Below are positions 1 through 40,196 of a stretch of DNA of 40,196 bases, piece by piece; the stretch's first letter is position 1, and every line of letters begins with the position of its first letter. Where the stretch lies: positions 1 to 40,196 of the IMG/VR virus record IMGVR_UViG_3300037440_000525. One strand, given 5' to 3'. This DNA is from a virus (taxonomy: Duplodnaviria > Caudoviricetes). The position numbers were made by a program, and so were the translations under genes. Under the pieces are notes generated by a model. It worked only from the letters and a program-made list of their open reading frames with translations, was not told the origin of the DNA and searched no databases.

Positions 1-1338
1 AGATACAAAGGTTCTGCAGTAGATAAAGCTAAACTACAAAAGATTGTTGATGATGCCGATGCTATCCCTAGGCCTTGCAACATAAATTCGGCTCAAGAAG
101 TATTCACTTATGTTAGTAATGGTATTGAGCATCTTTTTTATAAAGATGGGAGAATAACAACTAGTAAGAAAGTGTTAAAAGCAGTATCTCAAATGAGGGA
201 AGCTGTACTTTGTGAAAAATGTGATGGTGGTTGTGAATTTTGTGACGAGGGTATTATAGAAGGGGAATTAACAGAGAATGCTAAAAGGGCCAAGATGATC
301 CTTGATGCTCGTAAAGCTTCGAAGCAGAAAGAATTACTTCAAAAACTTATTGATGCAGGGCGGTTTTACGCCTCTTTTAAGATCATTGGTGCATTATCAG
401 GTAGAATGAGTGGAACGGATGGTCTCAATGCTCAAGGTATTAACTCAGATAAGAAAATTAGGGAGTGTTTCCCTCTAAAAGATGAAGGAGAAATACTTTG
501 TGGGGGTGACTTTTCAGCTTTTGAAGTAGCGATCATGGAATCCGTTTATGATGACCCTGTTTTAACGCAAGAAATGGAGCGTGGTGACAAAATACATGCA
601 CACTTTGGGGCTTATGTTTATGATAAAACCTATGATGAGATTATGGCTGACGATGTTTTATATAAAAATGCCAAGCAAGGTGTATTTTTGATAGCTTATG
701 GTGGCCAGGAGCATACTTTACAACAAAACCTAGGACTTACCAAAGAACAAGCAAAGAAAGCCTATGAATTCTGGTATGGCAAATATATATCATTTCCAAA
801 AGTACGGGGAGCATTAGAACAACAACTATGCCCCATCACAGATAATTTTGAGTGGAGGGAACCTATAGATTATATAGAGACAATGACAGGATTTAAAAGA
901 TATTATACTTTAGAAAATAAAATATTAAAAGGTTTGTATCAGTTAGAGTTTGATTTTGGGAATGAAAAAGTAATTCGGAGCAAAGAAAAAGGTCCTCAAA
1001 CTTTAACTAATGCAGTTAGATCTGCTATTTTTGGAGCAATGTTTGGTATTCAATCTTCCTCTGTTCGTACAGCTATGAATCACAGGATTCAAGGTACAGG
1101 TGGTTGGTTAACTAAAAAACTTCAAGAAAGATTGTGGGAGTTACAACCTGTGGGAATTTTTAAACCTATCATTTCACAGATGCAAGTGCATGATGAAATT
1201 TTAGCAGTATGTAAAGATATAAATGTAGCTGACGAAGCAACAAAAATTGTCAAAGATTTTATTGCAGAATACAGAAGTTTGGTTAGACTATTAGATATGG
1301 AATGGAAAGTAAACATTAACAATTGGGCGGAAAAATGA
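1..1338 (+). CDS. Family A DNA polymerase, polymerase domain (5' truncated; frame open from base 1)
   Basis: SGRMSG (TGRLSS-like), motif A GDFSAFE, DKIH, motif B KNAKQGVFLIAYGG, IQGTG, motif C QVHDEI. Confidence 0.93.
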   Translation, partial: RYKGSAVDKAKLQKIVDDADAIPRPCNINSAQEVFTYVSNGIEHLFYKDGRITTSKKVLKAVSQMREAVLCEKCDGGCEFCDEGIIEGELTENAKRAKMILDARKASKQKELLQKLIDAGRFYASFKIIGALSGRMSGTDGLNAQGINSDKKIRECFPLKDEGEILCGGDFSAFEVAIMESVYDDPVLTQEMERGDKIHAHFGAYVYDKTYDEIMADDVLYKNAKQGVFLIAYGGQEHTLQQNLGLTKEQAKKAYEFWYGKYISFPKVRGALEQQLCPITDNFEWREPIDYIETMTGFKRYYTLENKILKGLYQLEFDFGNEKVIRSKEKGPQTLTNAVRSAIFGAMFGIQSSSVRTAMNHRIQGTGGWLTKKLQERLWELQPVGIFKPIISQMQVHDEILAVCKDINVADEATKIVKDFIAEYRSLVRLLDMEWKVNINNWAEK

Positions 1339-1613
1339 TAGATCTAGCAGATGAGATGTGTTCAAGAGCGAGAGCAATACTTAGATTTATTCAAAAGGAT
1401 GAATTTAAAGATGCTTTTAAAAACAACCCTGATACGGCCAAAGTTGAGTCATTGATTAAAAAAGGGGATGTAGAGGGGATTAAAAAGTTTATGACTCAGT
1501 ATCGTAGCAGTAAATATTCTAGTCGTAGTGAGCTTGTGCAAATGGGTAAGACAAAAGTAAAAAATGTTCACAGGCTAAAGAAAAGGGAAATCCTTGCCAA
1601 GCTGGGAGTTTAA
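1335..1613 (+). CDS. Hypothetical protein with possible C-terminal Rho-N-like helix-extension-helix
   Basis: ATG at 1335 overlaps the polymerase stop (ATGA); C-terminus SRSELVQMGKTKVKNVHRLKKREILAKL. Confidence 0.55.
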   Translation: MIDLADEMCSRARAILRFIQKDEFKDAFKNNPDTAKVESLIKKGDVEGIKKFMTQYRSSKYSSRSELVQMGKTKVKNVHRLKKREILAKLGV

Positions 1614-1935
1614 GACTAAAAAACCCGAAGAAATAATCAGGGACGCCGTCAAGCAATACATGGAAGCCAGGAGATGGATCGTAAAGATCACTGTTGGAAA
1701 TATGTATCAGAAAGGCTTCCCTGATTTTTTTTGTACTCATCGCAGACATGGAATGCGATGGGTTGAAATAAAACTACCTGAAATGAAAGGTAGTGTTTGG
1801 ACTAATGCACAAAAGAAAGAATTTCCACTGTTATTCGATAATGGAACTCCTATTTGGGTTATAACAGACCCGAATGAATATAATAAATTATTTGGACCAG
1901 CGAACTTAAAGGATTATATGACATGGACATCGTAA
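1594..1935 (+). CDS. VRR-NUC-like PD-(D/E)XK nuclease
   Basis: E..I...V, GFPDFF, WVEIK, T.AQ motifs; usual position beside a phage DNA polymerase. Confidence 0.8.
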   Translation: MPSWEFKTKKPEEIIRDAVKQYMEARRWIVKITVGNMYQKGFPDFFCTHRRHGMRWVEIKLPEMKGSVWTNAQKKEFPLLFDNGTPIWVITDPNEYNKLFGPANLKDYMTWTS

Positions 1936-1944
1936 AATGTTTAG

Positions 1945-1972
1945 TTGTTAATAAACTGAAAATAGGTAAAAT
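1945..1972 (+). promoter_or_regulatory. Possible sigma70-type promoter for tnpB
   Basis: TTGTTA-16 nt-TAAAAT. Confidence 0.35.
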
Positions 1973-1998
1973 AAAAAGCAACTTAAGGAAGCCTTAAA

Positions 1999-3195
1999 GT
2001 GATTACCGCACACAAAATAGAAATAAAGCCTAATAATAAGCAAGCCAACTTTTTATTAAGAAGTTGTGGTACGGCAAGGTACGCTTATAACATGGCTTTA
2101 GATTTATGGAATAAGGAATATCTTTCTGGTAATAAACCAACGGCTAATTCCATTGACAAAGAAATGAATAAGATAAAACCTAAATGGTGCTATGAAGTTT
2201 CTAAATGTTGTGTTCAGTCTTCAATTATTGATTTAGGTAAAGCCTTTTCAAACTTTTTTAAGAACAAACATTTTAAGCCCCCTACTTTTAAAAAGAAGGG
2301 GCAAAAAGATAGTTTCCGTTTAAATAATGAGCATTTTAAAATTAATAATAAAAAGTTAAAAATTGCTAAGTTAGATACAAAGATAAAGCTTACTGAAAAA
2401 TTAAGATTTGAAGGGAAGCTTTTATTTTGCACAATATCAAGAAAAGCAAACAAATGGTTTGCAAGTATAAACATTGAAGTTGAAGATTTACCTAAGAAAC
2501 CAATGAATCAAGAACCAAGATTTATTGGTGTTGACTTAGGTTTAAAAACACTTGCCGTAACAAGTGAAGGGGTTATTTATGATAACCTTAAACCACATAA
2601 AAATAAACTGCAAAAATTAAGAAGGCTAAATAAGTCTTTAAGTAGGAAGGTGCTTGGAAGTCAAAACTTTAAGAAAGCCAAGGTTAAACTTGGTTTATTA
2701 CATTACAAAATAGCTAATATCCGTAAAGATTATCTTCATAAAGTGACATCTGATCTTGTAAAAGGGCATGATGTTATCACTATTGAGGATTTGAATGTTT
2801 TAGGGATGTCTAAAAACAGAAAACTAAGTAGAAGTATTTTAGATGCATCCTTTGGGATATTTAAAACCTTACTTGAGTATAAATGCCAAAGAAAGAATGT
2901 TATTTTAGTTAAGGCTAATCGATTTTACCCAAGTACAAAGACTTGTTCAAAATGCGGTAGTATCCAAGAAATTAAGTTAAATGAAAGAACTTACGCTTGT
3001 AGTAAGTGTAACATGGTTATTGATAGGGATTATAATGCCTCTATCAATTTGAATAACTATGGCAAAAATTATATCGCAGGCCTTGCGACGAAAGTCTGTG
3101 GATTAGAAAGCTCTGACTCAGGGGATCGAGTGAAACTATCTAAGATGAAGCAGAAATCAAACATAAAAGCGAACACCGTTTTTAATAGGAATTGA
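1999..3195 (+). CDS. tnpB: RNA-guided endonuclease TnpB (IS607/IS605 OrfB family)
   Basis: N-terminus AHKIEIKPNNKQ..GTARYAYN; RuvC-I GVDLG, RuvC-II IEDL, zinc finger CSKCG..CSKC, RuvC-III DRDYNA; all three catalytic acidic residues present. Confidence 0.96.
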   Translation: MITAHKIEIKPNNKQANFLLRSCGTARYAYNMALDLWNKEYLSGNKPTANSIDKEMNKIKPKWCYEVSKCCVQSSIIDLGKAFSNFFKNKHFKPPTFKKKGQKDSFRLNNEHFKINNKKLKIAKLDTKIKLTEKLRFEGKLLFCTISRKANKWFASINIEVEDLPKKPMNQEPRFIGVDLGLKTLAVTSEGVIYDNLKPHKNKLQKLRRLNKSLSRKVLGSQNFKKAKVKLGLLHYKIANIRKDYLHKVTSDLVKGHDVITIEDLNVLGMSKNRKLSRSILDASFGIFKTLLEYKCQRKNVILVKANRFYPSTKTCSKCGSIQEIKLNERTYACSKCNMVIDRDYNASINLNNYGKNYIAGLATKVCGLESSDSGDRVKLSKMKQKSNIKANTVFNRN

Positions 3196-3207
3196 AATGC
3201 ACATCGG
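3070..3207 (+). ncRNA. Putative TnpB omegaRNA (reRNA) scaffold overlapping the tnpB 3' end
   Basis: Hairpins TCGCA/TGCGA (3074-3088), TTAGAAAG/CTATCTAA (3103-3143) enclosing ACTC/GAGT, and AAAAGCG/CGTTTTT (3165-3183); expected location for TnpB guide RNAs; boundaries uncertain. Confidence 0.6.
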
Positions 3208-3631
3208 AATATATGTAGATATTAGTAATTTATATTTTACAGGGTTTCACCATAGAAAAATGCAAGTTGACTATCGTAAACTTTATAATTATTGTAAGGA
3301 TTACGGTGACATAAAAGAAGCCCACGCCTACGGTGGAGCTATTGGAGACCAAGCAGACGGATTTAAAAAGGTATTGACAGACATTGGGTTTACACCTCAC
3401 TACAAAGAGCCAAAGACTTTCGCCTCGGGTAAAATGAAATGTGACTGGGATGTAGGTATGACTGTAGATATCATGAAAAGTAATCTTGATGGTTATATTA
3501 TATGTTCTGCTGATACAGATTTTGAACCATTAGTAAATTTTTTGCGTGAAAAAGATAAATATGTCCTAGTAATGGGCATAAATATTAAAAAAGGAATTGA
3601 AATACCTAAGTCAATATTCCTTGACAAATAA
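3197..3631 (+). CDS. NYN domain protein (LabA/DUF88, PIN-like fold)
   Basis: IYVDISNL, K.DWDVGMTVD, SADTDFEPLV..LRE..V.V.G motifs. Confidence 0.88.
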   Translation: MHIGIYVDISNLYFTGFHHRKMQVDYRKLYNYCKDYGDIKEAHAYGGAIGDQADGFKKVLTDIGFTPHYKEPKTFASGKMKCDWDVGMTVDIMKSNLDGYIICSADTDFEPLVNFLREKDKYVLVMGINIKKGIEIPKSIFLDK

Positions 3632-3648
3632 AATTAACATGTTATAAT
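3621..3648 (+). promoter_or_regulatory. Consensus sigma70 promoter with extended -10
   Basis: TTGACA (3621-3626)-16 nt-TATAAT (3643-3648) preceded by TGT; AAGGAG RBS and ATG at 3675 downstream. Confidence 0.85.
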
Positions 3649-3674
3649 CACTTTTATTTTAAGGAGATTACAAT

Positions 3675-3959
3675 ATGAATGCAGCAATAGAATTTACGAA
3701 TTTTGTTGGTAAAAAAAATGTTTTGTGTGCTTTTCTGTATACAGGAGAGAAAATATTCCGTCTAAAAAGATGTTATACTCAAAAAACTTATGAGAAATTT
3801 CTTAAGAGGTTGAATTTTGATTATGATGATGGTTATGGTGGTCAAGAACTGTTTGGTACTATCTGGTTCGAAGATGATACTTGGGCAGTAAGGGGCGAAT
3901 ACGATGGTTCGGAATGGTGGGAGCATATTGTACGACCTGAATTACCGAAAGGACTATAA
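3675..3959 (+). CDS. Hypothetical phage protein
   Basis: Strong RBS; YDDGYGGQELFGTIWF..W..RGEYDGSEWW looks like a conserved phage small-protein motif. Confidence 0.75.
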   Translation: MNAAIEFTNFVGKKNVLCAFLYTGEKIFRLKRCYTQKTYEKFLKRLNFDYDDGYGGQELFGTIWFEDDTWAVRGEYDGSEWWEHIVRPELPKGL

Positions 3960-4135
3960 TGTACGAGATAGAATTTATCAAAAAAGATGGGTCACTTCGC
4001 AAAATGAAATGTGAAATCCTTGGATGGAAAGATCGTTCCAAGGGTTTAGTTTTGGTTGAAGAAATCGGGGTTGGATTTAGATCGTTTTATTTAAATTCAG
4101 TAAGGAGGGTAAAACATGTTAAAAATATTAGCTGA
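3959..4135 (+). CDS. 58-aa SH3/Sm-fold (WYL_2-like) protein, absent from the ORF track
   Basis: MYEIEFIKKDGSLRKMKC...GFRSFYLNSV; start overlaps the upstream stop (TAATG). Confidence 0.65.
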   Translation: MYEIEFIKKDGSLRKMKCEILGWKDRSKGLVLVEEIGVGFRSFYLNSVRRVKHVKNIS

Positions 4136-4478
4136 AATGACTATGACTAAATACACTCAAGATTGCATAAGTAAAGGTAGATATTCAATAGATCATACGG
4201 GGTTCGTGGATCCTGAATTACCGGATTTCATTTTTTTTGAGAAATTGGACGATAGTCTTTGGTTATCAGGTAAAACTGAAAGTGCTTTTAATATATTATC
4301 GGAAATGTACTTAAGTTTTTTTTTAATAAATCGACTTAAAGAACCTTTAACAATAAAAGATGTTGAAAATCTATTAGAAGTAGTTGGGGATCAGAAAATG
4401 GATAAAAAGTTTTTAACTCTTGTGCACCATGCCTTATCTAATAAAAAAATATTAAAAACTACATGGAGAAAACAATGA
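4116..4478 (+). CDS. Hypothetical protein
   Basis: AGGAGG RBS; lies within the operon. Confidence 0.65.
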   Translation: MLKILAEMTMTKYTQDCISKGRYSIDHTGFVDPELPDFIFFEKLDDSLWLSGKTESAFNILSEMYLSFFLINRLKEPLTIKDVENLLEVVGDQKMDKKFLTLVHHALSNKKILKTTWRKQ

Positions 4479-5287
4479 TTATCTTAAGCTCAAAAGCAGA
4501 AAATTTACGGGCAATAATGCCTTGTGCAACGGTTGAAGCTGAATACGGTCAAGAGGTGGTACAAGGGTCAATTTTAACTTTGGCTCACCACGGTCCGCGG
4601 TCTGACAGACCATGCCCTGCACTGGTAGGCAATCTACCTGAAATGGGAATTAAGACTATTGGTATATCACATTTAGACTTAGATACCCTGGGTGGTATCA
4701 TGGCTATTAAAGGATGTAAGTTTATATCTACATTTTGGGGCGTTGTAGCCCATGTAGATTTGAACGGGCGACACAAGGCTCATCTACATCCTCATTGGGA
4801 AGTTTGTAAATCGGTTTTTTACTCATTTTGGGCGTGGAGTGAAAAAAATAGATTACAGGTATCTACAGAAGTACGAGATGTGACAATGGAAGTTGAGCAA
4901 GCCATTGATGTTTTTAATAAAATATTAGATGGGGATGAAACCCTCAAAAAGGAAGGGGATGAATGGATAAAAGCTCAGGGATCTTTAAATAATGAATCAT
5001 TTGTTAGCGAATCAAATGGTATTATTGTTCGAAAAAGTTCTAAATTTGTAAATCACCTTTATAACACGCCATCAGGGGGGTTATGTAAAGCAGTATTATC
5101 TTTTAACATTGAGCGTAAAAATATTACGCTCTCCGTCAGCGATGGGGATTTTAATTGTTGTGAAATCATGCAAACTGTTTTCGGCCCATCAGCAGGTGGT
5201 CATGCAGGGATCGCAGGTTCACCTCGTGGGCAGGAAATGAAATTAGAAGATTTAGATTTAGTTTTAAGGGTTATAAATGAAAGATGA
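4475..5287 (+). CDS. DHH/DHHA1-like phosphoesterase
   Basis: LAHHG, SHLDLDTLGG, C-terminal AGGHAGIAGSPR; start placed at ATG 4475 (GGAG RBS, ATGA overlap). Confidence 0.6.
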   Translation: MIILSSKAENLRAIMPCATVEAEYGQEVVQGSILTLAHHGPRSDRPCPALVGNLPEMGIKTIGISHLDLDTLGGIMAIKGCKFISTFWGVVAHVDLNGRHKAHLHPHWEVCKSVFYSFWAWSEKNRLQVSTEVRDVTMEVEQAIDVFNKILDGDETLKKEGDEWIKAQGSLNNESFVSESNGIIVRKSSKFVNHLYNTPSGGLCKAVLSFNIERKNITLSVSDGDFNCCEIMQTVFGPSAGGHAGIAGSPRGQEMKLEDLDLVLRVINER

Positions 5288-5579
5288 TATAGAACAGGAG
5301 ATAGAATTGGCCAAACTACAAGGGAAATCTTCTTCCTGGGCAGTAAGAAGATTTTTACACCGTGAGTGGCGACAAACATTTCCTTTAACTGACTTCCATC
5401 CTCTAGTAGAAGATCACTATGATGATTTCATAGATAGACTTAAGGGGAATGAAAAAATAGTTGCGGAATTCTTAATTATGGGAGTTCCGACAAAAGAAAT
5501 TTTTAAAGTGGTATCGAAACGGGAATTTTATGACATTAAGGAGGCTCTAGGGTGGCTCATCTCTCTCACTCACAACTAA
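5277..5579 (+). CDS. Hypothetical protein, possible sigma region-4-like HTH
   Basis: L...EK.VAEFLIMGVPTKEI resembles region-4 helices; weak. Confidence 0.5.
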   Translation: MKDDIEQEIELAKLQGKSSSWAVRRFLHREWRQTFPLTDFHPLVEDHYDDFIDRLKGNEKIVAEFLIMGVPTKEIFKVVSKREFYDIKEALGWLISLTHN

Positions 5580-6226
5580 AATTATGGGAATCAGACCCCC
5601 TAACCTGGGTCAAATGGTATCATTTTAAAGATCCAAAGAGGGAATTAAAAACATATGAAAGGGGCAAAGCCTTTGATGAGTATGTTAAAGGGATGTTGAC
5701 GGGAGTACCCTCAGGTAATGATGACTCAGGGTTTTTCTCAGTATATGAGTCTTCAGGGGTATATTCGTGGCTGGCGGGGCGAAAATATAAATTGGATATT
5801 GAAATTGGAGCTATAGATGGTATCCCCTTCAAAGGTTTCTTAGATGTTTTTTTAGATGGGATGGCCTTAGATTGGAAAACTAGAGGTGAGGGGCCTACAA
5901 AATGGTATAGGAACCTCTATGATAGGTCCGGAGTGGATTTAGGGCCTCACAAAGCTGGGTGTGCTTGTATCAATCAATACTATGGGGATCAGCTGGCTAT
6001 CTATGATTACGCAATGGAGAGGTCAGGGATTGGAATTATACATGAAGTTGGATCATGGGGTGTGGCAGTGCATAAAGGTGTTTTAGATTACGGGGTTATT
6101 GATAGAATCAAGTATATGGCTGAAATGGTTTTTGAGAAGAAGTGGTTTCTTCACACTGTTTCATTTGAAGAGTCTCGGAGGATCGTAGATTCACTCGGAG
6201 ACGATATTTTCAGGGGATTATTATGA
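5552..6226 (+). CDS. PD-(D/E)XK exonuclease (RecB/Cas4-like fold)
   Basis: LSHSQLKLW..DP, GKAFD, FKGFLD, DWKT, QLAIY; GGAGG RBS. Confidence 0.8.
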   Translation: MAHLSHSQLKLWESDPLTWVKWYHFKDPKRELKTYERGKAFDEYVKGMLTGVPSGNDDSGFFSVYESSGVYSWLAGRKYKLDIEIGAIDGIPFKGFLDVFLDGMALDWKTRGEGPTKWYRNLYDRSGVDLGPHKAGCACINQYYGDQLAIYDYAMERSGIGIIHEVGSWGVAVHKGVLDYGVIDRIKYMAEMVFEKKWFLHTVSFEESRRIVDSLGDDIFRGLL

Positions 6227-6471
6227 TAGAGTTTTTAAACGCAGAGGATCGGAAGAAAATTGAAGGTATGTTGTTAGTACAGCAGAATGGAGAATGGGGA
6301 CCTGTAGAAGATGGAATGTTTTGCTCAGCAGTAGGTAAGGTTAGCTTAGGTAAGATTACCGGTGCTAAGCTCAAACCTGAAGGATATGAATGGAATATGG
6401 ATACCCAAGATTCAAATGAAGAAACAGAAACAGAAACAGAAACAGAAACAGAATTCCCTGAAGACTATTAA
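6223..6471 (+). CDS. Hypothetical protein with acidic (ET)n tail
   Basis: ATGA overlap with the upstream gene; followed by hairpins. Confidence 0.65.
   Translation: MIEFLNAEDRKKIEGMLLVQQNGEWGPVEDGMFCSAVGKVSLGKITGAKLKPEGYEWNMDTQDSNEETETETETETEFPEDY
6421..6450 (+). repeat. (GAAACA)5 in-frame microsatellite
   Basis: Five perfect copies encoding ETETETETET. Confidence 0.95.
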
Positions 6472-6532
6472 AACCCCCTCAGGGGTTTCTCTCACTCAAA
6501 GTTTCACTATCACACCCCCCTTCGGGGGGTTT
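6471..6532 (+). terminator. Two tandem GC hairpins ending the operon
   Basis: AAACCCC-CTCA-GGGGTTT (6471-6488) and CCCCC-TTCG-GGGGG followed by TTT (6516-6532). Confidence 0.6.
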
Positions 6533-6975
6533 CAAAGTTTCACTCAAAGTTTGAGTTAGAAAGAGCCAACTGTGTTTATTTTCGTGATTAATGAATACGG
6601 TGGTTGGGGGTTTTATTTTTTTTGGTTTGTTTTTTTCACGGTTTAACTCACTCAAAAAACAAAACTCAACTTACAGTTGTATATTTAATTCAATTTTTAA
6701 ATAATTTCTCTATATAAGTCAATCATACCAATCATTAATCTTGAATTTTACCTTAAAAGTTGTAAGTATTTGAAAAAAAAGGGGTTACTTGAGTGAAATG
6801 AGACTGGAAATTTTTAGTCTCATTCATGAGACGGTGAGAAAGTGAGGTATGGTAAACATGAATCTTAATAATTAACTTGAATTTAAGGGTTTTTTGAGTG
6901 TTTCAGTGAAATTAGCAAAATTTTATTGAGTGAGTATAGTTTAGGAGTAAAAAGTCCATTCAACTTTGAGTTTAA
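6490..6975. other. Candidate replication origin with strand-polarised short repeats
   Basis: CACTCA at 6493, 6541, 6649 and its reverse complement TGAGTG at 6790, 6895, 6927 around an AT-rich core; no convincing ORF. Confidence 0.45.
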
Positions 6976-7214
6976 TTTTTTTAGGCTTTAATTGATAATA
7001 TTTAACTTGAAATATTTTCTATTAGTATACTTTATTTTCTATTAGTGAAATATTTTTCCCGCGCCCGAGCAAATAGTTTTCAAATAGTCAATCCAACCCA
7101 AACGATGCCCCATGACACATAGTCACTGATTTGGAAACACTCGATTTTCGAGTGATTTTACGAAAATCCCACCCGACTTTTTGAGAATCGCATTACGAGA
7201 GAGGCACCTACCAG

Positions 7215-7344
7215 GTATACTAGTATACTTTCTCTGCACTGTCAGAAAGATGATATTTTTATACTAGTATACAAGGTCTATATTAGTAGTGGGTTAAAAC
7301 TTTTATATTATATATGTATAGACCTTATAATGTATACTAGTATA
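7215..7344. repeat. Cluster of TATACTAGTATA palindromes and a long imperfect inverted repeat
   Basis: GTATACTAGTATAC 7215-7228; TATACTAGTATA 7260-7271 and 7333-7344; AAGGTCTATA (7273-7282) pairs with TATAGACCTT (7317-7326). Confidence 0.85.
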
Positions 7345-7352
7345 ATAAAAAC

Positions 7353-7565
7353 CCCTTCTTTCAAAAAGTGAAAAAATATTTTTTTGGTACCGATCTAAAA
7401 TTTTTGCAAGTATTTTTAAGTACAAAAAACTTTTATAGTACTTTAAAAAATTTGAATTTAAAATTTTCCCTTCTTTCAAAAATTGAGAAAAAATTTTTTC
7501 GTAAGCCTAAAAAATTTTTGCAAGTATTTTTAAGTCTCAAAAAACTTTTGTATGCTTTAAAAAAT
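7353..7565. repeat. Degenerate direct repeat, two copies, period about 115 bp
   Basis: CCCTTCTTTCAAAAA at 7353 and 7468; identical 25-mer AAAATTTTTGCAAGTATTTTTAAGT at 7397 and 7511. Confidence 0.85.
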
Positions 7566-7826
7566 CGCAAAAAAATTTTTTATAAAAATCAAAAAAATTT
7601 TTAAAAAGTATCTGACAACTTAAAAATTTACATTATTTGTAAATCTTTTATCTTTTGCCCCTTATACAAAAATTTTTTAAAAGTCAAGACTTTTTTACAA
7701 TAAATTTTATATAAATTTAATCAAAAAATTTTTACAAATTTACTTGACAAAGTAAAAAAGTTTGTTACTCGCGCGTACATTATTATATACGAGCAAAAAA
7801 ATATTTAAATTTTTTGTAAAAAAGAC

Positions 7827-7854
7827 TTGACTACTTAAAAAAGTAGCGTAAAAT
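7827..7854 (+). promoter_or_regulatory. Sigma70-type promoter for the small-gene operon
   Basis: TTGACT-16 nt-TAAAAT with an AT-rich upstream tract. Confidence 0.65.
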
Positions 7855-7885
7855 TAAGACATAAAGATAAACGAGTTAAAAAGTT

Positions 7886-8005
7886 ATGACTACACAAGTA
7901 ATAATAAAAAGATTAGCTCGCAACCGCAAGATGTTAGAGATCTTGCTAAAACCAAAGCCAAAAAGTTTTTGGCTAAATTTTTTAAAAAAAGGAAAAAGAT
8001 TATGA
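7886..8005 (+). CDS. 39-aa basic small protein, absent from the ORF track
   Basis: MTTQVIIKRLARNRKMLEILLKPKPKSFWLNFLKKGKRL; follows the promoter; stop overlaps the next ATG (ATGA). Confidence 0.45.
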   Translation: MTTQVIIKRLARNRKMLEILLKPKPKSFWLNFLKKGKRL

Positions 8006-8274
8006 AAAATTTTTATGTAAAGATTGACTGGACGGTATCAAAGTCAAACCCGGGGCATGGTTTTGCAAACTCAAAAAAAATAGTGGGCTTTACATCTAAA
8101 GCTAAAGCAAAAGCTTTTTTAGTTGAGCGTTTTTTTGATTTGTCCGCTAAGATGATCAAAAGATCTGACATAAAAGTATCTGACTTAGATAATATCAGGT
8201 CTTTTGACAAAAGCGTCACGCTAAAAGAGTGTGTACTCACACGCGATAAGTTTGGTGTTGAGATCATCGCTTAA
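8002..8274 (+). CDS. Hypothetical (probably early) protein
   Basis: Start moved to ATG 8002 with AAGGA RBS. Confidence 0.65.
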   Translation: MKNFYVKIDWTVSKSNPGHGFANSKKIVGFTSKAKAKAFLVERFFDLSAKMIKRSDIKVSDLDNIRSFDKSVTLKECVLTRDKFGVEIIA

Positions 8275-8325
8275 AAATTTAAAATAAAGATACAAACATA
8301 TAAAAACTTTTTAAAAGGTAATAAA

Positions 8326-8526
8326 ATGAATGAGAGCGATTTAATCGAATATAAACAAATAAACAGGCAAATTAGTACGATGAGTCGTGAAGAACTTATT
8401 GACTGTTTGTCAAAAACAATTGATGAGTACGAAAAAGAAATACAAGAAATTAGAGAAGAAACTTTTGAAGAATACGAAAAAGAAATTGAAGAATTAAGAA
8501 CAAAATTAAAGGAGCAAACAAAATGA
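8326..8526 (+). CDS. Small coiled-coil protein
   Basis: AAAGGT RBS; repeated EYEKEI heptad-like segments. Confidence 0.65.
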   Translation: MNESDLIEYKQINRQISTMSREELIDCLSKTIDEYEKEIQEIREETFEEYEKEIEELRTKLKEQTK

Positions 8527-8726
8527 TAAAAATAAAACAAAATAAAATAGAAAATTTTGACGAACTAAAACAAGCAATCGAGCATAATAATACTATGCTT
8601 AATCTATCAAGTAATATCTCAATAAAAAATCAAGCTTTACAATTCGTAAAGAAATGGTTCCCGAAAACTAAAGGACAGCATATAATCTATCTACCGCATG
8701 GATTACTAGAGATAGAGATACAGTAA
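8523..8726 (+). CDS. Hypothetical protein
   Basis: AAGGAG RBS, ATGA overlap, followed by a terminator. Confidence 0.7.
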   Translation: MIKIKQNKIENFDELKQAIEHNNTMLNLSSNISIKNQALQFVKKWFPKTKGQHIIYLPHGLLEIEIQ

Positions 8727-8736
8727 GTACTTACAG

Positions 8737-8764
8737 CCCTGCCACAATGGCAGGGTATTTTTTT
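8737..8764 (+). terminator. Rho-independent terminator
   Basis: CCCTGCCA-CAA-TGGCAGGG followed by TATTTTTTT. Confidence 0.9.
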
Positions 8765-8900
8765 GTCTATTAATTATATAATATAGTACATACATTATGT
8801 TTTATTATATAAGGGGGAGGGGTGTTGGGTAGTATATATACTAGTATTATAATGGTAAATGCTTTTAAGTGTTAAAAAAATTCTCCCCAAATTTTTTAAC

Positions 8901-9032
8901 TTTTAGGTGTAAAATTTAATACTAAAATTTAATACAATAAATCCCCTTATTATTTTTAGGTGTAAAATTTAATACTAAATATTTTTAGATGTAAAATTTA
9001 ATACTAAATATTTTTAGGTGTAAAATTTAATA
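8901..9032. repeat. 29-bp tandem repeat array upstream of terS
   Basis: TATTTTTAG(G/A)TGTAAAATTTAATACTAAA at 8951 and 8980, partial copy at 9009, 26-bp copy at 8901. Confidence 0.92.
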
Positions 9033-9054
9033 AATACCCTTAAATTTTTCTCTC

Positions 9055-9082
9055 TTTACAAGTGATAAACTCTTGGTAATAT
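9055..9082 (+). promoter_or_regulatory. Possible promoter of the packaging/structural operon
   Basis: TTTACA-16 nt-TAATAT with TGG extended -10, 21 nt before the terS ATG. Confidence 0.5.
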
Positions 9083-9103
9083 TAAAAATAAAAAAAGGTA
9101 GCC

Positions 9104-9493
9104 ATGGACTTCTCTACATACCAAATCGAAAAGTATAAAGATACTTACGAAAGAATGTATCGAAAACAGGATTATAAAAGCCTGAGAGATGAAGTTGCGT
9201 TGATTCGCATGATGATTCAAAAAGTCATGGCGAACTGTGATGGGAATGATTCCCTTCTTATTGCAACATCTCCCTTGATTTCTAGAATGTTAGAGTCTAC
9301 TGAAAAACTAGTTTCCTCCGCTCATAAAATGGATGTTGCTACTGGGAAAACAATAAGTGAGGATTCACTCATTGATTTTGGGGCGGAAATGTTAGCACTG
9401 ATGCAAGAATATATCCCCCAAGATAATTGGGAATCTGTTTCTAAAAAGGTACTTGAGCTTGTTAATAAAACGGCTACTCCAAAATCTGAGTGA
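9104..9493 (+). CDS. terS: Probable terminase small subunit
   Basis: Helical 129-aa protein overlapping terL; SLRDEVALIRMMI motif; mainly synteny. Confidence 0.65.
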   Translation: MDFSTYQIEKYKDTYERMYRKQDYKSLRDEVALIRMMIQKVMANCDGNDSLLIATSPLISRMLESTEKLVSSAHKMDVATGKTISEDSLIDFGAEMLALMQEYIPQDNWESVSKKVLELVNKTATPKSE

Positions 9494-11093
9494 AAAACTC
9501 GAACGAGCCTCCATTACCAAAAATTCCACCTGGACTGAAAAATATCGCTACATAAATAACGCCCTTTGGAAGTTCGATTACCATCCTTGGCTTCGTGATA
9601 TTCACGATAGTGAAGAAGAATGGATTGCTGTACAAAAAGCTGCCCAAGTTGGGGTGACTGAGGCTGCAATGAACCGTACCTTCGCTCAGATAGATCTATT
9701 AAAACAGTCGATTCTCTACCTTCTACCTACGACTAAGCCTGGTGCTAATGATTTCTCTACTACTAGATTTGACCCTGCACTAGAACAATCTGCATACCTA
9801 AAAAACCTCTTTTCCGATACAAAAAATGTCGGGGTGAAAAGATCAGGATCAACGATTTTATATGTGAGAGGTGCAGGGACAGCAGAGAATGTGAAATCAC
9901 TACCTGTAGGACACATTATTTTTGATGAAATTGAAGAAATGGACGATGAGATTGTGAGGTTAGCTCTTGAGCGTGTATCAGGACAGATGCAACGCACTTC
10001 CTTTTTCATGCTTTCAACCCCAAAGATTGAAGGTTCAGGGATCAATAGATATTTTAAAGATTCCAGCCAAGATCATTTCATGTTTAAATGCCCGAGTTGT
10101 TCCCTGCTAACCGAGCTAACCCTGGAATGTTTGATAATTGTTGGTGATGAACCGCACACTGAAAAAGTTAAGGAATCTTACCTTGAGTGTAAAGAATGTC
10201 ATAACAAACTACCCCACCAAACAAAGAAAGAATGGCTATCTACGGGGCGATGGGTACCAAATTTTACAGGGAAAAGTATTCGAGGTTTTTATATTAACCA
10301 ACTCTATTCCAGTACTCCTGCATGTGAACCGTGGAAATTAGCCAATTATTATCTTGAAGGGCAGATGGATCCCGTGGTCATGAGGGAATTTTATAACTCA
10401 AAAATGGGTTTAACTTTCACCGAAAAGGGTGGTAGGGTTGAAAATTTTAAGTTAGGGAACTATGTCTCTGTAAATACAATGCGGGATGCAATAATAAATA
10501 AAATAACAGGTGAAGGTACTACCGTCACCATGGGGGTGGATGTCGGGGGTAAAAGATTGCATGTGGTAGTTGCTGCATGGGAAAATCGTTTTGATGCCCC
10601 AACTGTGAATTCTGCAGCTTATGGTAAGGTTTTACTTGCAATTGTCGTTGCAGATTTTAGAGAACTTGATAGAATTATGCTAGATTTTAACATTGATTAT
10701 GCCGTGATTGATGCCGGACCAGAAACTAGGGCATCACTCGCTTTTTGCGAGAGGATGGATGGCAGAGCTAAAAGATGTTATTATGCAGGTAAAAAATTTA
10801 CAACAAATGACGAAGAATATACAGTAACTTTAGACAGAACGGCATGGCTAGATCAAAGTTTGGGGCGAATAATAAAAGAAAAAATAGAGTTTCCAAAAGA
10901 TTTACTTTTTGAGTTTAAAGAGAATGTTAGAAACATGCATAGAATAATAGAGTTAGATAAAGATGGTGATCAAGTGGCACGATGGATACACCAAGGTCCC
11001 GACCATTTTGGGCATGCTTTGAATTATGCGGAGATAGCATTGAAATTAGCAGTAGGCCAAGGAGAAGGGGAAGACATTTATGGAATTCATTGA
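9453..11093 (+). CDS. terL: Terminase large subunit, lambda GpA-like
   Basis: KAAQVGVTE Walker A variant, IIFDE Walker B, LSTP, CPSC..CKEC zinc site, GFYINQLYS, MGVDVG nuclease, DHFGHALNY. Confidence 0.93.
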   Translation: MSLLIKRLLQNLSEKLERASITKNSTWTEKYRYINNALWKFDYHPWLRDIHDSEEEWIAVQKAAQVGVTEAAMNRTFAQIDLLKQSILYLLPTTKPGANDFSTTRFDPALEQSAYLKNLFSDTKNVGVKRSGSTILYVRGAGTAENVKSLPVGHIIFDEIEEMDDEIVRLALERVSGQMQRTSFFMLSTPKIEGSGINRYFKDSSQDHFMFKCPSCSLLTELTLECLIIVGDEPHTEKVKESYLECKECHNKLPHQTKKEWLSTGRWVPNFTGKSIRGFYINQLYSSTPACEPWKLANYYLEGQMDPVVMREFYNSKMGLTFTEKGGRVENFKLGNYVSVNTMRDAIINKITGEGTTVTMGVDVGGKRLHVVVAAWENRFDAPTVNSAAYGKVLLAIVVADFRELDRIMLDFNIDYAVIDAGPETRASLAFCERMDGRAKRCYYAGKKFTTNDEEYTVTLDRTAWLDQSLGRIIKEKIEFPKDLLFEFKENVRNMHRIIELDKDGDQVARWIHQGPDHFGHALNYAEIALKLAVGQGEGEDIYGIH

Positions 11094-12663
11094 TTACCAA
11101 AAATTTCGCTCAGTTGCCGAAGGTGGCAAGCAATTTGTCTATAAATATCTCCAAAAATTTTCAGCATTAGAAGATGATGCCGATTTTAAAATTAGAAAAA
11201 GCTTGGCTTATTGTCCTGGCTTTGCAAAGTCTGCCGTAAATGATATTAAAAATTCTATATTTCAAAGACTAGTTGATGTTTCAAGAAAACATGGTCCCGA
11301 ATCTTACCAATCCGCTATCAAAGGTGAAGGAAGAGGAATAGACAAGCAAGGTTCGTCCATGATGTCTTTTCTAGGGAATCAAATACTACCTGAATTATTA
11401 AATCTATCAAAAGTTGGTGTTTACATTGATAGAGATCCACTACCTAAAAATCCTACACTAGCCGACACTAAAAATCACTCTCCTTATATTTATCATTATC
11501 GTATAGAAGATATTGTAGGTATTAGATATGATATTGATCATAATTTAAAATCCGTTAAATTAATAGATACCATTCCTACATTTGATCCTGTTTTTGGTCT
11601 TCCTCTTTCTGAGGAAACTCGTTACAGGTTCCTTGAAAAGACTTCTAAAGGCATTGAGCTTAGTTTTTATGATATGACGGATAAACAGATAGGTAAGACA
11701 ACAATACTAAAATTAAAGGAAATACCATTTGTTTTAGGATCAATTAAATATTCACTTCTTCAAGACGCTGGCGATTATCAAATCGCATTATTAAATCTTT
11801 CATCATCTGATCTTAACTATGGTTTAAAGTCTAATTTTCCTTTTTATACTGAACAAGTTGATAGAGCTTCTAACAACTTTAAAAAAGCAAATGAAGGTGA
11901 CGAAAGGCCAACTATAAAGACAGGTGCTACTCAAGGTAGACGCTACGGAAAAGATTTAGAGAGACCTGGTTTTATTAATCCATCCTCTGACCCTATTACG
12001 GCCTCCATGAAAATGAGAGATCAAATGAAAAGGGAAATTAGAGAACTGGTAAATTTAGCTGTAGAAAATCTTGGTAATGAGCAAGGTCTTGAAGCTGGGC
12101 TTTCTTATATTGGTTTAGAATTAGAAAGAATGGAAAGGCAAATAGGTAAAGCTTATGCCGATTACGAAGGTGAAGATCCACCTACAATTGATTACCCTAA
12201 TACATATAAAATAAAAACAGATGATGAGAGATACGGCGAAGCTGAAAAGTTAGTTAAGATTAGAATGACCGTACCATCAGATACTTATAGAAAAGAAGTA
12301 ACAAAAGAAATAGTTGATATAACTATGTCCGATAAATTACCGGCCTACATTGTTAAAACTATTAAAGAAGAAATTGACGGTGCTGTTGTTATTGCTACAG
12401 ATCCAGAGAAATTAAAAGACGATGTTGAAATTGGAATAGTTAGTACTGAAACCGCTTCACTTGCAGCAGGTTATCCAAAAGGCGAAGCTGCCAAAGCTAA
12501 GAAAGATCGCCTGGAAAAAGTAGCTGAAATGGTCAAGGCTCAATTAGCTGCTGGTAATAGAGGTGTAGATAATAATTTAAAAAACCCTGAAGCTAGAGGT
12601 ATTCCTACAGGTGACGGTGGGGCAAAATTTGAAAAAGAAGTAATTGAGGAAACTGATGGCTAA
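11080..12663 (+). CDS. Portal protein
   Basis: 527 aa directly after terL; YL.KF..E...F..R N-terminus and IPFV motif. Confidence 0.8.
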   Translation: MEFIDYQKFRSVAEGGKQFVYKYLQKFSALEDDADFKIRKSLAYCPGFAKSAVNDIKNSIFQRLVDVSRKHGPESYQSAIKGEGRGIDKQGSSMMSFLGNQILPELLNLSKVGVYIDRDPLPKNPTLADTKNHSPYIYHYRIEDIVGIRYDIDHNLKSVKLIDTIPTFDPVFGLPLSEETRYRFLEKTSKGIELSFYDMTDKQIGKTTILKLKEIPFVLGSIKYSLLQDAGDYQIALLNLSSSDLNYGLKSNFPFYTEQVDRASNNFKKANEGDERPTIKTGATQGRRYGKDLERPGFINPSSDPITASMKMRDQMKREIRELVNLAVENLGNEQGLEAGLSYIGLELERMERQIGKAYADYEGEDPPTIDYPNTYKIKTDDERYGEAEKLVKIRMTVPSDTYRKEVTKEIVDITMSDKLPAYIVKTIKEEIDGAVVIATDPEKLKDDVEIGIVSTETASLAAGYPKGEAAKAKKDRLEKVAEMVKAQLAAGNRGVDNNLKNPEARGIPTGDGGAKFEKEVIEETDG

Positions 12664-13102
12664 TTATATTACAATAGCTGAAGGCGATGCATTTTTAGCA
12701 GGAGAATTAAATTCTAGTGCTTGGGATGCTGCCGATTCTGCCGAAAAACAAAAAGCTATCACTACAGCTACACGAGCTATTGACAGATTGGCATTTTGCG
12801 GGTATAAAACAGTAGATACACAAACGAATGAGTTCCCTAGGAATGACGAGGTAACTATTCCTCAAGGCATTAAGGATGCTACAGCTTTAGAAGCTTTGGC
12901 TTTACTTGATGGGAAAGACCCTGAACTGGAGTGGGAAAATCAATTTATGACTACACAGGGTTTTGCAAATGCTAGGTCGGCTTACGATAGGTCGTCCAAA
13001 GCTGACAATATAATAAGCGGAATCATGTCTATAAAGGCATGGAATTACCTTTTACCTTACCTCAATGATCCTAATACGATCAAAATTGAGAGATTGGATT
13101 GA
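12656..13102 (+). CDS. Head-tail adaptor-like protein
   Basis: NYITIAEGDAFL..W..A..ATRAID..F.G..Q..EFPR..IP..IKDAT pattern; start moved to ATG 12656 (GAGGA RBS). Confidence 0.7.
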   Translation: MANYITIAEGDAFLAGELNSSAWDAADSAEKQKAITTATRAIDRLAFCGYKTVDTQTNEFPRNDEVTIPQGIKDATALEALALLDGKDPELEWENQFMTTQGFANARSAYDRSSKADNIISGIMSIKAWNYLLPYLNDPNTIKIERLD

Positions 13103-13104
13103 TT

Positions 13105-13821
13105 ATGGCTGATGAAATACAAGCACCTGAAACCTTCACTAAAGAGCAAGTGGAGAAAATGATTCAGGCAAGAGTAGGCTCTACAAAAGAAGAAGCAGAA
13201 AAGTACAAGACAGCAGCGGAAGAAGCTGCGAGAGAACTAGAATCTTTGACCCCGAAATTGCAACTAAATGCAAAAGAGAAAGAAGAATACAAAAAGCGTT
13301 TTGATGATTTGCGGAAACAGACAATGACCGCTGAACAATTGAAACAAGAAGAGTTGGAAAGAGCTAAAAAAGAAGCTCAAGAAAATCATAAAAAATTAGA
13401 AGATAAAGCTAATTTTTGGGAAAAGAAGTATCAGAGTACGAGTATTAATTATGCAATAACCGATGCAGCCTTGAGAAATAATGCATTCTCAGCCCAGCAG
13501 TTAAATGCTATCCTGCAACCAATTACCCACATGGTGGAGACATTGGATTCCGAAGGGAATCCGACAGGTGACTTTAAACCAATGGCGACGCTTGAGGTAT
13601 TAGACAAAAAGTCTAACGAGCCGAAACCATTATTAATGTCTGTTGAAGATGCTGTAAAGCATTTGAAAGAAAAACCTGAGTTTGCTAACCTCTTTAAAGG
13701 TAATGGAACAGGTGGGATAGGTGGGTCGAATTTATCTAATACTTCGGGAGCGGTAAAAGATAATGGTGCTGAACTAACCTACGAACAGTACAAAGCTGCT
13801 AGAAAGGCTGGTAAACTCTAA
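13105..13821 (+). CDS. Capsid scaffolding protein
   Basis: TFTKEQVEKMIQARV N-terminus, coiled coil, LF..GTGG linker, EQYKAARK C-terminus; precedes the capsid gene. Confidence 0.85.
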   Translation: MADEIQAPETFTKEQVEKMIQARVGSTKEEAEKYKTAAEEAARELESLTPKLQLNAKEKEEYKKRFDDLRKQTMTAEQLKQEELERAKKEAQENHKKLEDKANFWEKKYQSTSINYAITDAALRNNAFSAQQLNAILQPITHMVETLDSEGNPTGDFKPMATLEVLDKKSNEPKPLLMSVEDAVKHLKEKPEFANLFKGNGTGGIGGSNLSNTSGAVKDNGAELTYEQYKAARKAGKL

Positions 13822-13836
13822 ACTTAGGAGTTTATT

Positions 13837-15147
13837 ATGGCGAATAACAATGACGCCCTTATCCCAGAGATATGGGCAAATGAAAGTTTGTTGTTTTTAG
13901 AAAACAACCTTGTACTTGGAAATCTTGTTCATAGAGATTTCTCAGCAGAAGTTCAAAGATTTGGTGATGTGGTTAATACCCGTAGACCAGATGGTTTTAC
14001 CGCAGTTCGTAAAACAGATGCAGATGCAATTACTGTCCAAGATGCTTCATTAACAAATGTTGCTATTAAATTGGATCAACACTTACATTGTTCATTTATT
14101 ATAAAAGATGGTGAAGAATCTAAGTCAATTAAGTTATTGGTTGAAGAACATTTGGCTCCAGCAATGTCAGCTATTGTTCAAAGCATTGACCAAACAATTG
14201 CTACTCAATCTTATAAGTTTCTTGCAAACAATGTCGGTCAATTGGGTGTACCAATTACTAAGACAACATTGACAGCTGCTAGAAAAGTTTTGAACCAAAA
14301 TAAAGCCCCTGTATTGGGTCGTTCTTTGGTTGTTGGTTCAACAAACGAAGCTGAACTTTTAAATGATGATCTTTTTGTTTCTGCCGAAAGAGTGGGAGAC
14401 GAAGGTACAGCATTAAGAGAAGGTTCACTTGGTAGAAAATTTGGTTTCCAAATCCACATGGACCAAAATATGCCAGAGTTTGACGCTACAGGTCTTACAG
14501 TTGTTGCTAACACTGTTGCAGGTGCGACGGCTGCTGGTGCAACTTCAATTGACCTGACTTCGGCTGCTGGTATTACAGTAGGTGATTTCATTGTTTTTGC
14601 TGGTGACGGCATTCCTCAATTGATTACTGCTGTTTCAACAAATACTTTGACGATCTCTCCAGGTTTGAAAAGAAGCGTAGTCAACCTAGCTGTTGCCACT
14701 GCGTATACTCATACAGCGGTTGACTTGGTAGCAGGTTATGTTGCTGGTTTTACAAAACCTATCGTTACTGATGCTATGGCTAAAGCAAGCGGTCAATTGG
14801 TTCAAATCCTTGGTACTAAATATGGTATCATCGGTGTACCAACAACAACATCTATGGTGCTAAACACGGCTACGGCTGGTGCTTTCGCAAATAACGATGT
14901 TGTGAGCTTAGGGCCTGCAGGTAATTATGCTTTCGCATTCCATAAAAATGCTTTGGCTGTTATCTCTCGTCCTCTAGCTTTGCCTAGAGATCCAAGTGTT
15001 AGATCTGCTGTAGCTTCATACGGTGGTTACGCTGTTCGTGTAACTATGGGTTATGATATGTATGCTCAAGGTGTAGTCGTAACTATAGACTTGCTATTAG
15101 GTACGGAAGTACTTGATGTAAATCTTGGTTGCGTTATCTTAGGATAA
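13837..15147 (+). CDS. Major capsid protein, P22 coat-like, with inserted beta domains
   Basis: IPEIWANE.L..LENNLV.GNLVHRDF..E...GDVV..RRP; C-terminal FAFHKNALAVISRPLALP..VRV..GYD..DLLLG; AGGAG RBS. Confidence 0.92.
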   Translation: MANNNDALIPEIWANESLLFLENNLVLGNLVHRDFSAEVQRFGDVVNTRRPDGFTAVRKTDADAITVQDASLTNVAIKLDQHLHCSFIIKDGEESKSIKLLVEEHLAPAMSAIVQSIDQTIATQSYKFLANNVGQLGVPITKTTLTAARKVLNQNKAPVLGRSLVVGSTNEAELLNDDLFVSAERVGDEGTALREGSLGRKFGFQIHMDQNMPEFDATGLTVVANTVAGATAAGATSIDLTSAAGITVGDFIVFAGDGIPQLITAVSTNTLTISPGLKRSVVNLAVATAYTHTAVDLVAGYVAGFTKPIVTDAMAKASGQLVQILGTKYGIIGVPTTTSMVLNTATAGAFANNDVVSLGPAGNYAFAFHKNALAVISRPLALPRDPSVRSAVASYGGYAVRVTMGYDMYAQGVVVTIDLLLGTEVLDVNLGCVILG

Positions 15148-15155
15148 ACTATAAC

Positions 15156-15185
15156 GCCCCCATCTTTTGGTGGGGGCTTCCTTTT
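15156..15185 (+). terminator. Terminator-like hairpin after the capsid gene
   Basis: GCCCCCATC-TTTT-GGTGGGGGC followed by TTCCTTTT. Confidence 0.75.
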
Positions 15186-15197
15186 AAAGGTGGCTAC

Positions 15198-15605
15198 ATG
15201 TCTGATCTTGCTTCACAAATTATTGTCCTTAGTACTGCTGTTGGTTTAGCCGTTGCCGTCGTTGTCCGTCAAAATATTGCTGAAACAAAATTAAAAGAAA
15301 CCACGGCTAAAAAATACCAAGCTCTTTTAGATAAAATAAATTATTTTCCAAAACAAATTAAAGATACCATAGACGAATTTAATCGTGCTCAGACAAACCT
15401 CGATGATTTAAAATTACAAGATGTTAAAAACCGTTTAGAAGAAATTAGGCAGGATATGCTTAGATTTATTAAAGGGTTAAACACATTAAATGGTAATGTT
15501 TTTGAGGGGAAAGATAGTCTCCAAAATCAGATCACCAGGCTTGAAGAAAAATTACAGGCCTTAAAGGACCGTATGAATAATATGGAAAGGTGGAGAAATG
15601 ATTAA
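15198..15605 (+). CDS. Single-pass membrane protein with long coiled coil
   Basis: Start moved to ATG 15198; hydrophobic IIVLSTAVGLAVAVVV followed by heptad repeats. Confidence 0.7.
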   Translation: MSDLASQIIVLSTAVGLAVAVVVRQNIAETKLKETTAKKYQALLDKINYFPKQIKDTIDEFNRAQTNLDDLKLQDVKNRLEEIRQDMLRFIKGLNTLNGNVFEGKDSLQNQITRLEEKLQALKDRMNNMERWRND

Positions 15606-15960
15606 AGTATATTTATTACAAGATGAAGACCTCGAAGCCTTTTTAAATAAAAATGGCTTAGCAGCAAAATCATTCCCTAGCGTTCATGCTTTGGAGCATG
15701 GGATAAAAAGCGAAGGCTTACCTGATGTATTACTATCTGATTATAATGGGTTGAATACAATTGAAAAATACAAATATTCGATACCATTAATACTAGGTGT
15801 AACATCAAATTTTTGCGATGCAAATGCTAGAGAGAAAATGATGGTGGCAGGGTGTGCCTATGTTAGCGATAAAGCTCATAAAAGAAATGTATTCACTTCC
15901 ATTAAATATGGATTGAAGCAAGAAGAACATTTATGGAACGAACTAAATGGCGTTAAATAG
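15598..15960 (+). CDS. Stand-alone CheY-like response-regulator receiver domain
   Basis: KVYLLQDE, PDVLLSD (phosphoacceptor position), NGL, PLILGVTS, AGCAYVSDK. Confidence 0.7.
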   Translation: MIKVYLLQDEDLEAFLNKNGLAAKSFPSVHALEHGIKSEGLPDVLLSDYNGLNTIEKYKYSIPLILGVTSNFCDANAREKMMVAGCAYVSDKAHKRNVFTSIKYGLKQEEHLWNELNGVK

Positions 15961-16441
15961 CCTAAGAAAAAACCATAATATCTTATATAGACTCAAGCGT
16001 GAAAATGGCCAAACTATCACGATTGGTAAAGTTGTTTCTATTACTAATAATTATGAGACAGGGGCGTCTGTCAAAAATTTTTCATCATACCCTATAAGAA
16101 GAGCTATCATTGGGCCAGCTTTTGATGAGCGTGTTTTTTCCCAAGGTTTAACTTTTGTTCGTTCTAACCAAAATTTCACCTACGGCGGAGATTTTGATAG
16201 GGAAAGAAATGGTGTAATATTAGACGCTAAAGATGTCCAAGAACCAATTACACCTGATATGCTAATAGTTCTCCACAGTAAAATTTATGGTATAGAGAAG
16301 ACTCAATTTACAGAGAGTGATGCAGCTTGGATTTTAAATATGTATCGATTAAGTAATAGCCAAATAAACGAACAACAATTAATGCTTAATGAGGATGGCA
16401 CTTACATTCTCAATGAAGATACGACAAATATAAGGATCTAA
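15947..16441 (+). CDS. Putative head-closure / head completion protein
   Basis: Size, position and beta-rich pattern (G.TITI..NYETG..); C-terminal LMLNEDGTYILNED motif. Confidence 0.55.
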   Translation: MALNSLRKNHNILYRLKRENGQTITIGKVVSITNNYETGASVKNFSSYPIRRAIIGPAFDERVFSQGLTFVRSNQNFTYGGDFDRERNGVILDAKDVQEPITPDMLIVLHSKIYGIEKTQFTESDAAWILNMYRLSNSQINEQQLMLNEDGTYILNEDTTNIRI

Positions 16442-16444
16442 AAA

Positions 16445-18532
16445 ATGTCTCTTCTTGATAAAAAATTCTCAGAGTTTCCTAATAAGACCCAAGCCGGCTT
16501 AGAGGACTTATTGGCTTTTGTAGATTTAACAGATCCTACTGAAACTTTTAACATTACAAAAGGGGATTTGTTAAAAGCCGTTAATGAAGAAATAGCCATT
16601 GATACCTTATTAGATAACACTCATGATGTTGTTGTAGGAGATTCTTCAGGGGCAGATTTAAATCTAACTCTACCAGCAGTAATTAAAGGTAAAAGATACA
16701 CCGTCATTAAAAAAGATGCATCTAACAATATCGAAGTTTTTTCCCAATCAGGAGAAACTATTAATGGATTGACTAGTTTTGTTATTTCCGAACAATATAG
16801 ATTAGTTGTTTTTTATTGTGATGGTATTGAATGGTTTGCAAATACTAAAGGAGAGGTAAACACAGCTTCAAATCTTGGCACTGGTGCGGATGTCTTTAAA
16901 CAAAAAGCAGGGGTAAATTTAGAGTTTAGAAGTATAACAACCGATGGTACGGTAACTGTAATTGAAGGTCCTGACGAAGTTGGATTATCAGTTAACCATA
17001 ATAATATTTTAAATAAAGGTACTATTTCTCACGATGATATTGATGATCATATTCAAGACCCTGACATTCACTTTGAAGAAGGCGACATCGATCATGCTAA
17101 TATTCAAAATGTCGGAACTAATACTCACGCTGATATAGATACCCATATTGCAAATACAGCTATCCATAGTGCAGGTAAAGCATTAGTCTCTTCTAACGAT
17201 ACTACTCAAGATTATTTATTACAAAAATTAGTTCCAGGAGTTGGGGTAGATATTGCGGAATTAAATGATAGCGGTAATGAGACCCTATCTTTTGCCTTAA
17301 AAACATTTGTTTTAAATAAACTATCTACTGGCATGCTTTCAAATGCTTTACTATCAAAAAGTGGGGCACAAAATTTTAATTTAGAAGCTGGTTCTGGTAT
17401 AATTGTTAATAATCCAACTGGAACAGTAACACTTGTTACATGGACAGAAAAGTTAAATCAAACTTTAACAAACCTAGCTATTGATGGTGTAACTTACATT
17501 GCAATTGATTCCGGAGGTAACATTGTTCAAAGTACTGGTTTTACAGATGCCCAAGCTAAAACTTATATTTTAATAGGTGCAATAACTCACTTTGATTTTA
17601 CTAACACAGGCCATGTTTATAATGTTGGAAATTTAGCTTTTAACAACGATAAAACTTTTGATGATTTAAATTTAGTTTTTAATAAAAGTGGAAATATCTA
17701 TAGTGGTGCTACATTAGGTTTAAATAAAACGGCTGGGGTAACTTTTGGTTATAATTTAAATCGTGTAGACATTACAACACCAAACCAAACGACAGACCCT
17801 GAAACATTAGCTCTTACATTTGATTATATGTATAAAGATGGATCAGGAGATTGGACTTTAGATTCTGGGAAAACAAATATTATTCCTGGTAAATATGACG
17901 ATGGAAGTGGAACATTACAAGATGTTGATACTTTAAAATGGACTGTACAAAAAATATTTTGGTTACCAGGGCAGAATGACCATATTGTTTTATTTGGTAA
18001 TACACAATATTCTAGCAAAGACGAAGCCCTTACATCTATAGCTAATAATTTTGACCGCCCTGATTTACGCTATGCAGTTTTAAGAGCATATTTAGTAGTT
18101 CAAGAAGGTACAACTAATTTATCAAACGCTCAATTTGTAGAAGTTACTAGTGGTGTAGTAAGTGTTTCCCAGAAAAACTCATTATCTAACAGAGTCATTA
18201 GATCAGGGCAAACACAATATTTTTCTGCATCAACAGGTGGCTCAATCGATGTTGCTAATGCAAAAAACTTAAATATTAATATGGACGCTAATTTAGCATT
18301 ATCCTTAACAGGTGGTTTTGACGGAGCGGATTTAATAATTACTTTAACCCAAGATGGCACAGGTAGTAGATTATTAACTTTAGGCACAGGTCTTTTTATG
18401 TATCCAACTGAACTACAAGAAGTAGATGTTGTTTTGTCTAGCGCAGCAGGTGCAATAGATTTACTTGGTTTAAAATTTAACGCTACCCAAAATAAATGGA
18501 TGGTAACAGCCTTTAACACGGAATATGTATAA
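16445..18532 (+). CDS. Virion fibre/appendage protein
   Basis: N-terminal KKFSEFP..DLLAFVD anchor-like motif, His/Asp repeats, G/T/N-rich beta segments, C-terminal TLTQDGTGSRLLT..LSSAAGAIDLL domain. Confidence 0.7.
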   Translation: MSLLDKKFSEFPNKTQAGLEDLLAFVDLTDPTETFNITKGDLLKAVNEEIAIDTLLDNTHDVVVGDSSGADLNLTLPAVIKGKRYTVIKKDASNNIEVFSQSGETINGLTSFVISEQYRLVVFYCDGIEWFANTKGEVNTASNLGTGADVFKQKAGVNLEFRSITTDGTVTVIEGPDEVGLSVNHNNILNKGTISHDDIDDHIQDPDIHFEEGDIDHANIQNVGTNTHADIDTHIANTAIHSAGKALVSSNDTTQDYLLQKLVPGVGVDIAELNDSGNETLSFALKTFVLNKLSTGMLSNALLSKSGAQNFNLEAGSGIIVNNPTGTVTLVTWTEKLNQTLTNLAIDGVTYIAIDSGGNIVQSTGFTDAQAKTYILIGAITHFDFTNTGHVYNVGNLAFNNDKTFDDLNLVFNKSGNIYSGATLGLNKTAGVTFGYNLNRVDITTPNQTTDPETLALTFDYMYKDGSGDWTLDSGKTNIIPGKYDDGSGTLQDVDTLKWTVQKIFWLPGQNDHIVLFGNTQYSSKDEALTSIANNFDRPDLRYAVLRAYLVVQEGTTNLSNAQFVEVTSGVVSVSQKNSLSNRVIRSGQTQYFSASTGGSIDVANAKNLNINMDANLALSLTGGFDGADLIITLTQDGTGSRLLTLGTGLFMYPTELQEVDVVLSSAAGAIDLLGLKFNATQNKWMVTAFNTEYV

Positions 18533-18975
18533 TGTATAAATCACCTAAAAATGAAAACATAGATTTTGATACTTGGAGAGCATATTGCCAAAGTGAATTA
18601 CCTATAATACAAGAAGTTGAATATGGAAATGCAATTATTAACATTAAAAAAGTTTATACTGGTTTAAACAAAAATGTTTATAAAGTAGTGGTAGAATGCA
18701 CTAGTGACATTGTTAAATATTTTGGTTATGCCAGAGGTTATGATGGTAATCAACAAGCCATAAATGACTTTAACAGGGTTGTTGAAGCGATACAAAATAA
18801 CGAGCATATTTATGACGAAGTGTTGATGAGTGAAAACGGTAGGTATATATGTAAGTTTAGCCCTAGCGAAAACTTTCATTTGTTTATTGATGCAGGTGTT
18901 TACCCTGTACAAGCATTAGGATTTAGTACAAGAACTGAAGCTGAAGACTATTTTAATGGGATAGTAAATGGCTGA
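18532..18975 (+). CDS. Hypothetical protein between fibre genes
   Basis: Translationally coupled to both neighbours. Confidence 0.65.
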   Translation: MYKSPKNENIDFDTWRAYCQSELPIIQEVEYGNAIINIKKVYTGLNKNVYKVVVECTSDIVKYFGYARGYDGNQQAINDFNRVVEAIQNNEHIYDEVLMSENGRYICKFSPSENFHLFIDAGVYPVQALGFSTRTEAEDYFNGIVNG

Positions 18976-21373
18976 TAGATATTTCTTAAATGTTGGTACA
19001 GATTTCAACGACTCGGCTAACTGGAGTACTACCTCTGGAGGTGCAGGAGGTGCAAGTGTCCCAACTACAGCTGACATGATCTTTTTTGATGGTAATAGCG
19101 GTAATTTAGTATTAGAGTTAGATGTTGTTGTCAATAGAATTACTATGGAATCCACCTATACAGGATCAATAACACAAGGTATTTACTCTATTACGAGTAG
19201 TAATAATTTGTCAATTCAATGTGATGGGGGAGATTTTTTAGGTGGCAGTGCTTTTATAGCATGCCAAGGAAATGTAAGAATTAATGGAGGTAATTTTAGA
19301 TCGACCAGTAATGTTTTAAGTATTGTACCTAGAAATGGAAACGATTTTAACCTTGCAACTGGGACATTTGACCATAATTTTGGTAAAGTATATTTAAACG
19401 GATCTAACCACCATACTATAATTAATAATATATCTAATCCATTTTGGGATTACGAATCTAATGCTTGTAGTGGATGCCAACTAAATGGAACATTCTTTGT
19501 TGATAATGATTTCACTGCTACTTTGGTAGGCACTTTTACTGCTACTGTTACCGTAAAAGGTAATCTTTTAGGAGTAGGAAATAGTGCAGGTGGAGGCGAA
19601 GTAATCTTAACAGGTACAAATATACAAAATTATTCCATAGAAAATGTACCAAGTTTAAAGGTTGAAAAGACAGGAGGTTCCGTAGATTTTCAAAATAATA
19701 TTGGTATAGGTACAAATTGGACATATATTACCGGTACATTAAATTGGAATAATTTTAAAGCCACTATTAATTCAGCTACTAGTCATAGTGTTTTAACTGC
19801 TGGGTATTTTTACGAATTAGAGATAGCTAAAGGAACAACTACCTCAGTAGGGTTAGGTAGTTCAGTGATAGTTGTAGAAACTAACTTTACAATCACTCAG
19901 TTAGCTAGTTTAAATAGTGGAACTATACAAGTAGGTGGAAATTTAATTTCTAATGATACTTCTTGGGGTGGATCCGCTTTTATTGAGATGATCGGTAGTG
20001 ACCCAAAAACATTTAGTGGTACTGGTATAGTTGGTTGCCATGTTATTATAAATAAAACCAATACATTTTCGCTATTATCAGATATGACTTTAACTACCAC
20101 TGGGGCAGACTTTACCTTAAACTCTGGCACATTAAATTTAAATAGCTTTGAACTTTTTGTTCAGGATGTTTTTACTCAAAGTGGTGGGATTTTTAATGGA
20201 CAGACAGGTTTGTTAAACATTGGAAGTTTTTTTCATACCTCTGGTGTCTTTAACGAAGGTTCTCAAGGTGTCCATTGTAGAAGAGGTGATTTTTCAATAT
20301 CAATAGGAGCTATATTTAACAGACATGTTGACGGTGGTTTAAATGTATTGTCAGGTGTAGGAATTGATTTACAATTTAATGCTAATGGTAATATTTTATC
20401 TAAATTAATTTTTAATAGAGGATCATTTAGTTTAGTAGTTGCCTCCGATGTTTCGGTAATAGGTGATTATGAATTTAATGGTGGTGGTGGACAACAAAGA
20501 GGGACAGGCTCAATATACTGGTATGGTTCTACTTATAAAGTAGATGGTCAGCGTGGAGGTAATCAAACTACTAGAGTAGTTGTTATAGGTACTGGTAATC
20601 AATTAATATCATTCTTTGGTGCAAGTAATACCCGTGGTTGTTCTAGTTTAGATTTCCAAAAACCTAGTGGAAGGGTTTCTTTTTTATCTGATAATAACAT
20701 GTGTTCCTTTGATGACGACTTTTTAGTTAATATGGATCCAAATTTATTTGACCCGATTAACACTGCTTATTTATTCAATTTCATAAGTGAATCATTGCAA
20801 GGTAATATGGATATTAAAACCAGTGGAGTTAAATTACCAAATGTAAGATTCTCTAAAGGTGCTTGGAATATATTCCTATTAAGTGATTTAGAAATAATGG
20901 GGTACTACACTAATGTAGCTTCTTCAACATTAGCTCAAGTTAGAGGGTTTGGATTTAAGATAAAGTTACATGGGAATTATGTAAGATTAAACAGTTATTC
21001 AGGAGTTGGACTATCTAGTGCCCCTGAATGGCAATTAGTTGGCCGAGGTATTCAAGAAATTAGTTCTCAAGCAGGGGTTCTAGATGGCGGTATTTGGAGA
21101 GTAGTAAAACCAACAGGTTTTGCCAAACAGATGGGTAATATTACCATTGATAATGGTGTGGCTGGTAATAACGGTCAAAATAACCTACTTGTGGATCAAG
21201 GGGCATGGTGTACCAATGGTTTTGACTTAACAGTTGATGGTACTTTACAAATAAATTCTTTAGGTGAAGTAAGAAAAGTAACAGGTTCTACAATAACTGG
21301 TACAATAGATGGTACGGTTACAGATGTTGACAAGTGTAGAACCTTAACAAATAAGTTTTTCTTGGTACAATAA
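18968..21373 (+). CDS. Beta-helix-like virion protein (spike/adhesin)
   Basis: RYF..FNDSANWSTTSGGAGGASVPT.AD..FFDGNSG N-terminus; repetitive G/N/T/S beta-solenoid sequence. Confidence 0.7.
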   Translation: MADRYFLNVGTDFNDSANWSTTSGGAGGASVPTTADMIFFDGNSGNLVLELDVVVNRITMESTYTGSITQGIYSITSSNNLSIQCDGGDFLGGSAFIACQGNVRINGGNFRSTSNVLSIVPRNGNDFNLATGTFDHNFGKVYLNGSNHHTIINNISNPFWDYESNACSGCQLNGTFFVDNDFTATLVGTFTATVTVKGNLLGVGNSAGGGEVILTGTNIQNYSIENVPSLKVEKTGGSVDFQNNIGIGTNWTYITGTLNWNNFKATINSATSHSVLTAGYFYELEIAKGTTTSVGLGSSVIVVETNFTITQLASLNSGTIQVGGNLISNDTSWGGSAFIEMIGSDPKTFSGTGIVGCHVIINKTNTFSLLSDMTLTTTGADFTLNSGTLNLNSFELFVQDVFTQSGGIFNGQTGLLNIGSFFHTSGVFNEGSQGVHCRRGDFSISIGAIFNRHVDGGLNVLSGVGIDLQFNANGNILSKLIFNRGSFSLVVASDVSVIGDYEFNGGGGQQRGTGSIYWYGSTYKVDGQRGGNQTTRVVVIGTGNQLISFFGASNTRGCSSLDFQKPSGRVSFLSDNNMCSFDDDFLVNMDPNLFDPINTAYLFNFISESLQGNMDIKTSGVKLPNVRFSKGAWNIFLLSDLEIMGYYTNVASSTLAQVRGFGFKIKLHGNYVRLNSYSGVGLSSAPEWQLVGRGIQEISSQAGVLDGGIWRVVKPTGFAKQMGNITIDNGVAGNNGQNNLLVDQGAWCTNGFDLTVDGTLQINSLGEVRKVTGSTITGTIDGTVTDVDKCRTLTNKFFLVQ

Positions 21374-21861
21374 TGATTGATATAAATGTGTTTAAAAGGA
21401 ATATATCTAGATGGCTTTTTGCGTCTGTTACTAAACACATGGAAGGGTTGATGCCTGATATTCATGTTTATATTGAAGGTACAACCAGAAATACTCGTGA
21501 AGAGGCTGATTTTGTAGAACTGCGTTTTGATGGGCCACAATTAACCGAAAACTCAAGACGGTGTTTTCGAATTTATGTGGAAGTCAACGCTTTGATCCAA
21601 TCCGTTATGCGTGACAATAATTTTCATGTCATTCATGACGATGTTGGGAAGGTTATCATGGCTTTTACCGATCGAATATCTGTTTATAGGTATGGAATCG
21701 GTGCAGATGATGACCAGTCTTTATTGGGTTGTCTGACCATTATTTCAGACAAAAGAGATCGTCTTAATGTTGCCCATTTCGGTAGAACAGCAATCAACGC
21801 TCCCTTGATGCGTGCTACCGTAGAAGCTCATTATGACATGGTGTTTTCAAACTTTAGTTAG
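21373..21861 (+). CDS. Putative tail terminator protein
   Basis: 162 aa immediately before the tail tube gene; alpha/beta pattern; synteny. Confidence 0.6.
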   Translation: MIDINVFKRNISRWLFASVTKHMEGLMPDIHVYIEGTTRNTREEADFVELRFDGPQLTENSRRCFRIYVEVNALIQSVMRDNNFHVIHDDVGKVIMAFTDRISVYRYGIGADDDQSLLGCLTIISDKRDRLNVAHFGRTAINAPLMRATVEAHYDMVFSNFS

Positions 21862-21872
21862 GAGATAGAAAG

Positions 21873-22385
21873 ATGCCTTTAATTGATATTAAATTGGCTA
21901 CTCTTTATATCCGTGATGGTGATACCCCAACTAATGAGATCGAAGTTAAGATCGGCGAAGGGAATTTTAATTACACGGAGACTGTAAACCGTGATTATAT
22001 CCTTGACCGTGGTCGTCTAGATTTTGTTAGAAATGGGGACGAAGTACCTTTAGATGTTTCTTTTGATTTTGTATGGGAGTACATTACTGGTGGTGGCAAC
22101 ACAGGTGATGCACCTTCTATAGAAGATGCACTGAAACGAAGAGGTAATGCATCAGCATGGGTATCAACAACAGAAGATCAATGCCAGCCGTACTCGGTTG
22201 ACCTTGTTTTACTATATACACCTGATTGTAATACAGGCGACCAAGAATTATTGGTTTTCCCTGACTTTAGGTATAATACTTTGGCACACGACCTGAGAAA
22301 TAGTTCAGTTGCTTGTGCAGGTCAATGTAATGTCACTGAAGCAACAATCACTAGACATTTGTCTAGTTCAAGTGTAACCATTTAA
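21873..22385 (+). CDS. Major tail (tube) protein
   Basis: AGGAG RBS, beta-rich, followed by a hairpin and the chaperone pair. Confidence 0.7.
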   Translation: MPLIDIKLATLYIRDGDTPTNEIEVKIGEGNFNYTETVNRDYILDRGRLDFVRNGDEVPLDVSFDFVWEYITGGGNTGDAPSIEDALKRRGNASAWVSTTEDQCQPYSVDLVLLYTPDCNTGDQELLVFPDFRYNTLAHDLRNSSVACAGQCNVTEATITRHLSSSSVTI

Positions 22386-22390
22386 TTTTA

Positions 22391-22410
22391 ATCCCCCTTT
22401 TTAGGGGGAT
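22391..22410 (+). terminator. Hairpin after the tail tube gene
   Basis: ATCCCCCT-TTTT-AGGGGGAT; no U-tract on the + strand, so may be a stabiliser or partial terminator. Confidence 0.55.
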
Positions 22411-22424
22411 CCACTGGAGGAAGT

Positions 22425-22940
22425 ATGAAAGTCAATGGTGTTAAATTAAGACCACCGGATTCCGAGTTTGCGGTATTTGAGCGTGGCGAAGACAGAATCG
22501 TGTTTGAATGTAAACCAGTATTGGAAAAAGGCTTATTTGATAAGTTATGTCCAATGCCAACAGCACCAACATCCGTTGGAAAAGGTGGGGTGGCTATCCC
22601 GACCCCTAAAGATTCAAATGCGTATAAAAATTATCAAAAATTACTTACTGAAAGGCAGACAAAAGAAAGTGCCTTTTTGTACATACAATCCATTAAAGAT
22701 TGTTGTGAATTTGAGATAGTTGATCCTGCAAATCCTGATACATGGGGTAAACTGGATGAAGAACTTTCAAGTGCTGGCCTAACAAATGTTGAAATCATGA
22801 TGTTAGGGCAAAAAGTACTTGAAGCTAATCGCTTAAGTATGACAAAAATTGAACAAGCGAGGGAGCGTTTTTTAGCAGAGCGGGAGGCGGGCAAGCAAGA
22901 GCAACTGTCCTCCCCACAGGTAGAACCGAAAATTATATGA
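22425..22940 (+). CDS. Tail assembly chaperone (gpG-like)
   Basis: Position; slippery heptamer T TTT TTA at 22868-22874. Confidence 0.75.
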   Translation: MKVNGVKLRPPDSEFAVFERGEDRIVFECKPVLEKGLFDKLCPMPTAPTSVGKGGVAIPTPKDSNAYKNYQKLLTERQTKESAFLYIQSIKDCCEFEIVDPANPDTWGKLDEELSSAGLTNVEIMMLGQKVLEANRLSMTKIEQARERFLAEREAGKQEQLSSPQVEPKII

Positions 22941-23122
22941 CTTGGAAGGCCTGCGAGAGATTTAATATAATCCCTCCAGGCATTACAGGGAATAGATGGG
23001 AAGATTTATCAGTAGGTGAACAAGCGGATTTAATAGCTTTTAATCAAATTCGGGATTACGAGGATGATTTAGCTAAAAATGAAGATTTAAAAGTTTTATT
23101 GGGTAGCAGAGTTGGCAGATAG
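22874..23122 (+). CDS. -1 frameshift extension of the chaperone (gpGT-like)
   Basis: The -1 frame is open from 22874 (SRAGGGQARATVLPTGRTENY) into the tracked ORF 22937-23122. Confidence 0.8.
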   Translation, partial: SRAGGGQARATVLPTGRTENYMTWKACERFNIIPPGITGNRWEDLSVGEQADLIAFNQIRDYEDDLAKNEDLKVLLGSRVGR

Positions 23123-23678
23123 TATTACTTTACCTTTTATCAATATAGAAGCTTTGGCCTATAGAAATTTAGTCCAAACTCATCTATTGAAAGCGATCAG
23201 TGCTGTCTGGAAAGATTCTGTAAAAGAATTTGCTTTAAGAGGTGCAATTGCTTCATCCGTTGATACAGGTATGGCTGCTGCTACTTTTAGCGTTGCATCG
23301 GAGAAAGCTAAAGATTTCCAAGGAGCTGACGCTACTTTTGACATTGTTTTAGGGAAACAAAAAAGATCGTCAGCTAAACCTTTATTAACACCTGAAGGGG
23401 GATTAATAAGAAATAGAGCTAGGTTTATAACCAGTGGTATATCGGCAGCGAGGAAAGCAACTAAAGTTAAATTTGGATCTGATAGAACCCCTGAATGGGA
23501 GTTCTCTTTTGATATTAGAGTATGGCAATTGAAACATGTTGTTGAACCAAAAACACAAGCTTTTACTAAAGCTAAAGCTGCCTTTTGGGAGTTTTTTTTA
23601 AATAACTTTAAAGAATACACACAAAGAGCCCTGAGTGTTCCAAAAATAATTGTTAAGCAGGAGACATTCCATGGCTGA
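23112..23678 (+). CDS. HK97 gp10-like tail completion/neck protein (tentative)
   Basis: Basic protein with SVDTGMA resembling the PVDTG motif. Confidence 0.5.
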   Translation: MADSITLPFINIEALAYRNLVQTHLLKAISAVWKDSVKEFALRGAIASSVDTGMAAATFSVASEKAKDFQGADATFDIVLGKQKRSSAKPLLTPEGGLIRNRARFITSGISAARKATKVKFGSDRTPEWEFSFDIRVWQLKHVVEPKTQAFTKAKAAFWEFFLNNFKEYTQRALSVPKIIVKQETFHG

Positions 23679-26600
23679 TTTCAATGCTAGTGCTAATTTT
23701 AGCCAGTTAATAGCTGAAATATCCAAGGCTAATGATGTTTGGAGAGCTTATGCTGGAGCACAAAAACAAGCTACCACTGCTACTAAAGATTTTTTAAAAT
23801 CCAATGCATCTTTGCAATCTGGTATCACTAGTACTACTAAATTATTTGATCAATACAATCAAGCTATTAACAATACAGCTCAAAGAGTAGACACTACTTC
23901 AAAATCGGTTAAAGATCAATCCGAAGTAATTAAAGATAATAATAAAAATATTAAAGAAATGACATTAAGTTGGTCTACATTTGGTAGATTAGCTGTATTT
24001 AGTATTGCTTCTCAAGCACTATCTACTTTTACTAACTCACTTAAAGAATCAATAAGTGAATCAATAAAATTTAGGGTTGAACTTGGTCGTATTCAAACTA
24101 TATCCCAAGAAAACCAACTAACTACAAATGAATGGGCTAAAGGATTAAAAAATGTAGCAGGGGAATTCAACCTTGATTTATTAGATGCAACGGCTGCTGC
24201 CTATTTAGCTATATCAAACCAGGTTGCTAATGGTGCAGATACATTTAATTTTTTAGCGGAAGCTGCAAGATTATCAAAAATTGCACAAGCTGATTTAACT
24301 CAATCTACAAATGCTTTATCATCCGTACTAAAATCTTATAATTTAGAAGTTGATGCAACAAGAGAAATATCTGATAAATTATTTAAAGCTGCTGAATTAG
24401 GGCGTTTACCATTGGAAGCTATCTCTGATTCAATTGGTACTGTTACTGTAGCAGCGAATTCATTAGGGGTAGGGATTGACGAAGTTCTTGCAACTTTAGC
24501 AACATTAACCGTTCAAGGGGTTACACCTGCCAATGCAATGACATTCCTTAGAAATGTATTGTTAAAAGTGATCAAACCTACTGATGCAATGAAAGAGGCC
24601 GTAGCTGAATTAGGTTTTAGCTCAGCTGAAGCAGGTATAAAATCATTAGGGTTAATTAACTTTATTGAAAGTTTAGGTAACACTACAAACGGCAGTGTAG
24701 GTGAGATGGCCGAATTATTTAATTCTATCCGTGCTATTCAAGGTGTTCTAGGTATTACAGGTAAAAATACAGAGCTATTTAGAAAAAATTTGGAAGGTAT
24801 TGGCAATGCTAGTAAATCAGCTGATGAAGCTTTGAAATTATTTACAGCTACAGCAGCCGAAAGATTATCTAAACAATTAAACCAATTAAAAGTAAATTTA
24901 GAAGGTTTTGGTGATGGATTTACTAAAGTAATTACACCTGTTATTGAATTATTCGGTGGCTTAACAAATGTTGTTGGAATATTTTCTGTCGCCATTTTGG
25001 TTAAAGCAATACCAGCTTTAGCAGTATATAAAACAACTATTATTGCTGCTGCTGTAGCTACAAAGGGATTTTTATTAGTATTAGGACCTATAGCATTAGC
25101 CGTTGGAGCCGTGGCTTTTGCATATCAAAAATATAATGAAGCCTTAGCTGAAAGTGTGGCAGTAAATGCTAGATTAGAAAAAGCAACCCTTAATTTAGCA
25201 AATGTCGGAACTGATATTTTTATTAAAAATTTAGAGAGAAGTTATGTAGAATCGAATAATGTTATAAGTAGACAAATTGAAGGAATTACTAGAAACCAAA
25301 AATCACTATTAGCTTCAACTAAAATATTTAATGATGAAGTTATTAATCTATCTAAAAAAACAACGGAATCTTTAGAATCTAATGTTAAAGACATTAGGAA
25401 AAATGTTGAGGGGTTAAAAGATGGTATTAACTTATTAGATAATGAAATAAAAGGTTTTAGTTTTGGTACCTCACCACTTGAATCTGCTTTTGCTAAAATT
25501 CGTAAAGCTAGGGAAGATGCAAATGCAGCGTTGCAAGGTGAAGATGCAAAAGGTTTAGTAAAAGCCCAAGAATTAGAGAGAAAAGGATTAAAAGAACTAG
25601 CTGCAATAGCCAAAGGATCTGTAGAAGCAGTTGAGATTGTTCAAAATAGAACCGCCAAAGCTTTAGAACAACAACAAAAAGACTTAGAAACCTTAAAAAG
25701 TAATTTACATAAAAATGAAGTTGAAAGAAGAAATGAGCTTCTAAGATTAGAAAATGAATTACAAGGTAAAAAAATATTACTTGATACTCCTGTAACAAAA
25801 ATTACTGGAGCTGAAACAGGCGAACAAGCTAGATTAGCTCAAGAAAATAGAGAGAGGGGTTTATCTTTACTTGTTTTAGCCGAAAAAGATAAAGATATTC
25901 AACTAACAATAATTGATCAAATTAATAAAGAAAGATTAGCAGCTGCCGATGTTGAGCATAAAGAGAGATTAAAAAATCTAAGGGAAGAAGCTACTGAAAA
26001 TAAAACTAGATTAGAGGCTGCTGTTAAGACATTAAAAGATAGTAACAAGCAAATTTTTGAAGATATTAAGAAAAATAATCTAGCTATAGAGAGAGCAAAC
26101 ACTTTAAATGCTAATACTAGAGCAAAACAAGCATCTGGTCTTAATTTCTTTTTTGGAGCTGATGAAGATCTTAAAAATATTATTGATTTAACAGGTCGTA
26201 ATAGAGCTGCCCTCGACACTAATAATATTACTTTAAAAAATAGGTTAGAACAAAACAAGGCTTTAGGTAAAGAGTTAGCAGAGCAATTAGGGACTCAAAA
26301 AGAGCAAACTAAGGAAATAGAGAAACAGAATAAACTAACTGACCCTTTGACACAGGCTAGACCTGGGGATCTATTTAACCCAGAAATTAGACCAGCATTC
26401 GAAAGTGATTTTAAAAGTGCCGTAGCGAAAGCTCAAGCTGTCAATGCTAACATTCTTAAAGAAGCAGGTATAACTCCTACCGCCTCACAAGTTTCGCTAG
26501 ATGACATAGTCCCAGAGGTGGATTTAAATCTTAAGAAAAGTAGCACAGGGGCTTTAGCGGTAACGATAGAAAACCCTGTTACAGGTGGTGGGCTACCAGA

Positions 26601-27255
26601 TGTTCCAGGGACAGCAGGCGACAAAACAGGTACGGAAGTAGGACTTCTACCTTCTATTGAAGATGTGATTAAAGAAGAAAGAGAAGCAACTACATTACGG
26701 AATAAAGTAGTCCAGGATGAATTAGATGCTAAAAATAAAGCTCTTGGTGAAAGCTTTAAAACCGCTGCTAATAACGCAGCACAACTTGCTTTGAGTTTTT
26801 CTGATTTATTCGCTGCAATGCAAGGAGGGCAAAGTAAAGGAGCTAGACTTGGTGGAATACTTAGTGCTATTGGTGGGGTATTAACAGCCGTTGGTACGGC
26901 AACTGGTAACCCATTTATAGGCGGGGCAGGGGTAATAATTGGTGCAACAGGCCAAATAGCAACAAAGAATTTTGCAAACGGCGGTGAGGTAGGTACTGAT
27001 ACTGTCCCTGCTATGCTAACACCAGGCGAATTTGTAATGAATCGCCAATCTACTGATAGAAATTACGCTCAATTAAAAGCAATAAATGGGTTTAAATATC
27101 ATGCAGATGGTGGTAGAATATCTAATACGACGACAAATGTTGGTGATATAAACTTAAATATCAATGGTGGATCATCAACTGCTAGAGATGCCACCGGCTT
27201 AGTAAGTGAAATATCAAGGTTAATTCGAAATGGAAGGGCGAACGCCTTAGCATGA
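23671..27255 (+). CDS. Tail tape measure protein (TP901-like core)
   Basis: About 1190 aa helical A/L-rich; LSSVLKSYNL, SDKLFKAAELG core; hydrophobic segments; FANGGEVGTDTVPAMLTPGEFVMN C-terminal motif; start ATG 23671 with AGGAG RBS. Confidence 0.93.
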   Translation: MADFNASANFSQLIAEISKANDVWRAYAGAQKQATTATKDFLKSNASLQSGITSTTKLFDQYNQAINNTAQRVDTTSKSVKDQSEVIKDNNKNIKEMTLSWSTFGRLAVFSIASQALSTFTNSLKESISESIKFRVELGRIQTISQENQLTTNEWAKGLKNVAGEFNLDLLDATAAAYLAISNQVANGADTFNFLAEAARLSKIAQADLTQSTNALSSVLKSYNLEVDATREISDKLFKAAELGRLPLEAISDSIGTVTVAANSLGVGIDEVLATLATLTVQGVTPANAMTFLRNVLLKVIKPTDAMKEAVAELGFSSAEAGIKSLGLINFIESLGNTTNGSVGEMAELFNSIRAIQGVLGITGKNTELFRKNLEGIGNASKSADEALKLFTATAAERLSKQLNQLKVNLEGFGDGFTKVITPVIELFGGLTNVVGIFSVAILVKAIPALAVYKTTIIAAAVATKGFLLVLGPIALAVGAVAFAYQKYNEALAESVAVNARLEKATLNLANVGTDIFIKNLERSYVESNNVISRQIEGITRNQKSLLASTKIFNDEVINLSKKTTESLESNVKDIRKNVEGLKDGINLLDNEIKGFSFGTSPLESAFAKIRKAREDANAALQGEDAKGLVKAQELERKGLKELAAIAKGSVEAVEIVQNRTAKALEQQQKDLETLKSNLHKNEVERRNELLRLENELQGKKILLDTPVTKITGAETGEQARLAQENRERGLSLLVLAEKDKDIQLTIIDQINKERLAAADVEHKERLKNLREEATENKTRLEAAVKTLKDSNKQIFEDIKKNNLAIERANTLNANTRAKQASGLNFFFGADEDLKNIIDLTGRNRAALDTNNITLKNRLEQNKALGKELAEQLGTQKEQTKEIEKQNKLTDPLTQARPGDLFNPEIRPAFESDFKSAVAKAQAVNANILKEAGITPTASQVSLDDIVPEVDLNLKKSSTGALAVTIENPVTGGGLPDVPGTAGDKTGTEVGLLPSIEDVIKEEREATTLRNKVVQDELDAKNKALGESFKTAANNAAQLALSFSDLFAAMQGGQSKGARLGGILSAIGGVLTAVGTATGNPFIGGAGVIIGATGQIATKNFANGGEVGTDTVPAMLTPGEFVMNRQSTDRNYAQLKAINGFKYHADGGRISNTTTNVGDINLNINGGSSTARDATGLVSEISRLIRNGRANALA

Positions 27256-28877
27256 GTTTTAGAGATCAAACTATACCATGTCCAACGACTGTTATCCAAC
27301 TTGTTCATGCAGATTATGCAGAGGATGGCTCTCTTATCAAAAAAGACGGTATAGAATTACCTATTCTTGAATTCGGTAATAGAGAAACCGTCACAACTTA
27401 TAAAAGTAGTGCCTTCACCGCCTCTGAACGCTTGAGAATGTCCTACGATGTAGGTTGGCCTGTAGATATTTCTTATCACATGGATTTTTTAAATCTACAA
27501 AAACAATATAAAGATGAATGGCAAAGATTTTATTCGACTTATGCAGGTTGCCCTGTTTGGTTAAAAGAGCCAGAATGTCATTGGAAGTTTGGCTACATTC
27601 AAAATTCAGGTGTGCCAATTACTACTGTTAGAGATAAAGATCAAAATTGTGGAAGGTACGAACTAAGTTTTGATTTTATTGAAATTCCCCAAGAAAACCC
27701 GCCTCCAGTTTGTACAACCAGAGTTTATGCTAGGTATATGCAATTAGGGGATGAATGGACACCACCTACAGCCCCCGAAGGTTCTTTAGGTTGGGTAATC
27801 ACTTATTCTCTTTTAACGGCTAGCCCTCCTACTGTTACAGGTTCAGGGGATGCACCAAAAATAGTAATAGATACAAATACCCCCGGGTATGGTACTCCTA
27901 CCGCTGACGGTTGTCCAATCCAAGTGAGTGTAATGTATTTGTGTGAAGAAAGCCCTTTAATTCCAGGCGTTGATTTCACTAGTGGTACAGCCCAAGAAAA
28001 TTTTGTTAATATTGCTGAAAATACTTCTAATCCTTCCCAGTTGGCTGTACTTGATTTAATTCTCGAAGCGTTAGGCATGGACTCGGATTGTGATATTCAC
28101 GATTGGAATCCAATTTACACAGATTTTCAACAATTTTTAATAGATAACCCTGATTTTATTCTTGATATTTCAGATACAGGGGCGACAGATTTAAATCAAA
28201 TAAATACCCTTACAAATCTTAAAAAATTAAAAGCTTCAAATAATTTTTTAACAAATTACACCTTGGATAATTTGGATAATTTAGCTTTAAATTACATTGT
28301 TTTAGATAACAATCTTTTTGGTATGGAAGCTGTAAAAGGTCTCCTACCTTACCTTGATACTTTAAAACATATTGATATGAGTCATAATCAACTACAAGAA
28401 ATTTACCTATACAACTTAGACCAAGATGGTGTAGGTGGGGCGAACACTCCTAACCCTTTTGTTACTGATTATTTCAATATTTCATATAATTTTGTACCTG
28501 CTGGAAGTAATGCAGGGTTAAGAACCAAGGAATTTCATTTTACATGGAATATTTTTCCAACTACAGGGGCGACAGATGGATCGGATTTTTGGGAAAATAC
28601 CTATGGTAAAAATAGCTTTATGAATTCGATATTTGCAGGGTATCATTTTGAGATAATGGAAGTATTGGATTTAACAGGAACCGCGTTACAATATAGTTTT
28701 AATGCTGCAACTGTGACAAATCAACCTAGTACAGTTATTGATCAAATAATTACTAGAATGCTTGCGGATGGTAGATCACTTAGTGAGGCGAAAGCCATTA
28801 TTATTCGTGATCCAAAATGGGAAAATATACTTGAACCTCCAACATATAACCAGGATGATGTACTAAGTGGTTTTTAA
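27252..28877 (+). CDS. Distal-tail (Dit)-like protein fused to leucine-rich repeats
   Basis: First gene after the tape measure; N-terminal ~145-aa domain ending YELSFDFIE; LTNLKKLKASNNFL and LDTLKHIDMSHNQL fit LxxLxxLxLxxNxL. Confidence 0.65.
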   Translation: MSFRDQTIPCPTTVIQLVHADYAEDGSLIKKDGIELPILEFGNRETVTTYKSSAFTASERLRMSYDVGWPVDISYHMDFLNLQKQYKDEWQRFYSTYAGCPVWLKEPECHWKFGYIQNSGVPITTVRDKDQNCGRYELSFDFIEIPQENPPPVCTTRVYARYMQLGDEWTPPTAPEGSLGWVITYSLLTASPPTVTGSGDAPKIVIDTNTPGYGTPTADGCPIQVSVMYLCEESPLIPGVDFTSGTAQENFVNIAENTSNPSQLAVLDLILEALGMDSDCDIHDWNPIYTDFQQFLIDNPDFILDISDTGATDLNQINTLTNLKKLKASNNFLTNYTLDNLDNLALNYIVLDNNLFGMEAVKGLLPYLDTLKHIDMSHNQLQEIYLYNLDQDGVGGANTPNPFVTDYFNISYNFVPAGSNAGLRTKEFHFTWNIFPTTGATDGSDFWENTYGKNSFMNSIFAGYHFEIMEVLDLTGTALQYSFNAATVTNQPSTVIDQIITRMLADGRSLSEAKAIIIRDPKWENILEPPTYNQDDVLSGF

Positions 28878-29670
28878 TGGCGAAGAACATACTCACATGC
28901 CCTACATTTTTGAAGACAAATTGTACCATTGTCGGGCTTCATTAGTTGATAGAATTCTAGAATTAGATGCTCATTCAACTCCCAGGCCAGGTTTTTCAAC
29001 TCCTTATAGAGCTTATGATATCTATAGATCCGACTTAGATGGGTCAAATATTGAAAAAATAGGAGGTGGTTTTGGCGAAAAATCAATTAATTGTTCGCCC
29101 ACCGCTTTTAGGGAAAATGGAATATTAAAAGTTAATTATGTTTCAACTCCGACTTCTTACTTAAGTACTCTTATTTACCGTCAATACCAAAAGAGTTTTG
29201 TAAATGGTGCTTGGACAATGAAGAAGTTTGTCCCAAATCCATTTGGTTTTAGGGTTTACTGTAATACAGAGGATGAAAGAAGACAATATTTTTGCTATGC
29301 TGCGTATCGGGATTCTCATTTATTTATTATAGATAAAACCTATAAGGTAAAAACAAATATTTGGTTTAAGTCAGGAGTTGGTATACTTAGAAGGGCAATA
29401 CCAGCAGGGGATAAGGTTTTAATAACTTACTCTACTTGGGACGACACTGAAATAAACACCTCATTAATTGATCTAAACAACATGACCAGTAAAAAAGTAA
29501 AAGTAAATGGAAGTCATATTTATAAATGCACCATGCACGAGGATTATGTGATTCACGCTGTGAAGAATCCTGGTGCTTATAATATGCAACTACATAAAGG
29601 CTATTTCACTTTATCCACCGATAACATAAGTTGGGAGGAAACAAGTGATATTTTCGTGGCCAATAGATAA
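28867..29670 (+). CDS. Hypothetical beta-rich protein (possible propeller)
   Basis: YDIYRSDLDGSNIEKI resembles a TolB-like blade; start uncertain. Confidence 0.55.
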   Translation: MVFNGEEHTHMPYIFEDKLYHCRASLVDRILELDAHSTPRPGFSTPYRAYDIYRSDLDGSNIEKIGGGFGEKSINCSPTAFRENGILKVNYVSTPTSYLSTLIYRQYQKSFVNGAWTMKKFVPNPFGFRVYCNTEDERRQYFCYAAYRDSHLFIIDKTYKVKTNIWFKSGVGILRRAIPAGDKVLITYSTWDDTEINTSLIDLNNMTSKKVKVNGSHIYKCTMHEDYVIHAVKNPGAYNMQLHKGYFTLSTDNISWEETSDIFVANR

Positions 29671-32600
29671 CCCAACTGTTTCGGTTACAGTTAGAGACCC
29701 TGATTATCGGGATCAAGTTACCGACCATGTTGGCACAACTTTAAAAAGAATGGAAGATGGAAAAGTAATCCCTTTCAATCAGTTAGAGGTTCAAAAAACT
29801 GTTTCAATGACTTTTAGTAACATCGGTTACAAAAGAATGAAAAAGTTTATGAAGTTTTTAATTGATACTAATGGCCAACCAATACGAGTGGAAGGTATAG
29901 CAGGTTTTACAGAAGATTCAGGGCAAACTTGTACTGTAATTACTGATCCATTTTCAATTATCACACAAAATAGACAGCATAAACAGTTAAACATCACTCT
30001 ATCTTTACAACAATCAATTGTCTTACAAGGTAAACACCAAGAAAGACCAGATGGTAATGCCTCTGGTGTTCCGTACCGCCATAATTCTTTTTACCTAATT
30101 GGTGGTAATGATGGTTTGGCTTTATTAGGGTACAATACTGAATATGCTAGATTTCTGGGTGAGGATGGGGTATGGACTGAAAGAGTACCTATTCTAGCTC
30201 CTGATAGAGAACATCATTGTGGTTTTACAGATGAAACCGATGGTTCTTTATATGTTACAGGAGGAACAAATGGATCTAGTAAACAGACTAGGGCTAATAA
30301 ATACACCCCTATTTTTGCTTCGGGTGGTACTTGGTTCACACTTAGTAGCTCATTGAATATCGCTAGAACAGATGCCGAAGGTTTTTATTTTGATGGTAAA
30401 GGATGGGTGACAGGTGGTAGAAATGTCACAAATGTTATAGACTCTATTGAAAATTATGAATTTGAAAGTTGGTCACAAAATATTTTATCTTTACCCTATG
30501 CAAGAGCTGATCACGCTAGTTTTGTAGCGGTAGTACAAGATCTTGGTTCAGGTAGTGGAAGTTCAGGTGTAGAGTTAGAATTACCTGATGAACAACCTTT
30601 TATTATTGGCGGTGTTAATTCAGTAGGTACGGTACTAGACTCCACCATTGTGCTTAGAAATGGTGCATGGGTTGAGGTAATGCCCTTAAATAATCCTGCA
30701 AAAAGTTTACGAGGTGGATATTCACAAAGTAATGATCAAGGGTATGTTTTCGGCGGTGAAGACAGTGGATTAACTGATAATGTAGAGACATATATACCAT
30801 CGGCAGATACTTGGGCTGTGTTAGCTACATTATTACCAAATGTTATTTCAGAGCATTCAGGAGCTTCACTTGTTGAAGCAATATATTCAATTGGTGGTAG
30901 AGATGGATCAACCATTTATGATACTAATTGGGAATATACGGAAGCAAATGCAATTTGGGTAGCAAGACAGCCAATAACTACAACGGGAAATTTAAATTCT
31001 CCTAGATACAATAGTATTGCATTGTCTTCATGGGCTGGTGGTTCACCTATACCCGAAGCTCAATTACCTGGAAATACTGAAGATACTCCTATTGGAGATT
31101 ATGTAGTTGTAACAGGGGGTAATAGTTTTACAGATACAGGATCGGATGCTAAAAAAGGGTATACATTAAATAATAATACTTGGACATGGGACTATGGTTC
31201 CTATGTTACTGAAAATAATTTACCTAAAGCTTTAGCTCTTCACCAACAAGGCGTAGTAAATAAAGAAGTTTTTGTTTTGGATGGTGCTACGAGTAGGGAT
31301 TACCCTGAATTTGGGGTATATAAATTTGATGTGGCAAAAACATGGTCTACCTTACTTGATTTAATTCAACCAGTTGGAGTAGGTTCAAGGAATGTTAGAT
31401 ATCTAGGCAATGCCGAAGTATACCAAGGTGATATTTACACAGTGAATGGAGCTAAGGAACCACCTATTAGTTTTAGATCTATAAATGGATCAATAGATGT
31501 TTTTAACCCATCGGCTGGATGGTCAAAAGAAATAACATTTCAAACACCTTTATATTTTTATACAGGGCATGTAAATGCTGCAAGTGCTTTATATCAAGAT
31601 CTTATTCTTCTTATAGCTGGTTTCGTTAGAAATGAAAATGGAATATCTACTGCACTAGTAAGAACTAATAAAGTTACAGGGTATAATATAACCACTAAAG
31701 CATTAAAAATAATGACCCCTATGTTAGCTTTAGGAGGCCCCCAAACTTTAAAATCTGGTTTGTCCGCTTTAAATATAAATAATGATATTTATTCATTTAG
31801 TGGTGCTTACACAAACTTATTGATAGATAAAAGAACATTAAAATATGACCCATTGTTAGATGTTTGGACAGACCAAGCCCCAGGAACAGATCAAGCTGTT
31901 GCCCCACAAAATTATGGTTGTGCAAATACTTCCATTGATACTAATGGTATGACTTGTGGTGGTGAGGATGGGGATGGAGGCAAGTTTGGGAACACCATGA
32001 TTTATGACACACTAACTAATGCATGGGGAACAAGTGCAGTTACTCCTATTTCATTATCTGAGTGTCGAGCATCTTTAACTAACAAAATAACAGATGTTGT
32101 AGCAGGTGCCGATGTTGTTTTAGTTGGGGGGAATAGTCATACTAGTAGAAATGTAGCGTCAAATTGTTACAGGCATAATGTTATTAACAATGTCTACACT
32201 AAAATACCTACTCTATCTTTCTTGCATTCTTTTGCTTGTGAGACTTTGAATGATCTTGTTTATGCTATTGGTGTCAATCTTTTTGACTCAACCTATGATG
32301 TTGCAGGGTATAATAATTCAAGAACTGTAAATGTTTATGATCCTGGTACTGGCTCTATTGCTACGGGTTTTGAATTTAATTGGGATACCCAGACAACTAA
32401 TTACACTAAAATACCAAATGGAGTTCCATATAATGAAATGGCTCACGCTGCATATAATAATGAAATGTATTTATATGCAGGTGTAACAGGAAATGCAAAT
32501 AGATCCCAACCTTTTGTTAATTATGGAGTCCTTGACCCAGCTGATAGACAAATATTTAAATATGATCCACTTGGATTAGCGGGAGTGACTAAAGGAGCTT

Positions 32601-33160
32601 TTATTCAGTCTCAAGATCAATTGACAGGTGGTGGATTACAGAAGAAAGCTACTAATAATCAAGATAAAAATTATATAATAGGTGGGCATGCATTCTTTAC
32701 TATATTTAAATCAGGTGGTAGAATAGGCTCTAATATAATTAATTCTCATAACAAACACGATTTAGGGTTTGATAGTGTCACTGTTTTAGAAAACACTCCC
32801 GCCCCTTTAACGGATGGGTGCTATGCGTCAATGGCTGATGGGGACAATTATTATGTTTCAGGGAGTTATGATTCAAGTGTATGGAAATACGATGTTTCTG
32901 GAGACTCTTATAGTAATGAAAGGGATTTTAAAAGATTTTTTTCAGGTACTGGTAGAGCAAGGGGTAATTTCTTCCATCTATACCCAGGTTTAAATGAAAG
33001 TACACCTCCTTTTGGGGATAGTTCTGTTTATACAACAAGACCTAACCCAACAAGAGAGACATATATTTTTAGTTTAGTAGGGAATTTTATATCGCACTCT
33101 GGTTTTGTGCCAGATGGTGATGCAGGGCTTGGTATTAGGCGTAATTCAACTTTAGTTTAA
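29645..33160 (+). CDS. Tail protein with Dit-like N-terminus and multiple Kelch beta-propellers
   Basis: Many Kelch blades (LYVTGG, GWVTGG, YVFGG, IYSIGG..YD/YE..W); GGAGGA RBS. Confidence 0.85.
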   Translation: MIFSWPIDNPTVSVTVRDPDYRDQVTDHVGTTLKRMEDGKVIPFNQLEVQKTVSMTFSNIGYKRMKKFMKFLIDTNGQPIRVEGIAGFTEDSGQTCTVITDPFSIITQNRQHKQLNITLSLQQSIVLQGKHQERPDGNASGVPYRHNSFYLIGGNDGLALLGYNTEYARFLGEDGVWTERVPILAPDREHHCGFTDETDGSLYVTGGTNGSSKQTRANKYTPIFASGGTWFTLSSSLNIARTDAEGFYFDGKGWVTGGRNVTNVIDSIENYEFESWSQNILSLPYARADHASFVAVVQDLGSGSGSSGVELELPDEQPFIIGGVNSVGTVLDSTIVLRNGAWVEVMPLNNPAKSLRGGYSQSNDQGYVFGGEDSGLTDNVETYIPSADTWAVLATLLPNVISEHSGASLVEAIYSIGGRDGSTIYDTNWEYTEANAIWVARQPITTTGNLNSPRYNSIALSSWAGGSPIPEAQLPGNTEDTPIGDYVVVTGGNSFTDTGSDAKKGYTLNNNTWTWDYGSYVTENNLPKALALHQQGVVNKEVFVLDGATSRDYPEFGVYKFDVAKTWSTLLDLIQPVGVGSRNVRYLGNAEVYQGDIYTVNGAKEPPISFRSINGSIDVFNPSAGWSKEITFQTPLYFYTGHVNAASALYQDLILLIAGFVRNENGISTALVRTNKVTGYNITTKALKIMTPMLALGGPQTLKSGLSALNINNDIYSFSGAYTNLLIDKRTLKYDPLLDVWTDQAPGTDQAVAPQNYGCANTSIDTNGMTCGGEDGDGGKFGNTMIYDTLTNAWGTSAVTPISLSECRASLTNKITDVVAGADVVLVGGNSHTSRNVASNCYRHNVINNVYTKIPTLSFLHSFACETLNDLVYAIGVNLFDSTYDVAGYNNSRTVNVYDPGTGSIATGFEFNWDTQTTNYTKIPNGVPYNEMAHAAYNNEMYLYAGVTGNANRSQPFVNYGVLDPADRQIFKYDPLGLAGVTKGAFIQSQDQLTGGGLQKKATNNQDKNYIIGGHAFFTIFKSGGRIGSNIINSHNKHDLGFDSVTVLENTPAPLTDGCYASMADGDNYYVSGSYDSSVWKYDVSGDSYSNERDFKRFFSGTGRARGNFFHLYPGLNESTPPFGDSSVYTTRPNPTRETYIFSLVGNFISHSGFVPDGDAGLGIRRNSTLV

Positions 33161-33173
33161 CTGGAGGGTTAAA

Positions 33174-33845
33174 GTGTTAGAAAGATTTGATAAAGACCGA
33201 AAATTATACCATTCAAAGTTTCAAATTCACACATTTATCATTCGTGAAAATGGCCGTGATTTATATGGAATGTATAAACAAGCATTAAGAGAACTTTACT
33301 CTAGAGAGTCAAGTTTAAAAACCTTATACGCCCAAAAGTTAAGGGCCGAAATAGATATGGATGAATTAAAATACGACATAGATATTTTAAAAGAATCGGA
33401 AAATCCAAAGGATGCTTTTACACTTCAAAGGAAATACATAGAAGAAGGTTCTTTAAATATTGGTTATAAAGATTTGAAATTTTCTATTGAAGAAACAGAA
33501 AGAGAGTTTAAAGAGTTTTATAATATCGCCCACCATTTAAAAGATAAATTAGGTGATATAAATGAGGAAGAATTAGAAGAACAATTTTGGGTTAATAAAA
33601 TAGAGACTCAAATGGCTAAAGATTATAAAACTACCGGTAGGATAGGAGCTGACACAATGAAGCTTCTTTCTGCACTACCTGATGAATTGAGTTTGCCTAT
33701 TTACGCTACAAAACACGCCTTAGAAACTAATCCAACTTTAATAGGTAAATTTGTTAAAGAAAGATCTGAATTCTTAAACTGGGATTTTGATGAAATTCCT
33801 AATAAATTAGAAAAACCTGTACAGGAATTGATTAATGGCTCATGA
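33174..33845 (+). CDS. Coiled-coil protein associated with the Kelch tail protein
   Basis: HSKFQIHTFII..YGMYKQALRELY.R then coiled coil and EEQFW; GGAGG RBS. Confidence 0.7.
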   Translation: MLERFDKDRKLYHSKFQIHTFIIRENGRDLYGMYKQALRELYSRESSLKTLYAQKLRAEIDMDELKYDIDILKESENPKDAFTLQRKYIEEGSLNIGYKDLKFSIEETEREFKEFYNIAHHLKDKLGDINEEELEEQFWVNKIETQMAKDYKTTGRIGADTMKLLSALPDELSLPIYATKHALETNPTLIGKFVKERSEFLNWDFDEIPNKLEKPVQELINGS

Positions 33846-36513
33846 ATTAACTGCTACTTTAGAAGCAGCTCTCTTAGATACAAGATGTAAAAGTGTCTTA
33901 ACTATTGTTACTGTTTATTGGCAGGAAGGTATTATCAATTATTCAGAGCAGGAATATTTGATAATACCTGAAACAGGTATCTACACTTTTCCAGGTTTAA
34001 TTCAATTAGGGCAATTGGATATTGGTAAAAGGCTTAATAATAATGGTACTACATCTTCATTTGATGTTGTTTTATCTGACTCTGACGGTCATTTAAAAGA
34101 GAAGGTAAATCGTGAAGTATTAAATGGTGTAAAAGTTGAAGTTTGGTTAGGCGTAAAAGGAATACCAAAAGCTGAGTCTTTATTATTAGCCACAGGGTTG
34201 ATTAATGGGGATTCTATTAGATGGAAAGATGCTTCGAGGGTTCTAAGCTTTCAAGTAGAAACAGTTGTTAGCTCTAATGATTTAACTTTCCGTGCTTATA
34301 AAGATATGATTACAGGGGCGAATGAAGGTTTTGAAGAAAAACTATGGCCATTTGTTTTTGGATCCCCTAAAAATGTTGAATTAGTTGAATACATTGGGGC
34401 TAAATTTGCCTATTCTTCTAAATATTTTACATACTCAGGTGTGACAGGAAATGGAGAAGAAGCTTGGATTATTAATTCACTTAGTGGTTTTGCTTTAGAT
34501 ACTACATATATTGTTGACGCTTATGATGCAGATGATCCAGCTGGTGGGACTGTTAGGGATAATATCACAGGTAGATTTCATCCATATATTGATGGAGCTT
34601 TTATTTTTGTACAAGATAGTACAAATCCTTCTACAACCCCTTTACCTGTTCTACAAGATAGAAATATGGCCGGGGCGTCAGGCGATCCTTCACCAACTGA
34701 TTTTAGGTTCTGGTGGGTTGATACAGATCCAGGAGTAAATGATTTAACAGGTAAATGGGTTGTCTTTGGTGATTTACAAGATAGACCTATTATTCACTCT
34801 TGTTTAATTCTTGACCATGCAACTGATAGTGGAGGTAATCATTATATTGAATTATCTCACATGCCTAGATGGGGATCCTTAGAAGACGAAAGAAATTCAA
34901 CAGGGGATTTAAATTGGAGAAACTGGTATGCTAAATTCATTGTTTCTTCTAATGGAAAAATTCAATCGAATATTTTTATCCAAGATATTGCCGAACTTCC
35001 AAAATTCCAGTGGGGTGTTAGAGCTTTAAGATTTTATGAAACAACTATTATTGCTGGCCTAGGTGGGTCTAAACAACAAAGAAAAACAGAGGATGATGAT
35101 GTAACATTAAGAGAATATATTCAACAACAAGTAACATCTACAGGTGATTCAGTTATAGTGGCTGTGACCCAATTAACAGGCAATGAATTTATTACTGTTT
35201 ATGAATTTAGCTTCCAACCTGAGAATAAAGACAGTTATAGTCTAGGCGTTAAAGGATATGGGTGGGAGTTTGTAGATAAAAATGGGTTCGAACAAAGCAC
35301 TATCCAAGATGTGAATGAAGGTGGTGTGAAATCTATTGTGTTTGAACCTGACGATGGGTTAAACTCCGCTAAATATATAGCTAATATTTGGCCATCCATT
35401 TTAGAACAAGATGGGGATGCAAATGTTAAAATTTTTGCCGAAACAGAAAGATCTGGAAGTGTAATTAGAATACCACCTACTCAAGTAACTGTAACTCAAG
35501 ATGATTTAATTCCTCAAGAAGAAATAAAACACACTTTAGTAGAAATAGAACCACCACCAATATTCAATGTGGCTGATAAATTATCGGGAGTTGTTTACAG
35601 CTCTTTAAATACAGCAATGACCGTTCACGATGGTATTGGGGGGACAATTGCAGTTGACACTTCTAATGCTGTAGAGGTAATTGCATGGCTTTTAAATACT
35701 TACACAAGTTTAAGTGTTAGTGAATCAGATAATTTCCAAGAATTAAAAGCCGTAGTAGCAAATAGACCTATGGCTTTTGTTATAAACTCCGAAATAGACG
35801 CTATTACTTTAGCCCAACAAATAGCATGGGAACATAAATTAGTTTTATTAGAATTTAATAATACTGTAAGAATAATTAATTTAAATGTTGAACCTGTTAT
35901 TGAGCAAGCTTTTGATAAATCTAATATTGAATTAAGATCTATTGAAATGGGGTATACACCTCTTACAGATATAATCACTCAATTTAGATTCAGGTATTTT
36001 GCTAAAAAGAACGATAAAGTAGGCCAAGTAATAGCTTTTAACAACAATGTCACTAGATATGGTGAGAAAAAACAATTTATTGATATTTTAACCCACGATA
36101 ATAAAGAAGCCGTATTTGATTTAATGAAATTCTGGGGGAATAGATTATCGAGGTCTTGGAGAACTGTTTTCTTTAAAGCTTCTATAGATAATGTTAGGTT
36201 ACAACCTTTTGATGGAATAACAATTAATCATCCTCAAGTCAGTACAAATACTGTTACTGGTTTTATTGACGATATTAGATATACTCCTGATAATAAAGAC
36301 TTGGTTTTAAAAGTAACTTTAGCTAGTGAAGCTTCTGACACTAATGAAGATTCTCAGCCAGTTACAGACCCATCATATTGGTTAGGGTTGACAGATTTAG
36401 TCTTAAAAAATGATTTAAGAGTTGGGATACTAACTCCTAATGATGGTGCGGTGAATCGTAGGTTCATCTTAGAAGACACCAACACTTTAAAACCTTTTCA
36501 AAGGAGAGTATGA
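33835..36513 (+). CDS. Tail tip / hub protein
   Basis: N-terminal SSFDVVLSDSDG..V.VWLG..G.I..W..F pattern, PFVFG, C-terminal YGEK..I..RLQPFDGITI typical of central tail proteins. Confidence 0.7.
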   Translation: MAHELTATLEAALLDTRCKSVLTIVTVYWQEGIINYSEQEYLIIPETGIYTFPGLIQLGQLDIGKRLNNNGTTSSFDVVLSDSDGHLKEKVNREVLNGVKVEVWLGVKGIPKAESLLLATGLINGDSIRWKDASRVLSFQVETVVSSNDLTFRAYKDMITGANEGFEEKLWPFVFGSPKNVELVEYIGAKFAYSSKYFTYSGVTGNGEEAWIINSLSGFALDTTYIVDAYDADDPAGGTVRDNITGRFHPYIDGAFIFVQDSTNPSTTPLPVLQDRNMAGASGDPSPTDFRFWWVDTDPGVNDLTGKWVVFGDLQDRPIIHSCLILDHATDSGGNHYIELSHMPRWGSLEDERNSTGDLNWRNWYAKFIVSSNGKIQSNIFIQDIAELPKFQWGVRALRFYETTIIAGLGGSKQQRKTEDDDVTLREYIQQQVTSTGDSVIVAVTQLTGNEFITVYEFSFQPENKDSYSLGVKGYGWEFVDKNGFEQSTIQDVNEGGVKSIVFEPDDGLNSAKYIANIWPSILEQDGDANVKIFAETERSGSVIRIPPTQVTVTQDDLIPQEEIKHTLVEIEPPPIFNVADKLSGVVYSSLNTAMTVHDGIGGTIAVDTSNAVEVIAWLLNTYTSLSVSESDNFQELKAVVANRPMAFVINSEIDAITLAQQIAWEHKLVLLEFNNTVRIINLNVEPVIEQAFDKSNIELRSIEMGYTPLTDIITQFRFRYFAKKNDKVGQVIAFNNNVTRYGEKKQFIDILTHDNKEAVFDLMKFWGNRLSRSWRTVFFKASIDNVRLQPFDGITINHPQVSTNTVTGFIDDIRYTPDNKDLVLKVTLASEASDTNEDSQPVTDPSYWLGLTDLVLKNDLRVGILTPNDGAVNRRFILEDTNTLKPFQRRV

Positions 36514-36857
36514 TGTTAGATGTGTTAATTGCCGTGGTAACAGTTTCAGTACCTATATTGTTGACTTTCGGTCTCAATATGTTATCTAAAAAATTTAACT
36601 GGGATGAAGGAGAAAGGGAAGTTTGGCAAGGTTTGGCTACTGCTGCCCAAAAACTTTATGATGAACAGGTTAAAGCTTTAAAAGATGGTAGAGCTGATGG
36701 TAAACTAACCAAAGAAGAAGCTAAAAAAATGCGAGACATTGCCGTTGAAAATGCCAAGCAATATTTAACTAAAAATGGTAAAAAAGTTTATGAAGTTTAT
36801 GGTAAAGATAAATTAAATGCTCTTTTAGAGCGTGTTATAAAGAAAGCAAAAGAATGA
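36510..36857 (+). CDS. Putative holin (one N-terminal TM)
   Basis: Hydrophobic N-terminus, DGKLTKEEAK soluble domain; AAGGAG RBS; precedes spanin-like genes. Confidence 0.55.
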   Translation: MMLDVLIAVVTVSVPILLTFGLNMLSKKFNWDEGEREVWQGLATAAQKLYDEQVKALKDGRADGKLTKEEAKKMRDIAVENAKQYLTKNGKKVYEVYGKDKLNALLERVIKKAKE

Positions 36858-37006
36858 GCCAAATAATAGCTGGAATAGTAACAGCAATTTTTGGGTTACT
36901 ATTTAAAAGATTTGATGAACCAACTTATGACTTTAAGGAAGCTGGAAATGAGAAAATTCCTGGTGCTAATATTTTTGATGCTTATGATTGGGTGCCGAAA
37001 GACTGA
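36854..37006 (+). CDS. 50-aa membrane protein, possible inner-membrane spanin (absent from the ORF track)
   Basis: MSQIIAGIVTAIFGLLFKRF...; ATGA overlap with the holin; overlaps the lipoprotein gene. Confidence 0.5.
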   Translation: MSQIIAGIVTAIFGLLFKRFDEPTYDFKEAGNEKIPGANIFDAYDWVPKD

Positions 37007-37187
37007 TATTGTTTATGTCAGTTTTACACCCCTTCCAAACACAGAGGGAACAGTGATAGTTATTGATGATAGAGCTATAAAAGTCATGAACCCTAAAACT
37101 AAAGCCGTGGACTCTCTGCGTTTACAAGGCTACCATCTTATTCATAAAAATGAATTACAGGCATTCTTAGAGGCGTACAGAAGATGA
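36948..37187 (+). CDS. Lipoprotein, possible outer-membrane spanin
   Basis: MRKFLVLIFLMLMIG-C signal peptide and lipobox; start moved to ATG 36948 (AAGGA RBS). Confidence 0.65.
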   Translation: MRKFLVLIFLMLMIGCRKTDIVYVSFTPLPNTEGTVIVIDDRAIKVMNPKTKAVDSLRLQGYHLIHKNELQAFLEAYRR

Positions 37188-37465
37188 GGTTTATGCCTGG
37201 ACCTAATGGAACGCTTATAGCCCCTTCACGGGGGGTCCCTCCAGTTCCTCCAGAGGGCTATAAGCGTTCCTCTTCAAATGAATGGGTTTTCGAACCCATA
37301 CTCCCCTATTGTGAATCGAGGGAATTACGAAAAAAATATGCTAGGGGATGTAATGCTTGTGGAAGTAATCCATTGCAAATTTTTTGTTTAAAAGATAATT
37401 CTTTCGTTATCCCTCAAATCTGTAAAAAGTGCCCTCATGCGACTATTCCTGACAACATTTCATAG
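37184..37465 (+). CDS. Small Pro/Cys-rich protein (possibly metal-binding)
   Basis: PPVPPEGY; C..CNAC..C..CKKC. Confidence 0.6.
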   Translation: MRFMPGPNGTLIAPSRGVPPVPPEGYKRSSSNEWVFEPILPYCESRELRKKYARGCNACGSNPLQIFCLKDNSFVIPQICKKCPHATIPDNIS

Positions 37466-38144
37466 AGACGATCTTCTTGCTATGGGCTTAGGCTCAATTG
37501 ATCGAGGTGATTGGGAAATAACCGTGTTAAATGACGGTAGAGAAAATGATGTCACAATGGATATTTGTCAAACTTATGGAGTGGATTACATTTGGACAGG
37601 TCAGAGGCATAAAGAAAAACTACTTTGGAGAGTCCCAGGGTTTGCATTAAATATCGGGGTTAAAGCCTACAATGATGAAATAATAGCTATTTCTTGTGCT
37701 GAAATGTATCATTTAACTCCTTTCCTTAAAAATGCCCAGAAGATTTTACAAGGGCATCCAAAAGGGATTGTTCACCCCCTTGAAGGGAAAGATGATACAG
37801 GGGCTTACCTAAATGATGTTAAATCCTTTGATAAATTACCTAATTTAAATATGAAATTACCTTTTCTAATGGCAATGTCTAGGTCATCCTATGTTGAAAT
37901 AGGGGGTTATGATGAGGACTTTACAGGGCAATCTTATGATGATAATGATATAGTAGATAGACTTATCGCTAATGGTTGCTATTATATTACTACACCTGAT
38001 AAATGTGTTCATTTATATCATAGTCGTGACACAGCCGATAAAAGGGACCGTGGAAGACTGGATTATAATAAAAAACTATATTTGGAACGAAAAGGGAAAG
38101 TAGTACGCAATGAAAACAGAGAATGGGGTTTACTCGACAGATAA
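37437..38144 (+). CDS. GT-A glycosyltransferase (GT2 / GT7 C-terminal-like)
   Basis: EITVLNDG, ALNIGV, IGGYDEDFTGQSYDDNDIVDRL, HLYH. Confidence 0.88.
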   Translation: MRLFLTTFHRDDLLAMGLGSIDRGDWEITVLNDGRENDVTMDICQTYGVDYIWTGQRHKEKLLWRVPGFALNIGVKAYNDEIIAISCAEMYHLTPFLKNAQKILQGHPKGIVHPLEGKDDTGAYLNDVKSFDKLPNLNMKLPFLMAMSRSSYVEIGGYDEDFTGQSYDDNDIVDRLIANGCYYITTPDKCVHLYHSRDTADKRDRGRLDYNKKLYLERKGKVVRNENREWGLLDR

Positions 38145-39168
38145 AGTTTTATACCACCCTAAAGTGGTTGAAGCTTTTATAACTCATAACTCACATTACC
38201 TACCCCCAATATTTATTCAATTGATGCCTCAAAATGTTTGTAATCAGAACTGCCATTTTTGCTCATATAGATTAGATAATTGGAAAAATTCTGAAAAATT
38301 CAATGATAAGACATGGTTAGAATGGGAAGTATTAAACCGTGCCCTAGACGATATGAAGGAATTAAATGTTAAGGCGATTGAAATTACAGGAGGTGGTGAG
38401 CCTTTAGCATACCAATACATTCATGAACTTTTAGAATATTGTACTGAATGGGGAGTTGAAACCTCACTAGTAACTAATGGTTCTTTATTAAACGATAAAA
38501 AAGCTGATGCATTATTTAAAACCAATTTGAAATGGGCAAGGGTATCAATTGATTCTGGTAAAAGAGAGACTTATGAAAAAATTAGAGAGGCCAAGCACTG
38601 GGGGAAAGCTTGGGAAGGAATTGCAAGACTTGTTGAACGAAGAACAGATCAAGCTATTGGAGTTGGTTTCGTTGTCACTAACGAAAACTTTGACGAAGTA
38701 TATATGCTATGTGAAAAGGCAGCGGAATATAAAGTAGATAATGTTAGAGTATCCGTAGCTTTCACACCTAAAGGGGCATCTATAATAACCCCCGAACAAG
38801 TGAGTCTTGTTTGTGAACAAATTGAATATGCTTCTATGGATTTTAAAATAGATATCCCTAATGTATTTAAAGAAAGAGTAGACAACTTAAACACCACCCA
38901 AGATTATGATTACTGTGGCTCTAAAGATTTACTTTGTGTGATCGAGGGTGAGGGAAAAGTATATACTTGTTGTACCTTGACTGGATCTGATAAAGGAATA
39001 ATGGGAAATATCAAAGATTCTCCATTTAAAGATATATGGAGAGATATGTCGGGCTGGAGAAAAAATTTAAATCCATCTAAATTATGTAATATGCCTTGCT
39101 TATACGAAAGTCGGAATAAAATAATGAATAAATTAAGAAACCCTCCTAAGCACTTGAATTTTATATGA
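38110..39168 (+). CDS. Radical SAM protein with SPASM/twitch domain
   Basis: CNQNCHFC, ITGGGEPL, VTNG, RVSID; C-terminal C..G.VYTCC..MGNI..C...C. Confidence 0.93.
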   Translation: MKTENGVYSTDKVLYHPKVVEAFITHNSHYLPPIFIQLMPQNVCNQNCHFCSYRLDNWKNSEKFNDKTWLEWEVLNRALDDMKELNVKAIEITGGGEPLAYQYIHELLEYCTEWGVETSLVTNGSLLNDKKADALFKTNLKWARVSIDSGKRETYEKIREAKHWGKAWEGIARLVERRTDQAIGVGFVVTNENFDEVYMLCEKAAEYKVDNVRVSVAFTPKGASIITPEQVSLVCEQIEYASMDFKIDIPNVFKERVDNLNTTQDYDYCGSKDLLCVIEGEGKVYTCCTLTGSDKGIMGNIKDSPFKDIWRDMSGWRKNLNPSKLCNMPCLYESRNKIMNKLRNPPKHLNFI

Positions 39169-40196
39169 TGATAGTTGGCTTCTACACTAAAGATACCCCC
39201 TATGAAGAACAGATAAAACCTATGATAGCCTCGGCCAAAAGATTTGGTCACGAGGTCTACACTAAAGGTTATGAATCTGAAGGGTCATGGGTAAAAAATT
39301 GTGCCTTAAAACCTAGGTTTATTCAGCATTGCTTAAGAATGTTTGATGAATTTTGGTATTTGGATGCTGATGCTGAATTGGAACAAAAAATACCTCCTAT
39401 TGATGCGGATTTTGCATATTATTCTAACAAAGGTGAATTACTTTCAGGCACTTTATATTTTAAAAATACCCCCGAAACAATTAAACTCGTTGATATGTGG
39501 GTTCAAAAACAATCGCCATCTATTTGGGATCAAAAAGTACTGCAAAGTCTATCTTCATTTTTTCCAAAAAATACAAAACTATTACCTGAAAAAATGTGTC
39601 ATATTTTTGATAAGCCTAAAACAGAAAAACCTGTTGTAGTGCATTATCAAGCTAGTAGAAAGTTCAAGAAAGGGATCACCATGAAAAATGTTATTGGAAA
39701 ATCAAAAATAAGAACAAACCCCGATGGTTCAATTTCCATCCCAAGACACGATCGTGATGCTGAAAAAATATTAGATGAAACAATGGTTAGGTGTCCTGGC
39801 CAATTAAGATGGATCCCAAAAGATACTTCATCTAGTATTTTAGAAAAACTAGAGTTAGTGACTGATCATGCTTATATAGTAGGGAAAGGACCATCACTTG
39901 ATTTTATTTGTGCTAAAAACTTCCCCGATACCAAAGCCCCTATTATTTGTGTAAATGAATCTATTCACGCAGTTGAAGCCTTGGATCTACCAAATCCAAT
40001 ATTTTGTATTTGCCAAGACTCGGGTTTGAGAGATACCTGTAAACCTAAAAAAGCTACTTTGTTAGTTGCAACTACATTAAAAAATTGGTATGCTGATTAT
40101 GAAAATAAATTTATTTTTAACCCAAGAAATGTTTTAAGACCTGGGATTATGAATATCACCTGTAATTTAGCTATTTGTATCCTTAGAAAAAAAGGT
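39165..40196 (+). CDS. Two-domain glycosyltransferase: nucleotide-diphospho-sugar transferase plus Maf/DUF115-like domain (3' truncated, absent from the ORF track)
   Basis: Open for 344 codons to the window end: IVGFYT..Y, W..NCALKP.FI, YLDADA, ELLSGTLYF, WDQ, HYQASR, then AYIVGKGPSL..IICVNE. Confidence 0.85.
   Translation, partial: MMIVGFYTKDTPYEEQIKPMIASAKRFGHEVYTKGYESEGSWVKNCALKPRFIQHCLRMFDEFWYLDADAELEQKIPPIDADFAYYSNKGELLSGTLYFKNTPETIKLVDMWVQKQSPSIWDQKVLQSLSSFFPKNTKLLPEKMCHIFDKPKTEKPVVVHYQASRKFKKGITMKNVIGKSKIRTNPDGSISIPRHDRDAEKILDETMVRCPGQLRWIPKDTSSSILEKLELVTDHAYIVGKGPSLDFICAKNFPDTKAPIICVNESIHAVEALDLPNPIFCICQDSGLRDTCKPKKATLLVATTLKNWYADYENKFIFNPRNVLRPGIMNITCNLAICILRKKG

What the first reader, a model, noticed from the sequence alone, without database searches (positions are those of the whole stretch)
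1909..3230. TnpB cassette inserted into the start of the NYN gene, with a replacement RBS and start codon at its far end
Seen: ATGGACATCG (1923-1932, with AAGGA 9 nt upstream) lies left of tnpB, and ATGCACATCG (3197-3206, with AGGA) lies right of it. Deleting 1933-3206 restores a NYN ORF starting MDIGIYVDISN from the left start and extends VRR-NUC by EYM*. The orphaned left start now reads a 24-codon ORF (1923-1997) that stops 1 nt before the tnpB GTG. Known: IS607/IS605 transposases do not normally make 10-bp target duplications, whereas free-standing homing endonucleases can regenerate the ends of genes they interrupt. Inference: this is a transposase-free, phenotypically silent TnpB cassette behaving like an RNA-guided homing element between phages, with its predicted guide drawn from the NYN 5' end.
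Basis: partly seen in the sequence, partly recalled or inferred. Interest (0 to 1): 0.75.

Follow-up and report, generated by a model that had tools for sequence, protein, structure and literature searches.

The report
Gutted IS607 supplies phage gene's start
A transposon remnant that kept its RNA-guided nuclease gene (tnpB) but lost its transposase sits in the first codons of a phage gene, and the end of its predicted guide-RNA scaffold holds a replacement start codon, so it likely spares that gene while it could cut related phages that lack it.

Summary
The cassette is an internally deleted IS607, not a transposon-free invention. A 13-codon tnpA tail (1964-2002) still overlaps the tnpB start, and 6 of 9 sister loci with a left flank carry IS607 tnpA. 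A covariance model built only from relatives ends the omegaRNA scaffold at 3202. The AGGA and ATG therefore belong to the element, and the guide is NYN from codon 3. Left TGGAC versus right TGCAC differ at -3 (G/C), the known IS607 self/non-self rule. The repeat runs beyond 10 bp: 12 of 16 guide bases recur after the left motif, followed by a left-end-like sequence at 1945. One relative (L164) has an exact 13-bp version, although IS607 is described as making no duplications. VRR-NUC-like joined directly to NYN without tnpB occurs in 17 of 36 distant phages, but no close empty allele was found. Homing is plausible but untested; 'silent' is doubtful because the AUG lies in the pseudoknot strand. 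This scan noted similar start-rebuilding TnpB elements on other DNA. Verdict: new variant of a known kind.

The parts
1594..1935 (+). VRR-NUC-like endonuclease gene (host phage gene, left flank)
   Evidence: ORF; weak family support only; homologs lie upstream of NYN in 28 of 36 viral NYN loci
1909..1913 (+). AAGGA, RBS-like, 9 nt before ATG1923, inside the VRR-NUC-like coding sequence
   Evidence: sequence; function not tested
1923..1928 (+). Left ATG and predicted TAM-like motif (TGGAC, -3 G); candidate original NYN start
   Evidence: -3 is G at 16 of 16 left junctions of relatives that precede a recognisable tnpA start (rows counted by hand); measured IS607 TAMs AGGAG, TGGG, GGG (PMC11061315, PMC10690162, 10.1101/2023.08.09.552727); TAM not measured here
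1929..1944 (+). Degenerate copy of guide positions 1-16 (mismatches at 5, 8, 11, 13); holds the VRR stop (1933-1935) and a second ATG (1937)
   Evidence: 12/16, binomial p=3.6e-4; mismatch positions; best GGA[CG]-anchored match to the guide in the contig
1923..1997 (+). 24-codon chimeric leader ORF ending 1 nt before the tnpB start
   Evidence: role in tnpB translation is inference
1945..1958 (+). Probable truncated IS607 left end, after an AG core at 1943-1944
   Evidence: same first 7 bases as the L082/L083 left end plus the AACTG motif of relatives; the 9-mer occurs once in 80.4 kb of both strands (pattern chosen after seeing it); far shorter than the 49-59 nt left ends of relatives
1964..2002 (+). 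3' stub of IS607 tnpA (13 codons, one internal stop), overlapping the tnpB GTG and supplying its AAGGA
   Evidence: profile from 8 relatives' TnpA tails scores it first of 80,316 windows, 21.5 versus next 12.2 bits
1999..3195 (+). tnpB, 398 aa, RuvC D179/E263/D344 and zinc finger C316/C319/C334/C337 intact
   Evidence: Pfam; residues; 6 of 7 differences in a variant contig of run X1 are synonymous
3066..3202 (+). Predicted omegaRNA scaffold / IS607 right end; hairpin 3074-3088 whose loop pairs 3 of 4 with 3197-3200
   Evidence: covariance model R1 built from 21 relatives only: 3066-3202, 74.5 bits, E 1.3e-17; end-ruler motif gives the single candidate 3202; pseudoknot 97.6% paired in relatives; 5' end not mapped
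3187..3199 (+). Element-borne AGGA (3187-3190) and ATG (3197-3199), the replacement NYN start; tnpB stop at 3193-3195
   Evidence: inside the scaffold; the U of AUG is the one unpaired pseudoknot base; use as a start not tested
3203..3222 (+). Predicted guide: NYN from codon 3
   Evidence: follows the scaffold end; about 17-20 nt by analogy with ISXfa1 and ISFba1
3197..3631 (+). NYN-domain gene, 144 aa, acidic motif residues kept, 8 aa shorter near the C-terminus than 15 of 15 aligned homologs
   Evidence: Pfam PF01936 E 6e-25; alignment; AlphaFold mean pLDDT 95.7

Best explanation
This is a non-autonomous IS607 element, with tnpA deleted down to a 13-codon stub, that sits in the first codons of a phage NYN gene; its own right end carries the AGGA and ATG that keep NYN in frame, and its intact TnpB is predicted to use NYN's first codons as guide and likely spreads or persists by cutting related phages that lack it. 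Shown: the anatomy, IS607 ancestry, scaffold end at 3202, reading frames. Inferred: (1) An IS607 with tnpA inserted at a core dinucleotide 6 nt into NYN, after a G-rich TAM-like motif. The ATG-G-AC / ATG-C-AC likeness is the normal TAM versus right-end pair. (2) The 16 bases after the left motif are a leftover of the target: TnpB cut an empty allele near +16, and the unresected end was joined to the left end through a short microhomology ending in AG. (3) That leftover then gathered seed mismatches (5, 8, 11, 13) that make the carrier immune. (4) With a truncated left end the element probably cannot be excised by TnpA, so cleavage-driven recombination between co-infecting phages is its remaining route. 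(5) Because the RBS and AUG lie in the omegaRNA 3' end, each transcript would serve either as NYN mRNA or as guide RNA.
For: tnpA stub. Sister loci at 55-59% identity: 6 of 9 with a left flank have tnpA and 3 of 9 have stubs; L164 TnpA passes NF033518. Scaffold end 3202 by covariance model and ruler. -3 G left versus -3 C right matches 16 of 16 relatives and Cbo TGGG/TCGG and ISXfa1 GGG/CGG (passages). TAM-contacting N121/N122 of ISFba1 align near N109/N110. Duplication statistics. L164 has TAM-like AAGAG, then 13 exact guide bases, then its left end (p=0.002). ISFba1 cuts the non-target strand at +16 and is sensitive to single mismatches at 1-13. 17 of 36 phage loci show the tnpB-free gene order and 0 of 36 have tnpB nearby. 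Mostly synonymous variation in tnpB. TnpA-independent spread of IS605 between plasmids is cited in the review PMC13565253.
Against: No close empty allele found; the tnpB-free loci are only 25-44% identical in NYN, too distant to be targets. An AC core was seen in none of 55 relatives (AG 22, GG 31, GC 2), and single TAM changes abolish ISFba1 cutting, so TGGAC may not be a TAM. Using ATG1923 as the original start means a 22-nt overlap; relatives range from -8 to +44 (17 loci), and the conserved Tyr-to-ATG distance is 5 nt versus 13-63 in 16 of 17 (one mis-called). Asp at position 2 occurs in 0 of 81 homologs (His in 1). Left-copy hits in relatives at p<0.05 are 3 of 58, about chance; only L164 is strong. 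The locus was picked for its repeat, so its p-values are inflated. MAFFT alone aligns the right end 10 nt further on. NCBIfam scores the TnpB higher to IS200_TnpB than IS607_TnpB, both below cut-off. Pseudoknot is 3 of 4.
Confidence: 0.55

Rival explanations
1. Same IS607 remnant, different history. The original NYN start was ATG1937, 1 nt after the VRR stop. The element inserted at the AG core 1943-1944, as sister elements do, and later lost one base of its right-end core, which brought its ATG into frame with NYN. The 10-16-bp likeness is chance or pre-existing. The empty allele then has no G-rich TAM next to the guide, so TnpB may have no natural target and the cassette is a tolerated passenger.
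For: In frame by arithmetic; stop-to-start gap +1 and Tyr-to-ATG 19 nt fall in the relatives' range; start offset 5 is the commonest in homologs (27 of 81); AG core and left-end start match the sister clade; VRR-NUC-like gene unchanged.
Against: -3 would be T, against 16 of 16 relatives with G; needs a 1-nt deletion; leaves a 22/30 match as chance (p=0.002-0.003), while a real analogue exists in L164.
Confidence: 0.22
2. One reading: a domesticated, purpose-built RNA-guided homing cassette, fixed at this site across the phage lineage, with a regenerated gene end under selection and no cost to the phage.
For: Closest TnpBs P0002 (76%, 87.8-kb contig) and P0003 (73%, 22-kb contig) share the long C-terminal tail that ends at the same register; the contig's estimated full size is near 98 kb (41% complete); the U of AUG costs one pseudoknot pair, and P0002's encoded residues are compatible with a compensating loop base (inference from protein).
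Against: tnpA stub and left-end remnant mark recent IS607 ancestry; tnpA-deleted sisters L082/L083 sit at different sites; the DNA of P0002/P0003 could not be read; silence untested.
Confidence: 0.13
3. Decaying passenger: TnpB or its RNA no longer works, NYN is dispensable and drifting, and the in-frame ATG is incidental.
For: Pseudoknot mismatch where relatives are 97.6% paired; NYN lacks an 8-aa stretch present in 15 of 15 homologs and has no relative above 44% among cluster representatives.
Against: All catalytic and zinc residues intact; variant contig 6 of 7 synonymous; NYN folds at pLDDT 95.7 with motif aspartates kept.
Confidence: 0.1

Closest known systems
IS607-family elements with TnpB/omegaRNA: CboIStron (PMC10690162), ISXfa1 (10.1101/2023.08.09.552727), ISFba1 (PMC11061315, PDB 8iaz)
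   Same: tnpB overlapping a tnpA end; right-end scaffold with hairpin-loop pseudoknot before a core dinucleotide; G-rich TAM versus C at -3 in the right end; guide from the right flank.
   Different: tnpA reduced to a stub; core reads AC; right end contains an in-frame AUG; left side carries a degenerate copy of the guide, whereas IS607 is described as making no target duplication (PMC6188088).
IStrons (group I intron plus IS605/IS607; PMC10690162)
   Same: A TnpB element inside a gene that leaves the gene expressible; guide-RNA maturation competes with host-gene expression on one transcript (shown for IStrons, inferred here).
   Different: No intron: only 70 nt lie between the left junction and tnpB, and Rfam found no intron family. 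Rescue is by a new start codon, not by splicing.
Free-standing phage homing endonucleases (T4 Seg/Mob, intronless homing; review PMC13565253)
   Same: Endonuclease gene between conserved phage genes, predicted to cut kin that lack it and to spare its carrier through sequence differences.
   Different: RNA-guided and IS-derived; cleavage and spread not shown.
TnpB-only IS elements in phages (ISCaje1-3 of Campylobacter phages, PMC2853527)
   Same: TnpB-only insertion elements in phage genomes.
   Different: Those are classed IS200/IS605 with an AT-rich target; the passages read do not mention start codons (0 occurrences).

Membership tests
IS607 family (non-autonomous derivative) | Serine-recombinase TnpA upstream of tnpB | tested here: not met
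   Only a 13-codon stub; no PF00239 in the contig, which is 41% complete; present in 6 of 9 sister loci with a left flank. Not an autonomous member; descent is supported.
IS607 family (non-autonomous derivative) | Right-end omegaRNA with pseudoknot strand ending in C before a core dinucleotide | tested here: met
   3 of 4 pairs
IS607 family (non-autonomous derivative) | Matching core dinucleotide at both junctions, usually GG or AG | tested here: inconclusive
   AC at 1927-1928 and 3201-3202, or AG at 1943-1944 against AC; AC in 0 of 55 relatives
IS607 family (non-autonomous derivative) | No target-site duplication | tested here: not met
   degenerate 16-bp or longer repeat; taken as a secondary repair product or chance
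IS607 family (non-autonomous derivative) | Left end of about 40-60 bp for TnpA binding | tested here: not met
   at most 19 nt (from 1945) or 35 nt (from 1929) before the stub, versus 49-59 nt in relatives and a 40-bp minimum for Cbo
IS607 family (non-autonomous derivative) | TnpB passes the IS607_TnpB profile | tested here: inconclusive
   223 versus cut-off 350; IS200_TnpB 296 versus 425; guided_TnpB passed
Active RNA-guided TnpB nuclease | RuvC D-E-D and zinc finger intact | tested here: met
Active RNA-guided TnpB nuclease | omegaRNA expressed; TAM- and guide-dependent cleavage | not testable with these tools
   no RNA holder listed; needs bench work
Free-standing homing endonuclease | Empty and occupied alleles in recombining close relatives | tested here: inconclusive
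   gene order empty in 17 of 36 distant phages; no close empty allele
Free-standing homing endonuclease | Cuts the empty allele, spares self, and is over-inherited in crosses | not testable with these tools
   self-sparing predicted from -3 C at right and seed mismatches at left
IStron | Group I intron at the left end | tested here: not met
   70 nt available; no intron family in Rfam scan of 1500-4000
IS200/IS605 (Y1 transposase) | HUH TnpA or its remnant, AT-rich TAM | tested here: not met
   the remnant matches serine TnpA tails; the closest loci carry serine TnpA

The most novel reading that the evidence does not exclude
A lineage of phage-resident IS607 remnants (this one, P0002, P0003) has become a site-fixed RNA-guided homing element. 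Its omegaRNA pseudoknot strand doubles as the host gene's start codon, kept at the cost of a base pair, so TnpB binding switches each transcript between guide RNA and NYN mRNA. The TAM-plus-partial-guide copies at the left (here and in L164) are scars of TnpB cut-and-repair, a so far undescribed source of target duplications in IS607.
Probability: 0.2. Interest if true: 0.72.

Novelty: new variant of a known kind. Interest (0 to 1): 0.45.

Why it matters
It gives a concrete, testable case of how an RNA-guided transposon remnant can sit inside a phage gene at low cost without an intron, by lending its guide-RNA end as a translation start. If the left-hand partial guide copy is a cut-and-repair scar, such scars would mark natural TnpB homing events in sequence data; TnpB-driven spread between phages has been proposed but I found no demonstration of it in 7 searches. 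If rival 1 holds, it is an ordinary IS607 relic rescued by a one-base change.

Tried and rejected
Close empty allele: not found with single-protein scans of IMG/VR (L081 was a spurious 11-aa hit), the VRR alignment, GenBank phages (best about 25%), or contigs of runs X1 and X2. Those showed no joint, but 1-2127 was not covered, so the left junction was not sampled; one X1 contig runs unbroken across the right junction, and contigs drop rare variants. No RNA holder listed. DNA of the closest TnpBs (P0002-P0005, Logan only) could not be read, and an exact omegaRNA pattern found nothing in IMG/VR. GTDB scan gave only distant hits. MAFFT's alternative end near 3212: rejected because it loses the -3 C and the pseudoknot, and the covariance model and ruler give 3202. 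Plain MFE folding of 3040-3230 is no better than shuffles (z=0.75). Promoter scan at chance level (13 versus 10.4), apart from a perfect consensus at 3621-3648. L019's left-copy hit lies in an A-rich tnpA end and was rejected. A 30-36-nt duplication with no left end: possible but less likely, since 1945-1958 alone is not significant and looks like a left end. IStron and IS605: rejected (membership rows). Literature: 7 searches listed no paper on a TnpB right end supplying a start codon or on partial guide duplication at IS607 left ends; the library lacks most subscription papers and I read no supplements.

Full report
Observation. The window is a linear phage contig, estimated 41% complete, held in a sediment metagenome run. 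The order is DNA polymerase A, a small ORF, a VRR-NUC-like gene (to 1935), tnpB (1999-3195) and NYN (3197-3631). The repeat is longer than reported. The diagonal 1918-1958 / 3192-3232 matches at 28 of 41 without gaps. The signal is concentrated in the first 16 bases after 1928 (12/16); the next 14 are not significant (8/14). The locus was selected for its repeat, so these p-values are optimistic.

What the element is. TnpB keeps RuvC D179/E263/D344 and four zinc cysteines. Profiles do not settle the family, but context does. Eleven loci at 55-59% identity were fetched. Two lack a left flank; of the other nine, six carry serine-type tnpA and three carry tnpA stubs, and L164's TnpA passes the IS607 transposase cut-off. 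In the window, 1964-2002 is the tail of such a tnpA: a profile from 8 relatives' tails ranks it first of 80,316 windows. It overlaps the tnpB GTG, as in intact elements. So the cassette is a deletion derivative of IS607, which is common in this clade.

Where it ends on the right. Copies of relatives at different sites end in four bases that finish with C, plus a core dinucleotide. Those four bases pair with the loop of the first hairpin: 97.6% of cells are paired in 21 relatives, and two of the four pairs show two-sided changes. This pseudoknot is described for ISXfa1 (passages). A covariance model from those relatives alone matches the window at 3066-3202 (E 1.3e-17), and a motif 18 nt from the end gives the same single candidate. 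Hence AGGA (3187-3190) and ATG (3197-3199) are element sequence, and ATG is three of the four pseudoknot bases; its middle base is the one mismatch. The guide starts at 3203, NYN codon 3. None of the 55 relatives tabulated has ATG at this -6 position, though many AG-core ones sit just before a start codon (14 of 22). A plain MAFFT alignment places the end 10 nt further on; I rejected it for the reasons listed.

Why the two ends look alike. Before the junctions the left reads TGGAC and the right TGCAC. G at -3 on the left and C at -3 on the right is the published way IS607 TnpBs avoid cutting themselves: Cbo TGGG versus TCGG (PMC10690162, passages and section 6) and ISXfa1 GGG versus CGG. All 16 relatives' left junctions that precede a recognisable tnpA start have -3 G (rows counted by hand; other regex rows were chance matches and dropped). 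The measured ISFba1 TAM is AGGAG, sharing GGA with the left motif. The residue aligned to ISFba1 K83, which reads -1, is Q73 here and E in P0002-P0004, so -1 specificity is open.

The left side. After the motif come 16 bases resembling the guide, with mismatches at 5, 8, 11 and 13. Then AG and a sequence like the sister left end begin at 1945 (unique 9-mer in 80.4 kb, chosen post hoc), and then the tnpA stub. IS607 is described as making no target duplications (PMC6188088, passages). I tested 58 relatives for a left copy of their guide (37, 21 more; loci with ambiguous ends or short flanks were skipped). Three reached p<0.05, which is chance level overall. L164 is strong: TAM-like motif, 13 exact guide bases, then its left end (p=0.002). 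L125 has independent protein-level support. ISFba1 cuts the non-target strand mostly at +16 and is impaired by single mismatches at 1-13. My inference is that an unresected +16 end was joined to the left end and then mutated to escape cutting. If the donor's left core was AG, as in sisters, its last six bases would match guide positions 11-16 at five of six. This step is a hypothesis.

The empty allele. A profile scan fetched 36 viral NYN loci. 28 have the VRR-NUC-like gene within 2.5 kb upstream, 17 directly adjacent by an ATG start, and none has a tnpB hit. The uninterrupted gene order is therefore the family norm, but these phages are distant. A second in-frame reconstruction uses ATG1937, 1 nt after the VRR stop, with the AG core at 1943-1944 and loss of one base from the right core. 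It fits family spacing but breaks the -3 G rule. I could not decide between them; no close empty allele was found.

Function. Shown: intact catalytic residues, mostly synonymous natural variation (6 of 7 in one variant contig; 1 of 3 listed differences in X2), NYN in frame and foldable. Inferred: cleavage of kin lacking the element and copying by recombination. The review PMC13565253 (abstract, sections 3.2, 5.7 and part 1 of 6) treats such copying between phages as theoretical and cites TnpA-independent spread between plasmids (PMC11870625, of which I saw only passages). [quoted passage not shown] Since this omegaRNA would contain NYN's RBS and AUG, silence is doubtful, and a trade-off like that in IStrons is predicted. 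A consensus promoter at 3621-3648 would protect later genes.

Comparison and novelty. It works like a free-standing homing endonuclease if cleavage is confirmed, and it descends from IS607; it is not an autonomous IS607, an IStron or an IS605. Seven literature searches listed nothing on right-end-supplied start codons or partial guide duplications; supplements were not read and could bear on this. PMC2853527 (passages) reports TnpB-only elements in Campylobacter phages. Earlier notes of this scan describe start-rebuilding and duplicate-flanked phage TnpB elements on other DNA. They are unchecked leads, not support; they pointed me to PMC11061315 and PMC2853527. None overlaps this sequence.

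Verdict. Observation confirmed, interpretation partly supported. New variant of a known kind; interest 0.45. The distinctive points are the AUG inside the pseudoknot strand and the TAM-plus-partial-guide scar with an exact parallel in L164.

Noticed in passing
L164:1835-1893 and 3690-3702: Full IS607 in a phage contig whose left junction is TAM-like AAGAG followed by an exact 13-bp copy of the guide; the usual AACTG left-end motif is missing. It may be close to self-cleavable.
   Followed up: partly
L125:2271-2320 and 3681-3725: tnpB cassette (40% identity) whose guide region encodes a displaced C-terminus of the upstream gene, while the gene itself ends in a diverged, in-frame version of the same peptide: a functional, probably immune duplicate.
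   Followed up: partly
22 AG-core and 31 GG-core related loci: An ORF of 60 aa or more starts within 20 nt after the right end in 14 of 22 AG-core loci versus 8 of 31 GG-core loci, fitting insertion between RBS and start codon; no background control was run.
   Followed up: partly
L031, L034, L055, L059, L078 and related gut-phage loci: A tnpB-only element at many sites, with GTAT at the left and CTAT at the right junction, often followed by G so that an ATG is formed at the right end.
   Followed up: no
L082 and L083:2373-3717: tnpA-deleted sister elements that keep both full ends and sit at different sites; a tnpA-bearing relative (L084) is on the same contig as L082.
   Followed up: partly
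L104:229-320: tnpB-only sister with a tnpA stub very like the window's; the first 4 bases after its apparent left and right junctions are identical (junction judged by eye).
   Followed up: no
window 3575-3600: NYN lacks an 8-aa stretch found in 15 of 15 aligned homologs; a variant in run X2 differs just upstream of 3596.
   Followed up: partly
window 3621-3648: Perfect sigma-70 consensus (12/12, extended TG) at the NYN end, which would shield downstream genes from polar effects of the insertion.
   Followed up: no
window 2670-2803: Run X1 holds a second tnpB haplotype over 134 nt with 7 differences, 6 synonymous, suggesting recombination with a related tnpB.
   Followed up: partly
window 29645-33160 and 37437-39168: A 1171-aa kelch-repeat protein after the tail genes, and a glycosyltransferase plus radical SAM/SPASM pair near the contig end.
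   Followed up: no
window 6420-6460 and 7300-7900: A Glu-Thr repeat at the end of a small ORF and a very A/T-rich repetitive stretch without clear genes (seen in ORF translations).
   Followed up: no
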